Source: Thermoanaerobaculia bacterium (lineage in GTDB: Bacteria > Acidobacteriota > Thermoanaerobaculia > UBA5066). From it: 64,000 nt of DNA. Below the pieces are notes generated by a model that saw only the letters and a program-made list of their open reading frames with translations, made no database searches and was not told where the DNA came from. Every line of letters starts with the position of its first letter. Within the stretch, counting starts at the first letter, position 1. Location of the stretch: contig CAVRAY010000001.1 in the NCBI GenBank assembly GCA_963719225.1, positions 3,584,001 to 3,648,000 on the forward strand. The letters run 5' to 3'. A program made the position numbers and the translations under genes. Below are positions 1 to 64,000 of the stretch, piece by piece.

Positions 1-2
1 TG

Positions 3-602
3 GATGGAAAGCCGACCGAGCTCCTCGACGCGCTCGAGGCCGTGCCCGTTTCTTACGTGACGGTGAGGCCGCGGCACATGTCGGAGGAACAGAGGGCGGC
101 GGCGGCGAAGCTCGTCGATGCCGGGCTCGCATCGCGGCGCCTCCTCTTCGTCCGGCGTTTCCTGCCAGACGACGAGCTGTACGCGGTCGTCAAGACCGAG
201 CCGTCCGCGAGGCCGCTCGAAAGCGCTCCCGTTCCAAGCGCGCCGGCGGGGACGGAATGGCCCGATCTCACGGGCTCGATCGACGAGCCCGCGGCGGACG
301 CGCGCGTGATCGGAAATCTCACGGTGCGGGGCTGGGCTCGCATCTCCGGCCGCGATCTCGAGGTGACCGTACTCATCGACAAGGCGCCGCGCATCCCGCT
401 CCGCGAGACGCGTTTTCGGCGGGCGGACGTGCAGGCCGTGCTCCCGTCACTCGGAGACTGCTCGACGGCAGGCTACGAGCAGGTCTTCGCCTTCCAGCCG
501 GGTGACGAGGGCGAACACGAGCTTTCGGTCGTCTTCCACGGCCCCGTAGATCGCGTGCGCCACTATCCGTGGCGGAAGTTCACGTGGAAGAAGGGTCCGT
601 GA
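3..602 (+). CDS. Partial (5'-truncated) hypothetical protein; C-terminal Ig-like domain, probably part of a surface-glycosylation membrane cluster
   Basis: Frame is open from position 3 (DGKPTELLDALEAVPVSYV...) to TGA 600-602. C-terminal 'GSIDEP...LTVRGWA...V.VLID' beta-rich segment; translationally coupled to the next gene. Confidence 0.55.
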   Translation, partial: DGKPTELLDALEAVPVSYVTVRPRHMSEEQRAAAAKLVDAGLASRRLLFVRRFLPDDELYAVVKTEPSARPLESAPVPSAPAGTEWPDLTGSIDEPAADARVIGNLTVRGWARISGRDLEVTVLIDKAPRIPLRETRFRRADVQAVLPSLGDCSTAGYEQVFAFQPGDEGEHELSVVFHGPVDRVRHYPWRKFTWKKGP

Positions 603-1054
603 GCACGATGTTTCGCCGCGCCGCGGCCGTCCTCGCCGCGCTCTCTCTCGCGGGATTCTGCGTGGCGGGAGCCGCGCGTCAATGGAAGCTCGCCCGCTCG
701 AGGCTCAAGTTCGGCTTCGAGCACGTCGCCGACCCGCTCCCCGTCGCGCGGCGCGTGATCTACGGCCCGCGCTTCATGCGCGGCATCGACGCGATCGCGG
801 CCGTCATCGCGCCCGACGGCTCGTACTGGCTCGTGGACGGGGGCGAGGACCCATCCGAAGGCTTTTTCGTCCGCACGGCGCTCGCGCCGCGCCGCGCCCA
901 CTATCTCGGACGCGTGTCGGCGATCGACGCGGGCGCGTTGCAGCGCGCTCTCTCCGAGAAGCCGCGTCCGTTTGTCGTCCTCGCCTGGCAGCCCGACGGG
1001 CCGCCTGCCCTCGTGAATCCCAGGCGTTTTCTGAAGGTCCCGGCCGCACCGTGA
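599..1054 (+). CDS. Hypothetical membrane-anchored protein
   Basis: GTGA overlap with the upstream stop; N-terminal hydrophobic helix (AAAVLAALSLAGFCVAGAA). Alternative ATG at 608. Confidence 0.55.
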   Translation: MSTMFRRAAAVLAALSLAGFCVAGAARQWKLARSRLKFGFEHVADPLPVARRVIYGPRFMRGIDAIAAVIAPDGSYWLVDGGEDPSEGFFVRTALAPRRAHYLGRVSAIDAGALQRALSEKPRPFVVLAWQPDGPPALVNPRRFLKVPAAP

Positions 1055-2475
1055 GCACAGCCGCCCGTATCGTCGCGTCGCTGGGGTCGGTCGCAATGTT
1101 CGCGGCCTGCGGATTCGCGCTGACAGCGTTCGTGCCCACTCTGCGCAAGAAACCTCTTGCCCCTCGGCTCGCATGGGCGTATCTCCTCGGTCTCGCGTAC
1201 GTCGGCGTCACGCTCTACTCCCTCAGCCATTGGGTCGGTCTCGATCTCCGACGCGGAATTGTCCTGACCGTCTGCGCCGTGCCAATCGTCCTCGCGCTCT
1301 GGAGAAGGAGAAGCGCAGCCGGCGAGAGAGCGCGCACACGGGCTCCTCTGTCTCCGATTCCGCGGGCGGCGTGCGTCGCCGCCGCGATCGCCGGGACCTT
1401 CGTATCCCTGGCCGTTCTCGCGCATGCGCTTTCGAGCGTGGAGTCCGGTTTCGATCCGCGGATGACCTGGAATGCCGCGGCGGTCTATGTGCGCGCCGCG
1501 CGCACGGTGGACCCGCCGGCCCTTCTAGATGTGAGCGTCTACCTGCAGAACCCCCGATATCCGCTCCTCCTCCCCGTCCTGCAGGTTGCCGGCCAGGAGG
1601 TCTTCGACACGGACGACGACGAGCGACTCCCTCGGCCGCTTTACGCCTTGCTTCTGCCGGTGCTCCTCCTGCTCGTCTTCGACGTCGCCCAGCCTCTCGC
1701 CGGAACACTTGCCGCCGCGCTCACCGTCTTCGCCGTCAGCTTTCTCCCTGGTATCGCGTTCGACGTGGACAGCGGCGCGATCACGTCATACAGCGATTTT
1801 CCGATGGGGCTTCTCTGGGGAGGCGGGCTCGCCCTGGTCTTTCGCGCTCCCTGGGGGCTCGCCGAAGGACTCGCCGGCGGGCTCCTCCTGGGAGGAGCGG
1901 CGCTCGCCAAGACCGAGGGGCTGCTGCTCGGCACCGTCGTGGTGGGGATCGCCTCGTTGCGCGTGGCCCGACGGCTCGTCGTGCGGCATCGCCGCAAGCT
2001 TCTGTGGCGGCCGGAGATCGTGCTTGCTGCCGGCGGCACCCTCGCCGTCTTCCTCTTCGCCGCGGCCCTGTACATGTCGTGGCGGGCCGGCATTCCGAAT
2101 CGAAACTCCGACGTCTTCAACCTACGTGGACTCATCCCGAGCATGACCGCACGGCTCCCGGTCGCTTTCCCTCTCATCGGTCGCCAGATGGCGAGACCCG
2201 AGGTCTGGAGCGGCTTCTGGTGGCTCGCTCCAGCGGTTTTCATCCTCGGAGCCCGGGCCTTCAGACACCCCCTGGCGCGACTGCTCGCGTACGCGATCGG
2301 GGGTGCGCTCTGCATCTATTTCGCGGCCTATGGCGCGAGCGCGTGGGTACCGGCGGACCTCGTCCGCCCGACGTGGAACCGATTCCTGTGCCAGCTCTCG
2401 CTGCCGGTCTTCGTCCTCTTCGCGATGGCCCTCGGGCGGGCGCTTCGAGGGTTCGACCGTCCTGCCGTAGCATGA
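1051..2475 (+). CDS. Polytopic membrane protein, probable GT-C-fold (ArnT/PMT-like) glycosyltransferase
   Basis: GTGA overlap start; many TM helices; 'FDPRMTWN', 'NPRYPLLLP', 'YSDFP' and 'AKTEG' motifs typical of GT-C membrane proteins. Confidence 0.55.
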   Translation: MSTAARIVASLGSVAMFAACGFALTAFVPTLRKKPLAPRLAWAYLLGLAYVGVTLYSLSHWVGLDLRRGIVLTVCAVPIVLALWRRRSAAGERARTRAPLSPIPRAACVAAAIAGTFVSLAVLAHALSSVESGFDPRMTWNAAAVYVRAARTVDPPALLDVSVYLQNPRYPLLLPVLQVAGQEVFDTDDDERLPRPLYALLLPVLLLLVFDVAQPLAGTLAAALTVFAVSFLPGIAFDVDSGAITSYSDFPMGLLWGGGLALVFRAPWGLAEGLAGGLLLGGAALAKTEGLLLGTVVVGIASLRVARRLVVRHRRKLLWRPEIVLAAGGTLAVFLFAAALYMSWRAGIPNRNSDVFNLRGLIPSMTARLPVAFPLIGRQMARPEVWSGFWWLAPAVFILGARAFRHPLARLLAYAIGGALCIYFAAYGASAWVPADLVRPTWNRFLCQLSLPVFVLFAMALGRALRGFDRPAVA

Positions 2476-2479
2476 GCGC

Positions 2480-3568
2480 GTGGATTACCGGTACGGCGAG
2501 CTGCCGCTCGATCTCCTCCAGTCGCTCCTGACGTACGAAGAGCTCCTGAAGCTCTTCCTCGACCTCGTTTCGCGTCTCGGCGGCGACGTCGAGCAGGCGA
2601 TGCAGTGGATGAAGGAGCTGCAGCGCCGCGGGATCATCGGCGAGAACATCGATCTCGAGGCTTTTCGGGCCGCGCTCGAGAAACAGGGGATCGTCGGCCG
2701 CAACAGCGAGGGAAACCTCGTGCTCCTCGGCTCCGGCGAGCGCCGCATCCGCCGCAACGCGCTCGAAGAGATCTTCAGCTCTCTCCAGAAGGCGGGTCCG
2801 GGCCTCCACTCGATCCCGCGCGCCGGCACCGGCGCCGAGGCGCTGCCCGAGACGCGCCCATACGAGTTCGGGGACGACGTCGCGCGCCTCGACGGCATCC
2901 GCACCGTGGCGAACGCCGCGCGGCGCGACCCGGAGGATCTCGCGCTCAGGCCGGACGACTTCGAGGTCTTCGACGTCGAGCACCAGAGCGCCTGCGCGAC
3001 GGCGATCGCGATCGACGTCTCGCACTCGATGATCCTGTACGGCGAGGACCGCTTCACGCCCGCGAAGAAGGTCGCGCTCGCGCTGACGGAGCTGATCCTC
3101 CAGAAATACCCCAAGGACACGATCGACATCGTGCTGTTCGGCGACGAGGCGAAGCCCGTTCCCCTCGAGGAGCTCAGCAAGGCGCAGGTCGGGCCTTTCC
3201 ACACGAACACGAAGGCCGGGCTCGGCGTCTCGCGGCAGCTCCTCATGCGCCGCCGCTCGCGCAACCGCCAGATCTTCATGATCACGGACGGCAAGCCCTC
3301 GTGCATCAACGAGGGCGGGCGGCTCTACAAGAACCCGTTCGGTCTCGACCTGAAGATCGTGAACCGCACGCTCGAGGAGGCCGAGAAGCTGCGGCGCGAC
3401 GGCATCCAGCTCACGACGTTCATGATCGCCACGGACCCCGCTCTCGTGGATTTCGTCGACACGCTCACGAAGGTCGCTCGGGGCCGGGCGTATTACGCCT
3501 CCCCCACCGATCTCGCCTCGTTCGTGTTCCGGGACTACATCCGCAACAGGAAGAAACTCTTCAAGTGA
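2480..3568 (+). CDS. VWA-domain protein
   Basis: MIDAS motif DVSHS, plus 'HTNT' and 'MITDG'. Confidence 0.85.
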   Translation: MDYRYGELPLDLLQSLLTYEELLKLFLDLVSRLGGDVEQAMQWMKELQRRGIIGENIDLEAFRAALEKQGIVGRNSEGNLVLLGSGERRIRRNALEEIFSSLQKAGPGLHSIPRAGTGAEALPETRPYEFGDDVARLDGIRTVANAARRDPEDLALRPDDFEVFDVEHQSACATAIAIDVSHSMILYGEDRFTPAKKVALALTELILQKYPKDTIDIVLFGDEAKPVPLEELSKAQVGPFHTNTKAGLGVSRQLLMRRRSRNRQIFMITDGKPSCINEGGRLYKNPFGLDLKIVNRTLEEAEKLRRDGIQLTTFMIATDPALVDFVDTLTKVARGRAYYASPTDLASFVFRDYIRNRKKLFK

Positions 3569-4038
3569 ATGCGCCGAGTCTGGTGATCACGGCGGGAATT
3601 GCAGTCGGGATTTTTTTGCTGGCAACCGGGGGCTTCGTTCTCGCGACACGACTCGTTGCCAGGCGGAAAGGGCGTATTTTCTTAGAAGGGTTAGGAGGGG
3701 TCGTGCGGATCGGGACGCCGTGCCTTCTGACCTCCGCAGCGCGCGGACGCGCGCTCATCCCCGGGACCGTCGCCCTCACTCCGGCCGGTCTCGCGTGGGA
3801 AGCGCTGTGGGGCCGCACGGGCTCTTACTCATTCGAAGAAATACAGCGTCTCGAAACCGACGACCGGACACAGGCCCGGAGAAGGTTCCTCCGAAGCAAG
3901 GTCCTTCGCGTCACGTCCGTCCGCGGCGAGGTCGTGGAGTTCGTGCTCTCCCCCGGCCACGCGTGGGAGTGGCGGCAGGCCCTCGGGGAATGGACGGCAG
4001 GCCGGGGCCGCATCGCCGGCGCCGTTGAAGGGAATTGA
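3565..4038 (+). CDS. Hypothetical membrane-anchored protein (possible PH/GRAM-like domain)
   Basis: GTGA overlap with the VWA stop; N-terminal TM helix followed by a beta-rich domain ending in a helix. Confidence 0.55.
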   Translation: MNAPSLVITAGIAVGIFLLATGGFVLATRLVARRKGRIFLEGLGGVVRIGTPCLLTSAARGRALIPGTVALTPAGLAWEALWGRTGSYSFEEIQRLETDDRTQARRRFLRSKVLRVTSVRGEVVEFVLSPGHAWEWRQALGEWTAGRGRIAGAVEGN

Positions 4039-4104
4039 ACAGGTCGCCGTCATTCTGCGCCGCAATATGACGGCTTGGTTCTCACTTCGCTTTGACAATC
4101 CCCG

Positions 4105-4959
4105 TTACGGTTCCGGCAGGAACGGCACGGTCCGCGCCGCGAGGCGCGGCGGAAGGCGGCGGGCGACGGTCCTTCGTATCTCGTCCGGGGTCGTGCGCAG
4201 CGTCAGGTGCGTGAGGACGAGGACTTCGTTCTCGAAGAGGTCCGCCCGCTCGGCGATCTCGTCGAGGTGGAGGTGCTTCCATGCCTCGGACCGCCCGCGG
4301 TCGCTTTCCTCCACGAACGAGCACTCGAGGAGGAGCACCTTCGCCGTGAAGAACGAGCGCGGCGCTCTCGCGAAAATACCGGCGCCCGTGTCGCCCGAAT
4401 AGGCGACGAGCGGAATCGACACCTTTCCCGCGACGGCCTCGCCGCGCGCGGCCGCGTCCCGGATCTCTTCCGGGGAGTGCCCCGCGAGGTCGTCGCGCAG
4501 GCGGTTGCGGATCTCGGAGGCGACGAAACCCAGGGTCGGGACGCGGTGGTCGGCCTCGAAGGCCTCGACCTCGAGGTCCTTCCGGAGGCTCACGCGCGCC
4601 CCGCTCTCCATCGCCTCGACGCGCGCGTCGTACCGCACGGCCTCGAGGGTCTCGTGGAGCGCGAGGAGCTCCGTCCATGCGGGGACCGCGGCGGGATGCG
4701 TTCGCACCGTCCCGCCCGGGAGGCGCAGGAGCCTTCGCTGCGAGCACCAGTAGGCGAGGCCGGCCCCGTGGTCGAGGTGCGCATGCGAGAGGAAGACGTT
4801 CGGCACCGGAACGAGGGCGGTGGGCGCGCGGCCGAGATCGAATGCGAGATGCAGCGTGGGCAGGTGAAACCACGTCTCGCGCCCCGCCACCGAGACGCCC
4901 CGGACGGGCAGACCCGCCCACGTGGCCTCGATCCGCCGCTCCCGAGCCTCGGGACTCAC
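4105..4959 (-). CDS. MBL-fold metallo-hydrolase, RNase Z-like
   Basis: HAHLDH motif, 'HRVPTLGF', 'YSGDT', 'LECSF', 'HLH', 'THL'. Start re-called at GTG 4959. Confidence 0.8.
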   Translation of the reverse strand: MSPEARERRIEATWAGLPVRGVSVAGRETWFHLPTLHLAFDLGRAPTALVPVPNVFLSHAHLDHGAGLAYWCSQRRLLRLPGGTVRTHPAAVPAWTELLALHETLEAVRYDARVEAMESGARVSLRKDLEVEAFEADHRVPTLGFVASEIRNRLRDDLAGHSPEEIRDAAARGEAVAGKVSIPLVAYSGDTGAGIFARAPRSFFTAKVLLLECSFVEESDRGRSEAWKHLHLDEIAERADLFENEVLVLTHLTLRTTPDEIRRTVARRLPPRLAARTVPFLPEP

Positions 4960-5022
4960 GGGCGCAGGATACGCTGCCGTCTTATACTTGCTTCTTCCAG
5001 GGGAAAGCGCGGAGGGGGACCC

Positions 5023-6399
5023 ATGGCCCTGTTCAACCACGCGACGAAGGAGTTGACGGCCAAGATCGTCTACTACGGTCCCGGACTGTGCGGAAAAACG
5101 AGCAATCTCAAGATGCTTCACCAGCGTCTCGAGCGCGGAGCCGGCAAGCTGCTCTCGCTTTCCACGGCTCAGGACCGGACGATCTACTTCGACCTCCTTC
5201 CGATCGAGCTGGGAAACATCAAGGGCTACACGGTGCGCTTTCAGGTGTGCACCGTTCCCGGACAGGTCTTCTACAACGAGACCCGCAAGATCGTCCTGCG
5301 GGGCGTGGACGGCCTCGTCTTCGTCGTCGACTCGCAGTGGTCGATGCTGTCCCACAACCTCGAGTGCTTCCAGAACCTCAAGGAGAACCTCCACGAGGAG
5401 AAGATCCTGCTGGAGACTCTGCCGGTCGTCATCCAGTACAACAAGCGCGACCTGCCGAGCGCGCTCTCGGTCGAGGCGCTGCAGGATTCACTCGGCTTCC
5501 ATTCGTATCCGTTCGTGGAGACCGTGGCCTCCGAAGGCTCGGGCGTCATCGAGACGTTCAAGCTCGTCAGCAAGCTCACGTTCGTCGATCTCCTTCGCCG
5601 CCTGCAGCGGGGATGGCAGCCGCCGGCCGAACCCGCCGCGGATCTCGTCGAGGCCCCGGCCGCCGTCGCCGCCGAGGCGCCGCCCGCGCCGCCCCTCGAA
5701 GTCGTCGCGCCGGCGCTCGAGGTCGCCGCCGACGAGGAGCACATCCTCGCCGTCGCGTCGAGCGCGACCGAGGCCGAGAGCCGCGAGGAGCTGCGGGACG
5801 GGGAAGCGGAAGTCTGGGTGGTCCCGTCCGCCGAAGGGGCCTTCCCCGATCTCACGGACGACTCGCCGGGTTCGTCCACGGAGCCCGCGGCCGAGCCCGA
5901 GTCGGCCGCCGAGCCTCCGCCATCCACACCGGAAGAGGTTGCGGAACCCGCGACTCTCGCGCCCGCGGTCCTCCTGGCGGCGCTCACGACACCGCCTTCC
6001 CCGACCGCAGCGCCCCCGCCGCCGCTTCCCGCCGCGTCGACCTCGTCGCCCGGAATCCCCTCCTTCGCGAGGTCGGCCTCGGTCGACGACAAGCTCAACG
6101 CCGTGCTCGCGGAAGCGCGCAAGTCTGCCGGAAGGGTGTCCGGCGTCTACCGCCGCCTCGAGTCACACGAAGGAAGCACGCAGGAGATCCCCGCGCGGGA
6201 CCTGACGGAACGCCGCCTCGAGGAATTGATCGCGGGGCTCCGCGCGGAGATGAGCGCCGAGATCGCCCGCCTGCGCGAGGACCTCGCCGCCGCGCAAAAG
6301 GCCGCTTCGGCCGCCGAGAGCGCCGCGTCCGAGGCCTCGGAACGCGCCCGCCGCCTGGAGGACGCTCTGCGGCAGGCCCTGCGCGGGCTCTCGGGCTGA
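5023..6399 (+). CDS. MglA-like small GTPase with a long acidic/Pro-rich linker and C-terminal coiled coil
   Basis: KIVYYGPGLCGKTSNL, DRTIYFD, TVPGQVFY and NKRDL are MglA family motifs; RBS GGAGG upstream of ATG 5023. Confidence 0.85.
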   Translation: MALFNHATKELTAKIVYYGPGLCGKTSNLKMLHQRLERGAGKLLSLSTAQDRTIYFDLLPIELGNIKGYTVRFQVCTVPGQVFYNETRKIVLRGVDGLVFVVDSQWSMLSHNLECFQNLKENLHEEKILLETLPVVIQYNKRDLPSALSVEALQDSLGFHSYPFVETVASEGSGVIETFKLVSKLTFVDLLRRLQRGWQPPAEPAADLVEAPAAVAAEAPPAPPLEVVAPALEVAADEEHILAVASSATEAESREELRDGEAEVWVVPSAEGAFPDLTDDSPGSSTEPAAEPESAAEPPPSTPEEVAEPATLAPAVLLAALTTPPSPTAAPPPPLPAASTSSPGIPSFARSASVDDKLNAVLAEARKSAGRVSGVYRRLESHEGSTQEIPARDLTERRLEELIAGLRAEMSAEIARLREDLAAAQKAASAAESAASEASERARRLEDALRQALRGLSG

Positions 6400-6406
6400 C
6401 GGCCTC

Positions 6407-6778
6407 CTACGTCAGCCGCTTCAGCGAAGCGCCGGACGCGAGCCTTCGGGAAAGAGCGAGGTGCAGCGTCTCGAGCTGCCTTTCCGAGAGCCCGACGAAC
6501 TCGCCGCCCGCCCTGTACATGAGCACGCGGTCGCCATTGTCGTCGGCGGCGAACCCGCCCGCGCGGCAGCGCGTGATCCTCACGAGGCCCGAGAAGGGGA
6601 CGCCGCCGAAGATCGCGTTGAGGTCGTACGTCGAGCCCGGACGCAGCGTCGAGGCGAGCTCGACGAGAAGGCCCGTCTCCGAGAGATTCAGGATCTCGAT
6701 CGCGAGCGTCGACTTGATGTGCCCGCGCGTTCCCTTCGCCAGCGATGTGCGAGGCGTGCGCCTCTTTTCTGTGACCAC
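6407..6778 (-). CDS. PilZ-domain protein
   Basis: EKRRTPR (RxxxR) and NLSETG ([D/N]xSxxG) c-di-GMP-binding motifs. Confidence 0.75.
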   Translation of the reverse strand: MVTEKRRTPRTSLAKGTRGHIKSTLAIEILNLSETGLLVELASTLRPGSTYDLNAIFGGVPFSGLVRITRCRAGGFAADDNGDRVLMYRAGGEFVGLSERQLETLHLALSRRLASGASLKRLT

Positions 6779-6834
6779 CGTGCCGTGCGCTCCGGACGGG
6801 GGAGTCTACGAGACTGGGGGCCCGCGTCAACGCC

Positions 6835-7728
6835 TCAGCTCGTCAACGCCTCCAGAAAACGGGGATCTTCGCGCCAGCCGGGCCGGGCGGCGACGACGAG
6901 GTCGAGAAAGAACCGCCCGCCGAGCGTCTTTTCGAGCTCGAGGCGGGCCGCGGTGCCTGCTTCCTTCAGGAGCCGGCCGCCCGCGCCGAGCACGATGCCC
7001 TTGTGCCCGTCGCGGTCCACGACGATCGTCGCCTTGACGACCGTGAGGTCCCCGGCTTCGTCGCGCTTCCACTCCTCCACGAGGACGCCGAGACCGTAGG
7101 GGATCTCCTGGCGGGTTCTTTCGAGAAACTTCTCGCGGATGAGCTCGGCGGCACGCGTCCTGGGATCCGCGGTCGTGACGGTCTCTGAGGGGAAGAGGTC
7201 GTCGCCCTCGGGGAGGTGGCGCCTCAGGACTTCGAGGAGCGCATCGAGCCCTTGGCCCGTGCGCGCCGAAACGGGGACGATCTCCTCGAAGATCCCGGGT
7301 TCTCCGAGCGCTCCCATCCGCGGAAGAAGAGAGGCGTTCGTGACGAGGTCGATCTTGTTCAGGACGGCGATGCGAGGCGCCGGCGCGTGTGCGAGGAGGT
7401 CCAGCGCGAAGCGGTCGCCCCCGCCGGACGGCACGGAGACGTCCACCACGAGAAGCCTCACGTCTTCCTCGCGGAGAGCCTCGAGAGCCTCCCCCATCAT
7501 CGCCTTGTTCAGGCGGTGAAGCGGCTTGTGGAGGCCCGGGGTGTCGACGAACACGATCTGGCCCTCGGGGTCCGTGCGGACGCCGAGGAGCCGTCGTCGG
7601 GTCGTCTGCGGCTTGTCGGACACGATCGCGACCTTCGTCCCGACGAGAGCGTTCAACAGCGTGGACTTCCCGGCGTTCGGCCGCCCGACGACCGCCACCG
7701 TGCCGGATCGCCGGTTCGGAAGGCTCAT
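6835..7728 (-). CDS. era: GTPase Era
   Basis: GRPNAGKS, KPQTTR, DTPG, NKID, and a KH domain with QEIPY. Confidence 0.95.
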   Translation of the reverse strand: MSLPNRRSGTVAVVGRPNAGKSTLLNALVGTKVAIVSDKPQTTRRRLLGVRTDPEGQIVFVDTPGLHKPLHRLNKAMMGEALEALREEDVRLLVVDVSVPSGGGDRFALDLLAHAPAPRIAVLNKIDLVTNASLLPRMGALGEPGIFEEIVPVSARTGQGLDALLEVLRRHLPEGDDLFPSETVTTADPRTRAAELIREKFLERTRQEIPYGLGVLVEEWKRDEAGDLTVVKATIVVDRDGHKGIVLGAGGRLLKEAGTAARLELEKTLGGRFFLDLVVAARPGWREDPRFLEALTS

Positions 7729-9023
7729 GGCCTGGTCTCGTGCTCCGGGACGCCGGCGTCCGCGCGACTCACGCGCAGGCGGTGGATCCTCCGGCGGTCG
7801 GCCTCCTCGACGAGGAACTGAAGTCCCGCCTCGTAGGCGGTCTCGCCGGCCTTCGGGATGCGTCCGAGGCGCTCCGAGACGAGACCGGCCACGGTCTCGT
7901 ACTCGCCCGCGGGAAACGTCACCCCGAAAAGGCTCGCGATCTCCGGAACCCTCACGCGCCCCGCAACCGAGTACGAGCCGTCGTCCTGCGCGACGACCGG
8001 AGGCTGCTCCTCCTCGTGCTCGTCCGCGATCTCGCCGACGAGCTCCTCCACGAGGTCCTCGAGAGTCGCGAGGCCGGTGACGGCCCCGTACTCGTCGACG
8101 ACGATGGCGAGGGGCTGCCGCCGCCGGCGGAAGTCCGACAGAAGCGTCGCGACCGTCTGCGTCTCCGGGGCGAAGAAGACCTGGCGCGCGACGGGGCGCG
8201 CCGTCGCCGGCGGGTCGGGTCTGCGAAGCACGGTGAAAACGTCCTTGACGTGGACGACGCCCACGGGCTTGTCGATCGAGCCTTCGACGAGCGGCAGCCG
8301 CGTGAACTTCGTCTTCACGAAGAGATCCGCGACTTCGTCGAGCGGCGCGTCGGCCTCGGCGAACACGATGTCGGGCCGCGGCGTCATGACCTCGCCGACG
8401 GTGCGGTCACCGAAATCCACGGCACGCGTGATGAGCTCCTCCTCGTGTTTTTCGAGCAGGCCTTCCTCGCGCGCGACGTCCAGGAGCGCTCGCACCTCGG
8501 CGTCCTTCGTCGCGTCTTCCTTCTCCGGCGCAGGAACGGCGTTCGCCTCGGTCTCGTCCGTCTCCTTCTCCACGAGGCGCGACAGAACCGGGTAGAGCGG
8601 CGCCGCGAGAAAGTCCACCGCGGGAATCACCCAGGCGAAGGACTGCAGGAGCGCGTCTCCGCCGCGGCGGGCGACCCATCGGATGACGAGACTCTCGGCG
8701 AGGATCCACCCGAGCAGGATCACGACGGCGGAGAGGAGCCACGGCTCGCCGACCCCGAGGGCTGCGAGCGCCGATCCGAGGCACAGGAGGCCTCCGAGGA
8801 CGGCGCCCTGCGCGGTCAGGCGCACGGCGATGCGCGAGACCCGCACGTGCTCGGAGGCGAGAAGCGTTCCGAAACGGGACGGGTTCGCCTCGAGAAGGGC
8901 TTTTCGGCGGAGAACCGAGAGACTCTCGAGGGCCTGGGCGAAGCCCGAGAACAGGACGTAGACGATCGCGAAGAACGCGGCGAAGAGGAGCGCGACGCCG
9001 GCGCCGACGGCGAACCCGATCAC
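7725..9023 (-). CDS. Hemolysin/CorC (CNNM, CBS-pair) family protein
   Basis: N-terminal TM segment, 'VMTPRPDI', 'VVDEYG...EDLVEELVGEIADE', CorC C-terminal domain; located between ybeY and era. Confidence 0.9.
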   Translation of the reverse strand: MIGFAVGAGVALLFAAFFAIVYVLFSGFAQALESLSVLRRKALLEANPSRFGTLLASEHVRVSRIAVRLTAQGAVLGGLLCLGSALAALGVGEPWLLSAVVILLGWILAESLVIRWVARRGGDALLQSFAWVIPAVDFLAAPLYPVLSRLVEKETDETEANAVPAPEKEDATKDAEVRALLDVAREEGLLEKHEEELITRAVDFGDRTVGEVMTPRPDIVFAEADAPLDEVADLFVKTKFTRLPLVEGSIDKPVGVVHVKDVFTVLRRPDPPATARPVARQVFFAPETQTVATLLSDFRRRRQPLAIVVDEYGAVTGLATLEDLVEELVGEIADEHEEEQPPVVAQDDGSYSVAGRVRVPEIASLFGVTFPAGEYETVAGLVSERLGRIPKAGETAYEAGLQFLVEEADRRRIHRLRVSRADAGVPEHETRP

Positions 9024-9517
9024 GGCACGCCGTCCGGGCCCTCACCGAAGGCCGAGAGGAGGATTCGCCGCTGCATCCGGAACATCGTGCCGCCGTCCGT
9101 CTCGTGATCGTAGCCGAGAAGGTGGAGAAGGCCGTGGGCCAGGAGGATCTGGACCTCGCGCCCCAGGCCGTGCCCCCGGTGCCGGGCCTGCCGGGCCGCG
9201 TACGGCACGTCGATGACGAGGTCGCCGAGAAAGGAAGACGAAAGAGAAGAAAGAGAAGATTCTTCGAATGGAAAAGAGAGAACGTCCGTCGGGCGGTCGA
9301 TGCGACGGAAGCGGCGATTGAGCGTTCTCATCCGCGCGTCGCCGCAGAGGAGCACCGAGAGAGAAAGAGGGCGCCTCGCGCCCGCCTTCGAAAGGAGGCT
9401 GAGGGTCCAGGCACGCACGCGGGCGGCCGGCGGCGCTCCTTTCACCGAGACGACGACATCGACGCCGACATCTCTCGCGCGCTTCGTCGGTGCGGCGTGC
9501 CGCAATGCCCTATTCAC
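9020..9517 (-). CDS. ybeY: rRNA maturation endoribonuclease YbeY
   Basis: PTDVLSF and [11 protein letters not shown] motifs; start uncertain. Confidence 0.92.
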
Positions 9518-9554
9518 CTTCTAAGAAAATACGCCTTGACGAAAACCGGAGGCG

Positions 9555-10601
9555 CTACTCGCGAGCCGGGGCGGAAGGCTTGCCGTTCCCGTTGCCGTTC
9601 CCGTTCCCCTGACCGTTTCCGTTCGCGGCGGCCGCGTCGTCGGCCTTCTGCTTCTCGAAGATCTCGTAGGCGTTCACGACCGACTGCACGATGCGGTGGC
9701 GCACGACGTCGCGGTGGTCGAAGCGTACGAACTTCACGCCGTCGACACCCGTGAGAACGCGGTCGGCCTCCTTGAGGCCCGAGATCTTCCCCTGCGGGAG
9801 GTCGATCTGCGTCACGTCGCCCGTGACGACGGCCTTGCTCCCGAACCCCATGCGCGTGAGGAACATCTTCATCTGCTCGGAGGTGGTGTTCTGCGCCTCG
9901 TCCAGGATGACGAACGCGTCGTTGAGCGTGCGGCCGCGCATGAAGGCGAGCGGCGCGACCTCGATGATGTTGCGCTCGAGCATGCGCCCGACCTTGTCGT
10001 ATCCCAGGATGTCGTAGAGCGCGTCATGAAGGGGTCGGAGATAAGGGTTCACCTTCTCGGCCAGGTCTCCCGGCAGGAAGCCCAGCTTCTCGCCCGCCTC
10101 GACGGCCGGCCGGCAGAGCACGATGCGCTTCACCTTCTTCTCGATCAGGGCAGCCGCGGCCATGGCGACGGCGAGATAGGTCTTGCCGGTGCCTGCCGGC
10201 CCGATCGCGAACACGATGTCGTGCTCGAGAATGGCCTGCAGGTACTCCTGCTGACGCACGTTCCGCGGGGAGACGACCTGCCGGAGGGCCGGTCCGACGG
10301 AGCGGTTCTCGAAGAAATCGACGAGAGACGTCGATGGCTCTTCCTTCAGGATGCGGATCGCCGCCTCGAGGTCCGGTTTCTTCGGCGTGTACCCGCGCTC
10401 GATGAGCTTCGAGAAGTCCGAAAGGAGCCGCGTCGCGAGCGCCGTGCTCTCCGGGTCGCCCGAGACGGAGACCTCGCGCCCGCGCGCGGCGATCTCGACG
10501 CCGAAAGCGTCCTCGAGGAGCCGAAGGTTTTCGTCGTGAACACCGAAGAGCGCGCCGAGCCCCGCCTCGGGGAGGGTGAGCGGTATGGAGTCGGGTCGGA
10601 T
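9555..10601 (-). CDS. phoH: PhoH-family ATPase (start uncertain; the nearest canonical start is 10712)
   Basis: [33 protein letters not shown]; phoH-ybeY-corC-era synteny. Confidence 0.92.
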
Positions 10602-10624
10602 GTGAGTGCGCGCCTCCAGAAGGC

Positions 10625-10654
10625 ATCTTAGCAGTCGCGTTCTCGGAGGGTCAA
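10625..10654 (-). promoter_or_regulatory. Putative sigma70 promoter for the phoH operon
   Basis: TTGACC (10654-10649), 18-nt spacer, TAAGAT (10630-10625) on the minus strand. Confidence 0.5.
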
Positions 10655-10735
10655 TGGCCGGTGGCGTAGACCGCGGAGTTGCCTCTACAATCGCCCGGCC
10701 AGCGCACGACAACCATCACGAGGAGGATGTTCACC

Positions 10736-11326
10736 ATGTATACGATGACCCGCCGCTACGCCCTGCTGTCACTCGCCTCCCTCTTCGCGCTCGCCGTCAG
10801 CATTCCCGCCGCCGCCAGCTCCAAGAAGTTCACGGAGTCGGACGATGCGAAGCAGAACGACGAGCCCCAGGAGTACTTGAAGAACTACGACAAGCTGACG
10901 AAGGGGAAGGAGGCCGACTGGGTCTACTTCGCCGAAGGCGTCGACCTCAAGTCATTCAAGACCGTCTCGCTGAAGACATGGGGCACCACGAACAAGCACT
11001 CGCGCAGCAAGCACGCGGCCGAGTCGGGCCCCGAGTACCTGGAGCAGTGGATCAAGAGGTCCAAGAAGCTCGGCTGGACGGTCGTGAAGGACGGCGGCGA
11101 CCTGCGGATCGAGGGGAATGTCTTCAATGCCTGGGAGCCGAGCGGCGCCGCTCGCGTGTGGGGCGGCTGGGCGGCGAATCCCGGCGTGGGGATGGAGCTC
11201 GTCGCCAAGGACAAGTCGGGCAAGACGATCTTCGAGATCCGCCACAAGGCGAAGGGCTCCACGATGGAGGATGCCGTCGAGAACGGCCTCGAGAACATCG
11301 TCAAGACGCTCGAAGTCGGGAAGTAG
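10736..11326 (+). CDS. Secreted hypothetical protein (DUF3313/DUF4410-like)
   Basis: AGGAGG RBS, signal peptide ending in AAA, strong codon bias; family call from general resemblance only. Confidence 0.65.
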   Translation: MYTMTRRYALLSLASLFALAVSIPAAASSKKFTESDDAKQNDEPQEYLKNYDKLTKGKEADWVYFAEGVDLKSFKTVSLKTWGTTNKHSRSKHAAESGPEYLEQWIKRSKKLGWTVVKDGGDLRIEGNVFNAWEPSGAARVWGGWAANPGVGMELVAKDKSGKTIFEIRHKAKGSTMEDAVENGLENIVKTLEVGK

Positions 11327-11390
11327 CGCAGCCGGCGTTTTGAGATTTCGTCGCAGGGCGATATAGGATCTCGCCATAGGAGGAGATCCC

Positions 11391-11957
11391 ATGAAAACCG
11401 CGTGCCGCCTGCTCACCCTCGCCGCGCTCGCCGCGGCGCCCCTGTTCGCCGAAGACAAGCCCATGGGCCCCCCGAAGCCCGCGCCCGAGATGTCGCAGCT
11501 TTCCTACATGGTCGGCACCTGGAACTGCGCCGGGAAGGCCTTCGCCTCCCCGTTCGGCCCCGAACATGCGAGCAAAGGTGTCGCCCACGCCCAGATGGCG
11601 TTGGGCGGATTCCGGCTCGTGATCCACTACGACGAGACGAAGACGGCCGCGAACCCGATGCCCTTCCACGTCCTGCAGGTCGTCGGCTGGGACCACGCCC
11701 AAAAGGCGTTCGACTCGCACTGCTTCGACTCCTTCGGCGGGGCGTGCACGCAGACCACGTCCGGCTGGAAGGGAGACGCACTCGTCTTCGAAGGCACCGG
11801 TCTCATGGGGGGGCAGAAGATGGGCGCGCGCGACACGTTCACGAAGGTGAGCGCGACCGAGATGAAGCACAAGGGCGAGATGCAGGGCGCGGACGGCACG
11901 TGGATGACGGGCGACGAAGAGACCTGCCGCAAGGCCGCCAAGACACCCGCGAAGTGA
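11391..11957 (+). CDS. Secreted DUF1579-like protein
   Basis: AGGAG RBS, signal peptide, 'P..EMSQLSYMVGTW', 'GWD...FDSFG' pattern. Confidence 0.7.
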   Translation: MKTACRLLTLAALAAAPLFAEDKPMGPPKPAPEMSQLSYMVGTWNCAGKAFASPFGPEHASKGVAHAQMALGGFRLVIHYDETKTAANPMPFHVLQVVGWDHAQKAFDSHCFDSFGGACTQTTSGWKGDALVFEGTGLMGGQKMGARDTFTKVSATEMKHKGEMQGADGTWMTGDEETCRKAAKTPAK

Positions 11958-11961
11958 TCGT

Positions 11962-12657
11962 CTAGGCCGCTTCGCTCGCCGAATCCTTCAGGATCCGCCC
12001 GTCGTGCACCTCGATGACGCGGCTCGCCCTTCGCGCGAGGCTCATGTCGTGCGTGATGACGATGACCGTGCCCCCGGCGCTCCACAGCTCCGTGAAGAGA
12101 CCCATGATGTCGCCGCCCGAGGCCGAGTCGAGGTTCCCCGTGGGCTCGTCGGCGAGGAGCATGTCGGGGGTCATCGCGAGAGCCCGCGCGACCGCGACGC
12201 GCTGCATCTGACCGCCCGAGAGCTCCGTGGGCTTGTGATCGAGCCGGTCCCCGAGGCCGACCTTCGCGAGCAGCTCCGCCGCCCGCGCGCGGCGCGCCTT
12301 CGGGGGGACGCCGCCGAAGAGCATCGGCATCTCGACGTTCTCCTGGGCGGAGATCTGCGGGAGGAGATTGAAGTTCTGGAACACGAACCCCACGCGGCGG
12401 TTCCTCACGTCGGCGAGCGCATCGCGCGAGAGCCCCGCCACCTTCTCGCCGCCGAGCTCGTAGGAGCCGCTCGTGGGCGTGTCGAGGCAGCCCAGGAGGT
12501 TCATGAGCGTCGACTTGCCGGATCCCGACGGACCCACGATCGCGACGAACTCGCCTTTCTTCACCGTGAAGCTCACGCCCTTCAGGGCCTCGACCTTCAC
12601 TTTCCCGGTGTCGTAGACCTTGCGAATCCCGTCCATCACGATGATGTCGTCCGCCAT
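11962..12657 (-). CDS. ABC transporter ATP-binding protein (MacB/LolD type)
   Basis: GPSGSGKST, LSGGQMQRV, LLADEPTGNLD; start re-called at ATG 12657 with RBS. Confidence 0.92.
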   Translation of the reverse strand: MADDIIVMDGIRKVYDTGKVKVEALKGVSFTVKKGEFVAIVGPSGSGKSTLMNLLGCLDTPTSGSYELGGEKVAGLSRDALADVRNRRVGFVFQNFNLLPQISAQENVEMPMLFGGVPPKARRARAAELLAKVGLGDRLDHKPTELSGGQMQRVAVARALAMTPDMLLADEPTGNLDSASGGDIMGLFTELWSAGGTVIVITHDMSLARRASRVIEVHDGRILKDSASEAA

Positions 12658-12674
12658 GCCGTCTCCTTTTCTTT

Positions 12675-13937
12675 TCACTCGTAACGCAGCGTGGCCGCGG
12701 GGTCGATCGCGGCGGCGCGCCGCGCGGGGAAATAGCCGGCGAGAAGGCCGATCGCGCCGAGGATCGCCGCCGTCCCGACCGCGATGAGCGGCGACAGGGT
12801 GGGCCGCCCGAGGAACGCGAGCACGCGATTCGAACCGTCCGGGATGAGGCCGAGGCCGGTCACGATGAGAACGGCGATGACGAGGCCCGCCGCGCCCCCG
12901 ACGAGCGTGTAGACGAGCCCCTCGAGGACGAAGGGCCACGTGATCCACCGCGCCTTCGCCCCGAGCGCCATCTTCACGCCGATCTCGCGCGTGCGCTCCT
13001 TGACCACGGCGTACATGATGTTCGCGACGCCGATCCCGCCCACGAAGAGGGTCAGGACGCCGATGATCCCGAGGAAGATCTCGATGCCCAGAGAGACCCG
13101 CTGCCCGTTTCGCGACGTCTTGACGATGTTCCAGGTCGCGAGCGCCCGCTCGTCCGCCGGGTCGTAGCCGTACTTCGCGCCGAGGATCTCGTTCAGGCGC
13201 TTGAGCGCGCCCGCCATGTCGTCCGGCGTCCGCGACTGGATGAGGAGCACGTTGAGCCGGTCCCGGCCGAAGATCGCCTTGAACGTCGTCCATGGAATGA
13301 CGGCGTGGCTCTGGTCCGGCCCGCCGTAGACGCCCATCTGGGTCTTGTGCTGCATCACGCCGATGACGGTGAACGGCGAGCTGTTCACGAGGAGCGTCTT
13401 CCCGACGGGATCCTCCTTGCCGAAGATGTCCTTCGCCATCTCGTCGCCGAGGAAGAGGACCCGGCGCTTCTCGGCCTCGTCGGCCTCGGTGAAGAAGCGC
13501 CCGCCCGCCTGCGGATAGTGCTTGCGCGTCTCGCCGTAGATCGTGTTCGTGCCGAGGACGCGGCCGTTCACGGTCTTGCGCCCGTACGTGATGGCGGTGC
13601 GCCACGACACGCTCTCGCCGATGACGGCCGGGAGCTCCGGCATCCGGTCTGCCACGAACGACACGTCGTCCATCGTGAGGCGAATCGGGCGGCCCGGGGG
13701 CATTCCCTTCCAGGGCTTCGACGTCTCGTTCGGCCACATGACGGCGAGGTTCTCCCCCGTGGATCTCCGGTTCCGGTCCATCTGCCTCTTCAGCCCCTCG
13801 CCGAACGACAGCAGGAGGAGGATCGCGACCGTGCCCCACGCGATCGCCGCGATCGTAAGGGTCGCGCGCTTCTTCGCGAGCCGGGACGACTGCGTGAAGA
13901 GCGTCAGGACGACCGGAAGGGTCCGGCCGCCCCTCAC
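12675..13937 (-). CDS. ABC transporter permease (MacB/FtsX family)
   Basis: 'GGIGVANIM...KERTREIGVKMALGA', 'IDPAATLRYE'; GTGA overlap start. Confidence 0.9.
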   Translation of the reverse strand: MRGGRTLPVVLTLFTQSSRLAKKRATLTIAAIAWGTVAILLLLSFGEGLKRQMDRNRRSTGENLAVMWPNETSKPWKGMPPGRPIRLTMDDVSFVADRMPELPAVIGESVSWRTAITYGRKTVNGRVLGTNTIYGETRKHYPQAGGRFFTEADEAEKRRVLFLGDEMAKDIFGKEDPVGKTLLVNSSPFTVIGVMQHKTQMGVYGGPDQSHAVIPWTTFKAIFGRDRLNVLLIQSRTPDDMAGALKRLNEILGAKYGYDPADERALATWNIVKTSRNGQRVSLGIEIFLGIIGVLTLFVGGIGVANIMYAVVKERTREIGVKMALGAKARWITWPFVLEGLVYTLVGGAAGLVIAVLIVTGLGLIPDGSNRVLAFLGRPTLSPLIAVGTAAILGAIGLLAGYFPARRAAAIDPAATLRYE

Positions 13938-15166
13938 AGCTTCATCGCCACGACCGGATCCAGCCGTGACGCCTCGCGCGCCGGGAACCATCCGGCGAGC
14001 AGGCCGATGAGCCCCAGGATCCCGATCGTGATCGCCGCGACGAGCGGCGACACCTCGGGGATCCCGACGGATTCGGTGAAGCCGAGCTTCGGGAAGGCCG
14101 CGCAGATGCCGAACGAGATCGCGAACCCGACGAGGCCTCCCACCGCGGTGACGAGCAGCGTCTCGAGGAGGAACTGGGTGAGGATGAAGCGCTGCCTCGC
14201 CCCGAGCGCCATCTTGATCCCGATCTCCTTCGTTCGCTCCTCGACGACGACGTTCATGATGTTCGAGACGCCGATACCGCCCACGACGAGCGTGAGGGAG
14301 CCGACGATGCCGAGAAAGCCGGTGAACGCGAGCATGAACGTGTCGAAGAACTTGAACTGTCCCGTCGTGTCCCAGACCGAGAGCGCTTCCTTGTCCTTCG
14401 GGTCGAACTTCTTGCGCTTGCCGAGGATTTCCAGGATGCGGGCCGTGAGGGGCTCCGTGTCGAACGTCGACTTCGCCTGGTAGATGACGTTGTTGACGTA
14501 CTTCTCGCCCGTGAGGGCCCTGTACGTCGTGCCCGGGATCGACGCCTTGTCGTTGTCGCGCCCGCTGTAGCTCGAGTCCTGCGTCTTGGTCTTGAGGACG
14601 CCGATGACGAGGAACGGAGAGTTTCCGAGCATGACGGTCTTCCCGAGCGGGTTTTCCTTGCCGAAGACGTTCTCGGCGAGCTTGTCGCCGAGGAAGAGGA
14701 CGCGCCGTTGCTCCTGCATGTCCGTCGGGTCGATGAAGCGGCCGCCTTCCTGCGGGATGAGGTTGCGCATGCGGCCGAACTCGGGCGACACGCCGGAGAC
14801 GTCCACGGGCCACGTCTTGAGGTCGAGGTGAAGCTTCATCGAGGTGTCGTACTCGCTCGAGACGCCGCCGAGCCCCTCAGCCTCGCGGCGGATCGCCTCG
14901 ATGTCCTCCTCCATGAGACGGATCTTCCGGCCCTTGCCGAGCCCCTGATAGGGGATGGAGGTGAGGCCGGGCCAGGCGATGCAGATGCGGTCTCCGAGGC
15001 CGGCCGTGTTCTTGATCATCTGCTTCTTGAGGCCGGTGCCGAAGGCCAGGAGCAGCGTCACGGCGACGGTTCCCCACACGATCCCGAACACGGTCAGGAA
15101 CGTCCGCAGCTTCTGGCTGCGCACGTCGCGGATCAGCTGGCGGAAGACTTCCTTGAGGGTCGTCAC
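13934..15166 (-). CDS. ABC transporter permease (MacB/FtsX family)
   Basis: 'GGIGVSNIM...EERTKEIGIKMALGA'; paralog of the downstream permease. Confidence 0.9.
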   Translation of the reverse strand: MTTLKEVFRQLIRDVRSQKLRTFLTVFGIVWGTVAVTLLLAFGTGLKKQMIKNTAGLGDRICIAWPGLTSIPYQGLGKGRKIRLMEEDIEAIRREAEGLGGVSSEYDTSMKLHLDLKTWPVDVSGVSPEFGRMRNLIPQEGGRFIDPTDMQEQRRVLFLGDKLAENVFGKENPLGKTVMLGNSPFLVIGVLKTKTQDSSYSGRDNDKASIPGTTYRALTGEKYVNNVIYQAKSTFDTEPLTARILEILGKRKKFDPKDKEALSVWDTTGQFKFFDTFMLAFTGFLGIVGSLTLVVGGIGVSNIMNVVVEERTKEIGIKMALGARQRFILTQFLLETLLVTAVGGLVGFAISFGICAAFPKLGFTESVGIPEVSPLVAAITIGILGLIGLLAGWFPAREASRLDPVVAMKL

Positions 15167-15170
15167 GTGT

Positions 15171-16292
15171 CTAGGAGATTTCCTTGGGCGGTCTCTGAAC
15201 GACCCTGTCGCCCTTCTTCAAGCCGCTCACGACCTCCACGTTCATGCCATCCGAGATCCCGAGCTTCACCTCGATCTTCTTCGGCTCGACCTTGGTGCCT
15301 TTCGCCTTTTCGTCCGGGATCTCGACGAAGGTCTTCTTGCCGCCGTCCTCGAAGACGACGAGGCGCTCGGGAACCGTGAGGATGTCCTTCTTCTCGCGGA
15401 TGATGAGGTCCGCGTTCGCGGAGTACCCGGCGCGGAGCGTGGGGCCGCCGTCCTTGCGCACGAGCTCGATCTCCACGTCGAAGAGCGTCGCGCCCTCCTT
15501 TTGCTGCGCCTGAGGCGCGATGCGGGAGACCTTGCCCGTCACGACGTCCGTGGGAAGCGCACCGACCTTGATCCTCGCCGGGAGGTCGACGCGGAGCTTG
15601 CCGACGTCGATCTCGTCCACGGTGCCCTTGAAGATGAGGTCTCCCATGTCGGCGACCGTCGCCATCTCGGTCCCGGGCTGGTAGGACGTGAGCGGCACGA
15701 CCGGGTCGCCGGGATTCACGGCGCGGGTCAGGATCGTCCCGGCGGCCGGTGCCCGGATGATCGACTCGAAGCCGGTCGTCTCGGTCTTCGCGAGCCGCCC
15801 TTTCCTCGTCAGGTCTCGGCCCTGCTCCGCCTTGTTGAGGGCGACCTTCGCGAGTTCGAAGCTCTCGCGCTTCTGGTCGACGTCGGATTTCGGGAGGATG
15901 CCCTGCCGGGACATCTCCTCGGACCGGGCGAAGTCGAGCTGCGCGCGCTGGAACGTCGCTCGAGCCGAATCGACGGCGCGGTCCACCTCGGAGAGCTCGA
16001 GGGGCGTGGGGTCGGGCGCGATCTCGAACAGGGGGTCCCCGGCCTTCACCCGGTCGCCGACCTCGACCCGGCAGACCTTCACGATGCCTGAAATCTTGGA
16101 TTTGACCGAGAACTTCTGGCGAGGCTGGATCTGGCCGACCGCGACTGCTTTTTCCGTGATCGAGCCGAGCTGGGCGTCGACGAGCTTCATGCCGCCGTCG
16201 GCCTTCTTCCCGCCGCGGGTGAAGGCGTAAACGCCCGTGGCGGCTCCGGCGAGGACGACGAGAGCGAGAAGGGTTTTCAACAGCTTGCCCAT
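15171..16292 (-). CDS. Efflux periplasmic adaptor subunit (MacA/HlyD family)
   Basis: N-terminal TM anchor, 'VKSKISG', 'IRAPAAGTI', 'VDEIDVG', 'SGLKKGDRVV'. Confidence 0.9.
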   Translation of the reverse strand: MGKLLKTLLALVVLAGAATGVYAFTRGGKKADGGMKLVDAQLGSITEKAVAVGQIQPRQKFSVKSKISGIVKVCRVEVGDRVKAGDPLFEIAPDPTPLELSEVDRAVDSARATFQRAQLDFARSEEMSRQGILPKSDVDQKRESFELAKVALNKAEQGRDLTRKGRLAKTETTGFESIIRAPAAGTILTRAVNPGDPVVPLTSYQPGTEMATVADMGDLIFKGTVDEIDVGKLRVDLPARIKVGALPTDVVTGKVSRIAPQAQQKEGATLFDVEIELVRKDGGPTLRAGYSANADLIIREKKDILTVPERLVVFEDGGKKTFVEIPDEKAKGTKVEPKKIEVKLGISDGMNVEVVSGLKKGDRVVQRPPKEIS

Positions 16293-16426
16293 ATCCGAAG
16301 CCTCCCGGGCGGAGCCCGATTTCCATAGGAATACGCCACTCGGCCGGGAAGGTTCCTCGCCTGAGAACGTGCCCAGAACATGAAAGGGGTTTTCCACGTA
16401 ATGTGGCCATGAGGAGGCCTCTTTTC

Positions 16427-18400
16427 ATGTCAAGGATTCGACTTTCGACGTTCGCGCGGGCGTCATTCGTCCTCGCGTTCGTCCTTCCCGTCTTCCCCCT
16501 TCCGGCGGAGCTTCCGCCCCTCATCTCCCGCGACGTCCTGTTCGGAAACCCCGAGCGGGCGAACCCGAAGCTCTCGCCCGACGGCCAGCGCCTCGCGTGG
16601 ATCGCGCCCGACAAGAAGAACGTCCTGCAGGTCTGGGTCAAGACCGTCGGCAAGGACGACGACAAGATGGTTACGGCCGACAAGAAGCGCGGCATCCGCC
16701 AGTTCTTCTGGGCCGAGAACAGCAAGATGCTGCTCTACCAGCAGGACAACGACGGGGACGAGAACTTCCACGTCTTCGGCGTCGATCTCGCTTCGGGCAA
16801 CGTGCGCGATTTCACGCCGTTCCAGGGCGTTCGAGCAGGCGTCGCGGACCTCAACCGCGACTTTCCCGACGAGGTTCTCGTCGAGGCGAACATCCGCGAC
16901 CGCCACTTCATGGACGTGCACCGGCTGAACCTGAAGACCGGCGCCCTGACGCTCGACACCGAGAACCCCGGCGACGTCGCGGGCTGGGGAGCGGACGCGA
17001 AGTTCCAGGTGCGCGCCGCGCAAATTCAGACGCCGGACGGTGGCACCGAGATTCGCCTCCGCGAGGACGTCAAGGCGCCGTGGAAGACGCTCCTCAAGGT
17101 CGGGCCCGATGAGCTCCTCGACTTCGAGGACTTTTCGCTCGACGGCAAGTCGGTAATCCTCAAGATCTCCATCGGCAGCGACACGGCGCGTCTCGTCGAG
17201 CGCAATCTCGCAACGGGCGCCGAAAAGGTGCTGGCCGTCTCGTCCGACGTGGACGCGGGCCCCGTCGTGATTCATCCGAAGACGCACGTCGTGCAGGCGG
17301 TCTCCTTCGCCCCGGGACGGGCCTCGTGGAAGGTGCTCGACCCCTCCGTTCAGGCGGACTTCGACGGCATCCCGAAGCTTCATGCCGGCGACTTCGCGCT
17401 CGTCAACCGCACCACCGCCGACGACGCCTGGCTCGTCGCCTTCACGTCGGACCGCGGGCCCGTGACCTGGTACAAGTGGGATCGCGCGACGAAGAAGGGA
17501 ACTCTTCTCTTCTCCGCACAGCCGAAGCTCGAGGGCCTCGCCCTCGCCGAGATGAAGCCGGTGGTCATCAGGTCTCGCGACGGGCTGAACCTGAATTCGT
17601 ATCTGACGCTGCCCGCGGGGGTGCCTGCGAAGAACCTGCCCATGGTCCTCTTCGTCCATGGCGGGCCGTGGGGGCGCGATGCCTGGGGTTACGACCCTTA
17701 CGCGCAGTGGCTCGCGAACCGCGGCTACGCCGTCCTCCAGACGAACTTCCGCGCCTCCACGGGCTACGGCAAGAAGTTCCTGAACGCGGGCAACCGCCAG
17801 TGGGGCCTGAAGATGCACGACGATCTCCTGGATACCGTGGACTGGGCGGTCAAGCAGGGTATCGCCGATCCGAAGAAGGTCGCCATCATCGGAGGCTCCT
17901 ACGGCGGATATGCGGCCCTCGCGGGCGTCACGTTCACTCCCGAGAAGTTCGCGTGCTCGGTCGACATCGTCGGGCCGTCGAACATCAAGACGCTCATCGC
18001 CGCCATTCCTCCCTACTGGAAGCCGATTCGCGCCATGTTCGACGTCCGCATGGGAAACGTCGACGACCCGAAGGACGCGGAGCTCATCAAGAACGCCTCG
18101 CCGCTCTTCAAGGCCGACAAGATCGTCCGGCCGCTCCTGATCGGACAGGGCGCGAACGACCCGCGCGTGAACGTCAAGGAATCCGAGCAGATCGTCGACG
18201 CGATCGAGAAGAACAAGGGCAACGTGACGTACGTCGTCTACTCGGACGAGGGGCACGGCTTCGCGCGCCCGGAGAACCGCATCGACTTCAACGCCCGTGC
18301 CGAGAAGTTCCTCGCCGGCTGCCTCGGCGGCCGCGTCGAGCCCATGCAGGGAGACAGGATTCCCGGCTCGACGGCGGTCGTGAAGGTCGTCGGAAAGTAA
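16427..18400 (+). CDS. S9 family (prolyl oligopeptidase/dipeptidyl aminopeptidase) peptidase
   Basis: Signal peptide, VHGGPW, GGSYGG nucleophile, NDPRV, DEGHG; GAGGAGG RBS before ATG 16427. Confidence 0.93.
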   Translation: MSRIRLSTFARASFVLAFVLPVFPLPAELPPLISRDVLFGNPERANPKLSPDGQRLAWIAPDKKNVLQVWVKTVGKDDDKMVTADKKRGIRQFFWAENSKMLLYQQDNDGDENFHVFGVDLASGNVRDFTPFQGVRAGVADLNRDFPDEVLVEANIRDRHFMDVHRLNLKTGALTLDTENPGDVAGWGADAKFQVRAAQIQTPDGGTEIRLREDVKAPWKTLLKVGPDELLDFEDFSLDGKSVILKISIGSDTARLVERNLATGAEKVLAVSSDVDAGPVVIHPKTHVVQAVSFAPGRASWKVLDPSVQADFDGIPKLHAGDFALVNRTTADDAWLVAFTSDRGPVTWYKWDRATKKGTLLFSAQPKLEGLALAEMKPVVIRSRDGLNLNSYLTLPAGVPAKNLPMVLFVHGGPWGRDAWGYDPYAQWLANRGYAVLQTNFRASTGYGKKFLNAGNRQWGLKMHDDLLDTVDWAVKQGIADPKKVAIIGGSYGGYAALAGVTFTPEKFACSVDIVGPSNIKTLIAAIPPYWKPIRAMFDVRMGNVDDPKDAELIKNASPLFKADKIVRPLLIGQGANDPRVNVKESEQIVDAIEKNKGNVTYVVYSDEGHGFARPENRIDFNARAEKFLAGCLGGRVEPMQGDRIPGSTAVVKVVGK

Positions 18401-18406
18401 GCCAGG

Positions 18407-18433
18407 AGGCCCCCGGGCGACCGGGGGCCTTTC
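18407..18433 (+). terminator. Putative intrinsic terminator
   Basis: AGGCCCCCGG-gcga-CCGGGGGCCT hairpin with a short T run, between convergent genes. Confidence 0.65.
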
Positions 18434-18436
18434 CCG

Positions 18437-18934
18437 TCAGTTCGTGATCGGGGACGCGGCGGAGCCGACCGCGCCGTCCTGCGTGTACGAAACCTGCAGG
18501 CACGCGCTGCCGGACGTCGGGTGCTGATAGAGGTACACGTAGTCGAACCCGCCGCCGTCCCGGAGCTTCAGCTCGGCCGGGCGGAAGGAGCCGGACCGGA
18601 ACGCGCGCACGAACCCGGTGTCGTACGGGGGCGTCTGGGAGCACCCGCCGCGGAACTCGCGGACGTTCTCCGTCGGCGCCAGGACGCGCAGCTTCAGGCC
18701 CTGCACGATCCGGGTCGTCTCGTCGGCCGTGAGGGGAAAGGTGCAGGCCCCCGCGCGCAACGTACCGAACATGTGGCATTTCACGCTCGCAAGGGCGACA
18801 TCCTGGCGGGCCATGAGGCTCTTCACGTCGCGCGCGAGGTCTCCGCGCGCCCACAGGTTCCACGCGGCGCGGCATCCGGTCGCGAGCACGACGGCGACGA
18901 GGAGAGCCAGCGGCCTCAGGCGCCGGGATGCCAT
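18437..18934 (-). CDS. Hypothetical lipoprotein
   Basis: Lipobox-like LATGC after a hydrophobic signal; four further Cys residues. Confidence 0.6.
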   Translation of the reverse strand: MASRRLRPLALLVAVVLATGCRAAWNLWARGDLARDVKSLMARQDVALASVKCHMFGTLRAGACTFPLTADETTRIVQGLKLRVLAPTENVREFRGGCSQTPPYDTGFVRAFRSGSFRPAELKLRDGGGFDYVYLYQHPTSGSACLQVSYTQDGAVGSAASPITN

Positions 18935-20868
18935 GCGGCGATTCTGCCCGCCAGGGCGGAGGCGGCGACGACGTACGGACTCCCGAGGTACACGTGTCCG
19001 GGTCCGCTTCGCCCGGGGAAATTGCGGTTGATGGCGCTCACCGTGACTTCCCCGTCCCGCGTCGAGACGCCCGGCCCCGCGTTGATGCAGGCGCCGCAGC
19101 CGGGCTCGACGAGGCGGGCGCCCGCGCGCGTGAAGAGCTCGAGGTAGCCCTTCTCGCGGCACCACTCCTTCACGTGGCGGCTCCCGAACTGGATGTAGAA
19201 GGCGACGCCCGGCGCGACACGCCGTCCCCGGGCGACGCCCTCGGCGAGGACAGCCGCGAGCATTTCCATGTCTTCGCGCTTGCCGGCCGTACAGGAACCG
19301 GCATAGGCGATGTCGATGGAAATCGGGAGTGGGAGGTCGGAGATCGCGACGCCGTTTCCCGGATCGCCGGGCAGCGCCACGATGGGAGCGAGCGCGCCGA
19401 CGTCCAGGACGAGCTCCGAATCGAACACCGCGTCCTCGTCGGACGCGAGACCTTCGCAGGCGCGCCGTGCCTCGTCGAGCGACGTTTCCCGCCGCTCGAC
19501 GAGGAAACGCGCCGTCGTCTCGTCGGGGGCAACGATGCCCGAGAACGCTCCCGCTTCGGCCGCCATGTTCGTGAGCGTGGCCCGCTCGTCGACGGAAAAG
19601 GCCGTGACCGCTTCGCCCGAGTACTCGAGCACTTTTCCGATCGCGCCGCCGCCTTTCACGTAGGGGTGCGCGAGAAGCGCGAGCATGACGTCCTTGGCGG
19701 CGATGCCGTGCGGCCGCGCGCCCTCGAGGACGACGCGGATCGTGGCCGGGACCTTCACGCGCACGTCCCCCGAGAGCCACGCACACGCGACTTCCGTCGT
19801 GCCGATCCCGAAAGCCAGGCAGCCGAGCGCGCCCGCGTGTGTCGTGTGCGAGTCGGACCCGACCACGACCTGCCCGGGAAGGGCGTGGCGCTCGAGGACG
19901 AGGGAATGGCAGATGCCCTCGCCAGCCCCGTAGAGCCGGACGCCCTGCGCGGCCGCGAACTTCTCCTGCCGCGTCGCGAGCGAATCCGCGAGTGCGAGGA
20001 GGCCGCGCGCTTTCCGTTCCTCGGGCATGACCTCGCCCAGGAGGGAAAGGTGATCGCGAAAGAGAAGGACGGAGCCGGGATCCTCGACGCGCGCGCCCGT
20101 CCCCAGCTCTCCCTCGAAGCACGCAGCCGCCATGGGCGTGACGTACTCGTGCGAGAAGCGCAGGTCGGCCCGCACGAAGCACGCGTCGCCCGGCTCGACG
20201 GCGGGGACTCCCGTACCCGCCGCAGCCGGGTCCCTGACGACGTGACGCGCGAGGATCTTCTCGACGAGCGTCATCGCGCGGGGCGGAGTCGTGACGGGCG
20301 CGGGCGACTCGCGGCCCGACAGACGCGCGCGCGTGTAGGGAAGGAGTCCGCCCGCTTCGATCACGTCCCGTGTGATCGGGTCCTCCCCTTCCGTGAAGAA
20401 GGAGAGCGGAATTTCCCGGCCTTCCCGGACGCGCTCGAGAATCGAGAAATCCGTCGTCAGGAGCATTCCGAGGTTGATCGCGTTCTGCCGATAGATGCGC
20501 TCGAAGCTCTCGGCCACGAGGAGGCGGATGCCGGCGGCTCGCTCCGCGTAGGGCGCCTGCTCGCGGGACGAGCCCTTGCCGCGCCTGCGCCCGGCCACGG
20601 AGACCGCGAACCCCCCACGCCGCACGGCGTCTTCTCCGACCGGCCGCACGCCGTCACGGCAGGTCAGGCCGAGGTAGGCGAACCTGCCGAGCGCGGCGTC
20701 GTGGTGAAAGCACGTCCAGCCCGGCGTGATCTCGTCGGTCGAGACGTCGTCGCGCAGCTTCTGCGCCGGGTCGTTCGCGTCCCACGCGAGGTCCTCCCCT
20801 GCGAACTGGCGCGCGAGGAGACCGGCGTCCTCGGTCAGAAAGAGGATTCGGCCCGAAATGAGCACCAC
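18916..20868 (-). CDS. Aconitase-family hydro-lyase with fused small (swivel) and large subunit domains (LeuD+LeuC-like)
   Basis: N-terminal 'STDEITP', 'GSSREQA', 'FERIY'; C-terminal 'DH', 'GSDSHT', 'GSCT', 'PGCGAC', 'NRNFPGR'. Confidence 0.85.
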   Translation of the reverse strand: MVLISGRILFLTEDAGLLARQFAGEDLAWDANDPAQKLRDDVSTDEITPGWTCFHHDAALGRFAYLGLTCRDGVRPVGEDAVRRGGFAVSVAGRRRGKGSSREQAPYAERAAGIRLLVAESFERIYRQNAINLGMLLTTDFSILERVREGREIPLSFFTEGEDPITRDVIEAGGLLPYTRARLSGRESPAPVTTPPRAMTLVEKILARHVVRDPAAAGTGVPAVEPGDACFVRADLRFSHEYVTPMAAACFEGELGTGARVEDPGSVLLFRDHLSLLGEVMPEERKARGLLALADSLATRQEKFAAAQGVRLYGAGEGICHSLVLERHALPGQVVVGSDSHTTHAGALGCLAFGIGTTEVACAWLSGDVRVKVPATIRVVLEGARPHGIAAKDVMLALLAHPYVKGGGAIGKVLEYSGEAVTAFSVDERATLTNMAAEAGAFSGIVAPDETTARFLVERRETSLDEARRACEGLASDEDAVFDSELVLDVGALAPIVALPGDPGNGVAISDLPLPISIDIAYAGSCTAGKREDMEMLAAVLAEGVARGRRVAPGVAFYIQFGSRHVKEWCREKGYLELFTRAGARLVEPGCGACINAGPGVSTRDGEVTVSAINRNFPGRSGPGHVYLGSPYVVAASALAGRIAAWHPGA

Positions 20869-20933
20869 GCCGGGATTCTACGGTGCCCCCCCGACGTGAA
20901 CCTGCATCTCCGGGCGAATGCGCGGCCGAGCGG

Positions 20934-21374
20934 TCACCGCCGCGGCGCCGTCGGCGAAGGGCTCGGCGTCTGGCAGGGCGCGGAAGCAGGAGTCAGCACC
21001 TCGACGGGGATGCGGTCGTAACCCGCGACCTCGACGGGATAACGCAGCCGCAGCTCGCCCTTGCCGACGGGCGCCTCGGCGTCGATCTTCAGCGCGAGCG
21101 TCAGCTGCGGCACGGGAAAGGAACGGCGGCTGGCGAGGTGAACGCTGACGCCGGGCAGGGAAACCGGCTCGACGCGGTCCGCGTTGTCGACGCCGAAACC
21201 GGTCACGACGAGGTCGAGCGACGTGCCCTGCACGAGCGGCAGGGTCCGGCCGGGCCCGAAGCGGCGCCCCCCGCAAAGCGACGCCGCCCCGAAGGATTCC
21301 ACGGCGCCCGTCACATCCGACATGGACAGGAGAAGCAGGACGAGGCAGGTGCCCGCCGCGAGAAGGCGCTTCAC
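20934..21374 (-). CDS. Secreted hypothetical protein, single beta-sandwich-like domain
   Basis: GTGA overlap start; signal peptide; similar to the N-terminal domain of 28477..29469. Confidence 0.65.
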   Translation of the reverse strand: MKRLLAAGTCLVLLLLSMSDVTGAVESFGAASLCGGRRFGPGRTLPLVQGTSLDLVVTGFGVDNADRVEPVSLPGVSVHLASRRSFPVPQLTLALKIDAEAPVGKGELRLRYPVEVAGYDRIPVEVLTPASAPCQTPSPSPTAPRR

Positions 21375-22639
21375 GGAGTTCCCTTCGGCGGCGCGGTGAA
21401 GCGCAGCTCGGCGGCTCCGCTCGCGGCCAGCGTCTGGCCGTCCGTTCCGACGGCTTCCACCGTCCAGGTCAGAACCGAGTCCTTGGCGCGGTCCTGGAGA
21501 AAAGGCGGCGCCGCGTACGAGTCGGTCCCGGGAGCGAGAAGCGCCTCGAGGAGAACGGCTCCATCCGGACCCCGCACGACGAGCCGGTAGCCCGCGGCCG
21601 ATCCGACGCGCGTGAAGCGGAAGACCACTCCTTCGCCGGCCGGAAGCAGCGACCGATGGGCGGGCGCGAGGAGGATCAGGCCGCCCGTGGCTCCCGGGAG
21701 GAGCGCGGCGGGCGCGACTCCCACGAAGTAGCGGAGCGTCGGAAGAGGGAAACCCGCGACGGAGGCGGAGTGGATCACCCCGGCGCCCGCGCCGATCGCC
21801 GCAAGGCTCGAGTCCCCTTCCTTGTCGTCGGACGCCTCGATGCGCAGCAGGATCTGGTGCAGCCCTTCGGCGGCCGTGGGAATCCTCTTCGGGTCCGGGC
21901 CCGGCAGCGTCACGCGGCCCGTCGGCGGCAGGAACACGTCGAACCGGTCGAGCTCGGTGTAGCGGCGCTGGAGCGGACGCTCGGCCGGAGGGAGCGTCGC
22001 CTCGGTCAGGAGATCGCGGTCCGTCGGCGGCTCGTCCTGCGGGAACACGACTTCCCATCGGCCCTTGAGGCGTCCCGTCCCCGTGTAACGGATGTCGGCC
22101 TTCAGCTTCGGGGCGATCTCCCCGCGCTGTACGGAGAGAACCGGGCGGTCGATGTCGAAGGACAGCGTGACGTCGGTGAGCGAGAGCGGCGTCCCCGCGC
22201 CGCCGAACGACGGCCGGCACGTGACGAAGACGTACTCGTCCGGGCCGCCCGCCATGGAAGCGAACCGGCGGACGTAGAAGAACGGCGAGAGCGCCCCGCG
22301 CTCGGCGGCCTGATAGGCGCGCCGCGCCACGTTCGCGGGGATCGTCATGATGTCGGTGTACACCCCGCCCGCGAGGCGGGACTGGTCGTAACGCAGCGGA
22401 AGCCGTCCGTAGACCGTGTTCGGGTCGCACCGAAAACCGATGTCGGGCGTCGCCGGGATGATCTCTCCGCACCACGTGGCCTCGACCGGGGTCTGGTTCA
22501 CGAGGCCCGCGAACGTGATGAAGACGGTTGTGGAGCTCTGGCTGCTGACGTTCACGCCCGTGGGATTGCGCTGGATCGCGCCCTGCGCGGAAGTCCCCGC
22601 CAACAGGATCGGAAGGAGGAGGTGGAGGCGGTATCGCAT
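21371..22639 (-). CDS. Secreted/periplasmic hypothetical protein (multi beta-sandwich)
   Basis: Signal peptide ending AQG; beta-rich; operonic with the beta-barrel gene. Confidence 0.7.
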   Translation of the reverse strand: MRYRLHLLLPILLAGTSAQGAIQRNPTGVNVSSQSSTTVFITFAGLVNQTPVEATWCGEIIPATPDIGFRCDPNTVYGRLPLRYDQSRLAGGVYTDIMTIPANVARRAYQAAERGALSPFFYVRRFASMAGGPDEYVFVTCRPSFGGAGTPLSLTDVTLSFDIDRPVLSVQRGEIAPKLKADIRYTGTGRLKGRWEVVFPQDEPPTDRDLLTEATLPPAERPLQRRYTELDRFDVFLPPTGRVTLPGPDPKRIPTAAEGLHQILLRIEASDDKEGDSSLAAIGAGAGVIHSASVAGFPLPTLRYFVGVAPAALLPGATGGLILLAPAHRSLLPAGEGVVFRFTRVGSAAGYRLVVRGPDGAVLLEALLAPGTDSYAAPPFLQDRAKDSVLTWTVEAVGTDGQTLAASGAAELRFTAPPKGTP

Positions 22640-22648
22640 CGTTTCGTC

Positions 22649-24736
22649 CTAGAAGGCGCTCAGGCTGATCCCCGAGGAGACCACCCACGTCTTACGAAAA
22701 GTGACGACGCCGAGCACGACGTCGCGCGTCCGCGTCTCCTGGAAGGCGTAGCGCAGCAGGATCTGTCCCGTGATCCCGCGCTTGCCGCGCCGGGGCGGCT
22801 CGAACCGCCAGGCCGTCTGCGCATCCACGGTCCAGGTACGGGAAGACGCCGTGTCCGCGTCGTTTCCGCCGTCCGTCCGCGAGGCATTCGTCGCGAACGA
22901 CAGCGGCGGGAGGGGCCGGAGTCCGAACGTCACCTGATAGCGCTTCGTGCGGTCGACGTTGCCCGTCTCCTTCGCGGCTGCGCGTTCCCACCCGTACTGG
23001 AGAGCGAGGTCGACGGCCGGGGAAGGCGTCAGGTTGAACGAGGCGACGTTCGCCGTGTTGAGGAAGTCCGCCGTCTCGCGTCCGACCTGCCGGTTGTCCT
23101 GATCGGAGTAATTGAAATGCCAGCCGAATCGGGCGGGGCCGGCGGTCCAATCCACTCCGGCCGTCTGGCCGAGGCTCACCTGATCGGGCAGTTGAGTCGG
23201 CGAGAAGCCTCCTCCTTGCGGATCGTTCCCCGCGAACTGGTGGGTCTCGTTCACGCTCCAGCTCAGCTGGGGCAGCCACCAGGCAGGCGCCGGGCTTCCT
23301 CCCAGCGCTCCGAGCGGAACGGCGAACTGCCCCGCGGCTCGCCGCGTCCTGGTCTTGAGGATCGAGGTGAGATCCGCCAGGTTGTCCTCGAGCCACGCGT
23401 ACGAAAGCTGAAGGGCTGCCGGTCCGAAGGCGGCGTTCGCCTCGAGGACGTCCTGCTGCTGGTCGGACTGTAGGGTGGCGGCCACGCTCCGGTACTGGGG
23501 ATCGATCCGCTCCCGTCGGTACCCGAGCGTGAACGTCACCGGGGTCGACGGACCGAGCGTGACTCCCTTCAGGACGTCGACGTTCGCCGTGGCGAAGTAG
23601 GCCGAGCGCCACGTCGGCGCGAGGGGAACGACCTTCGCTCCCTGCTCGAGCAGCGGATCCGGCGGCGCCTCGAAGCGATTCCGGGAATATCCGCCCTCGA
23701 CGCGGAATCGGCCCGAAAAAAGGCTCGACGCGAGCGAGACACCGCCGCCGCGGCTCGTCTCGGCATCCGACACGGAGCCGCGGTTCACGCTCGTGCGCGG
23801 CAGGAGGGACCCGTCGACGAGCGTCGTGTCGACGTGCAGCGTGCCCGGAGCCGACGGAACGAGCTCGAGCCCGAGCGTCCCGGAGTAGACGCGATGCTCC
23901 GCCGTCTCGAGGCCCAGGAAATTGTCCCATCCGACGATCGACGTTCCGTTCAGGGCCGCCAGGGACAGCGTCACCGGGCCCAGGGAAAAGGCGGCCCTCC
24001 CTCCCCGGCTGTTGAAACCGTTGATGAGGTGCCGGGAAGCGCCGACGCTGAGGCTGCCCCACTCGAGAGCGGCCCCCGGGACGGCGAGCTTCGTGGCCCA
24101 GCTCGCGAGGTCGACGCGGTCCGCATCCCGTCCGCGCTCTCCGAAGCGCAGCGCATCCTCGGCACGCTGGGCGCCCAGCACGCCCATCTGGAAGGCGAAC
24201 GTCGCCTGCGATCGGGCGAGCTCGACGCCGAGGCTCGCCTGGCCGGTCAGGTCCTGAAATGTCCGCCGGGGCGGGGCGGCGTCCTCGAGCGCGTGACCTT
24301 CCGAGAGCTGCCCTTTCAGCGTCAGGTCGATCTTCGGGGCGATCTCCGCCTTCTCGAAACCTCCCACGGTGAGCACCCGCAGCTTCAGCCGCGCGACTTC
24401 CTTCCATCCGGAGCTCGACACGAGCGTCACGACGATCTCCTGCTCGCCCGACGGAAGGGGGGCGAGCTTCGGCAGGTATCGCCGGCCCCGCGGCGAAACT
24501 TCCAGGAAATCGGAGACGTCCGTTCCGCCGATCAGAACCGCGATCCGCCCTTCCGCGTCCGCCGGCTCACGCGAGAGCACGAGCTCCACCGGATCGCGCC
24601 TCCGGATCCAGTCCTGGCCCCGGCCCCCGAGTGTTACAACGAGGTCGTCGGCCGACGACGACGAACCGAGAAGGCACAGAACGACGAGGCCCATCGCGTA
24701 CCCGGATCGGGAGCCTGACCCGCAATCCCGCCTCAT
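22649..24736 (-). CDS. Uncharacterised outer-membrane beta-barrel protein
   Basis: Signal peptide; alternating amphipathic beta-strand pattern over the C-terminal two-thirds; terminal beta-signal-like 'GISLSAF'. Confidence 0.7.
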   Translation of the reverse strand: MRRDCGSGSRSGYAMGLVVLCLLGSSSSADDLVVTLGGRGQDWIRRRDPVELVLSREPADAEGRIAVLIGGTDVSDFLEVSPRGRRYLPKLAPLPSGEQEIVVTLVSSSGWKEVARLKLRVLTVGGFEKAEIAPKIDLTLKGQLSEGHALEDAAPPRRTFQDLTGQASLGVELARSQATFAFQMGVLGAQRAEDALRFGERGRDADRVDLASWATKLAVPGAALEWGSLSVGASRHLINGFNSRGGRAAFSLGPVTLSLAALNGTSIVGWDNFLGLETAEHRVYSGTLGLELVPSAPGTLHVDTTLVDGSLLPRTSVNRGSVSDAETSRGGGVSLASSLFSGRFRVEGGYSRNRFEAPPDPLLEQGAKVVPLAPTWRSAYFATANVDVLKGVTLGPSTPVTFTLGYRRERIDPQYRSVAATLQSDQQQDVLEANAAFGPAALQLSYAWLEDNLADLTSILKTRTRRAAGQFAVPLGALGGSPAPAWWLPQLSWSVNETHQFAGNDPQGGGFSPTQLPDQVSLGQTAGVDWTAGPARFGWHFNYSDQDNRQVGRETADFLNTANVASFNLTPSPAVDLALQYGWERAAAKETGNVDRTKRYQVTFGLRPLPPLSFATNASRTDGGNDADTASSRTWTVDAQTAWRFEPPRRGKRGITGQILLRYAFQETRTRDVVLGVVTFRKTWVVSSGISLSAF

Positions 24737-24746
24737 CTGACTTCAG

Positions 24747-24773
24747 AGCGCAATTCGGTGCGAAACCGGCTCA
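24747..24773 (-). promoter_or_regulatory. Putative ECF-dependent promoter A (TGAGCC-N15-TGCGCT)
   Basis: Same bipartite motif and spacing as at 27864-27890; lies 10 nt upstream of the beta-barrel ATG. Confidence 0.6.
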
Positions 24774-24798
24774 CCCCCGCGGCTAGAATCTGCGCAAC

Positions 24799-25368
24799 GT
24801 GCCGGAGACAGGAGCCGTGACGCGTCTGCTCTTGCAATGGCGGGCAGGCGAGGAAGCCGCGTTTGGCGAGCTCATGGAGCTCGTCTATCGGGATCTCCGC
24901 CGGCGCGCCGACGCCTACCTCAGGCGCGAGCGCGCGAACCACACGCTCGCGCCGACGGGCCTCGTGCACGAGACGTATCTCAAGCTCGTGGGAGACGCCG
25001 GCATCCCCTGGAGCGATCGCGCGCATTTCTTCGCGGTGGCCGCTCGCGCCATGAGACAGATCCTGGTCGACCACGCCCGAAAGCGGTCCGCGGCGAAGCG
25101 GGGCGGCGAGGCGGAGCGCGTCACGCTGACCAACCTCGCCGCGAGCGGCGGTGAAATGAACGTGGATCTCGTCGCTCTCGACGCCGCCCTCGAGCGCCTC
25201 GCCGCGCTCGACCCGGTCCAGGCCCGGCTCGTGGAGCTGCGGTACTTCGGCGGGCTCACGATCGAGGAAACCGCCGACGTGCTGGGTTCATCGCCGGCGA
25301 CGGTCAAGCGCGCCTGGGCGTCGGCCCGCGCCTTTCTTTTCGCGGAGCTCCGAGGGGAGCTGACATGA
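24799..25368 (+). CDS. ECF sigma factor, Ser/Thr-kinase-associated (ECF43/EcfK-like)
   Basis: 'VTRLL..W..G', 'HTLAPTGLVHETYLKL', 'RAHFFAVAARAMRQILVDHAR', 'ELRYFGGLT..ETA'; overlaps the kinase start. Confidence 0.92.
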   Translation: MPETGAVTRLLLQWRAGEEAAFGELMELVYRDLRRRADAYLRRERANHTLAPTGLVHETYLKLVGDAGIPWSDRAHFFAVAARAMRQILVDHARKRSAAKRGGEAERVTLTNLAASGGEMNVDLVALDAALERLAALDPVQARLVELRYFGGLTIEETADVLGSSPATVKRAWASARAFLFAELRGELT

Positions 25369-27866
25369 GCCTCGATCCGGATCGCTGGAGTGAGGTGCGA
25401 AGGCTTCTCGAGGAAGCGCTCGAGCGGGAGGGGGCGGACCGGGACGCCTTCCTGAACGATCTCGGATCCCGCGACGCCACGTTGCGCGAAGAGGTCGGCC
25501 GCCTCGTGGCTTCGGCCGAAGGGGCGGATGGTTTCCTCGAGGGTCCCGTGCTCCAGCCCCCCGACGACGAAGACACGCTTCCCGCGGGAACCGTCCTCGG
25601 TGCCTGGCGCGTCGAACGTGAGATCGCGCAGGGCGGCATGGGTCGCGTGTTTCTCGCCGTCCGCGCAGACGGCGCGTTCCAGCAGGAAGCGGCCCTCAAG
25701 GTGATCTTCTCCGGGCTCGGAGGCGCCGCCATCGGAAAACGCTTCCGGAACGAGCGCCAGATTCTCGCCGGCCTCGAGCACCCGAACATCGCGCGGCTTC
25801 TCGACGGCGGGACGACGCCCGACGGGCGTCCCTTCTTCGTCATGGAGTACGTCGCGGGCGAGCACCTCCTCGAGTACGCCCGCCGTCAGGCCCTGTCGGT
25901 CGACGAAAAGGTGGCGCTCTTCCGGAAGATCTGCGGGGCCGTCGCCTACGCGCACCGGCACCTCGTCGTTCACCGGGATCTCAAGCCCGGGAACATCCTC
26001 GTGACGAGAGAGGGCGAGCCGAAGTTGCTCGACTTCGGGCTCGCGAAGGTGCTCGATCCGGCCGGATCCGAGCTGACGCCGGGCGCCACGGGGGCTCTCG
26101 GGCGCCTCATGACTCCCGAGTACGCGAGCCCCGAACAGGTACGAGGGGACTCGATCACGACGGCGAGCGACGTCTACTCCCTCGGCGTCGTCCTCTACGA
26201 GCTCCTCGCGGGCCGGCTGCCTTTCGTCTTCAAGGGCCGCTCGGCCGAGATGATCGCCCGGACGATCTCGGAAGCGGAGCCGCCCCGTCTCGGAAGCGGC
26301 ATCCCCGAGGATCTCGAGAGTGTCGTCGCCATGGCGCTCCGGAAAGAGCCCGCGCGAAGGTACGCGACCGTCGAGCAATTCTCGGGCGACCTGGGCCGGG
26401 TGCTCGAAGGCCTTCCCGTGACGGCGCGGAAGGACACGTTCCTCTACCGCGCGAAGAGGTTCGCGGGACGCCATCGGATCGCCATCGTCGCGACGGTCGG
26501 ATCCCTGGTCCTCCTCGCCGCTTTCGCCGCGGTCGCCCTCGTGCAGGCGCACGTGGCCCGGCTCGAGCGCGAGCGCGCCGAGCGGCGGTACGCGGACGTC
26601 CGCGCCCTCGTGAAGTCCTTCCTCTTCGAGCAGTACGACGCCATCCAGAACCTGCCCGGGACGACACAGGCGCGCGCGCTCCTCATCCGCCGCGCTCTTG
26701 AGCAGCTCTCGAACCTCGAGAAGGAGGCCGGCTCGTCCTTTCCGCTCCGCGGCGAGATGGCGGAAGCGTACGAGAAGCTGGGGGACGTGCTCGGAAGCGG
26801 CGTGTGGTCGAGCCTGGGCGACACGGCGGGCGCCCGCGACGCTTACGGGAAAGCCCTCGCTCTCCGCGAAAGGATCGTCGCGGCGTCGGGCTCGACGCCC
26901 CGGGACCGGGACGACCTGGCGCGCGCCGAGATGCGTCTCGCGAGCTTCCTGTCCCGCTCGAACGAAACGTCCGAGTCCCTTCGGCATGCCCGCCGCGCCG
27001 TGGAGATCCGCGAAAAGCTCGACCCCCGCGCGAACGTCGGCGAAGGGAGAGCCGGGCTCGCCGCCGCCCACCATCTCCTCGGCTACACGCTATCGCGAAC
27101 CGGCGACTTCCGGTCTGCCCTGGCGGCGCATCGAAAAGCCGAATCGGTCTTTCGAGAGGCGTTCGTCGCGAATCAGAAGGACGAGGCCGCGCGCAGCGGA
27201 ATCGGCAAGGCTCTCTACGATCAGGCGGCGATGCTCTCGCGGCTGGAGGAGCCGCGAGAGGCTCTCGAGAAAGGAAGGGAGGCGCTCGACTGGCGGCGCC
27301 AGCTCCAGAAGAGCGACCCCTCGAATGCCCGCACGCGGTTCGAGCTCGCCGCCAGCCTCCACGACGTCGGCGAGTTCCTGGCCGACGTCGACGAGATGCC
27401 CGAAGCGCTCGACAAGGTCCGGGAAGCCGCACGGATCGTCGAGGAGCTCGCGGACGCGGACCCGAAGAGCACGTACCTGCAGATCGCGCGCGCGAACTAC
27501 CGCTCTTCGGTGGGCGACGCCGAGCGGAAGGCCGGCGATCCTCTTCGCGCGCTCGAGAGCCAGCGCATCGCGGTCGCCGTGATGGAGCAGGTCGTCGACG
27601 CCGACCCGGATTGCGGCTTCTGCTGGATCTCGCTCGCGAAGATCTACGACGCGGCTGGAGATGCGCGACTAGCGGTCAAAAAGCCGGTCGCCAGCGTCTC
27701 CGCGCAAGCCGTTCCGTGCGACTTCTGGAGGAAGAGCGGCGAGATCTGGGAACGCCTCCAGGCGGCGGGGAAGCTCCCCGGCGAAGACGCTCCGGCGCGC
27801 GACGCCCTTCTCGCGAAGGTCGCGTCCTGCGCCCCCGGCCGGACGGCCGCTGCACGCCCGCGCTGA
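25365..27866 (+). CDS. Membrane Ser/Thr protein kinase with C-terminal TPR-like repeats
   Basis: GGMGRV, HRDLKPGN, DFG, YASPEQ, DVYSLG; one TM helix followed by helical repeats. Confidence 0.93.
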   Translation: MSLDPDRWSEVRRLLEEALEREGADRDAFLNDLGSRDATLREEVGRLVASAEGADGFLEGPVLQPPDDEDTLPAGTVLGAWRVEREIAQGGMGRVFLAVRADGAFQQEAALKVIFSGLGGAAIGKRFRNERQILAGLEHPNIARLLDGGTTPDGRPFFVMEYVAGEHLLEYARRQALSVDEKVALFRKICGAVAYAHRHLVVHRDLKPGNILVTREGEPKLLDFGLAKVLDPAGSELTPGATGALGRLMTPEYASPEQVRGDSITTASDVYSLGVVLYELLAGRLPFVFKGRSAEMIARTISEAEPPRLGSGIPEDLESVVAMALRKEPARRYATVEQFSGDLGRVLEGLPVTARKDTFLYRAKRFAGRHRIAIVATVGSLVLLAAFAAVALVQAHVARLERERAERRYADVRALVKSFLFEQYDAIQNLPGTTQARALLIRRALEQLSNLEKEAGSSFPLRGEMAEAYEKLGDVLGSGVWSSLGDTAGARDAYGKALALRERIVAASGSTPRDRDDLARAEMRLASFLSRSNETSESLRHARRAVEIREKLDPRANVGEGRAGLAAAHHLLGYTLSRTGDFRSALAAHRKAESVFREAFVANQKDEAARSGIGKALYDQAAMLSRLEEPREALEKGREALDWRRQLQKSDPSNARTRFELAASLHDVGEFLADVDEMPEALDKVREAARIVEELADADPKSTYLQIARANYRSSVGDAERKAGDPLRALESQRIAVAVMEQVVDADPDCGFCWISLAKIYDAAGDARLAVKKPVASVSAQAVPCDFWRKSGEIWERLQAAGKLPGEDAPARDALLAKVASCAPGRTAAARPR

Positions 27867-27890
27867 GCCTCTTCCGTTCCGGAATGCGCT
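27864..27890 (+). promoter_or_regulatory. Putative ECF-dependent promoter B (TGAGCC-N15-TGCGCT)
   Basis: Overlaps the kinase stop codon, upstream of the two secreted-protein genes; matches promoter A. Confidence 0.6.
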
Positions 27891-27933
27891 TCTCTCCACA
27901 GAAGGCCCCGAAAACGGGGAGAAGGAGAGAACG

Positions 27934-28461
27934 ATGAAGAAGAGCTGTACGACCCTCGCCCTCGCCGCCCTCGTGGGTCTCGCGCTCGCGCGCCCCGCCG
28001 CGGCGCAGCCGAAGCCCCGGACTTTCAACCCGATCGACGTGAAGGCCGCCTTGAAGAAGGCCGTCGACGCCCAGTTGATCGACTTCGGAAAACAGTTCCC
28101 GCATCTGAAGCTCGCGAACCCCTGCACCACGGAGTTCAACAACGCCGTCGCCGCGGCCAAGGCCGAGCAGACGGGGTGCCTCGACAGCAACAACCCGCCC
28201 GCCGGCAGTCCGCTCGCCGCGTTCAACGCGCTCAGTAACGCGCAGCTCGCCCAGAAGTGCGGCAACCAGACGCTCGACGCGTGCGTCGACGCGGTCGTCA
28301 AGGAGCAAGCGAAGTTCTGCGCAAAGGAGCGCGCCAAGGAGGTGGCCAAGGCCAAGAGCGTCCTTTCGAGGTGCTGCGCCCCTCTCGCCAAGCAGAAGGC
28401 GGATCTCGAGAAGCAACTGGCGGACATCACCGCCGATCTGCAGGGCTGCCTCGGACACTGA
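27934..28461 (+). CDS. Secreted Cys-rich alpha-helical hypothetical protein
   Basis: AGGAG RBS, signal peptide ending AAA, 8 Cys in the mature part, helical/coiled-coil composition. Confidence 0.75.
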   Translation: MKKSCTTLALAALVGLALARPAAAQPKPRTFNPIDVKAALKKAVDAQLIDFGKQFPHLKLANPCTTEFNNAVAAAKAEQTGCLDSNNPPAGSPLAAFNALSNAQLAQKCGNQTLDACVDAVVKEQAKFCAKERAKEVAKAKSVLSRCCAPLAKQKADLEKQLADITADLQGCLGH

Positions 28462-28476
28462 GAACAGGAGGTTCCC

Positions 28477-29469
28477 ATGAACAGAAGGCTCACGTCCTAC
28501 GGACCCGCGCTTCTCGCCCTCGTGGCGGTTCTCGCCGCCCTTCCGGCCGCGGCCACGATCGACGTCATGTACGTCACTCACACCTCGGGGCCCGCCCTCT
28601 GCAACAACTTCACGACGAACAACATCGACTACGGCCGTTTCATCTCCTCGGGCGACCGGATCACCGTCGCTCGCGACACGACGTTCCGAGTGACCCTCCT
28701 GGGGTTCGGAGCAGACCTCGCGACGGGGACGGACGACAACGTCACGGGCCTTCGTTCGGAAATCGTCGCCCACGGCACGACGGACAAGCCCGGCGGCGGC
28801 GTCCATTTCGGCCAGAAGGACCAGACCGGCTACGTCCGCGTCGAGATCCGCGTGCACACGGCTGAGCTCGGGAACGGCCACGTGACCGTCAAGTGGCTCA
28901 CGGGCACCGAGAAGATCCCTCTGAAGATCGTGTCCTCCTGCAATCCCACCCCGACGCCTGCGCCGACGGTCGCGGCAACGCCGCGGCCGATCTCGCGCAT
29001 TCCCGTCGCGGGCTCTTCCGCGCCTCCGACCCTCCTGCCCGACCTCACGCCGACGGACTTCGTCAACTTCCGGACGTGCAACCCGAGCTCGTTCGGCACG
29101 TGCGTCCCGGGCCCGAACGACTGCAACGGCGCGTTCAAGGGTCAGAGGAAGTTCACGCAGCCCGACTTGCAGTACGGCGTGAGGAACATCTCGGGAGTCC
29201 CGGTCACGACAGCGTTCACCGTCGTCCTCAAGAAGAAGGACGGGTCGACGCTCGCGACGAACCCGGTGCCCAATCTCGCCGCGAACGGGACCGCCACGTT
29301 CACGTTCCACCGGGCCAACTCCAACGTCTGCGTCGAGCAGATCGGGCCGAACAAGGTGTGCACCTACTGCGCCGTCGCCATCGACGACGCAGGCATCGAG
29401 GTCGTCGTCGACTCCAACAACACGGTCGCCGAGGCCAGCGAGACGAACAACAGCCGAAAGATCCAGTAG
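28477..29469 (+). CDS. Secreted protein: N-terminal beta domain, PT linker, CARDB-like domain
   Basis: AGGAGG RBS, signal peptide; 'LPDL' and 'VVVDSNNTVAEASETNN' CARDB signature. Confidence 0.8.
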   Translation: MNRRLTSYGPALLALVAVLAALPAAATIDVMYVTHTSGPALCNNFTTNNIDYGRFISSGDRITVARDTTFRVTLLGFGADLATGTDDNVTGLRSEIVAHGTTDKPGGGVHFGQKDQTGYVRVEIRVHTAELGNGHVTVKWLTGTEKIPLKIVSSCNPTPTPAPTVAATPRPISRIPVAGSSAPPTLLPDLTPTDFVNFRTCNPSSFGTCVPGPNDCNGAFKGQRKFTQPDLQYGVRNISGVPVTTAFTVVLKKKDGSTLATNPVPNLAANGTATFTFHRANSNVCVEQIGPNKVCTYCAVAIDDAGIEVVVDSNNTVAEASETNNSRKIQ

Positions 29470-29491
29470 GCGCGGGGCGGACGGGGACGGG

Positions 29492-31597
29492 TCAGTTGAC
29501 GGGCTCGTCCTCGTCCGCGTCCAGCGTCGGGTCGTCCGCTTCGCCGAGCCTCGGGGCGTTCGCGCCCGCCACCGCCGGCAGCGTCGGCCCGGGCTCGAGC
29601 ACCCAGCGCTCGTACACGTCCTGGGGCAGCTCTCGGAGAAAGCGGCTCGGCTCGGTGACGACGACGATGCCGTAGCGGTCGAACGCCGCGAGGGGGTGGA
29701 CGAGCAGGAGCTCGTCCTTCGCGCGCGTGGCGGCGACGTAGAAGAGACGACGCTCCTCCTCGAGGCCCTCGGCCGTCCGCGCGGCCCTCACGTTCGGAAA
29801 GCGGTCCTCGATGAGCCCGAGGACGAACACGGCGCGCCATTCGAGCCCTTTCGCCTGGTGGATCGACGAAAGCACGAGACGCTCGTCGTCCTTCTCGCCC
29901 GCGATGACGGTCTCGCCGGAGGGCTCGCCGAAGAGCGTGACCTCCTCGAGGAAGCTCTCGACGCCGTCGTAGGGCAGCGCGAATTGCGCGAGAGCCTCGA
30001 GGTCGTCGAGGCGCGACTGATGATTCTCGAATCGCGATTTCGCGACGTGAGCGTAGCCGCCTTCGTCGACGACGAAACGGATCGCCTCCGCGGGCGCGGC
30101 AAGCAGAGACGGCCGCCGCAGCGATTCGAGCGTCCTCGCGAGCTCCTGGAGCGCGCGCTGCGCGCCGGCGGGAGCCTTTCGCATGTCGAGGCGCAGGAAC
30201 GAGCCGACCGGGTCGGGCGTTTCGGAGACCGCGGCCCACAGGGTCGCCGCCGTGCGCTCCCCGACTTTCGGCAGGAGCTTGAGGATCCGCTTGAAGGCCG
30301 TCTCCTCTTTCGGGTTCACGAGGAGGCGCAGATACGCGAGGACGTCCTTCACGTGCTGCTGCTCGAAGAAACGCATTCCCGAGCGAATCTCGTACGGGAT
30401 GCCGCGGCGCGTCAGCTCGATCTGGAGCTCGAGCGCCTGGTGGTGCGCGCGATAGAGCACCGCGATCTCGGCCAGCGGCGTTCCCTCGTCGCGCAGCTCG
30501 AGGACGCGCTGGGCCACGAACTCGGCCTGCTGGGAGACGTCGGAAGCGCCGACGACGGCGACCGGAATGCCCGTGGGGCGCGTCGCGCGAAGAGACTTCT
30601 CGAAGCGCCGCGTGTTCTGCGCGATGGAGGCGTCCGCGAGGCGGAGGATTTCGGGCGTCGAGCGGTAGTTCGTCTCGAGCGAGAAGACGCGCGTCCCCGC
30701 GTGCCGCCCCGGAAACCCGAGGAGCGCTTCGAAGTCCGCTCCGCGGAAGGAATAGATGGACTGCGCGTCGTCGCCGACGACCATGACGTTCGGGTTCTCG
30801 ACGTCTTTCACGACGAGGTCGACGAGGTCCGCCTGCAGCCGGTTGACGTCCTGGTACTCGTCGACGAGAACGTGCTTGAAGCGCGTGCCGAAGCTCTTCC
30901 GGATCGCGGGATGCTCGACGAGGAGTCTCTTGAAGTTCAGGAGAAGGTCGTCGTAGTCCATTCCGTTCGCCGCGACCTTTCGCTCGAGGTAGCGATGGAC
31001 GACCGCCCGGATCGCGTCGAGCTGCGGCAGGAAGTGCGGGTGCTCGGCCGTGATCACGTCGTCGAGCGGCCGCCCCGTGTTGACGCAGAGCGAGACGATC
31101 GCCCGGAGGAGATCGCCCTTGGGGAATCGCCGCTCCGTGACGGGAACTCCGAGGTCGGACGTCGCGGACTCCAGGAGGTCCTTCGCGTCTTCGGAATCGA
31201 GGATGCCGAAGTTCTGGCGGTAGCCGAGAAGCTCGGCGTGCGGGCGCAGAAGGCGTGCCGCGACCGAGTGGAAGGTCCCCGACGTCGCGCGGTTCAGGTC
31301 CGCTCCGATGAGCGTCTCGACGCGCCGTTTCATCTCGCGGGCGGCGCGGTTCGTGAACGTGAGGAGAAGAAGCGACGCGGGATCGGCTCCGTCCTCGATG
31401 AGCCGCGAAACGCGGTAGACGAGCGTGCGGGTCTTTCCCGAGCCCGCGCCCGCGACCACGACCGTCGGGCCGTCGGGGGCGAACACGACGGCCTTCTGCT
31501 CCTCGTTCAGCTCGCGGGCGTAGTCGACGCTATAGCTCTTCGGCGCCGCGGCGCGGCGGAGAACGTATCGGCGCAGGACGGGGGCCTCGTCGCTCAT
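29492..31597 (-). CDS. UvrD/PcrA/Rep family ATP-dependent DNA helicase
   Basis: AGAGSGKT, TFTNRAA, DEYQD, GDDAQSIYSFRGA, NYRS, HQAKGLEW, EERRLFYVA. Confidence 0.95.
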   Translation of the reverse strand: MSDEAPVLRRYVLRRAAAPKSYSVDYARELNEEQKAVVFAPDGPTVVVAGAGSGKTRTLVYRVSRLIEDGADPASLLLLTFTNRAAREMKRRVETLIGADLNRATSGTFHSVAARLLRPHAELLGYRQNFGILDSEDAKDLLESATSDLGVPVTERRFPKGDLLRAIVSLCVNTGRPLDDVITAEHPHFLPQLDAIRAVVHRYLERKVAANGMDYDDLLLNFKRLLVEHPAIRKSFGTRFKHVLVDEYQDVNRLQADLVDLVVKDVENPNVMVVGDDAQSIYSFRGADFEALLGFPGRHAGTRVFSLETNYRSTPEILRLADASIAQNTRRFEKSLRATRPTGIPVAVVGASDVSQQAEFVAQRVLELRDEGTPLAEIAVLYRAHHQALELQIELTRRGIPYEIRSGMRFFEQQHVKDVLAYLRLLVNPKEETAFKRILKLLPKVGERTAATLWAAVSETPDPVGSFLRLDMRKAPAGAQRALQELARTLESLRRPSLLAAPAEAIRFVVDEGGYAHVAKSRFENHQSRLDDLEALAQFALPYDGVESFLEEVTLFGEPSGETVIAGEKDDERLVLSSIHQAKGLEWRAVFVLGLIEDRFPNVRAARTAEGLEEERRLFYVAATRAKDELLLVHPLAAFDRYGIVVVTEPSRFLRELPQDVYERWVLEPGPTLPAVAGANAPRLGEADDPTLDADEDEPVN

Positions 31598-31628
31598 CCT
31601 CGGGAGAGATTACCCCGAGGGCAACGTC

Positions 31629-32303
31629 TCAATGCGAAGCGTCCGGGAAGCGTTTTTCCTCGCGCCGCCGAGCGTACGCGTCGCACGGATATCCGAACGT
31701 CGCTTCGAAGTCGCAGCCCGGCTTTCGGACTCCGAGCTGGAGCTTCTGCGTTCCCAGGAACCGCTCGGGCCAGACGAGGCCGAGAAAATCCTTCGAATAG
31801 GAGCCGAACTCCGCGACGGCCGGGAGAATCGGCGCGAGCGCGAAGAGCGCGTCGCGCATCCCGGGAGACAAGACGGCCGCCGCCTTTTCGCGCACCGCCG
31901 CAGCCCGTTCGCCGCCGAAATCCGAAAAGCCCGCCGCGAACGTTCCGCCAGAGCCCTTGAACACGACGCAGGCGTCGGGCGGCCGGACCGAAGAGCACGC
32001 GGGAATTTCTTCGAAGGAAGACAGCACGAGGCGCCGGGTGAGCGTCTCGCCGTCCGGGAGACGCCGGATCGACTCCGTCGAATCGCGCCCCTTGGGATCC
32101 TGACTCGAAACGAACACGAATCGCCCCGCCGGCGCCTTCACGAGAAGTCGGGTCGTATCTCCCGTCTCTTCCCTTTCGAAGAAAATCGAAAGCTCCCATG
32201 CCTTCCCGAAGACGAAGTGCCACCTCGCGGGCGCCGCCGCGGCGGAGAACGCCGACAGCAGGAGCCACGCGGCGAACGCCGCCGCGCTCGCCGCGGCCCT
32301 CAC
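31629..32303 (-). CDS. Secreted hypothetical protein
   Basis: GTGA overlap with the HD-GYP stop; signal peptide; paired cysteines. Confidence 0.55.
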   Translation of the reverse strand: MRAAASAAAFAAWLLLSAFSAAAAPARWHFVFGKAWELSIFFEREETGDTTRLLVKAPAGRFVFVSSQDPKGRDSTESIRRLPDGETLTRRLVLSSFEEIPACSSVRPPDACVVFKGSGGTFAAGFSDFGGERAAAVREKAAAVLSPGMRDALFALAPILPAVAEFGSYSKDFLGLVWPERFLGTQKLQLGVRKPGCDFEATFGYPCDAYARRREEKRFPDASH

Positions 32304-33859
32304 GGCGCGAGCGACGTCCAAACCTTTCCCTCGATGAACGCGGCGACCATCCAGGAGTCGAGCCGCTCGCGCTTCGCCTCTCGCTCCAGGATGCCGAGGG
32401 CCGCATCGCGCGGAACCGCTCTTTTGTAGGGACGGTCGGAGGCCGTGAGGGCGTCGTAGACGTCGCAGACCGTGAGAGCGCGGACGGCGGGCGGAATCAC
32501 GTCGCGGACCAGCCCGCGGGGATAGCCGGTCCCGTCCAGCTTCTCGTGATGCGCGTACGCGATCTCGGGAACCCGGGCGAGGTCGGCGGTCCAGGGAATC
32601 GTAGAGAGGAATCGCCACGTGTGCGAGACGTGGCTTTCCACGGCGCGCCGCTCGTCGTCGGAGAGGCTGCCTTGCGTGATGGACAGGAGCTCGAACTCCT
32701 CGGGCAGAAGGAGAGTCGTCAGGCGCCCACGGCGATCGCGGTACGAGAGCGCCAGCAGCGTCTCGAGCCGGCCCCGCGCGTCCCTCGGCAGGACGGTCGG
32801 CTCGTTCGCGGCGACGATCTCTTCGAAGAGATCTTCGAGGGCGCGTGCGCGCGCGGCGGCTGCCGCGTCGAGCCCCTCCAGATCGGCGGCGTCGACGGGA
32901 CCACCCTCGCACAGGCGCCGCTCCAGGAGCTCACGCGCCTCTCGGGCCTCCTCCGAGGCGAGCGAGCAGTCGAAGCGGTCGCGGATCTTTCCGAGCCCTT
33001 CCTCCGAGAGCTTCTTCGCCTTGACGAGGACGCGCTCGGGGATCGAGATCTTCCCGAAGTCGTGGAGGAGCGCGGCCGTGCCGATCTCCCGGAGCTCTTC
33101 CCTGGAGAAGGTCACGGCAGCGTACGGGCCGTCCGCCGCGCGGTCCACGAGAGAAGCGAGCGCGACGGAAAGGGCCGAGACGCGATTGCTGTGGCCCGCC
33201 GTAGTCGGATCGCGCTGCTCGACCGCCACGATCGCGGCCCGCGCGAAGTCCTCGAAGAGCTTCCGGATCGACGCCGTCAGGTTGTTCGCTTTCAGGCAGA
33301 CCGCCGCCTGTGTCGCGAGCGACAGCAGGAGGGGCACGAGGTCCTCCGGGTACGTCTCGTACGTTCCCGGCGCGCGTCCCCGACGGTTCATGAGCTGGAG
33401 GACGCCCACGAGGTCGCCGCGGTGATCCTTCATCGGGACGACGAGCATGGCGCGCGTGCGAAACCCGGTCGCGAGGTCGAACGCATCGTTGTGCCGGTAC
33501 GGCGCGCCTTTCGGCAGCGCGTACGCGTCCTCGAGAACCAGGGGCTCGCCGTGCACGGCCACCCAGCCCGCGAGGCTCTCCTCGTTCACTTTCACCGTGC
33601 GCTCGGAGAAAGCGAACGAAACCGCGTCGTTCTGCGCGAGCTTGAAACGCAGCCGCCGCCCTTCCGGCGCGTCCTCCACCAGATAGAGGCTGCCCGCCTC
33701 GGAATCCGAGAATCGCCGCGATTCGGTCAGGATCGTCTCGAGGAGCTTCTCGAGATCACGCTCGGCGGACAAGGCGATCCCGATCCGGTTCAGGGCAGCG
33801 ATCCTCTCTTCGGCCTGCCGAAGGCGTTCCTGGAGAAACGACACCTCGTCCGAGCTCAT
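32300..33859 (-). CDS. GAF + HD-GYP cyclic-dinucleotide phosphodiesterase
   Basis: GAF domain, 'GHSNRV', LLHDFGK, HHEKLDGTGYP, DVYDALT..RPYK. Confidence 0.92.
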   Translation of the reverse strand: MSSDEVSFLQERLRQAEERIAALNRIGIALSAERDLEKLLETILTESRRFSDSEAGSLYLVEDAPEGRRLRFKLAQNDAVSFAFSERTVKVNEESLAGWVAVHGEPLVLEDAYALPKGAPYRHNDAFDLATGFRTRAMLVVPMKDHRGDLVGVLQLMNRRGRAPGTYETYPEDLVPLLLSLATQAAVCLKANNLTASIRKLFEDFARAAIVAVEQRDPTTAGHSNRVSALSVALASLVDRAADGPYAAVTFSREELREIGTAALLHDFGKISIPERVLVKAKKLSEEGLGKIRDRFDCSLASEEAREARELLERRLCEGGPVDAADLEGLDAAAAARARALEDLFEEIVAANEPTVLPRDARGRLETLLALSYRDRRGRLTTLLLPEEFELLSITQGSLSDDERRAVESHVSHTWRFLSTIPWTADLARVPEIAYAHHEKLDGTGYPRGLVRDVIPPAVRALTVCDVYDALTASDRPYKRAVPRDAALGILEREAKRERLDSWMVAAFIEGKVWTSLAP

Positions 33860-36699
33860 CGGGCCGCCTCGAGCTTCCCCCCGCGCCGGCGGGCGACGAC
33901 GCGCTCGGGCGGGAAGGTGACGACGAACCGGCTGCCGCGCTCACGTCCCTCGCTCTCGGCGACGATCGTTCCGCCGTGCGCCAGGACGATCGCGCGCGCG
34001 ATGGCGAGGCCGATGCCCAGCCCGCCGAAACGGCGGTTCGAGGACGTCTCCTCCTGCCGGAAGCGATCGAACACGAGCGGCAGGAACTGCGGGTCGATGC
34101 CGTGGCCCTCGTCCTCCACGGAGATCTCGAGTCCCCCGCCCGAGGCCAGACGTCCCGCCACGCGTACGGTTCCCCCGGACGGCGAGAACTTGATCCCGTT
34201 CGCGAGAAGATTCCAGAGGACCTGCTTGAGGCGCGCGGCGTCGCCTTCCACGGACGGCAGGTCCGGGTCGAGATTGTTGCGGATGACGACGCCCCGGCGC
34301 CGGGCGCCCGGGCTCACGGCGTCGAGAGCCGCCGCGAGGATCTCGGGGATCGCGACCGGGCCGCGGCGGAGCTCCAACCCGAAATTGTCGATCCGCGACA
34401 GGTCGATCAGGTCCGCCAGCATCCGCGTGAGCGTGTCGGCCTGCCCGAGAATGGCTTCGAGGGCGCGCCGCGCCTCCGCGTCGTCGCGGCGGGAATCGAG
34501 CAGGACCTCGGCCCATCCCACGATCCCCGTCAGCGGCGTGCGGATCTCGTGGGAGAGATTCGCGAGGAAGTCGTCCTTCAGCCGGTTGCTCCGCTGGAGC
34601 TCTTCGATCAGACGGGCGTTGCGGAGCGCGATCGCGGACTGCTCGGCCAGGAGCGCGAGCGTCTCGCCGTCCTCCGGCGAGAAAGCTTCTTGCTCGATCG
34701 CGAGCACCTCGAGGACGCCGAGCCGGTGATCGCCGACGCGGATCGGCACGGCCATCAGCGATCGCACGTCCGGATTCTCGACGGCGGAGCGGGCGCGGGC
34801 CCGCGTGCCCGAATCCCAGCCGGCGGAAATCTCGTCGAATCCGGCCACCTGGAGGAACACGGGACGGTTCTCGAGGAAGGCCCGGCCCGCACACTTGAGT
34901 CGCGCCAAGGCGTGCGGTGCGATCCCGGCCGCGCGCAGCGTCATGTCCCCCAGGCCGTCGGCGGCGGCGACCGAGAGGCTCGTGTTGCCCGCGTCGCTCA
35001 CCCACGCGACGCAGCCGTCGGCACGCGGGAACGCGCGCGTGGTCTCCTCGACGACCGACGTCAGGACATCCGGCGCGTGCAGGCGGAAGTTGAGGAGCTG
35101 CGTGGCGCGCGTCACCGCTTCGAGAACGCGCGTGCGCTTTTCCAGAGTCTCGACGAGCTCGGACAGGCGCAGCGCCAGGGCCGCGCGTTCGGCGAAGGAG
35201 CGGATCGTGCGGGCGTCCGCATCCGAGAAGGCGGCGGGGCGCCCCGATTGGAGGTCGAAAACGCCGACGACGCGGTCGTCGAGCACGAGCGGAACGACGA
35301 GCTCCGAGCGCGCGTCGCGCCAGCCCGCGACGTAGTCCGGCTCGCTCTTGACGTCGGGGACGTTCAGGACGCGCCCGGAACGCGCGGAGAGCGGAATGAG
35401 GCCCGCCTCGCCGAGCGGAATGGCGGAGACGGAGTCGACTCGGGACGACCACTGACCGCGCCGGCCGTGCGGAACGAGGACACGGCGTTCCTCGTCCACG
35501 AGGAGGAGGCTGCACGCCTCGTGTCCGAAATGCTTCGCGAGCGCGTCGAGGATCTGGTCGAGGAGAATCCGGCGGTCGGCCGTGCGCGTGAGGAGGGCGT
35601 GAGAGGCGTCGGCGAGGCTTTGGGCTCCGCGCATGGCCTCCGCGACGGCGTCTGCGGCGCGCCGCTGCTCGAGCGCGACGCCCACGAAATCGGCGAGCGA
35701 TTGCAGCGTCTCGACATCGTCGAACTCGATCCGGCGGGACGTGTCCCGGCTCGCGACGCTCATGACGCCGATCGTCTTGCCCGCCGACCGCATGGGAAAG
35801 ACGCCGAAGGAACGCGCGCCGAGCTGGCGGAATCTCTCCTTCGAGGGACCCTCGGGCTCCTCTTCGACGTCGTTCACGATGAGCGGCTGCCCGGATTCGA
35901 GGACACGGAACGAGACGGTCGGACGCTCCGGCGTCAGGGGGATGCGTCCCGAGAAATCTCCCGCGTCGGTCCCGCCGTACCCGCCGAGGCCGATGACGGC
36001 GTCCCCTTCCGGCGCGACGAGCGAGAAGACGCCGATCGGGAAGAGCAGGGTGTCTCGAAGGCCCGAAAGCGCCGTCTCGACGACGTCGTTCACGGTCGTG
36101 GATCGCTGGACCGCGGAGGCGAGGTCGAAGAGCACCGACAGGCGGTCCCGCTCCCGGCCGAGCTCCTCGACGAGCTCGGTCTGCTTGAGGGCCGCCGACA
36201 TGTGATGAACGGCCGACTCCAGGAAGGCGACGTCTTCCGGACTCCAGCTGCGCCGCTCCCGCACGGACGCCGCGGCCACGAATCCCCGGAGCGTGCTGTC
36301 GATGCCGATCGGGACGGCGAGAAGGGACTTCGTGCCGAGCTGACGCAGGATCTCGCGCCCCTCCTCCAGGTCGGGCGTGTCTTCGACGTCCCCCACCACC
36401 ACGGACTCGAACCTCTTCAGCCTCGCCGAGACCACCGACTCGGACAGCGGGATCGTCACCGGAATCGGGTCGACGCCGTCCGCGGCCCACGACGCGCGCA
36501 CGACGAGCTCGTCGTCACCGCCCGCGCCGAACAGGAAGAGCGCGAGACGATCGACGTCGAGAATCCGGCCGATCTGCGCGACGGACCAGTCGAGGAACTC
36601 CTGGAGCTGCACCCCCTCGACGAGCGCGAGGGCGAACTCCGAGAGGAACCGGTCGCGCACGACGCCCGGATCCGTGACACCACGATCGTCCCGAGCCAC
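33856..36699 (-). CDS. Cytoplasmic multi-GAF sensor histidine kinase
   Basis: About four GAF repeats; H-box LSHEIRTPL, N-box NLLANGIKF, DEGHG, GGLGIGL; start uncertain. Confidence 0.9.
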   Translation of the reverse strand: MARDDRGVTDPGVVRDRFLSEFALALVEGVQLQEFLDWSVAQIGRILDVDRLALFLFGAGGDDELVVRASWAADGVDPIPVTIPLSESVVSARLKRFESVVVGDVEDTPDLEEGREILRQLGTKSLLAVPIGIDSTLRGFVAAASVRERRSWSPEDVAFLESAVHHMSAALKQTELVEELGRERDRLSVLFDLASAVQRSTTVNDVVETALSGLRDTLLFPIGVFSLVAPEGDAVIGLGGYGGTDAGDFSGRIPLTPERPTVSFRVLESGQPLIVNDVEEEPEGPSKERFRQLGARSFGVFPMRSAGKTIGVMSVASRDTSRRIEFDDVETLQSLADFVGVALEQRRAADAVAEAMRGAQSLADASHALLTRTADRRILLDQILDALAKHFGHEACSLLLVDEERRVLVPHGRRGQWSSRVDSVSAIPLGEAGLIPLSARSGRVLNVPDVKSEPDYVAGWRDARSELVVPLVLDDRVVGVFDLQSGRPAAFSDADARTIRSFAERAALALRLSELVETLEKRTRVLEAVTRATQLLNFRLHAPDVLTSVVEETTRAFPRADGCVAWVSDAGNTSLSVAAADGLGDMTLRAAGIAPHALARLKCAGRAFLENRPVFLQVAGFDEISAGWDSGTRARARSAVENPDVRSLMAVPIRVGDHRLGVLEVLAIEQEAFSPEDGETLALLAEQSAIALRNARLIEELQRSNRLKDDFLANLSHEIRTPLTGIVGWAEVLLDSRRDDAEARRALEAILGQADTLTRMLADLIDLSRIDNFGLELRRGPVAIPEILAAALDAVSPGARRRGVVIRNNLDPDLPSVEGDAARLKQVLWNLLANGIKFSPSGGTVRVAGRLASGGGLEISVEDEGHGIDPQFLPLVFDRFRQEETSSNRRFGGLGIGLAIARAIVLAHGGTIVAESEGRERGSRFVVTFPPERVVARRRGGKLEAAR

Positions 36700-36724
36700 T
36701 GGGAACTCAGTTTATCCTCACGGG

Positions 36725-39700
36725 ATGCACTTGGGCTTCTCGGACCCGGATCTCTTTCTCCCGGAACGCCTCGCGGACCTCGACGCTCTCTTTCGGCTGC
36801 GTCTCAGCCGGGAGAATCCCGACCTCGCGAGGCGTTTCGAGCTTTACCGGACTCTGCAGCCGCTCGCGCCCACGGAGCTTTCGGCCCTTCTCGTCGAGGT
36901 CAGCCGCCACCTTGCGGCGTTCCTCGCGGAGCTCTTCGGCGTGGCCGCCGAGCGCGAAGCCGCGATCCTGCGGGTGAAGGCGGAGGCCGTGCTCTTCAGG
37001 TTCCGCTTCTCGGTCTTTCAGAAGCGGTCCGCAAAGAGGTTCCCCGATGCCGCCTCGATCGCCGACCTGGACCTCGAGGCCGCCGAGGCGTCGGGAAGAG
37101 CCGTCGTCGACGCCCTCGCAGGCGGCCTCGGCCCCGCCGACGAGGAACGCCGCGTCGCCCAAGCGGGCTGGGACCTCTTCGACCTCGCGGGCTCTCTGGC
37201 GACGCCCCGTTCCCGCGACGCGTCCTACACGGAGGAGGCGGCCCGCACGCGCGTCGCGAGCCTGCGCGCCCGGGCGCCCGGGACCCCCCTTCCGCTTTCC
37301 GGCGACGACGCCGCGCTCGTGAAGGAGTGGACGGACGCGTTCGACGCGTGGGTGGCCGTGCTGCGTTTCAGCCCGGAGCACCGGGCCCGCACGAGGGCAT
37401 GGGCGTCCTTCGCGATCCCGAAGCCGATGAAGTTCGATGCCCTCGTCGCGACGGAGCGCTCGCGGCCCGATCTTCCCGAGGCTCGCTTCGGCCTGCCTTC
37501 GCACGCGCGGGCGCGCGACGGCTTCACCCTGACGGATCCGCGCAAGACCGCGCGGCAGGTCACCGGCGAGACCCATTACTGCATCCTCTGCCACGAGCGC
37601 GACAAGGATTCGTGCGCGAAGGGCTTTCGGCAGAAGGACGCCAGCGTGCGTTCGAATCCGCTCGGCGTGCCGCTGGCGGGCTGTCCGCTGAACGAGAAGA
37701 TCTCGGAGATGCACATGTTGCGGCGGGAGGGGGACGCTCTCGGCGCTCTCGCGCTCGTCTGTATCGACAATCCGATGGTTCCCGGCACCGGGCATCGCAT
37801 CTGCAACGACTGCATGAAGGCCTGCATCTTCCAGTCGCAGGATCCCGTCGACATCCCGCAGGCGGAGACGGGCGTCCTCACGGACGTCCTCGGGATGCCG
37901 TGGGGGTTCGAGATCTGGTCGCTCCTGACGCGCTGGAACCCGCTGAACGCGGCGCGCCCGTACGCGCTCCCCTACAACGGCAAAAACGTTCTCGTCGTCG
38001 GGCTCGGGCCGGCCGGCTACACGCTCGCCCACCATCTCCTGAACGAGGGCTTCGGCGTGGTCGCAGTCGACGGCCTCAAGATCGAGCCCCTGCCGGAGGA
38101 GCTCACGGGCAACGAGACGCGCTCCCCGAAGCTGATTCGCGACGCGAAGGTGCTCTTCCGCCCGCTCGACGAGCGCACGCTCACGGGCTTCGGCGGTGTT
38201 TCCGAATACGGCATTACGGTGCGCTGGGACAAGAACTTCCTCGACCTCCTCTACCTGAACCTCGCGCGGCGGCGCACGCTGCGCTTCTACGGGGGCGTTC
38301 GGTTCGGCGGCACGCTCACGCACGAGCAGGCCTTCGACCTCGGGTTCGACCACGTCGCGATCGCCGCCGGCGCCGGCAAGCCGACGCTCGTGGGGATGAC
38401 GAGCAACCTCATCCGCGGCGTGCGCATGGCCTCCGACTTCCTCATGGCCCTGCAGCTCACCGGATCTTTCAAGAAGGACGCGCTCACGAACCTGCACGTC
38501 GACGTCCCGATCCTCGTCATCGGCGGCGGCCTGACGGCGATCGACACGGCCACCGAAGCACAGGCCTACTACGCGCTTCACGTCGAGAAAGCTCTCGAGC
38601 GCTACGAGGCGCTCGCGGCCGGGAAGGGAGAAGCGACCGTCCTGGCCGGACTCTCCGTCGAGGAGCGGGCGCTCCTCGCCCGCCAGCTCAAGCACGGGCA
38701 CGCAATCCGACTGGAGCGCGAGCGTGCGACACGTGCCGGCGAGACCCCGGACTTCGCGCGGCTCGTCAAGCAGTGGGGAGGCTCGCAGATCGTCTACCGG
38801 CGCTCGATGGAGGAGTCCCCGGCCTACCGCCTGAACCACGAGGAGATCATCAAGGCGCTCGAGGAAGGAATCGGGTTCCTCGAGAACCTCGAGCCCGTGG
38901 AGGCCGTGCCGGACGAGAACGGCACGCTCCGCGCCGTGATCTTCAAGCGGAAGGACGGCTCCCTTCTCGGGCTTCCCTGCCGCACGCTCCTCGTCGCGGC
39001 GGGCACCTCGCCGAACGTGACCTACGGCCGGGAGAGGCCCGGGAGCATCCCGCTCGATGCGAAGAACAAGTTCTTCCGCCCGCACGTGGCCGAGAAGGAT
39101 GGCGAAGGGTTCCGTCTCGTTCCGAAGGACGACGGGGTCGGCGCGTTCTTCATCGGCACGACGTACCGGGGGAAGCTCCTTTCGTACTTCGGTGACAATC
39201 ATCCCGTCTACGCCGGCTCGGTCGTCAAGGCGATGGCCTCGGCACGGGACGGCACGTCGAAGATCCTCGAGCTCTTCTCCGATGCGCTCGCGGCCCTCGA
39301 CCGCTCCCCCGCCGCTCAGGCGGCTCGCGACGCCTCGTGGAGGTCCTTCGGCGCGATGCTGGACGACCTTCTCGTCCCCCGCGTCGTGCGCGTCGACCGG
39401 CTCACGCCGACGATCGTCGACGTCGTCGTGAGGGCGCCGATGGCCGCGCGCAACTTCCAGCCCGGCCAGTTCTACCGCTTTCAGAACTACGAGGCCTACG
39501 CCGCGCGGCTGCCGGACTCGAGCGGCGGCCCGGGCGCGCCGGCCCTCATCGAGCCATGCGCTCTCACCGGCGCGTGGGTCGACAAGGAGAAAGGCCTCCT
39601 TTCGATGATCGCTCTCGAGCTCGGCGTCTCGAGCCGTCTCTGCGCCTCCCTGAAGGAGGGGGAGCCCGTCGTCGTCATGGGCCCCACGGGAACTCCCACG

Positions 39701-40363
39701 CACCTTCCGGAGAACGAAACGGTCGTGCTCTGCGGGGGCGGGCTCGGAAACGCCGTGCTCTTCTCGATCGGGCGAGCCGCACGCGAGCGTGGAAACAAGG
39801 TCCTCTACTTCGCGGGCTACAAGAAAGCCGAGGACTTCTACAAGCGCGAGGAGATCGAGGCCGCGGCCGACGTCGTCGTCTGGGCCGTGGACATCGCCCC
39901 GACGATCTCCGCCAGGCGTCCCCAGGACTTCAGCTTCCTCGGCAACATCGTGCAGGCGATGCTCGCGTATGCCGACGGGAACCTCGGTGAGACGACCATT
40001 CCTCTCGGCGAGGCGTCGCGCCTCATCGCGATCGGCTCGGACCGCATGATGGCCGCCGTCGCGGCCGCGCGCCACGGCGTCCTCGCCCCGTATCTCTCCG
40101 CCACGCACGTGGGCATCGGATCGATCAACTCACCGATGCAGTGCATGATGAAGGAAGTCTGCGCACAGTGCCTCCAGCGCCACGTGGACCCCGTCACGAA
40201 GAAGGAGTCGTTCGTCTTCTCGTGCTTCAACCAGGACCAGAAGCTCGACGAGATGGACTGGGAGAACCTGCGCGCCCGCCTGTCGCAGAATTCCCTCGAG
40301 GAGAGGCTCGCGAACCAGTGGCTCGAGCACGCCCTCGCCCTGGAGGACGTGCGGCGGGTGTGA
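36725..40363 (+). CDS. Fe-S flavoprotein oxidoreductase: GltD/NfnB-like module fused to an NfnA/PyrK-like module
   Basis: CILC..C..GCP and CNDCMKAC clusters, GLGPAG, GGGLTAID; C-terminal GPTG, GGGLGN and MQCMMKEVCAQC..C (2Fe-2S). Confidence 0.85.
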   Translation: MHLGFSDPDLFLPERLADLDALFRLRLSRENPDLARRFELYRTLQPLAPTELSALLVEVSRHLAAFLAELFGVAAEREAAILRVKAEAVLFRFRFSVFQKRSAKRFPDAASIADLDLEAAEASGRAVVDALAGGLGPADEERRVAQAGWDLFDLAGSLATPRSRDASYTEEAARTRVASLRARAPGTPLPLSGDDAALVKEWTDAFDAWVAVLRFSPEHRARTRAWASFAIPKPMKFDALVATERSRPDLPEARFGLPSHARARDGFTLTDPRKTARQVTGETHYCILCHERDKDSCAKGFRQKDASVRSNPLGVPLAGCPLNEKISEMHMLRREGDALGALALVCIDNPMVPGTGHRICNDCMKACIFQSQDPVDIPQAETGVLTDVLGMPWGFEIWSLLTRWNPLNAARPYALPYNGKNVLVVGLGPAGYTLAHHLLNEGFGVVAVDGLKIEPLPEELTGNETRSPKLIRDAKVLFRPLDERTLTGFGGVSEYGITVRWDKNFLDLLYLNLARRRTLRFYGGVRFGGTLTHEQAFDLGFDHVAIAAGAGKPTLVGMTSNLIRGVRMASDFLMALQLTGSFKKDALTNLHVDVPILVIGGGLTAIDTATEAQAYYALHVEKALERYEALAAGKGEATVLAGLSVEERALLARQLKHGHAIRLERERATRAGETPDFARLVKQWGGSQIVYRRSMEESPAYRLNHEEIIKALEEGIGFLENLEPVEAVPDENGTLRAVIFKRKDGSLLGLPCRTLLVAAGTSPNVTYGRERPGSIPLDAKNKFFRPHVAEKDGEGFRLVPKDDGVGAFFIGTTYRGKLLSYFGDNHPVYAGSVVKAMASARDGTSKILELFSDALAALDRSPAAQAARDASWRSFGAMLDDLLVPRVVRVDRLTPTIVDVVVRAPMAARNFQPGQFYRFQNYEAYAARLPDSSGGPGAPALIEPCALTGAWVDKEKGLLSMIALELGVSSRLCASLKEGEPVVVMGPTGTPTHLPENETVVLCGGGLGNAVLFSIGRAARERGNKVLYFAGYKKAEDFYKREEIEAAADVVVWAVDIAPTISARRPQDFSFLGNIVQAMLAYADGNLGETTIPLGEASRLIAIGSDRMMAAVAAARHGVLAPYLSATHVGIGSINSPMQCMMKEVCAQCLQRHVDPVTKKESFVFSCFNQDQKLDEMDWENLRARLSQNSLEERLANQWLEHALALEDVRRV

Positions 40364-40486
40364 GGAGCGCGGCCACGCTCCGGGATTATGCTCAAGCGGA
40401 GGCCGTAGCCGCGTCAGCGCGTCCGTGCGGTGTTCCGCGGGCGATTCGCGCCAAGGAGTAAAGTAGCTTCGAGGGAAGTGGACGCC

Positions 40487-40714
40487 ATGTCTTCGACGAA
40501 GCTCCTCACCGCGATCATCGAGAAGGAAGGCGACGGCTACGTAGCCCTTTGCCCCGAGGTCGACGTCGCGAGTCAGGGCGGTACCGTGGAGCAGGCGCGT
40601 TCGAACCTCAAGGAAGCCCTCGAGCTCTTCTTCGAGGCGGCAGATCCCTCGGAGATCAAGCGGCGGATGGGCAGCGAGGTCTTCGTCACTCAGGTCGAAA
40701 TCGCCGTTGGTTAG
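40487..40714 (+). CDS. hicB: HicB-family antitoxin (short form)
   Basis: 'YVALCPEVDVASQGGTVEQARSNLKEALELF'. Confidence 0.88.
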   Translation: MSSTKLLTAIIEKEGDGYVALCPEVDVASQGGTVEQARSNLKEALELFFEAADPSEIKRRMGSEVFVTQVEIAVG

Positions 40715-40928
40715 ACTGCGGGTCCTGTCGGGGCGCGAGGTCTGCGAGATCCTCTCCCAACACGGATTCGCCCTCGTCCGGCAAAAAGGTAGTCACGCGG
40801 TCATGCAGGCGCGCGGCGCGTCTGGAACGATCACAGTGCCCGTGCCGCTCCATCCCGAGCTGAAGATCGGAACCTTGCAGGCAATCATCCGGCAGTCCGG
40901 TCTCCCGCGGTCTCTCTTCGAAGGTTGA
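40707..40928 (+). CDS. hicA: HicA-family mRNA interferase toxin
   Basis: 'GF..VRQKGSH', 'VPVPLHPELKIGTLQAIIRQSGL'. Confidence 0.9.
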   Translation: MVRLRVLSGREVCEILSQHGFALVRQKGSHAVMQARGASGTITVPVPLHPELKIGTLQAIIRQSGLPRSLFEG

Positions 40929-40945
40929 GCCGCAGCGGCACTGAA

Positions 40946-41941
40946 TCAGAAGAGATCGCTGGTGCCGTCATGGAGGAGGACCGCTTCCGCCTCCTTGTAT
41001 TGGCGGTTCATCTGCTCCGTCTCGAGAAAGGACATGAAGAGCTTCTCGACCGGAACCGGCTGCCGCAGAAGAACACACGCGCTCGCGAGGTCATCGTCAC
41101 AGAAGTGGTGCATCGCGATTTCGAGGTTGAACGTAGCGGATTTGAATCCCTCGTTAGAGCGAGCCCGCCTCTGGCCCGAGAAGGAAACGCCGCGGTACAC
41201 GACTACGGAAGAGTGCCCGAGCTGCTCGAAAAGCTCGCGCATGAAGGCGAGTCGATTCAGCACGTGCTCCGCACGCCGTCGCTTGCTCCAAGAGCCAGCG
41301 AAGAGGTCGGGATTCCGAACCTGCTTGCCCTCGAATGGGACGAGTCCCAGCTCGGCCAACACGATGCGGTGCCCCTTCACCAGTTCCCCGGAGTAGGGGT
41401 TGCTCACGTACTGGACGGCGAACGCGTTCTCGACCGTCCACAGGTCTTTCGCCGACATATAGCGCCTGAGGTCATCCCACAGCGTCGGATTGCCGGTGCG
41501 GCTCTTGAAGTCCAGCGCGTCGCCGGACGCCAGGAATGCCGACTCGGCGTGCAGCCAAGTCCCCACGTCCCCGCGCAGGGAGGCGATCCGTGCCTCCGAG
41601 TTCGCTCGACACGAGGACTCCGCCTCGATTGTCAGCGGCCGGTTCAGACGCGAGACCTGTTGCGTGTAGTCCGCGATCTCCGCGTCTGACGCCTCGCCGC
41701 TTCCATGTGCAAACTGGCAGGTCCCGACTTCCTCGAGGGGCAATTCCCAGCGTGCTCCCTTGTCCTCGAAGTCGGCGACTTCGACAACGAAGAAGCCGGA
41801 CGCGCGATTCACCTCCAGGACGCGCAGGGGAGTTCGTCTTCGATCGAGCAGCCGGCACTCGTTGCCCGGGACGACGTATTTGAGATCTCCCGGAACGTAG
41901 TGGGAGTCCGGCAGCATTGCGGGATTGGACTGATAAACCAC
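40946..41941 (-). CDS. Hypothetical protein, putative R-S-ExE ADP-ribosyltransferase domain at the C-terminus
   Basis: VVVYRG ... FKSATF ... KEAEAVLL in canonical order. Confidence 0.55.
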   Translation of the reverse strand: MVYQSNPAMLPDSHYVPGDLKYVVPGNECRLLDRRRTPLRVLEVNRASGFFVVEVADFEDKGARWELPLEEVGTCQFAHGSGEASDAEIADYTQQVSRLNRPLTIEAESSCRANSEARIASLRGDVGTWLHAESAFLASGDALDFKSRTGNPTLWDDLRRYMSAKDLWTVENAFAVQYVSNPYSGELVKGHRIVLAELGLVPFEGKQVRNPDLFAGSWSKRRRAEHVLNRLAFMRELFEQLGHSSVVVYRGVSFSGQRRARSNEGFKSATFNLEIAMHHFCDDDLASACVLLRQPVPVEKLFMSFLETEQMNRQYKEAEAVLLHDGTSDLF

Positions 41942-41971
41942 GCAGCCACCCCGGACAAACCGCGAACGTCT

Positions 41972-42862
41972 CTACGGCGCCGTCAGGATCGGGCTGAAGA
42001 CGAGGTAGGGGTTCACGACGAGCGCGCGCCCGGCGGCGGCCTCGTCGCGGAAAATGGCGAAGTGGAGGTGCGGCCCCCCGATGACGTGACCGGTCGCGCC
42101 GACTTCGCCGAGGCGCTGCCCCTTGACGACGCGGTCGCCGGCCTTGAGGCCCTTCTCGTGGCGCGCGAGGTGAGCGTAAAAGAAGGTGTATTTTCCGGTC
42201 GTGTCGCGGAGGTAGACCACTTTCCCGCCCCTCTTGTCGCGTCCGAGTCGCTCGACGACTCCGTTCGAGACGGACAGAACCGGGGTGCCCCGCGTCGCGG
42301 GGAGATCGATCGCGTGGTGTTTCTTGTGACGGCCCCGCCCGGACAGGAACGTGTCACGGAACTTCGCCCGGTCGAAGGCCTCGAGCGGGAGGGGGAAATC
42401 CGCCCTGAAGAGCGCCGCGAGCTCGTTCTCGGGGACCGAGACGGGACTGCCGTTCGTCTTGCGCACGACGAGGCCTGTGACCGTCTTCGCGAGGTTCTTC
42501 CAGAACGCGAGGCGCGCCGGGTTGATCGACGGTTTCCCGGAAGGTCCTTCCGCGGCGTTGTCGGAATCGTCGGGATCGTCCGGATCGTCCTCGAGGACTT
42601 CGGGATGAGCGATGCCTGCCTTCGGATTCGTGGAGCGCGCGAGCCATGCGACGTCCGCGGCATCGGCCGACGGGTAGCAGCGCCCGTCCTCGGGGTCGCG
42701 CGCCGGACAGGGCTTCGCGAGCGGCGCGCCGGAGGAGCCTCCGCCGGATGCCTCCGCGTCGGCGGCGGCGGCCCGCGCCTCGAGGAGCATCGCAACCGGG
42801 GAGGGTACGGACACGTCGCCCCCCGCGCCGAGCGCTCCGCTGAGGGCGGCCGCGAGAAGCAA
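41972..42862 (-). CDS. M23 family metallopeptidase
   Basis: HHAID (HxxxD), YAHL, VGATG, PHLHF; start uncertain. Confidence 0.88.
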   Translation of the reverse strand: MLLAAALSGALGAGGDVSVPSPVAMLLEARAAAADAEASGGGSSGAPLAKPCPARDPEDGRCYPSADAADVAWLARSTNPKAGIAHPEVLEDDPDDPDDSDNAAEGPSGKPSINPARLAFWKNLAKTVTGLVVRKTNGSPVSVPENELAALFRADFPLPLEAFDRAKFRDTFLSGRGRHKKHHAIDLPATRGTPVLSVSNGVVERLGRDKRGGKVVYLRDTTGKYTFFYAHLARHEKGLKAGDRVVKGQRLGEVGATGHVIGGPHLHFAIFRDEAAAGRALVVNPYLVFSPILTAP

Positions 42863-42864
42863 GC

Positions 42865-43425
42865 TCAGGAAACACGCTCCAGGTAACCGTCGTCGCGCGT
42901 GTCGATCTTGATCACCGTTCCCGCCTCGACGAACTGCGGCACCTGTACGACGAGACCCGTCTCGAGCTTCGCCGGCTTGTAGGACGCCGACGCGGTCGCG
43001 CCCTTCATGCCCGGCTCGACCTCGACGATCTTGAGGTTCACGGTCGTCGGAAGCTCGACCGAAACCGGATTGCCGTCGTAGAAGTCGACCTGGATGACGG
43101 TTTCGGGCAGGAGGTACTTCATGGAGTCGCCCACGACCTCGTCGTCGAGACGGATCTGGTCGAACGTCTCCTGGTTCATGAAGTGATGGCCCTGGCCGTC
43201 CGAATAGAGGTACTGCATCTCGTGCGTGTCGAGGGAGGCCTTTTCGACCTTGTCCTCGGACCGGAACCGGTGCTCGTTCATCGCTCCGGATTTCAGGTTC
43301 CGAAGCTTCGCCTGGACGAATCCGCGGAGGTTGCCGGGGGTCTTGTGGAGGACGCTGTGCGCCCGGTGCAGCTCGCCGTTGTAGACGATGATCATTCCGG
43401 GGCGGATTTCAGTTGCGGAAATCAT
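42865..43425 (-). CDS. efp: Translation elongation factor P
   Basis: HKTPGNLRGFVQ, YLY, KPAKLETG, IKIDTR..YLER. Confidence 0.95.
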   Translation of the reverse strand: MISATEIRPGMIIVYNGELHRAHSVLHKTPGNLRGFVQAKLRNLKSGAMNEHRFRSEDKVEKASLDTHEMQYLYSDGQGHHFMNQETFDQIRLDDEVVGDSMKYLLPETVIQVDFYDGNPVSVELPTTVNLKIVEVEPGMKGATASASYKPAKLETGLVVQVPQFVEAGTVIKIDTRDDGYLERVS

Positions 43426-43539
43426 TCATTCTCCAGAAGTTCCTTGGATTCCGCTCCGGCGCACGTAACAAGGGCCACGAGGGCGACCTGACCCCACCCG
43501 ACCTGCTGGCGGACGACTAGCCTAACCCAGGCTTCCCCG

Positions 43540-43576
43540 AAAAGACAAGCGGCCCGAACCTTCCAGCCCGGGCCGC
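43540..43576 (-). terminator. Putative intrinsic terminator after the OmpA-family gene
   Basis: GCGGCCCG...CGGGCCGC hairpin followed by TTGTCTTTT on the minus strand. Confidence 0.55.
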
Positions 43577-43601
43577 GGAAACGCCGGAAACAGACCCTTT
43601 T

Positions 43602-44438
43602 TCAGCGCTTCGTGATGATGAAGTGCGCCCTGCGGTTCGACGCGTAGGCCGCCTCGGTCGTGCCCGTCGCGAAAGGCTTCTCTTCTCCGACCGACGTGAC
43701 CGTCAGGCGGGCCGGATCCACACCGAGCTTCACCATCCAGTCGCGCGTGATCCGGGCGCGCTTCTCGCCGAGGATCTGGTTGTACTTGATCGAGCCACGC
43801 TGGTCGCAGTGACCCTCGATCGTGACCAGCGTGTCGGGATGATTCTGGATCCACTCGGCCCCGCGCTTGAGGCGCTCGTGATACTCCGGTTTGATGACGA
43901 ACTTGTCGTAGTCGAAGAAGATATCTTCGAGATAGCCGCCCTTCTGCGTGATCGTCACCATCTCCTGCTCGATCGGGGGCGGAGGTGGAGGCGGCGGAGG
44001 CATGGGAGTCGGAACCGGTGTCGGCTCGGGTGTCGGCTGAGGCGGCGGGGGCGCGCAGGTGAATTTCACGGAGGCGGTCTCACGGCGCTTCCCGTTCGCG
44101 CCGATCACCCAGGCGTTCGCCGTGTGCGGGCCCGTCGAAACGTTGTTGAAGGTCGCGGTGGGCGGAGTCGCCCCCGCCGGGATCGTTTGCGCGGCCCCGT
44201 TGTCGAGGGAAACCTCGTAGGCCTTCGGGGGGAAGTTGCAGTAGTCCCCGGCCACGGTCGTGACGGTCACGGCAACGGCCCGGCAGGCCTCCGCGGAGAG
44301 CGTTCCGCCCCCGGCAGGCGCCGTGACGCGGAAGGCGGGTCCGGTCGTGCAGGTGCACGCGACGACGAAGAGGGCTGCGAAGACGGCCACGGGGCCGTTC
44401 CAACGCCTAGGCGATTTCGGAAGAACAGCTGGGATCAC
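43602..44438 (-). CDS. OmpA/Pal-family lipoprotein with an N-terminal Ig-like domain and Pro-rich linker
   Basis: AGGAGG RBS before GTG 44438; lipobox-like VVAC; IFFDYDK, IEGHCDQRG..YNQILG..RA, NRRA. Confidence 0.85.
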   Translation of the reverse strand: MIPAVLPKSPRRWNGPVAVFAALFVVACTCTTGPAFRVTAPAGGGTLSAEACRAVAVTVTTVAGDYCNFPPKAYEVSLDNGAAQTIPAGATPPTATFNNVSTGPHTANAWVIGANGKRRETASVKFTCAPPPPQPTPEPTPVPTPMPPPPPPPPPIEQEMVTITQKGGYLEDIFFDYDKFVIKPEYHERLKRGAEWIQNHPDTLVTIEGHCDQRGSIKYNQILGEKRARITRDWMVKLGVDPARLTVTSVGEEKPFATGTTEAAYASNRRAHFIITKR

Positions 44439-44463
44439 ATCGTCCTCCTGAACTTTCGGCCGG

Positions 44464-45948
44464 TCACGGCCGCTCGGGCTGGCGGGAATGCCGCTCGAGG
44501 CGTTGGACCGGTCCGCTGTCACCCTGGATGAGCGGGGGGTTGAACTGGGAGAACATCGAGGCGAGCTCTCGGGCGAACTCCGGAGTGAAGATCCCCTGGA
44601 CGGCCCGTTCGTAGTCCTGCCCGTTCAGCGGCGCGTAGGAGAAGGAGCCCGCGAGGCCGCCGTTCGTCCCGCCGTTGAAGAGATACGTCGTCAGGTTCAC
44701 ACGAGGCAGGTCTGCGTTGAAATTCGCATTGATGAAGGCGGTGAGGTCGTCCGCGAGGAGCGCGTATCCGATCGGGGTCAGGTGGAACCCGTCGTACGAG
44801 AACGCGCCGCCCGTCAGGAAGGAGGCGTTGATCGTGATGCCGCCGATGTCGAAGCCCGCTTTCAGGCGCAGGAGGAAATCGTTCGTGTCATAGAACTTGT
44901 AGCCGGAGGCCGCCGCGGCAGCCTTGACGGCCGCGTTGTAGTCGGCGAAGCGCTGCTTGAGGAGCGCGACGTCGGCCGCATAGATGAGAGCGCCTGGGTT
45001 TCCGGTGGCCGGGTCACCCGCAGCGGGGAGCGGTTTGTTGCAGTTTGGGAGGCTCGGCGCGACGGCGCATGGAATGCCGAAACCGGACGGCAGATACGCC
45101 GCCGCGTTCAGCGTGACGAGCGTCGTGGCGGGGATCGGGCAGGCCGGGGCGGCGCCACAGTTCTTCGGCCCGAGGAGCGGGATCGGCGCGCCGGTCTGAG
45201 GATTCAGGACGAGCTTGCCGCCGCTCGTGAGGAAGGGCGGGAGCGTCGTCGTGAACGGGATGCTCGTGACGTCGGCGACTCCGAACACGATGCCTTTCGG
45301 CTGCCTGGCCGCGAGCTTCGAGACCGCCGCGCTCGTGTCCGCCGCGAACGACGCGACCGGCGTGATCGTCACGCCGTCGATGAAGGTGCCGCTCAGCACG
45401 GCGCCGAGGTAATCGTTCCCCACGTTCTCCAGGAAGACGAACGTCGGATTGAGAGCGATCGCCTGGTCCACCATGGAGCCGAGGTGGAGGGCCGAGTTCC
45501 TGAGGACGAGATCGATCGTGTTGCGGCACGTGCCCGGTCCGACGGTCTGGGCGCCGGTCGTGGCGGTGAGCATGTCGTGGATCGCGCAGCCGCCGACCGA
45601 GAGGTTGTTGTAGGGGCGCGGCAACGCGAGGTTCGCGGGCGTGCCGGTTCCGGCCTCGGCCCCGAACGAGGGCGCGAGCGACGTGAGGATCATGCACTTG
45701 CCGATGCCGGGATCGTTGATGATCGGCTGCTGGTAGTCCACGCCGTTCGTGCGCGCGATGACGGCGCCCGGCGAGTCCACCTGGACGCGTTTCGTGAGGC
45801 AGCCGGCGGAGTAGCCGGCGCCTTCCGAGTCGCCGACCCAGGCCATGCGGGTGAGGTCGACCTGCGCCTGGGCGGTCGATGCGGTCGTGAGAGCCGTCAC
45901 GGCCGCCAGAGCGAGGGAGAAGCGGAGGAGGGAATTCAGGGTCTTCAT
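44464..45948 (-). CDS. Secreted SGNH/GDSL-family hydrolase (lipase/esterase-like)
   Basis: GDS block I, GND block III, DGFH block V; signal peptide. Confidence 0.8.
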   Translation of the reverse strand: MKTLNSLLRFSLALAAVTALTTASTAQAQVDLTRMAWVGDSEGAGYSAGCLTKRVQVDSPGAVIARTNGVDYQQPIINDPGIGKCMILTSLAPSFGAEAGTGTPANLALPRPYNNLSVGGCAIHDMLTATTGAQTVGPGTCRNTIDLVLRNSALHLGSMVDQAIALNPTFVFLENVGNDYLGAVLSGTFIDGVTITPVASFAADTSAAVSKLAARQPKGIVFGVADVTSIPFTTTLPPFLTSGGKLVLNPQTGAPIPLLGPKNCGAAPACPIPATTLVTLNAAAYLPSGFGIPCAVAPSLPNCNKPLPAAGDPATGNPGALIYAADVALLKQRFADYNAAVKAAAAASGYKFYDTNDFLLRLKAGFDIGGITINASFLTGGAFSYDGFHLTPIGYALLADDLTAFINANFNADLPRVNLTTYLFNGGTNGGLAGSFSYAPLNGQDYERAVQGIFTPEFARELASMFSQFNPPLIQGDSGPVQRLERHSRQPERP

Positions 45949-45965
45949 GGTCTTCTTGTGCTCCC

Positions 45966-47267
45966 TCAGAACGTCGACTTGATGGTGACGCTCGGCAGGA
46001 TCGCGAACGTGTTATAGGTGGCGCTGAAGTTGTCCTTGCTCGTCGTGATCGTCCTCTCGTGGAACCAGAGGAAGAGGCTCGAGAACTGGAATTCGAAGTG
46101 CTTCGAGACGGCGATCCCCGCTCCGATCGTGCCGCCCGTGCGGTTCGCGTCCGGCAGGAACGGCCCGGCGTCGGCATCGGGCTGCGGCGTCTGGTCGTAG
46201 ACGAAGCCGCCCGCGACCCAGCTCGAGCCCATCCTGTAGGTCAGGCCCGCTCGAATGGCCCACGTGTTCTCCCACCCGTGCGTCAGGACCGAGTCGGGAA
46301 GCCCTTCGATCCGGAGAACGGTCTGGTCGAAGACCTTCCACGTCGTGTAGTTCCCGTCAGCCTCGAGCGTCAGATTCGGCGTGACGTCGTACGCGATGCC
46401 GAACATCGTGACGGAGGGGAACTGGATCGTCGTCCGGGCCGGCACGTGCCTGTGGAAGGGCAGCGACTGCCTCACCGCGGCGTCGAACTGGGCGTTCCCC
46501 GTGGAAATCTGTCCGAAATCCGCCGGCCCCTCGAGGTCGACGTCCATGTGCGAGTGATAGGAGACGCCGAACCGTAAGCGCTCGCAGGGCTTGACGAGTA
46601 GACCCGCGGCGAGCCCAGCCTTGATCGGCGTCCCCTCGGACACGATGCTCACGTGTGCGATGTCCACGACGCGCTGCGTGAACGGATTCACGGCGGAGAC
46701 GTTTCGGCTGAGCTGCACGTCCGTGAAGCGGACCTCGGGGCCGCCTCCGATCGCGAGCCAGTCCGTCAGCTTGAAGGCGAGCTGGACGGACACCGCGAGC
46801 TGGCGCAGGTCGACACGCTGATTGAGGTAACGGCCCGCAAACGTTTCGGGGTCCTGCCAGGGCACGCCGAGGCCGTTCGGCGACCAGAATCCGCCCGAGA
46901 GCTTCACGCTGTCGCTCAGCGGAAGCACGAGGTACCCGTGTCCGATCGCGTAGAGCGTCTTCCTCATGTTCGTCGAGTAGCCGTCGCCCGGGTACGGGCT
47001 GAGGCCGTCGAGGTGGGCGGTGGGCCGGAGGATGACGAACCCGCCGCCCTCCAGGGTGAAGTGATCGACGAAGGCGTTTCCGGCGGGGTTGAAGAACATC
47101 GCCGAAGGGTCGTCTGCCGTGGCGGTGAAGGCCCCGCCCACCGCGTTACCTTTGGAGCCCTGCTCGAAGAGAGCGAAGCCCGCCGCCTCGAGGCGGCCCG
47201 CCGACCCGGCGGCCACGAGGCCGACGAGCACACAAGCCGTCAGCCGGTTGCGAATCGATTTGAACAC
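45966..47267 (-). CDS. FadL/OmpP1/TodX outer-membrane long-chain fatty acid transporter
   Basis: AGFALFEQG, 'ADDPSAMFFNPAG', PDANR, terminal Phe; GGAGG RBS before GTG 47267. Confidence 0.9.
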   Translation of the reverse strand: MFKSIRNRLTACVLVGLVAAGSAGRLEAAGFALFEQGSKGNAVGGAFTATADDPSAMFFNPAGNAFVDHFTLEGGGFVILRPTAHLDGLSPYPGDGYSTNMRKTLYAIGHGYLVLPLSDSVKLSGGFWSPNGLGVPWQDPETFAGRYLNQRVDLRQLAVSVQLAFKLTDWLAIGGGPEVRFTDVQLSRNVSAVNPFTQRVVDIAHVSIVSEGTPIKAGLAAGLLVKPCERLRFGVSYHSHMDVDLEGPADFGQISTGNAQFDAAVRQSLPFHRHVPARTTIQFPSVTMFGIAYDVTPNLTLEADGNYTTWKVFDQTVLRIEGLPDSVLTHGWENTWAIRAGLTYRMGSSWVAGGFVYDQTPQPDADAGPFLPDANRTGGTIGAGIAVSKHFEFQFSSLFLWFHERTITTSKDNFSATYNTFAILPSVTIKSTF

Positions 47268-47385
47268 CGGTTCCTCCTTCACGTCACACTGAGAAGCGAA
47301 GCTGATTGTTGACATTCTGACAGATAACGCGGATTTTTTTGCCGGGACGCGGGAGAGTCAAGCTCTATCTGGAAGCGAATCATTC

Positions 47386-49200
47386 TCATTGCGAATCGCG
47401 CGTGCGTGAAGCCAGGAAACCCACCGCGACGGCGCCCGGGCCCGCATGAGCGGCGAGAGCCGGTGCGACTTCAACGAGAAACGCATCCGAGCCCGGGCGG
47501 CGCGAGAGGAGCTCTTCCGCGATGCGGCCTGCGAGCCGCGACGCCTCGAAGTGGGCGACGCCCCACGTCGGCGACGCGAGACCGCGGGTCCTCGCGAGAG
47601 CCTTCTCGACGAGCTTCGCGCATGCCCTTGGAAAGCCGCGGGAAGCACCGCCGGCCCGGGGGCGCCCCGTGCGGTCGAGCGTCAGGAGCGGGACGACGCC
47701 CAACGCCCTGGCGAGAGCGCGTTGGCCCGCCGTGACGCGCCCCCCCGCGACGAGCGTGTCGAGCGACGGCACCGCCGCGTAGAGGCGCGCCCGCGAGACC
47801 GCGCCCGAGGCCACGACAATCGTCTCGGCGTGCGTCGCGCCGTTTCGCGCGGCGCGCGCGGCCTCCCGCACGACGAGACCCTGCCCGACGGAGACGTTCC
47901 TCGAGTCGAGGACGGCGACCGGCGCGAAACCCCCCTCGGCGCGGAGCGAGGCCGCGGCCGTGCGGGCCGCGGAGAAGGTGCCCGAGAGCGCGCCCGCGAC
48001 GTGGATCCCGAGCACGGGAGCGCCGTGGGCCGCGAGCGCGCCGTAGACCTCGCGAAAATCCGCGGGCGGAGGCTGGGACGTCTTCGCCACGAACCGGCCT
48101 TCGGCGAGCCGCCGGTGGAACTCGGCCGGGGTGATCGTGACCTTGTCGAGGAAGGTCTCGTCGCCCAGGATGAGCCGGAGCGGCACCACCGTGATCCCCT
48201 CCGACTCGAGATCCGCGTCCGGCAGGTCGCACGCGGAATCCGTCACGACCGCGACGCGGCCTCGTGCGGCGAAGCGGCCCAGGTGCTGCGCGCGCATGTC
48301 CTCGATCTTCGTTTCGCCGACGTCGCCGAAGCGGCGGACGACGTCGAGCGCATCCTCGGGCCGGTTCACGTGGACGTGAACGCGCAGGCGCGACGAGCCG
48401 CCCACGACCGCGATCGAATCGCCGAGCGGCGCGAGGGCGCGGCGCAGGGCGTCGCGGTCGAGCCGCGGTCCCGTCACGAGGGCCTCCGTGCAGTAGCGAA
48501 ACAGGATCGACTCGCGTGCCTCGCGGATCCGCGCCTCGACGCGATCCTCGGGGGGCGGGGCGGGAGCAGGCTTCCCGCGGCCGAATGCCGCCAGAGCCCC
48601 TTCGATAAGGAAGACGAATCCCTGCGCGCCCGCGTCCACGACGCCCGCGCGGCGCAGGACCTCGAGCTGGTCCTTCGTCCGAAGAAGGGCGCGTTTCGCT
48701 TCCGCCGCCGCGAGGGGAAGCAGGACTGCAAAGTCGGCCGTTTCGGGTGCGCGCCGGGCGGCTTCTTCCGCGAAAGCGGCGACGACGCTCAGAATCGTGC
48801 CCTCGCGCGGCTGCGCCATGGCCTCCCGCGCGGCGGTGGCGCCCGCAGCGGCCGCGGCTCCGAATTCCCGCGTCGAGAGCCGCGGCGCGCCGGAGACGGC
48901 CGCGGCGAATCCCTCGAGGAGCTGCGCGAGGATCGCGCCGGAATTCCCCCGCGATCCCATGAGCGCCTCGTCCGCCACAAGGCGCGAAACGCGTCTAATG
49001 TCCCTTACGCGCGACCCGGCGACCGCCGCAGAAACGCGCGCAAGGGTCGCGGCGAGGTTCGAGCCCGTGTCGTTGTCGGCGACGGGAAACACGTTGATGC
49101 GGTCCAGCTCCGCGCGCTCGGCGGCGACGGCGCGGGCACCCGCCACGAGGGCGCGCGCAAGGCGCCGCCCGTCCAGGTACGCGACGCGGACGCGGGGCAT
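47386..49200 (-). CDS. DAK2 (FakA-like) + DegV (FakB-like) fusion, putative fatty acid kinase
   Basis: INVFPVADNDTG, SRGNSG, EGTILSV, VDAG, YCTE, VHVH; DegV motifs TDSACD, KTSQP, LSGT, HAGPG. Confidence 0.88.
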   Translation of the reverse strand: MPRVRVAYLDGRRLARALVAGARAVAAERAELDRINVFPVADNDTGSNLAATLARVSAAVAGSRVRDIRRVSRLVADEALMGSRGNSGAILAQLLEGFAAAVSGAPRLSTREFGAAAAAGATAAREAMAQPREGTILSVVAAFAEEAARRAPETADFAVLLPLAAAEAKRALLRTKDQLEVLRRAGVVDAGAQGFVFLIEGALAAFGRGKPAPAPPPEDRVEARIREARESILFRYCTEALVTGPRLDRDALRRALAPLGDSIAVVGGSSRLRVHVHVNRPEDALDVVRRFGDVGETKIEDMRAQHLGRFAARGRVAVVTDSACDLPDADLESEGITVVPLRLILGDETFLDKVTITPAEFHRRLAEGRFVAKTSQPPPADFREVYGALAAHGAPVLGIHVAGALSGTFSAARTAAASLRAEGGFAPVAVLDSRNVSVGQGLVVREAARAARNGATHAETIVVASGAVSRARLYAAVPSLDTLVAGGRVTAGQRALARALGVVPLLTLDRTGRPRAGGASRGFPRACAKLVEKALARTRGLASPTWGVAHFEASRLAGRIAEELLSRRPGSDAFLVEVAPALAAHAGPGAVAVGFLASRTRDSQ

Positions 49201-49318
49201 TCAGAGAATTCTAGTGAGAAGAGAAGATTTTCTCAGAAGGTAAAGATACAGATGGCCCAGCAAACTGCGGCGCCAAATATTCACTTTCTAAGAAATCTTT
49301 TTCCCTCTTTCTCTCTCT

Positions 49319-50854
49319 TTACTTGACCGGCGCCCTGAGGACCGGAGCGAAGTTTCCGTGTTTCGAGGCTTCGCGCGCCGTCGCCGCGTCGTCGAGCCGG
49401 CCGACCGGGGTCGTGTGCGGAGCGGACGTGACGATGCCCGGTGACTCTTCGCACTCCTTCGCGATCGCGATCATCGCGTCCGCGAACGCGTCGAGCTCGT
49501 CCTTCCCCTCGGACTCGGTCGGCTCGATCATGAGCGCGCCAGGCACGATGAGCGGAAACGACATCGTGGGCGGATGGAAGCCGAAATCCATGAGGCGCTT
49601 GGCGATGTCGATGTTGTGCACGCCCATCGCCGCCTGGCGGTGGTCCGAGAAGACGATCTCGTGGAAGCTCGGCGCGTCGTACTTCAGGTGATAGAAGGGC
49701 TCGAGCCGCTTGCGCAGGTAGTTCGCGTTCAGGACGGCGTTCTCGGCCACCTCGTGGATCGAGTTCCCGTAGGAGAGGATGTACGTGAGGGCCCTTACGA
49801 GGACGCCAAAGTTTCCGTAGAACGCGCGCATCTTCCCGATCGAGTCGGGCCGGTCGTAGTCCAGCCGGAACCCCTCCCCCGCCCGCTCGACCGTGGGCAC
49901 GGGAAGGAAGGGCACGAGGGACGCGCCCACGCCGACGGGACCCGCTCCCGGACCGCCGCCGCCGTGCGGGGTCGAGAACGTCTTGTGCAGGTTCATGTGC
50001 ATGACGTCGACGCCCATGTCGGCCGGCCGCACCTTGCCCACGAACGCGTTGAAGTTCGCGCCGTCGAGGTAGAGGTACGCGCCCTTCCCGTGCACGATCT
50101 TCGCGACGTCGAGGATCCGTTCCTCGAAGACCCCGAGCGTGTTCGGCACGGTGATCATGAGGGCGGCGACGTCGTCGGTGACCTTTGCTTCGAGCTCGGA
50201 AAGGTCGACCGTCCCCCGCCGGGACGATCCGAGCTCGACGACCGAGTAACCCGCGAAATGGGCGGTCGCGGGATTCGTGCCGTGCGCGGAGTCGGGCACG
50301 AGAACGTGCTTGCGCGCGTTGCCCGCCTTCACGTGCGCGGCGCGAATCATGAGGGCGCCCGCGAGCTCGCCGTTAGCGCCCGCAGAAGGCTGGAGCGTGA
50401 CGCGCGCGAATCCCGTGAGCGTCTTCAGCGCCTCCTCGAGCCGGAAGAGCAGCTCGAGATTGCCCTGCGAGAGGTGCTCGGGGGCGTAGGGATGCGTGTC
50501 GTTGAAGCCGGGGAGCCGCGCGATCTCCTCGTTGATCCTCGGGTTGTGCTTCATCGTGCACGACCCGAGCGAGTAGAGCGCCGTGTCGATCGCGAAGTTC
50601 AGCTGCGAGAGGCGCGTGAAGTGCCTCACGACGTCGACTTCGGAGGCTTCCACCTCGCCCTCGACGACCGGGCGGTGCTCTTTCCCATAGAGGGCGGCCG
50701 GATCGGCCTCGGGCACGTCGAGCGGCGGGAAGAGCACGCCGACACGCCCAGCACGGGGGGCGTCGAAGAGTGAGCCGAAACGCCGCCGCCGGTCGAGGCG
50801 GGCGTCGGCGCGCACGAGGGGCTCCGGAGAGGTGAGTGTGCCGTGATCGCTCAT
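49319..50854 (-). CDS. gcvPB: Glycine dehydrogenase (decarboxylating) subunit 2
   Basis: LGSCTMKHNP, SAHGTNPA, NLHKTFSTPHGGGGPG, EPTESE; TGATG overlap with gcvPA. Confidence 0.95.
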   Translation of the reverse strand: MSDHGTLTSPEPLVRADARLDRRRRFGSLFDAPRAGRVGVLFPPLDVPEADPAALYGKEHRPVVEGEVEASEVDVVRHFTRLSQLNFAIDTALYSLGSCTMKHNPRINEEIARLPGFNDTHPYAPEHLSQGNLELLFRLEEALKTLTGFARVTLQPSAGANGELAGALMIRAAHVKAGNARKHVLVPDSAHGTNPATAHFAGYSVVELGSSRRGTVDLSELEAKVTDDVAALMITVPNTLGVFEERILDVAKIVHGKGAYLYLDGANFNAFVGKVRPADMGVDVMHMNLHKTFSTPHGGGGPGAGPVGVGASLVPFLPVPTVERAGEGFRLDYDRPDSIGKMRAFYGNFGVLVRALTYILSYGNSIHEVAENAVLNANYLRKRLEPFYHLKYDAPSFHEIVFSDHRQAAMGVHNIDIAKRLMDFGFHPPTMSFPLIVPGALMIEPTESEGKDELDAFADAMIAIAKECEESPGIVTSAPHTTPVGRLDDAATAREASKHGNFAPVLRAPVK

Positions 50855-52212
50855 CAGAAGGACCTCAATGTGTCGAGGAGGGCGTCGAGGCCGCTGCGCG
50901 GCGTCCGCTCCGTCACCGCCACGAGAAGGAGATCCCGGTACGCCGTCGCCCCGGGGTCGAGCCGCGTGTACGGGACGCCCGCGAGAACCTTCCGCGCCTC
51001 GGCTCGGCGCAGGACCTCGGCCACCGGGACCCCGCAATGCAGCGCGAACTCGTTGAACGTCTTTCCGGAGAAGGCGACGGAGAACGGCCCAGGAATCGCC
51101 TTGATGGAAGCTTTCAGGTACTCGGCCTTCGAGAGGCACTGGACGGCCGTCTCCCTCAGGCCCTTCTTGCCGAGAACGGAGAGCGTCATCGTGGCCGCGA
51201 GCGCGAACAGCCCCTGGTTCGTGCAGATGTTCGACGTGGCCCTCTCGCGGCGGATGTGCTGCTCGCGCGTGGACAGCGTCAGGCAGAAGCCCGTTCTGCC
51301 GTCGGCATCCGTCGCGCGCCCGACGAGGCGGCCGGGAATCTGCCTCTTCGCGGCGTCGCGGCACGCGAGGAATCCCACGAGCGGTCCGCCGAACGAGGGC
51401 GCGAGGCCGAAGGAAGCGGCCTCTCCGCACGCGATGTCGATGCCCGCGGCTCCGGGCGGCTCGAGGATCGCGAGCGAGAACATCTCGTTCACGACCCCGA
51501 TCGCGAGCGCTTCGTGAGCGTGGGCCGCGTCGGCGGCGGCCCGCCAGCCCTCGACGACGCCGAACACGTTGGGAGACTGGACGCAGACCGCGAACGTCGT
51601 GTCGTCGGCCGCAGCCGCGAGCGCGCCGGCGTCGGTCGCGCCGTCCTTTCCGAGCGGGACCTCGACGATCGAGAACGGGAAGTTCGCGAGGTACGTGCGG
51701 AGGCACTGCCGGTAGACGGGATGCACGCCCGCGGAGACGAGGACCTTCGACTTCTTTTTCGTGAGGCGCTCGGCCATGAGAACCGCCTCGACGAAGGCCG
51801 ACGCGCCCTCGTACATCGACGCGTTCGCGACGTCCATTCCCGTCAGGAGCGCCATGTGCGTCTGGAACTCGTAGATTGCCGTCAGCGTGCCTTGCGCGAC
51901 CTCGGCCTGGTACGGCGTGTAGGACGTCAGGAACTCGCCGCGCAGAAGGAGCTGCGAGACGAAAGCGGGGGAATGGTGGCTGTACAGGCCCGCGCCCAGG
52001 AAGGACGTCCAGTCTCCGAGGTTCGCGTTTTTCGCAGAGAGCCGGCCCAGGTCCCGCCGCACCTCGATCTCGGAGGCGGGACGCGGAAGGTCGGGCGGCT
52101 CTCTGCGGTAGACGGCCCGCGGCACGGTTGCGAAAAGATCGTCGATCGACGCCGCGCCGACCGTCGCGAGAAGGGATTCCCGCTCGGCGGGGCTGTTCGG
52201 GATGTAGCGCAT
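50854..52212 (-). CDS. gcvPA: Glycine dehydrogenase subunit 1
   Basis: FLGAG, YTPYQAEVAQG, NASMY, REQHIRRERATSNICTNQ. Confidence 0.95.
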   Translation of the reverse strand: MRYIPNSPAERESLLATVGAASIDDLFATVPRAVYRREPPDLPRPASEIEVRRDLGRLSAKNANLGDWTSFLGAGLYSHHSPAFVSQLLLRGEFLTSYTPYQAEVAQGTLTAIYEFQTHMALLTGMDVANASMYEGASAFVEAVLMAERLTKKKSKVLVSAGVHPVYRQCLRTYLANFPFSIVEVPLGKDGATDAGALAAAADDTTFAVCVQSPNVFGVVEGWRAAADAAHAHEALAIGVVNEMFSLAILEPPGAAGIDIACGEAASFGLAPSFGGPLVGFLACRDAAKRQIPGRLVGRATDADGRTGFCLTLSTREQHIRRERATSNICTNQGLFALAATMTLSVLGKKGLRETAVQCLSKAEYLKASIKAIPGPFSVAFSGKTFNEFALHCGVPVAEVLRRAEARKVLAGVPYTRLDPGATAYRDLLLVAVTERTPRSGLDALLDTLRSF

Positions 52213-52276
52213 CTCGTCGTGTCCTCCCCGGCACCCGTTACGCCGAAGGCCGGGGCGCCGGATGTCGTTCTCCCGC

Positions 52277-52672
52277 TCAGGCCTTGGCTTCCTCTTCCAC
52301 GAACTTCTCGTAATCGGCCGCGTTGAGGAGCGTGTCCATCTCGGCGTCCGAGGAGAGCTTGATCTTCACGATCCACCCGTCGCCGTGCGGATCCTCGTTC
52401 ACCGCTCCGGGCTCGTCCGCGAGGACCGTGTTCAGCTCGATGATCTCGCCCGCGACCGGCAGGAACAGCTCGGAGACCGCTTTCACGGATTCGATCGTTC
52501 CGAATTCCTGGCCCGCGTCGAAGATCTCGCCCACATCGGGCAAGTCGACGAAGACGACCTCCCCGAGCTCCTTCTGCGCGTGATCGCTGATCCCGATCGT
52601 CCCCACGTCGCCGTCGACGCGGATCCACTCGTGGCTCCGGGAATAGCGGCGATCGTCCGGGTAAACGCTCAT
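52277..52672 (-). CDS. gcvH: Glycine cleavage system H protein
   Basis: HEW, GISDHAQ, ESVKAVS (lipoyl-Lys). Confidence 0.96.
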   Translation of the reverse strand: MSVYPDDRRYSRSHEWIRVDGDVGTIGISDHAQKELGEVVFVDLPDVGEIFDAGQEFGTIESVKAVSELFLPVAGEIIELNTVLADEPGAVNEDPHGDGWIVKIKLSSDAEMDTLLNAADYEKFVEEEAKA

Positions 52673-52690
52673 GTTGCTCTCCTGAAGGCT

Positions 52691-53803
<1,113 letters not shown>

Positions 53804-53879
53804 TGCGCGCGGGACTCTACGGTACCCTCCGGGCCCCGTCAACAGAACGGGTGCATCAGGACGCGGCGATAATCCCTCG

Positions 53880-54800
53880 ATGGCCGCGCCTCTCGAAAGC
53901 GATGCCGCCACCCTCGCCGGTGCGCGGCCGCGAAGGCGCTTCGCGGCGGGAGACGAGTTCCGGGACACCGAGGCGGGCTCGCTTCATCTCTTCCTCGAGG
54001 GCCGTGCGACGCTGCTCGCCGAGACTCCGTTCGGGCCGCATCCGGTCGCGGATCTCGCGGCGCCCGCGCTCCTCGACCTGCGCGCGTCGTTCGGCGGCAC
54101 CCCGGGCGTCGCGCGCGTCGTGCCCGCGCCCGGAAGCATCGCCGCGTGGTTTCCCGCGGACGAAGCGCGCGTTCTCCTCTTCGATACGGGCTCTTCGGGC
54201 AGCGCTTTCCGCAGGCTCGCGCTCGCGAGCCTCACGGCCGCGCTCCGCGAAACGAACGCCTCTCTCGGCCGGTTCTTCGACGAAGTCTCGTCGCCCTCCT
54301 CTCGCGAGCTGGCGCCGAAGATCGCCACGACCGAGGACGGTGCGATCGACCCGGCGCGCGCGCGCGACCTGTTCGAGACGGCGGGCCTGGACCCGAAGCT
54401 CCTGCCGGCGCTCGGACTCGTCGCGCGTACCGTCCTTCCGGGGGCCGCTCTCCTGGTCGCGGGCGAGCGCGGGGAAGAGGTGTTTCTCGTCGCCGAGGGC
54501 AGGCTTCGCGTTTCGCTCGAGATCGCGGGGGGAGAAGAGGCCCTCGCCATCCTCGGGCGCGGCGAAATCGCCGGCGAGATGGCGCTCGTGGACGACGCGC
54601 CGCGCTCGGCGACCGTGTTCGCTCACGGAGGACCCGCCGTCGTCTACGTCCTGACGCGCGCGGTGTTCCGCGACCTCCTGGCTTCGGGCGCTCCGGAGGG
54701 CGCCGCGCTTCTCGCGGGCATCGCGCTGGTCCTGACGCGGCGGCTCGAAGAGGCGATCAAGAAGGCCGCGAGCTTTCGCATCCTCGCGGGCCCGATCTGA
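53880..54800 (+). CDS. Cyclic nucleotide-binding domain protein (two cNMP-like domains)
   Basis: '[19 protein letters not shown]' phosphate-binding cassette; degenerate N-terminal copy. Confidence 0.75.
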
Positions 54801-54806
54801 CCTGGG

Positions 54807-56885
54807 TCACATCTTCTTGAGCTTTTCCTTGATGTTCGCGCGAACCTCGCCGGCCGCGGGGCCCACGAGGATCCGCAGCGACTTCGACTCGTACCCGGGT
54901 GCGGTCAGGAGGACCTCGTAAACCGCCATGTCGGCGAACTGCAGGTCCTCCTTCGCGAACTTCGACGCGGGCCCCACGTTGCGGCCGTTCACCGAGACCA
55001 TCGCGTCGGACGGCGTGACGTTGAACACGGCATCGCGCACCGTGCGGTAGCTCGGGCGCTTGAGCTTGCCTTCGGGACCCGTCGGCCCCTCGGGCGTTCC
55101 CTTTTCGAGCCTTTGGTCGATCGTGACGTTGTCGTCGGTGGCCGTCGATCGCACGATGAGCTCTACGTTGAGGTCGCGATGCTCCGGCGCGCAGAGCCGG
55201 AGCCGATGGGTGCCCTCGAGGTTGAACGCGAGAAGTGAGCCTCCGCCGGAATCGTCCCAGTCGTCGGAGATGCCGATGTACCGCCCGTCGAGATAGACGC
55301 GCGCCTGACTCGGCGAGACGTCGACCTTGAGGAACCGGCGGATCGTGACCGTGAGGTCGGCGGGCTTCTGCCGGGGCGCTCTCGTGGGTGTGGGGACGGC
55401 GGCTGCGGCGGTGGCCGTCGTCGCCGCTTCCAGGGGCGTGACCTTCAGCCGCGCCTTCTTCGCAGGTTGGGCGGTCGGCGAGGCGTCGGGGACCGGCGTC
55501 TCGACGATCGCCACCGCCGGACCGGCGGTCGAAGGGACGGCCAGGCTGGGTGACTTCGTGGCCGGCGGAGGGGGGGGCGGGATCGGAGCGAGAGCCGGGA
55601 TGGGCGTTATCGGCGCCGACGTCGGAACGGGCGGGATCTCGACGCCTTCCTTGTCGCTCTTTTTCGAGAGCACGAGCATGCCGAGGACGAGCGCCGCCGC
55701 GGCGAGGACGCCGCCCCCGAGGACGGCAGGCGAGAGTCTTTTCTTTTTCAGGGTGGGGGCTGGCGGCGCGGCGCCTGAGCTTTTCGCGATGACTTCGCCC
55801 ATGCGGCGGCCGGTCGTGATCGTGGGCGATTCCGAGTCCGGGTCGTGCGGGATCACGGCCGGGATCGGAGGCCGGGCGGGAACCACCGGCGAACCCGGTT
55901 CCTCGAACGGCATCGAGGGGGGCGGCGTGACGCGCGTCGGCGCCGTCGAGGTAGGCGGGGCTCCCGCCAGAGGCGCCACGGGCGGCGGCGCTCCCGGCGA
56001 GGAGCGCACGCGCCGGACCTTGCTTTCCGAGAGGCCCGCGGTCGAACCGACGGGCGAGTAACCGAGAATCTCGCGCAGGTCGCCGGCCAGCTCCCCCGCA
56101 TCGGAATAGCGGTTCGCGCGGTCCTTCGCGAGACACTTCTTGAGGATCTCCTTCATACCCTCGGGCACTTCGTTCGTCACCAACCCCGGATCCATCGGCT
56201 CCTCGTGGAGGATCTGGTAGACGAGCGTCGTCAAGGTGTCGGCCGGGAAAGGTTTGCGCAGGGTGAGCGCCTGATAAAGGACGATGCCGAGGGAGAAGAT
56301 GTCCGTCCTCGCGTCCAGCTTTTCGCCCTTGATCTGCTCGGGAGACATGTAGGCGGGAGAGCCCACCATCTGGCCGGTGGACGTGAGCTCGGTGTCTCCC
56401 GTGAGGAGCTTGCCGATTCCGAAGTCCGTGACTTTCGCCGAGAGCGTCGGCGAGAGGAGGATGTTCGCGGGCTTCACGTCTCGGTGGAGGACGCCGCGCT
56501 CGTGCGCGTGCGCCAGCGCCTCGGCGACCTCGGCGACGACGCGGATGCGATCGCGCAGGAGGAAGCCGGCGGGGTCCGTGAGGCGTTGCGAGAAGCTCCC
56601 TCCCTGCACGAGCTCCATCGCGAGGAAGAGCGTGCCCTGGTCCTCGCCGACGTCGAAGACGGTCACGATGTGCGGGTGCTGGAGACGCCCCGAGATGCGC
56701 GCCTCCTTCAGGAACCGCGCTTTCGCCTCGTCGACGCTGAAGCTCTTCTCGCCCGTGTCGAACCGGATGGTCTTCAGGGCGAGCTCACGCTCGATCTGGG
56801 GATCGCGCGCCAGGTAGACGACACCCATGGCGCCGCGGCCCAGCGTGCGCAGGATGACGTATCGGCCGATCTGTTCAGGGCTCAA
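54807..56885 (-). CDS. Membrane Ser/Thr protein kinase with C-terminal PEGA-like domains
   Basis: GRGAMGVV, HRDVKPAN, DFG, YMSPEQ; TM helix; 'VSPSQARVYLDGRYIG' and 'VTPSDAMVSVNG'. Confidence 0.92.
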   Translation of the reverse strand: MSPEQIGRYVILRTLGRGAMGVVYLARDPQIERELALKTIRFDTGEKSFSVDEAKARFLKEARISGRLQHPHIVTVFDVGEDQGTLFLAMELVQGGSFSQRLTDPAGFLLRDRIRVVAEVAEALAHAHERGVLHRDVKPANILLSPTLSAKVTDFGIGKLLTGDTELTSTGQMVGSPAYMSPEQIKGEKLDARTDIFSLGIVLYQALTLRKPFPADTLTTLVYQILHEEPMDPGLVTNEVPEGMKEILKKCLAKDRANRYSDAGELAGDLREILGYSPVGSTAGLSESKVRRVRSSPGAPPPVAPLAGAPPTSTAPTRVTPPPSMPFEEPGSPVVPARPPIPAVIPHDPDSESPTITTGRRMGEVIAKSSGAAPPAPTLKKKRLSPAVLGGGVLAAAALVLGMLVLSKKSDKEGVEIPPVPTSAPITPIPALAPIPPPPPPATKSPSLAVPSTAGPAVAIVETPVPDASPTAQPAKKARLKVTPLEAATTATAAAAVPTPTRAPRQKPADLTVTIRRFLKVDVSPSQARVYLDGRYIGISDDWDDSGGGSLLAFNLEGTHRLRLCAPEHRDLNVELIVRSTATDDNVTIDQRLEKGTPEGPTGPEGKLKRPSYRTVRDAVFNVTPSDAMVSVNGRNVGPASKFAKEDLQFADMAVYEVLLTAPGYESKSLRILVGPAAGEVRANIKEKLKKM

Positions 56886-56909
56886 ACGTTGATGGACTCC
56901 GCGAGGATT

Positions 56910-57245
56910 CTACCCAACGTCTCCCGGCCCTCCCTCGCCGTCGGGCGGAACGTCGCGCGGCCCCTCGTCCGTCTGCAGATCGGAAGAGGTGCCCGGATCC
57001 TTCGCGAAGGCCCGCTCGCGGCTCGCGAGCTCTCTTCGGGCTTCATCCGCGCGCGCCGCGGGCACCGCGACCTCGATCGGGGAAAGATCTTCGCTCTCCG
57101 TCGGCGTCTGATGGAAGCTCCGGTCCACGACGCGCGCCGGGATTCCACGGCTCTCCAGGAAGCCCGCGATCAGGGCCGCCTCCGATTCGTTTGCGGCTGG
57201 TGCGATGCCCTCCCAGCGCTCCTCGCTCTTCGTCTCCTCGGCCAT
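56910..57245 (-). CDS. DUF2007-like small signal-transducing protein
   Basis: 'EAALIAGFLESRGIPA' and 'V.V...ADEARREL'. Confidence 0.65.
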   Translation of the reverse strand: MAEETKSEERWEGIAPAANESEAALIAGFLESRGIPARVVDRSFHQTPTESEDLSPIEVAVPAARADEARRELASRERAFAKDPGTSSDLQTDEGPRDVPPDGEGGPGDVG

Positions 57246-57274
57246 GGCATCTCCTCTTCGGTCTTTCTTCGTGC

Positions 57275-58402
57275 TCAGGGTACGACGCGGAGGTTTCCGG
57301 CGCGAACGGCGGAGGCGGGAAGGAAATGCCCCACGACCGCCGCCACCGTGTCTCCGCCCGCGTGGAGGGACTCGACGAGGGCGGCCGCGAACGGGGCCGG
57401 CACCGCGAAGAGCAGTCCGCCCGACGTCTGCGCGTCGGCGAGAAGGAGAAGGTCGGTCTCGGTGACGCCGGGCGCGATCTCCAGGACCGGCCGGGCCGCC
57501 GCGAGATTGCGGCGGCTGCCGTCGGGCGCGACCCCGGCCGCCGCGAGCCGGCGCGCGCCCGGCAGAACGGGAACGGCGGAAGCCGTGACCTCGGCCGAGA
57601 CGCCACCCGAGCCGAGCATCTCCTTCAGATGGCCGAGGAGCCCGTAGCCCGTCACGTCCGTGGACGCCGAGATCGTGAAAGCGTCCGCCGCGCGCGCGGC
57701 CGAGCGGTTCAGCCGCGTCATCGAGGCGACCGCGGCGCGCTCCTCTTCCTCCGACGGGCCGGAGTCCTTCTTGAGGGCGGAGAAGAACGAGCTTTCCCTG
57801 AGGACCTGCGCTCTCATGGCCGACGTGAGGATTCCGGTTCCCACCGCTTTCGTGAGCACGATCGCGTCCCCCGCCCGCGCGCCCACGTTGCGGCGCAGGC
57901 GGGAGAGGCGCACGCGGCCCGTGACCGACATGCCGTAGACCGGTACGTCGAAATCGGTGGAATGCCCTCCGAGGATCGGGACCGCGGCGTCGCGCGCCAC
58001 CTCGGCGCCGCCCCGGAGGATTTCACCGAGCACCTCGAGCGGGAGCGCCTTCACCGGAAAGCCCACGAGGTTGAGAGCGAAAAGCGCCTCGCCCCCCATC
58101 GCGTAGATGTCCGAGAGCGCGTTCGCCGCCGCGACGCGCCCGAAGTCGAACGGAGAATCCACGACCGGCGTGAAGAAGTCGGTCGTCGCGAGCAGCGTCT
58201 CGGGATCCGGGTCGTCGGAAGAACCGAAGCGGAACACGGCCGCGTCGTCGGACGTGTCGTATCCGACGAGAGCACGCGGGTCGTGAGCCCGCGGCAACGC
58301 ACCCAGCAGCTTCACCAGGTCAGACTGACCCAGCTTGCAGGCTCAACCCGCCGACGACGCGAACATCAGGATCGACGGATGAGGCTTGATCGCCTTCTCC
58401 AT
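57275..58402 (-). CDS. selD: Selenide, water dikinase (selenophosphate synthetase), selenocysteine-containing
   Basis: Reading through UGA at 58343-58345 gives MEKAIKPHPSILMFASSAG-U-ACKLG...; DDAAV, TTDFFTP, ANALSDIYAMGG, GGHS, TDVTGYGL.GH, QTSGGLL. Confidence 0.93.
58315..58333 (-). promoter_or_regulatory. Putative bacterial SECIS hairpin
   Basis: CUGGGUCA-GUC-UGACCUGG stem-loop starting 9 nt after the Sec UGA, with an apical G. Confidence 0.6.
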
Positions 58403-58439
58403 GCTGGGAGTCTACTCAGATGGAGAGAGCGTCCCGTAT

Positions 58440-58724
58440 CTACAGGTCGCCGGCTGCGAAGGATTCGCCGAGCTGGCGGAGGAGCATGTTCGTCGCGACT
58501 CCGGCGACAGCCCCCACGAGGACGCGACCCTTGTAGCGGCCCACGATGAACCCGACGAACGCCGCGCCTGCGAGGCACGCCATCGGGTGGCGCTGGACGG
58601 TCTCGAGAGCCGCTCTCTTCCAGTCGATGTCCTTCGGGAAGAAGTCGAAAGGCTCTCCGGGCCGGCCGACCGGGCCTTCGGGCGAGGCGCCATGGGGCGC
58701 CGGCTGGCGAACCGCGTCGTCCAT
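58440..58724 (-). CDS. Small membrane-anchored hypothetical protein (DUF883 partner-like)
   Basis: TGATG overlap with the upstream gene; 'VQRHP..LAGAAFVGFIVGR'. Confidence 0.6.
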   Translation of the reverse strand: MDDAVRQPAPHGASPEGPVGRPGEPFDFFPKDIDWKRAALETVQRHPMACLAGAAFVGFIVGRYKGRVLVGAVAGVATNMLLRQLGESFAAGDL

Positions 58725-59014
58725 CAGTCGTCTCTCCGGCGAAGGAGCAGGCCGAGCGCAAAGCCCACGCCGAGCGCGATCGCGACGGACTTGGCCGGGT
58801 TGTCCCGCACGTAGTTCGTCACCCCCGTCTGGACGTCTTCCCAGTCGGTATCGGCGAGCTTTTCCCGGAGCGCTCCGGCCCGTGCCTTCACGTTCCCGGC
58901 GACCTCACCCACCCTCTCGCGCAGGCGACCGGCCTTCTCGCCCACCGATTCGCGCGTCGCGTCGATCTTCTCCTCGACGACTCTTGCGGCGTCTTCGACC
59001 GTGCTGTTTGACAT
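58724..59014 (-). CDS. DUF883/ElaB/YqjD family membrane-anchored protein
   Basis: 'YVRDNPAKSVAIALGVGFALGLLLRRR'; GGAGG RBS before ATG 59014. Confidence 0.85.
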   Translation of the reverse strand: MSNSTVEDAARVVEEKIDATRESVGEKAGRLRERVGEVAGNVKARAGALREKLADTDWEDVQTGVTNYVRDNPAKSVAIALGVGFALGLLLRRRDD

Positions 59015-59084
59015 GGTCCGACCTCCTCGGGCCGGCGATCTTGTCACAGCCCGCGCGCCAGGGGAAGGTTACGATTGATGCGCG

Positions 59085-60359
59085 ATGCGCCCCTCGACGG
59101 CGCCGGCGCGCCTCGCCGGCCGGGAGCTCCACGAGGTTCCCCACCTCGCGCGGGCGGTTCTCGTCGGGACCGTCCGGCGGTTTCTCGACGCGCGCGGCTT
59201 CGACCTCGCGGCGAGCCTCGCGTACTCGGTGCTGCTCACGCTCGTTCCCCTCGTCGCGTGCGTCACCGTCCTCACGTCGACGTTCTTCGGAGAGTCGGGC
59301 ACCGGTCTCTACCGCCTGCTCCGCGTCCTCCCGGGGGCGGGGCGAGAGTTCCTCACGGACCTCCAGGCCTTCAGCATCAAGGCCACGTCCGTGTCGGGCA
59401 CGGCCACGCTCTTCTTTCTCGCGACGTCCCTGCGGACGTTCTTTCTCATCGAGGGCACGGTCCAGGCGCTCTGGGGCTCCACGGGCAACCCGCGCCGTCG
59501 CGTCCGACGCCTCGGAATGGCCATCTCCGTCATGATCCTCGGGCCGGTCGCCACGGGCGTCCTGACGTCCTTTCTCCTCGAGAGCGACGCGCCGTTCGGC
59601 AATTTCCGGTTCCTCGGATCCCTGCTGTCGTTCTGCCTGCTCGTCTATCTCTACCGCAAGCTGCCCGGCTCGTACGTGAGGTGGGCGCCCGCGGCGACCG
59701 CGGCCCTTCTCGTGAGCGCCGCGCTCACGCTCCTGCGCATCGGCTTCGCGCGCGGCGTCCTGCTCCTCACGTCCGTCAACCAGACGTACGGCTCGATCTC
59801 GGCGATCGTCATCTTCGTGATCGCGATCGGGATCATGACGACGATCTTTCTCGGCGGAGTCTCCCTGGCCCACGCGATCCAGTACCGCGACGAGTTCCTC
59901 GACCACGACACGCCTCCCGAGCGCACCGAAGAGGGCGGACGTCTTTACGTCGCGGTGCGCCTCCTGCTCGTGATGGCGACCGCGTGGAAAAACGATCGGG
60001 CGACGCGCACGCGCGTGGCTCTCGCCTCGGAGATCGGCCGGCCCGAGGAAGAGGTCGCCCCCCTCCTCGCGGAGCTCCTCGGCGAGGGGCTGCTCACGTC
60101 CGACCAGGACGGCAATCTCGCTCTCGCTCGCGCGCCCGAGACGATCTCGCTCTATGCCGTCGCCCGCGCGATCGGAGAGTCCGCGCTCCGGGCGGTCCCC
60201 TCGGGCCATGACGCAGCCGCCCAGACTCTGCACCGGGTCTTCGCGAGGGCGAACCGCGAGGAAAGGGCCGTTCTGCAGGGCACGAGCCTCAGGGATCTTC
60301 TCCGCAGCCCCGGAGAGGAGGAAGATCTCCTCCGGGAAGGGCTCGTCACGGTCCGATGA
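59085..60359 (+). CDS. YihY/BrkB family membrane protein with C-terminal winged-HTH extension
   Basis: 'AASLAYSVLLTLVP', multiple TM helices, 'TYGSI', and an Rrf2-like tail 'LARAPETISL'. Confidence 0.82.
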   Translation: MRPSTAPARLAGRELHEVPHLARAVLVGTVRRFLDARGFDLAASLAYSVLLTLVPLVACVTVLTSTFFGESGTGLYRLLRVLPGAGREFLTDLQAFSIKATSVSGTATLFFLATSLRTFFLIEGTVQALWGSTGNPRRRVRRLGMAISVMILGPVATGVLTSFLLESDAPFGNFRFLGSLLSFCLLVYLYRKLPGSYVRWAPAATAALLVSAALTLLRIGFARGVLLLTSVNQTYGSISAIVIFVIAIGIMTTIFLGGVSLAHAIQYRDEFLDHDTPPERTEEGGRLYVAVRLLLVMATAWKNDRATRTRVALASEIGRPEEEVAPLLAELLGEGLLTSDQDGNLALARAPETISLYAVARAIGESALRAVPSGHDAAAQTLHRVFARANREERAVLQGTSLRDLLRSPGEEEDLLREGLVTVR

Positions 60360-60874
60360 AAAGGCTTCTCACCGTTCTCGCCGTTCTCCTGGGACTCGCG
60401 ATCCTCGTCACGCTCGTGGGCTCGGGGATGAGAGCCGAGCACGTCGCGAAGTCCTCACGCCTGTACTCCGCGCAGCCCGAGCGCGTCTGGACCGCCCTCC
60501 TTTCCATCCGCCAGCTCCCGTTCGACCGGTCGGAACTCGCCAACATCGAAAACCCGGCGGAGAAGAATCGGGTGCCCGCGTCGCTGGAGGTCGTCGGCTC
60601 GCCGGTCAGGATCGAAGCTCCGATCCAGAGGCCGCCGGTCGAGCTCGTCGTGAAGACAGTCGAGCCAGGTCTGAGATATTCCGGCACGTGGACGATCGTC
60701 CTCACGCGCGAGAGCGACGGAACACGCGTCACGATCGTCGAAGACGCCATCATCAGTTCGCGCGTACTCCGTTTTTTCGTCAGGACGGTTCTCGGCGACG
60801 ACATCCTCATCGAAGGGATCTTCCGCGCCGTCAAACGCAAGCTCTCCGAGGGGCCACGCACGCTGGGCGGCTGA
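60356..60874 (+). CDS. SRPBCC-like hypothetical protein
   Basis: N-terminal TM helix, 'PERVW', 'GTWTIVL...GTRVTIVE'. Confidence 0.65.
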   Translation: MKRLLTVLAVLLGLAILVTLVGSGMRAEHVAKSSRLYSAQPERVWTALLSIRQLPFDRSELANIENPAEKNRVPASLEVVGSPVRIEAPIQRPPVELVVKTVEPGLRYSGTWTIVLTRESDGTRVTIVEDAIISSRVLRFFVRTVLGDDILIEGIFRAVKRKLSEGPRTLGG

Positions 60875-60901
60875 GCCGGCGCGGCCAGGTCCCATTCGGG
60901 T

Positions 60902-60931
60902 TTGACGCGCCTGCCGGCTTCCCGCTAATCT
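60902..60931 (+). promoter_or_regulatory. Putative sigma70 promoter of tRNA-Ala
   Basis: TTGACG, 18-nt spacer, TAATCT, about 20 nt upstream of the tRNA. Confidence 0.55.
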
Positions 60932-60951
60932 CCGCGACTCGCCGAACAGGT

Positions 60952-61028
60952 GGGGCTGTAGCTCAGTTTGGGAGAGCGCCTGAATCGCACTCAGGAGGTC
61001 GTCAGTTCGATCCTGATCAGCTCCACCA
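60952..61028 (+). tRNA. tRNA-Ala(CGC)
   Basis: GGGGCTG/CAGCTCC acceptor stem with G3:U70, anticodon arm CCTGA-ATCGCAC-TCAGG, GTTCGAT T-loop, encoded CCA. Confidence 0.97.
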
Positions 61029-61117
61029 CTTTACGTAGCTTCCGAGAGCTCCGGTACAGCAAACGGTAACGGGTCGCGTGCTTGCGGTTTGGACCGGTTT
61101 CCGCTGAACTGAGAGCC

Positions 61118-61345
61118 ATGAAAAGCACGAAAACGAAGGCCGAGCCGCGTACGACGCGTGGCTCGCGTGACCTGAAGACCGCGCTCAAGAGAGCGGCCGC
61201 CGCGCTCGAGAAGGCGGCCATGGCCGCGCCCCGGACCCGCGGCTCTCGCGACCTGAAGGTAGAGATCGAGCGCGCGAAGAAGGCCGTCAAGAAGGCCACG
61301 GCGATCGCGCGGACGACACGCGGCTCTCGCGACCTGAAGAGCTGA
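61118..61345 (+). CDS. Small basic protein with three TRGSRDLK repeats
   Basis: 75 aa; repeat conserved at the protein level with synonymous DNA variation; host-like codon usage. Confidence 0.6.
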   Translation: MKSTKTKAEPRTTRGSRDLKTALKRAAAALEKAAMAAPRTRGSRDLKVEIERAKKAVKKATAIARTTRGSRDLKS

Positions 61346-61529
61346 GCCGACTCCCCCTCTCTCATGGCCCGCTGGTCACGGCGCGTGCGAGGTGCAAGCG
61401 TGCGTGAGCGCACCCTCGCGCACGCGCCGTGCCCGCTAGCGACTCGACAGGAGGCTTCGCCGACGCCGAGGACACGCCCGAAGAGCACGGCCGGAGACAA
61501 CGCCCCCGGCGGCTCCGGCGAGAGGGGCT

Positions 61530-62420
61530 GGTGGCGCCGGCCGCGGCGGCAGCGCGCGTGCCGGGCCCCTCTTCCCCGGCCCTTCTCCCGGCACGCGCGC
61601 TGCAAACGCCGCTTGCCGATAAACGCGTTTATCGGCTCCGGTGCTTTTCATTTCCCGGCCGCGCGTGCGCGGCCGGGGGCACCCCTCTCGCCTCCGGGCG
61701 TCGCTTCGCTCGGCCGTTTACATAACGTGGCGCTATGTAAACCCGCCGGGGGCATTAAGGCGCGCGCGAATAGCGCGAGCTGCTTGAAGGCCTGTCATTG
61801 CGCGTGCTTTCTTCGCGCGCGTGCGTTTGCGGTCCTCGACGGGGCTGCGGTCCTCAACCCACGCGCGCGGCACGCTCGTGCCAGGCCGGGAGAGCGCGCG
61901 GGGCACGAAGGCACCGCGCGCGGCCTCCGGCCGCGCGCCGGAGGCGCGCAGCGCGCGAAATCTCTGGTGCTCCGGGGCGCGGCGCGAACCGTGCCGCGCG
62001 CAGGATCGAGGACGCGCAGGGACGAGAACCGCAGATGCCGCGCGCGAAGCGACGCACGGAGCGTGACGCGCCTACAGCGCCCGCGCCGAAGGCGCGCGCG
62101 AAAATTCTTCGCGCCGCTTCTCGAAGCCACGGATCTCGAGGAGGCCCCGGCGCCAAGCCCCCGCGCGCGCGAGTTGCTGCGCGCTACGGCGCGCAGCCTC
62201 AGCACATAGCGCTCGCGTTATGTGAAGGGCGCGAAGCGCCCCGGAGGCGTGCGGGGTGCCCCCGCGAAACGAAGTGAAGCGGGAAATGAAAGTGCCGGGG
62301 ACGGTAATAGGCCATTACCGGCCAGCGGCCGCGCGCGCAGCGCGTGGATGCAGCGCGCGTGACGGGCAGGGGAACGTGGGGCCCCGCCCGGCGCGCGCGC
62401 CGCAGAGCGCCCGGCGCCAA
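61530..62420. repeat. ~0.9-kb imperfect long inverted repeat (giant palindrome) with nested hairpins
   Basis: Left arm aligns to the reverse complement of the right arm, e.g. TTTCATTTCCC 61646-61656 / GGGAAATGAAA 62281-62291, and ACATAACG..GCGCTATGT at 61720 / 62204-62223. Centre hairpin at 61923-61945. Confidence 0.85.
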
Positions 62421-62658
62421 CGCCCCGCACGCCGGAGCTCGCGCGCGCGGGGCGGATGGTGCGCCGGGTACGCCGAGAGGAAAGCCGATCAGCGCGGAGC
62501 AGTCGAGAGCCGGGAGCGCGGCGCGCCGCTTGCGCGAGAGCGCGACGACCGAGCACGTGTACTCGCGCGCGTAGGTGGTCGCGCGCGAGCCGCAGCAAGC
62601 GGCGTGACGTCGCGGGCCGTCAGCGAGGGAAGTGCACTCCAAGCCGAGGCATCACGAA

Positions 62659-63048
62659 TCAGGCGCCGCGACTCTTCGCCCGGCGCTCGGCCAGCGCATC
62701 GATGATCTTGAAGACGGCCTTCTGGTCGTGCGGAGGCAGCTCGTCGAGTCGCTTGAGATGTTTCTGCCGCTGCACGCTCGTCGCGGGCGCCGCTCCCCCG
62801 CTGCGCTCCGGCGCCTTCTTGCGGCCGAGAAGAATGTCGGTCGAAACGTCGAGCGCGTCGGCGATCGCGACGAGGAGCTCGGGTGGCGGGGAAACTCCGC
62901 GCACCTCGTAATAGGTGATCGTCTGCTGCGGCACGCCAATCTTCTTGGCGAGCTCGGCCTGCGTCAGACCCTTCGCGATCCGGAAGCGCCGAATCCGGTC
63001 CCCGAGCGTCTCAGTATTGCCTGATTTCTTCTTCCGTTTCCGCGCCAT
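62659..63048 (-). CDS. XRE-family HTH transcriptional regulator
   Basis: 'LGDRIRRFRIAKGLTQAELAKKIGVPQQTITYYE...P...L.AIADALDVSTDILLG'. Confidence 0.9.
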   Translation of the reverse strand: MARKRKKKSGNTETLGDRIRRFRIAKGLTQAELAKKIGVPQQTITYYEVRGVSPPPELLVAIADALDVSTDILLGRKKAPERSGGAAPATSVQRQKHLKRLDELPPHDQKAVFKIIDALAERRAKSRGA

Positions 63049-63101
63049 TACCGCCGAGTTTAGGAGTGCTTCGGCAACACAAAGGCTAGCCGGGTTTGCC
63101 A

Positions 63102-63124
63102 GATTACATAAGACTTGTGTAATC
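63102..63124. promoter_or_regulatory. Operator-like inverted repeat GATTACA-N9-TGTAATC
   Basis: Perfect 7-bp arms in the AT-rich divergent region between the XRE and deaminase genes. Confidence 0.55.
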
Positions 63125-63311
63125 ACGGAGGCATCATCGGTACAGCAGGCGGTCAGGGGTATTTGCCCTAGGAAACGTGCTCACCCACTCGTAAGGCCTC
63201 GCTTTTTGGGGGAAAATGCTCGTGTCAGCCTTTATCGCAGACAGTCGCGCGCTGTCGCCCGGACCGCCACCGCGGGCTGCGACGCTTCCCTCCGCCTTAG
63301 AATCCTAGTGA

Positions 63312-64000
63312 ATGTCCGAACAAGACAACGCATTGATGCGAATCGCCGTTAGCGAGGCGTCGAAGTGTGTGCCTGAGAATGGTGGCGCCCGTCCGCGCGT
63401 CGGCGTAGTCGTGGCAAAAGATGGCGAACTCCTCTGTTCAGCACATCGCGGCGAATTGAAACCTGGCGAACACGCAGAATTCACCGCCCTCGAAGGGAAG
63501 CTCGCAACGACCCCGGTAGCGGGGGCCACCCTCTATACGACCCTCGAGCCGTGCACATCTCGCAACCATCCGAAGGTGCCGTGTGCAGAGCGCCTTATCC
63601 AGAGAAAGATCGCGCGCGTGCTCATCGGGATGCTTGATCCAAATCCAAACATATCGGGCCGCGGTCTTCGTCGTCTGCGCGAAGCTAATATCGTTACTGA
63701 ACTCTTCCCATCAAACCTAATGGCGGAACTCGAGGAGCTCAATCGAGAGTTCATCGCAACCTTCCCCTCCGCTGGGGCGGCTCCTCGCGCGGCCGAGCTA
63801 GCCCCTCCGACTCCGTCCGGCCCGTCTCCGGTCGACTACTCGCCTATCGTCCTTACCGGCAGGGGCCAACAAGCGTCGGCCCTTTTTTCCCTAAAAGCAG
63901 GCCTCCACGTCTTCAAGCTATCGCATGACGGGATGGGCCATTTTGGTGTCTGGCTACTCGACACCCGGGGTAACAAGATCGACCTACTAGCGAATCAGAA
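63312..64000 (+). CDS. Partial (3'-truncated) zinc-dependent deaminase (RibD/dCMP-deaminase-like) fused to a beta-rich C-terminal domain
   Basis: Hand-translated, absent from the ORF track: MSEQDNALMRIAVSEA...PRVGVVV...EHAEF...LYTTLEPCTSRNHPKVPC...IARVLIGMLDPNP; frame open to the window end. Confidence 0.88.
   Translation, partial: MSEQDNALMRIAVSEASKCVPENGGARPRVGVVVAKDGELLCSAHRGELKPGEHAEFTALEGKLATTPVAGATLYTTLEPCTSRNHPKVPCAERLIQRKIARVLIGMLDPNPNISGRGLRRLREANIVTELFPSNLMAELEELNREFIATFPSAGAAPRAAELAPPTPSGPSPVDYSPIVLTGRGQQASALFSLKAGLHVFKLSHDGMGHFGVWLLDTRGNKIDLLANQ

Follow-up and report, generated by a model that had tools for sequence, protein, structure and literature searches.

Few routes are known by which folded proteins cross the outer membrane. 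In Slam/T11SS, two-partner T5SS and curli (CsgG/E/F) systems, a pore gene lies beside Sec-exported cargo. The MtrB barrel hosts its partner in the lumen, as seen in the MtrAB arrangement, and LptD/LptE likewise combines a capped outer mouth with a partner in the lumen. Fimbrial ushers have 24 strands, an internal plug and two C-terminal domains, and TonB-dependent transporters have 22 strands and an N-terminal plug. A barrel of 26 strands is attributed to LptD in a preprint (bioRxiv 10.64898/2026.03.07.710327). On the regulatory side, the ECF43 group has two studied members, Xanthomonas EcfK-PknS and Vibrio EcfP-PknT, whose known outputs are a type VI secretion system (PMC13147305) or other stress genes.

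Gene Content of the Locus

The window, that is the whole stretch of 64,000 nucleotides analysed, comes from a Thermoanaerobaculia bacterium. Seven open reading frames are present within 20934..29469, and all seven genes claimed by the first-pass annotation are real. As it described, an ECF sigma factor and a TPR-bearing Ser/Thr kinase, recognised by matches to PF07638, TIGR02999 and Pkinase plus TPR, lie between two sets of exported-protein genes:

20934..21374, minus strand: variable payload, secreted single Ig-like domain, 146 aa (family beside the pair in 13 loci)
21371..22639, minus strand: core gene 2, Sec-signal partner protein, 422 aa (AF2, FnIII fold match, adjacency)
22649..24736, minus strand: core gene 1, predicted outer-membrane beta-barrel, 695 aa (AF2, couplings, C-terminal residue; no Pfam/NCBIfam match)
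24747..24773, minus strand: promoter-like motif of ECF type, TGAGCC-N16-GCGCT, upstream of the barrel operon (motif search)
24799..25368, plus strand: ECF43-type sigma factor, 189 aa, sigma2.2 Thr53 (PF07638, TIGR02999)
25365..27866, plus strand: Hanks-type Ser/Thr kinase, 833 aa, single membrane helix and a TPR sensor predicted to be periplasmic (Pkinase + TPR)
27864..27890, plus strand: the promoter-like motif again, upstream of the rightward payload genes and sharing bases with the kinase stop codon (motif search)
27934..28461, plus strand: variable payload, secreted Cys-rich protein, 175 aa (4 further loci have relatives next to the pair)
28477..29469, plus strand: variable payload, Ig-like N-domain, Pro/Thr linker and CARDB-like C-domain, 330 aa (CARDB match)

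As judged by comparison with other loci, the core of the putative system is two genes, those of the barrel and the partner, rather than seven.

Linkage and Distribution of the Barrel-Partner Pair

The barrel gene precedes the partner gene in all 80 partner-anchored loci, and the partner follows the barrel in all 64 informative barrel-anchored loci, the contigs of the remaining 16 of 80 being too short. Adjacency is found from both anchors in 12/12 strong loci (401 genomes), the pair is intact in 14/14 re-fetched loci, which partly overlap these 12, and the gene order is preserved in a distant subfamily. The gene-neighbourhood survey thus bears out the expected co-occurrence of the barrel with the 422-aa protein. 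Pfam, NCBIfam and PDB sequence searches returned nothing meaningful for either protein, neither has a POTRA, TPR or CsgG family match in Pfam or NCBIfam, and the ESM Atlas matches are unnamed clusters only. By these searches, the two genes are a strictly linked pair outside any named family. No description of the pair was found in the literature, most subscription journals lying outside the coverage.

The barrel family comprises about 800 clusters at 50% identity. It is accessory and patchy: of the Acidobacteriota, Gemmatimonadota and Lysobacterales genomes sampled, only 2-3% have it, and a search of plasmids and viral contigs gave no match. The pair was found in many uncultured bacteria.

Predicted Architecture of the Barrel and the Partner

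The 695-aa and 422-aa proteins had been read as a beta-barrel and a periplasmic beta protein, and the predicted structures agree. The barrel, whose likely start is Met15 (24694, 681 aa), matching public gene call P0001, is modelled with 26 strands (AF2, pLDDT 90.7); its chain terminates in the last strand, without internal plug or C-terminal domains, and ends with Phe, the last residue being F or Y in 100/110 homologs. Covariation is consistent with this model: 33 of the 100 top pairs join neighbouring strands, vs a background of about 3%, and couplings L115-S659 and D108-S664 between strands 1 and 26 point to closure. Conserved positions are concentrated on the outer side, both in loops (30/147, vs 5/55 in periplasmic turns) and in strand halves (26/178 outer vs 6/186 periplasmic), and loops L3, L5, L7 and L9 are coupled to distant strands. 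The N-terminus is predicted to form an Ig-like beta-sandwich domain, with a weak CopC-like match (E 0.012), tethered by a linker of variable length.

The partner carries a Sec signal peptide and is modelled as three beta-sandwich domains (AF2, pLDDT 85). Domain 3 is FnIII-like (Z 11.2, rmsd 2.1, 88 residues aligned), and fold searches with the whole protein yield mainly FnIII-domain matches. Domains 1-2 are highly conserved, above the barrel itself (63% vs 38% mean pairwise identity). A weak search found no fused partner form among 7,988 longer candidates. Covariation between barrel and partner, over 158 paired loci, is too shallow to be used: intra-barrel neighbouring strands account for 9/100 top pairs, and the inter-chain top pairs look clade-driven.

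In the sequence searches the barrel matched no known porin or transporter family. Its best fold match, MtrB (Z 16.9, rmsd 6.7, 449 aligned, 6% identity), is followed by unrelated barrels at Z 14-15 and is, on the model, generic. MtrB is alike in being a large barrel without a plug, able in principle to take up a partner; the porin-cytochrome assignment (MtrB/PioB) was rejected, the 422-aa partner sequence having no CXXCH motif and its recurrent neighbours including no cytochromes. A TonB-dependent transporter was also rejected, given the 26 strands, the beta-sandwich N-domain and the lack of a Pfam match. The strand number is that of LptD, but the pair is accessory, the N-domain is Ig-like and not a jelly-roll, and the partner is not a lipoprotein; no Pfam, NCBIfam or PDB sequence match supports LptD membership, while the 50 fold matches listed, LptD not among them, speak neither for nor against a shared fold. 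Compared with Slam/T11SS, two-partner T5SS and curli, the barrel is a much larger single chain, with an obligate three-domain partner and putative, interchangeable cargo.

Secreted Neighbours of the Pair

Genes with a signal peptide, as called by a heuristic, are enriched beside the pair (58-70% vs a background of 26-28%), both directly upstream (31/44 genes vs 50/181 elsewhere) and directly downstream (29/50 vs 64/244). By the same heuristic, 48 of 51 well-flanked loci have at least one such neighbour and 3 have none; in loci L052 and L210, payload genes are inserted between barrel and partner. The payloads differ in apparent fold class: their Pfam matches are mostly CARDB, TIG, Big, CarboxypepD_reg and Calx-beta, and some are Cys-rich without Ig domains. 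The payloads showed no export signal in common. Of the substrate module initially proposed, the clustering of exported proteins around the pair is supported, but the 146-, 175- and 330-aa proteins are variable payload and not fixed components.

Their individual descriptions largely hold. The 175-aa protein is Cys-rich, with 9 Cys, its helical character being read from sequence only, and a PDB sequence search with its family gave nothing meaningful. The 330-aa protein, a putative adhesin, is CARDB-type by a match barely above the cut-off (24.0 vs 22.7 bits), and its N-domain is distantly related to the 146-aa protein (21% identity, a score reached by 1/1000 shuffles). Searched against PDB sequences, the payload profile matches IcsA at E 0.00095 over 88 positions. 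For one payload family, strong matches occur in three genomes besides the source, of which G041 and G084 hold the pair; no barrel was found in the third, G108 (83% complete). Payload-family genes also occur unlinked to the pair.

Probable ECF43-Type Control

The 189-aa sigma factor matches PF07638 (E 2.9e-54) and TIGR02999 (216 bits, cut-off 126). It retains the sigma2.2 Thr, as stated earlier, at Thr53 in TLAPTGLVHE, with A-P-T53-G where the consensus has QTTA. The kinase has intact catalytic motifs (HRDLKPGN and DFG) and a single hydrophobic helix at about 371-390. The Xanthomonas and Vibrio modules are alike in the PF07638 sigma factor, the sigma2.2 Thr and a kinase encoded at +1 that bears TPRs and a single membrane helix (PMC13147305, PMC7826278); the latter source lists a GTC / CAG motif for ECF43 of Proteobacteria, whereas the predicted promoter here is TGAGCC / GCGCT.

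TGAGCC-N16-GCGCT has 2 copies in the window vs 0.09 expected, but overall its strict form is only about 2.4-fold denser in ECF43 loci (7 in 394 kb vs 13 in 1,772 kb). A matrix built from 7 sites of other loci, two of which are close relatives, ranks three sites of the genome at 28.5, 27.4 and 22.8, the next scoring 16.0. Putative local ECF control of both flanking units is supported by a shared promoter-like motif. The third site lies upstream of a distal gene for a secreted DUF11 protein. In its C-terminal part this protein is similar to further secreted proteins that the genome encodes far from the pair; co-regulation does not, therefore, make a protein cargo.

On local control the original proposal is supported, but the ECF43-kinase module does not define the system. 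It lies beside the pair in 16 of the 75 informative loci (at least 7 kb upstream), and was rejected as a fixed component, other regulator classes (wHTH-TPR, BTAD-TPR and CHAT-TPR proteins) replacing it elsewhere. Membrane-linked sensor or regulator genes are found within 5 kb of the pair in most loci, and the 62 proteins scanned in this interval include the domains Pkinase (20), CHAT (13), Trans_reg_C (12) and BTAD (6). Besides this one, the source genome has seven ECF43 genes, the majority accompanied by kinases and none by a barrel.

Proposed Mechanism and Alternatives

We give about an even chance to the pair being an inducible outer-membrane export or surface-display machine of undescribed type, serving adjacent secreted proteins and here likely switched by ECF43. 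Somewhat more tentatively, it could represent a new secretion-system class, in which a loop-capped 26-strand barrel and an obligate three-domain plug/adaptor would handle folded, disulfide-bonded, interchangeable cargo without shared signal, as a two-gene cassette spread over several poorly cultured diderm phyla and placed under any envelope sensor. By analogy with ECF43 biology, a signal sensed in the periplasm by the TPR domain of the kinase would lead to phosphorylation of Thr53, and the sigma factor would read its motif at the barrel operon, the rightward payload genes and the one distal gene. Since barrel, partner and payload all have a Sec-type signal peptide, they should reach the periplasm, where Cys-rich payloads may form disulfides. 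The barrel would insert as a closed pore without internal plug domain, its conserved outer loops folded across the mouth to cap it, and its N-domain hanging from the linker; the partner might dock from the periplasm into the lumen, against the capping loops, serving both as plug and as adaptor for cargo. Payload domains, small, folded and of Ig type, could then traverse the pore and be set free or retained at the surface, with adhesion or antagonism as the probable role. Between lineages, payload and regulator would be swapped, the pair remaining constant. Points against this reading are the differing fold classes of the payloads and their lack of a common export signal, the three well-flanked loci that have no signal-peptide neighbour, genome G108 with payload but no barrel, the modest density of the strict motif in ECF43 loci, and the low conservation of the barrel's periplasmic face, a poor fit for a chaperone that docks at the rim.

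An unlikely, though the strongest, competing explanation is a chaperone-usher-like pilus system, highly divergent and lacking a plug, with the partner acting as a PapD-like chaperone, the barrel as usher and the Ig-type payloads polymerising into a fibre. As in FimC/FimD and PapD/PapC, a large barrel with tethered Ig-like N-domain goes with a multi-Ig periplasmic partner and Sec-exported Ig-type neighbours. Of the fold matches to the whole barrel, FimD (Z 14.3, rmsd 5.2, 364 aligned, 12% identity) and PapC (Z 13.3, rmsd 5.8, 368 aligned) have the lowest rmsd, and the barrel carries a G-x(12-13)-RG motif, which we take to resemble an usher motif. Against this, the usher's strand number, plug and C-terminal domains are not those of the barrel, the partner has three domains, and no conserved pilin occurs among the pair's neighbours. 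The barrel has no PF00577 match and an hhalign probability of at most 2% vs ushers; 0/110 partner members match PapD families (hhalign <1%); and the genome has a separate PapD/usher locus, where its only PF00577 match lies.

We regard as still less probable a receptor or uptake/signalling complex, with the partner as lid or insert of the barrel, the payloads as interchangeable binding proteins and the N-domain relaying occupancy to the TPR sensor. The conserved outer loops, the nearby sensor/regulator genes and the lumen partner of MtrB are in its favour, but the model has no TonB-receptor plug, a lipobox and haem motifs are absent, the regulators belong to unrelated classes, the genome's other ECF43 genes have no barrel, and no recurrent catabolic or energiser genes lie nearby. 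Equally doubtful is a self-contained surface or envelope structure, in which the partner would be displayed or polymerised and the neighbours, merely co-regulated, would exit otherwise. That the partner is the most conserved component, that payload-family genes also occur unlinked and that nothing obvious links the distal regulon gene with the pair would agree with it; the strong enrichment of secreted genes directly beside, even between, barrel and partner, and the strong payload matches mainly in pair-bearing genomes (2/3 besides the source, one family), argue against it.

For an acidobacterial ECF43, the locus supplies a candidate promoter consensus that lends itself to testing, together with a putative regulon of three gene units. 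If the preferred reading, export or surface display by the barrel-partner pair, is true, this machine of two genes, with its exchangeable cargo, would add a new route across the outer membrane, open to reconstruction in a laboratory strain, and would provide the first function for a large protein family labelled hypothetical in all sources consulted.

Organization of the locus

The seven ORFs named by the first-pass annotation are all found, and the three exported neighbours among them (146, 175 and 330 aa) are referred to as payload:

20934..21374 (-), 146-aa protein
21371..22639 (-), 422-aa protein, the partner
22649..24736 (-), 695-aa protein, the barrel
24799..25368 (+), ECF43 sigma factor
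25365..27866 (+), Ser/Thr kinase
27934..28461 (+), 175-aa protein
28477..29469 (+), 330-aa protein

Outside the span, the adjacent genes encode an aconitase-family protein and a UvrD helicase. No GC anomaly is seen in the span, and the nearest homologs carry the label Thermoanaerobaculia. The aconitase-family protein (window 18916-20868) carries its small Aconitase_C domain on the N-terminal side of the large one. For the barrel, Met15 is the probable start, as in the public gene call of 681 aa. Pfam and NCBIfam comparison assigns the sigma factor to PF07638 and TIGR02999 and gives Pkinase and TPR domains in the kinase; for the 146-, 422-, 695- and 175-aa proteins, no family in either collection scores above cut-off. 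The CARDB domain proposed for the 330-aa protein is recovered, though only just past the cut-off.

Linkage and spread of the barrel-partner pair

A partner-profile scan of GTDB species genomes gives 372 related stretches; in the best 80 of these, all from MAGs, the barrel is always upstream of the partner on the same strand (80/80). These 80 loci include several classes of Acidobacteriota, Gemmatimonadota, Lysobacterales, Steroidobacterales, Burkholderiales, KSB1, Rhodothermales and others. When metagenome loci are anchored on the barrel (n = 80), the partner is downstream in 64, cut off by the contig end in 16 and absent in none. Among 401 genomes of the window's phylum, both profiles point to the identical 12 strong loci in 11 genomes (the window's genome and G024 included), and neither matches the three same-genus genomes. 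The barrel is matched in 8/301 genomes in the phylum of genome G401 and in 7/301 in the order of genome G402; the one apparent exception to the pair in these surveys has an inserted gene, with the partner 1.7 kb further on. At 50% identity, mixed-profile clusters number 798 at E 1e-30, 1,317 at 1e-10 and 1,855 at 1e-3, and ten homologs looked up are named hypothetical protein or not at all. In a related locus (L002:1680-9626), the kinase and barrel frames are both broken, by decay or assembly error.

The gene order is kept in a distant subfamily (about 17-22% identity). One of its loci has a CARDB protein ahead of the pair, and in L107 and L110 the pair is preceded by a 472-aa secreted protein that the two loci share.

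Distant-subfamily pairs
L106:9708-12898
L107:2645-5904
L110:7016-10287
L108:8097-11450

Predicted architecture

The AlphaFold2 model of the barrel (mean pLDDT 90.7) comprises an N-terminal beta-sandwich of about 92 residues and 26 strands. It is independently supported by covariation in 418 sequences: neighbouring strands account for 33 of the 100 top-ranked pairs (background about 3%), and two covarying pairs link strands 1 and 26. Across homologs, the linker after the N-domain is 9 to 144 residues long. The long loops are all on the predicted outer side, and invariant residues are mostly in outer loops (30/147 positions vs 5/55 in periplasmic turns) and, within strands, in the outer halves (26/178 vs 6/186). 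Loops 3, 5, 7 and 9 covary with strands distant from their own base, an indication that these loops cover the mouth or reach into it.

The partner is modelled as three beta-sandwich domains (pLDDT 85), its signal peptide lacking a lipobox. Fold searches resolved domain 3 only, as FnIII-like (Z 11.2, rmsd 2.1, 88 aligned). Domains 1-2 are the best-conserved part of the system (mean pairwise identity 63% vs 38% for the barrel, same loci); two long domain 2 insertions are missing from the distant subfamily. Domain 1 (partner, window 21371-22639) has three invariant Cys, one of which persists in part of the distant subfamily without the other two.

Neighbouring exported proteins

The co-oriented neighbours of the pair differ by locus, forming many small families, often in paralogous arrays. 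With a simple gene caller and a hydropathy heuristic for signal peptides, soluble signal-peptide proteins account for 31/44 genes directly upstream of the pair (50/181 elsewhere in the same loci) and 29/50 directly downstream (64/244 elsewhere). Among 133 of the 168 neighbours collected within three genes of the pair (100-700 aa), the majority have no Pfam family; CARDB, TIG, Big, CarboxypepD_reg and Calx-beta recur, and some clearly unrelated housekeeping genes are included. Counting the window, the 146-aa family adjoins the pair in 13 loci and the 175-aa family in 5; the 330-aa protein combines a distantly related form of the 146-aa domain with a CARDB-like domain common to that family.

Across 181 genomes, the payload profile strongly matches the window's genome, G041, G084 and G108. 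The first three hold a pair, with the match on other contigs in G041 and G084, and no barrel was found in G108 (83% complete). As G041, G084 and G108 are one family, this is weak evidence of co-occurrence. A solitary payload-family gene of G041 (L261:8159-9325) stands amid metabolic genes, the pair being on another contig.

Regulation

ECF43 genes lie within 7 kb of the pair in 24/146 loci, or 16/75 with enough upstream DNA. Against a chance level of about 2%, derived from the seven other ECF43 genes of the window's genome, this is an enrichment, yet a minority of loci. The proposed co-occurrence of the barrel with the other genes stands for the partner; that with the ECF43-kinase module is partial, and payload families change by locus. 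Nearby TPR/kinase-cluster proteins (62 of 64 scanned) include 20 kinases, 13 CHAT, 12 wHTH and 6 BTAD.

As the first-pass annotation had claimed, the sigma factor keeps the phospho-site Thr: Thr53 occupies the position at which EcfK and EcfP are phosphorylated, according to PMC13147305. The module belongs to the already known ECF43-kinase type. The other ECF43-type genes are mostly followed by a kinase, with secreted proteins alongside:

Other ECF43-type genes (contig C1 of the window's genome, G000)
near 361754
near 532193
near 1538129
near 2280957
near 2468136
near 2600788
near 3173048

Secreted-protein genes near 2465711 and 2600718 of this contig have TGAGCC/TGAGGT-like motifs in front of them.

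TGAGCC-N16-GCGCT occurs exactly twice in the window (0.09 expected), once ahead of the barrel and once ahead of the 175-aa gene, and also precedes barrel or payload genes in loci L001, L002, L052, L125 and L179. It differs from the promoter motif given in the supplement of PMC7826278, the paper that defines the ECF43 group. In ECF loci, the strict motif accompanies the sigma-4 helix SPATVKR in 4/6 cases vs 1/18 others, its overall enrichment being only about 2.4-fold. When the window's genome is scored with a matrix derived from other loci (seven sites; two of the source loci are close relatives), three sites stand well clear of the remainder. The third (C1:1913794) lies 1.7 Mb away, in front of the gene for an unrelated secreted protein of 838 aa with a DUF11 domain (G000:C1:1913794-1916380, L265:795-3381). 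Promoter, whole leader and ribosome-binding site there are nearly identical to those of the 175-aa gene, and the arrangement looks like a duplicated expression cassette.

Possible function

With gene linkage, family breadth, conservation pattern and the promoter-like motif observed and the folds predicted, we infer a mechanism in which the kinase would activate the sigma factor, which would direct transcription of barrel, partner and payload. All three would be exported via Sec, the partner would sit inside the lumen and, abutting the capping loops, serve as plug and adaptor, and small folded payload domains would leave via the pore. The balance for and against this whole chain is, in our judgement, even.

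The fold search retrieves generic large barrels, such as MtrB (Z 16.9, rmsd 6.7, 449 aligned, 6% identity). The likeness to the FimD fold (Z 14.3, rmsd 5.2, 364 aligned, 12%) could reflect a remote chaperone-usher-like pilus, which we consider improbable: against FimD and acidobacterial ushers, the barrel profile never exceeds 2% probability, and no homology of the partner to PapD is detected, in agreement with the lack of recognisable chaperone-usher likeness first reported. A PapD/usher locus is present in the same genome, about 45 kb past the window end (G000:C1:3693405-3696121). The pair also failed membership tests as usher, PapD, MtrB, TonB-dependent receptor or LptD; that it forms a receptor or signalling complex seems quite unlikely, and we say the same of a self-contained surface structure whose neighbours are merely co-regulated. 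No common terminal signal is seen among the payload proteins.

A strand-counting preprint (10.64898/2026.03.07.710327) notes 26-stranded barrels besides LptD, and its supplement may hold unannotated members of this family; no description of the pair was found in the portions available of the literature searched. The barrel and partner are a real, widespread, undescribed outer-membrane module, whose putative function is likely export or display.

Follow-up and report, generated by a model that had tools for sequence, protein, structure and literature searches.

A kilobase-scale palindrome with DNA-type hairpin loops in a tRNA-Ala mini-element of a Thermoanaerobaculia bacterium: a candidate replication origin folding as single-stranded DNA

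In IncQ plasmids such as RSF1010, the origin oriV carries ssiA and ssiB, inverted single-stranded DNA (ssDNA) hairpin modules on opposite strands with a CCGAAGG-type mini-hairpin; primase and helicase are encoded by the element itself, and non-autonomous derivatives keep the origin (available parts of PMC13037366, PMC6925257 and PMC8567376). In particular, GNA mini-hairpins have a far higher stability in DNA than in RNA, resist nucleases, bind SSB poorly and occur at G4, RSF1010 ssiA and N4 sites, G4 and ssiA being priming sites (PMC13037366, in the part available). The IncQ features have counterparts in the locus described here, a giant imperfect palindrome near one end of a window of 64,000 nucleotides from a Thermoanaerobaculia bacterium (GCA_963719225.1, contig CAVRAY010000001.1). 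Inverted hairpin modules lie on opposite strands, as in IncQ-type origins, with a polarity that varies by lineage. In contrast to IncQ, the modules are of about 550 nt rather than 40 nt, a DnaG primase fused to an MCM-like ATPase takes the place of RepB'/RepA/RepC, the element is integrated with no mob genes seen, and its origin function is a prediction.

The cHTH/Prim-Hel/SymE gene neighbourhoods beside RHS and haemagglutinin genes, as presented in the available text of PMC1891008, have in common with the elements treated here the pair of an XRE and a DnaG-MCM gene, the toxin context and a XerC, which here passes the NF002331 cut-off. Indeed, the XRE/primase/XerC block at a paralogous locus of the same genome is this Prim-Hel/cHTH neighbourhood. 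The giant palindrome, by contrast, was found in this Acidobacteriota-like family alone, and the string 'palindrom' does not occur in PMC1891008. XerC/D genes are also described beside polyimmunity loci (PMC3482391, in the part available).

IMEX such as CTXphi and RS1, with their attP(+), share with the elements described here an RstR-like repressor, tandem arrays and a pair of inverted Xer-like sites that base-pair with each other once folded. Here, however, the two sites are present in this genus and not conserved family-wide, no HUH Rep was found, and in place of host XerCD acting at dif the elements use their own recombinase or the integrase of the tRNA site; none of the units is at dif, their places being tRNA-Ala or the vicinity of Rhs genes. 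The palindrome is about ten times larger than the CTX attP. Satellites of the PICI and P4 type combine a tRNA att site, a tyrosine integrase, a divergent repressor and a primase-helicase, all shared with the elements described here, which differ in that no capsid-hijacking genes were seen, the mini-element lacks int and pri, and the cis region is a GC-rich palindrome. The T-shaped terminal hairpins of parvoviruses such as AAV, with a long stem, two small ears and arm sequence exchange, also resemble the palindrome, which is however bacterial, internal to an integrated double-stranded element and unaccompanied by a HUH Rep. GOLLD, ROOL and viroid-like RNAs are comparable in size, tRNA neighbourhood and rod-like fold, whereas the palindrome has no Rfam match and carries DNA-type loops on both strands.

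Self-alignment against its own reverse complement extends the palindrome to about 1.19 kb (Table 1); the initial annotation had rightly recognized it and put it at ~0.9 kb, which is too short. The alignment contains 408 Watson-Crick pairs and 103 mismatches and scores 492, compared with a maximum of 280 among 1,188 genome windows of 1,250 nt and a mean of 186 (maximum 228) in 20 dinucleotide shuffles. Folding is equally distinct from shuffled controls, with z-scores of -17.2 (RNA, plus strand), -17.5 (DNA, plus strand) and -16.4 (RNA, minus strand) and 0/20 shuffles as good. The base composition is ~74% G+C, and an AT-rich melting region is absent. The hairpins singled out in the initial annotation (the perfect 17-bp stem, the 22-mer with its mirror, the cTACGg loop at 62176-62197 and GCGAAGC) and the right-arm insert are all in the sequence. 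The TACG loop is not conserved, reading TACC in 3/6 close homologs, and neither is the hairpin originally taken as the centre: the feature kept there is an overlapping hairpin with a TCC loop. Nor do the arm differences show the suggested G-T/G-U bias, with 19 G-T and 23 A-C mismatches on the plus strand and a similar balance in most homologs.

Table 1. Parts of the mini-element and its palindrome (window coordinates).
Feature	Position	Strand	Basis or remark
tRNA-Ala(CGC), integration target; 3' half supplied by the unit (attL)	60952..61028	+	3' half recurs at the ends of both copies
Non-autonomous mini-element, 2,256 bp, no integrase, no primase	60984..63239	.	comparison with second copy
Left core ATCGCA in the anticodon loop; probable crossover region	60984..60989	+	comparison of unit ends
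Left copy of 23-nt direct repeat; likely integrase arm-type site	61052..61074	+	83% to 63138-63160
75-aa basic ORF with three 27-aa repeats; accessory	61118..61345	+	absent or replaced in some units
Giant palindrome, imperfect and non-coding, of backbone helices and side hairpins	61382..62571	.	self-alignment, folding
Side hairpin with perfect 17-bp stem	61549..61603	.	mirror at 62350-62403
Side hairpin H3, exchangeable module, perfect stem, unrelated sequences	61615..61636	.	mirror at 62302-62320
Site A hairpin	61716..61742	-	folds better on minus strand, -12.7 vs -10.7 kcal/mol
Centre: overlapping pair of C-GNA-G mini-hairpins	61916..61949	.	14 nt apart
Centre GGA loops	61926-61928 (minus), 61940-61942 (plus)		within 61916..61949
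C-GAA-G mini-hairpin	62082..62096	+	conserved in mini and Rhs-type copies
Site B, inverted partner of site A	62204..62226	+	pairs with A in predicted rod
GCGAAGC mini-hairpin	62227..62241	+	sequence
XRE repressor; best NCBIfam match RstR	62659..63048	-	63.9 bits, under cut-off 80
Palindrome upstream of XRE, likely XRE operator	63102..63124	.	sequence
Right att arm ending CCTTT-ATCGCA	63138..63239	+	comparison with integrase arm

The palindrome is non-coding, as the initial annotation held, because 70 of 74 indels among six close homologs are non-triplet, which rules out the coding reading of a 281-aa ORF that runs across it. Near-full-length copies with 81-95% identity are present in six other genomes of the genus and pieces occur in environmental runs, so that an assembly artefact is ruled out; some match, often weak, is found in 41/61 genomes. 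The Rfam scan of the region returned the tRNA as sole match, the palindrome used as query against plasmid DNA gave none, and its central pattern had 0 matches in viral contigs.

The loops of the hairpins are of a DNA type. The window copy has 6 GNA-loop hairpins where shuffles give 0.62, and nowhere in the 4.75-Mb genome are C-GNA-G clusters denser than in the two palindrome copies. In these loops the middle base is free (GAA 52, GCA 23, GGA 18 and GTA 15 across 23 palindromes), with counts that overstate the number of events since the loop and hairpin sequences are related and not independent. The same holds at the centre: at 13 central T-shaped twin sites, located without fixing the loop sequence, 25/26 loops of other genera read T-N-C with N varying, while the twin is otherwise invariant with one stem covariation and folds better on the GNA strand. 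GNA loops also outnumber the UNCG type (41 GNA versus 2 plus-strand UNCG loops in 11 sequences). As to polarity, 18/18 plus-strand loops of this genus lie right of the centre and 6/8 minus-strand loops left of it, and in other genera 56/82 loops are on the minus strand. The C-GNA-G pattern with N alone free points to folded ssDNA rather than RNA.

The arms represent an old inverted duplication, because all left arms form one clade (support 0.997) in an outer-arm tree of this genus, and the mirrored position of the hairpins is an automatic consequence of this origin. Left-right identity within an element equals that between elements of the same lineage (0.607 vs 0.608; 0.594 vs 0.591), and whole hairpins have moved between arms and between elements. 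In the side hairpins, stems persist through sequence turnover; indeed, H3 has a perfect 7-13 bp stem in 29/30 arms with about eight unrelated sequences. Double changes lean modestly to compensation (226 vs 126 of 1,050), and column variability is 16% at long-range paired, 29% at locally paired and 38% at unpaired positions. Compensations in the long-range rod number just 2-3, by pair counts from our own script without the controls of covariation tools. Thus, the two selected conformations proposed earlier, one long rod or many local stems, are weakly supported: the local hairpins covary strongly, but the rod has almost no element-specific compensation. Sites A and B, which we take to resemble Xer-binding arms such as those of dif, are inverted with unequal spacers of 7 and 8 nt and pair in the plus-strand DNA fold. 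At the position of site A, several variants in the arm alignment read AAC-loop-GTT and carry an additional G on their 3' side, which resembles the extrahelical bases of integron attC. The breakpoints of half-palindromes differ from case to case and do not fall at A or B; an IS3-like insertion accounts for one interruption. Eight mini-elements that lack every large gene still have both arms intact.

The mini-element consists, in order, of the tRNA 3' half, the basic ORF, the palindrome, the RstR-like XRE gene and the att arm. The 75-aa protein had no match in Pfam, NCBIfam or Atlas; it is 44-92% conserved in several mini-elements and possibly DNA-binding. A second copy of the unit, differing at 4 positions, lies 18,057 bp downstream, directly behind a tyrosine integrase situated 16 kb downstream of the right att arm, and is followed by a third tRNA half; the right att arm is 77% identical over 146 bp (including the tRNA half) to the arm at this integrase. 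The two copies enclose 15.8 kb of cargo. This island opens with a deaminase-domain ORF (dCMP_cyt_deam, 372 aa; 63312-64000 of the window and on to 64430) and also holds a sigma-54 regulator, a MacB-type ABC system, a SIR2-like protein and a DUF433/PIN pair.

As in tRNA-integrating elements, att repeats flank the unit and the tRNA 3' half is replaced. Behind the downstream copy, and behind 7 related units in relatives, there is a displaced tRNA half, while at the right end of the window copy only the 6-bp core is kept. Units at CGC sites end in CCTTT-ATCGCA, and those at tRNA-Ala(GGC), present in 2 genomes, end in CCTTT-ATGGCA. Among 28 tRNA-Ala(CGC) loci examined, 22 show the tRNA (two with <200 nt downstream), and 6 of these 22 have a palindrome at most 1.5 kb away; relatives thus differ in whether the site is occupied, empty or filled by something else. 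The small ORF and the XRE gene are each absent from some units, and one unit consists of the right half alone. At the CGC locus of one relative (L130, G017) an XRE gene and att arm are found without palindrome; therefore, tRNA-type units without it exist. Contigs that join the right arm to a tRNA half are compatible with attR as well as attP. Neither the DnaG primase and MCM-like ATPase gene nor a XerC of NF002331 is present in the mini-element, which also lacks the divergent gene found upstream of XRE in autonomous elements, and no capsid-size or packaging-redirection genes are in its 2.25 kb. Judging from these features, the unit is a mobile non-autonomous element with the tRNA as attachment site. 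The palindrome does not have this role, because the att core sits at the anticodon loop, and it was also rejected as a split att junction since the breakpoints of half-palindromes vary. Helpers in the same genome would likely lend the mini-element both integrase and primase-helicase; a close integrase is found in 1/60 genomes and the primase-helicase in 2/7 other mini-bearing genomes (drafts 81-98% complete).

A 72% paralog of the palindrome is located in the same genome at C1 1.4255-1.4269 Mb, between a large Rhs gene with its cargo and an XRE/primase/XerC block, after which Rhs tips and immunity genes follow. This locus (C1 1.4275-1.4323 Mb) encodes the DnaG primase with MCM-like ATPase, a CHC2-Toprim protein of 1,048 aa, and a XerC above the NF002331 cut-off. 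The integrase, primase-helicase and XerC-like recombinase that befit the mobile element envisaged initially were thus all located. The block is flanked by a 564-bp Rhs-core repeat with 95% identity, as would be expected from integration of a circle by homology. The C-terminal half of the primase, modelled at pLDDT 87, folds like an MCM helicase: the best Foldseek matches are MCM subunits (E 4e-10, TM about 0.4), and the ATPase groups with the plasmid-named family PF27228, sequence searches of PDB and Pfam having given no name. The left terminal hairpin of the palindrome is duplicated (89%; C1 1420807-1420890 and 1425519-1425600) around cargo behind an Rhs immunity gene. In several genomes, fragments of the left end come after immunity genes and could mark the insertion point of cassettes.

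Across the bacterial family, palindromes of 1.0-1.9 kb go together with XRE/DnaG-primase-MCM-helicase/XerC elements that lie beside Rhs toxin cassettes or in tandem arrays, and the primase is found in 22/61 genomes, often as tandem units. All 23 palindromes taken (7 of this genus and 16 from primase-XerC loci of other genera with enough flank, several shorter contigs being left out) beat all 20 shuffles. The centre pattern alone retrieved 9 metagenome contigs, 5 of which carry XRE, primase or XerC by tblastn; among the other four, one has an XRE-like end and a toxin-immunity-like pair and three are under 2.3 kb. In an Acidobacteriota record the primase is 86% identical and the palindromes 84% similar. 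A 10.5-kb contig (L045) with 85% primase identity is almost exactly one element; it comes from a Bacteroidales bin, carries a coverage of 157 in its name and is possibly a high-copy form or a binning error.

Further away, no giant palindrome was found at 21 distant primase-XerC loci (8 plasmid records and 13 other lineages of the phylum), some of which have short hairpin tracts, and GNA mini-hairpin density is at background at 33 distant loci. The giant form is therefore not needed family-wide and was rejected as a universal feature of primase-XerC elements. Two small circular 'plasmids', NZ_CP072857.1 (11,289 bp) and NZ_CP055112.1 (8,758 bp), hold only XRE, primase, XerC, SymE and toxin-immunity genes and may be excised or replicating forms of this distant family. 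An Enterobacter element (L084 18960-19030) has two inverted CATAA-n-TTATG sites in a compact hairpin like the CTXphi attP, and a single hybrid-looking site at the boundary of its first unit.

Collectively, these data suggest, with a probability that we place near 0.5, that the palindrome is a conserved cis-element folding as ssDNA and serving as the replication origin of XRE/primase-MCM-helicase/XerC elements, here carried by a helper-dependent mini-element. This reading is favoured because of the element-encoded primase-helicase, the inverted priming-type hairpin modules on opposite strands and the satellites that keep the palindrome. Indeed, mini-elements retain the palindrome together with the att arms but have lost rep and int genes, just as oriV is retained in IncQ satellite plasmids (PMC6925257, in the part available). 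Upon induction, XRE repression would be lifted and the tRNA integrase would excise a 2.25-kb circle, on which the DnaG-MCM protein would load at the palindrome and unwind it. Each strand could then fold its own inverted hairpin module, whose GNA-capped stems would stay free of SSB and mark priming sites for strand-displacement synthesis in both directions, as at ssiA/ssiB of IncQ. Displaced single strands would snap to a rod with extruded side hairpins, a form that may protect them and permit swaps of hairpin modules between arms; amplified circles would re-integrate and yield tandem arrays, and Rhs-linked elements would exchange toxin tips by homology. Against an origin stand the absence of an AT-rich region, the scarcity of primase (2/7 mini-bearing drafts) and integrase (1/60 genomes), the distant relatives without the giant form, the varying strand polarity of GNA loops, a left-right identity no higher within an element than between elements, and the few rod compensations.

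The initial annotation had offered a folded attachment site alongside an ssDNA origin, and single-strand folding in a mobile element, common to both, is supported. Such a site would resemble the CTXphi attP(+), with the inverted A/B pair in the ssDNA rod acted upon by the element's XerC-like recombinase. The geometry of the pair fits, as do the tandem arrays, the place of the palindrome downstream of an RstR-like gene, similar CATAA-n-TTATG hairpins in some distant elements and the CTXphi architecture (PMC3442271, in the part available). We nonetheless hold it to be unlikely: a pattern search finds B in none of the 16 other-genus palindromes and A in just 8, with unrelated hairpins in their stead, half-palindromes do not break at either site, mini-elements recombine at the tRNA, and the Rhs-type element is bounded by the Rhs-core repeat. 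Less probable still is that the palindrome serves to transfer, package or protect an ssDNA form, whereby the rod with its mini-hairpins would shield or label the strand and replication would start elsewhere. The folding evidence applies to it as to an origin, the central twin resembles the T-shaped ends of parvoviruses, and a cis signal for a helper is plausible since the elements examined showed no genes for transfer; nuclease resistance and weak SSB binding of mini-hairpins also fit (PMC13037366, in the part available). On the other hand, no relaxase, capsid or packaging gene was seen in the loci, the central pattern is unmatched in viral contigs and phages gave no full-length primase match.

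The large structured ncRNA that had also been put forward, whose transcription would start from the tRNA or a promoter close by, now looks very improbable. RNA folding is strong, the palindrome sits behind a tRNA, and pieces appear in contigs of four RNA libraries, although the RNA runs had small shares (0.07-0.11) and contigs, giving neither level nor strand, do not count as evidence here; yet there is no Rfam match, caps are GNA triloops rather than GNRA or UNCG and occur on both strands, the G-U bias is absent and the sole UNCG loop is not conserved. We give the least credence to a functionless relic of the inverted duplication whose shape is kept by gene conversion between arms. That the arms are old paralogs swapping modules, that many decayed halves lie behind immunity genes and that the rod shows scant compensation would all suit a relic, but hairpins are kept amid sequence turnover, the G and A of the loops do not vary, variability is lowest in backbone columns, and both arms persist in 8 mini-elements stripped of large genes.

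No description of the palindrome or of the mini-element was found in the literature searched, mostly main texts from outside subscription journals. The palindrome would work in the manner of folded ssDNA origins, which are known, but by the features tested it belongs to none of IncQ, IMEX and PICI. More tentatively, the elements may be ssDNA-intermediate integrative replicons of a class not described before, with 2-kb satellites that parasitise them and depend on two unrelated helpers; as part of the same tentative reading, 1-2 kb of branched DNA with exchangeable hairpin modules and GNA-capped ears might load a primase-MCM fusion and drive amplification as well as Rhs tip exchange. Structured DNA of kilobase scale rarely occurs in nature with covariation that matches structured RNA in clarity. 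If the palindrome is an origin, it represents a defined substrate for a bacterial DnaG-MCM primase-helicase, and the 2.25-kb mini-element is a natural minimal construct that makes testing an origin cheap.
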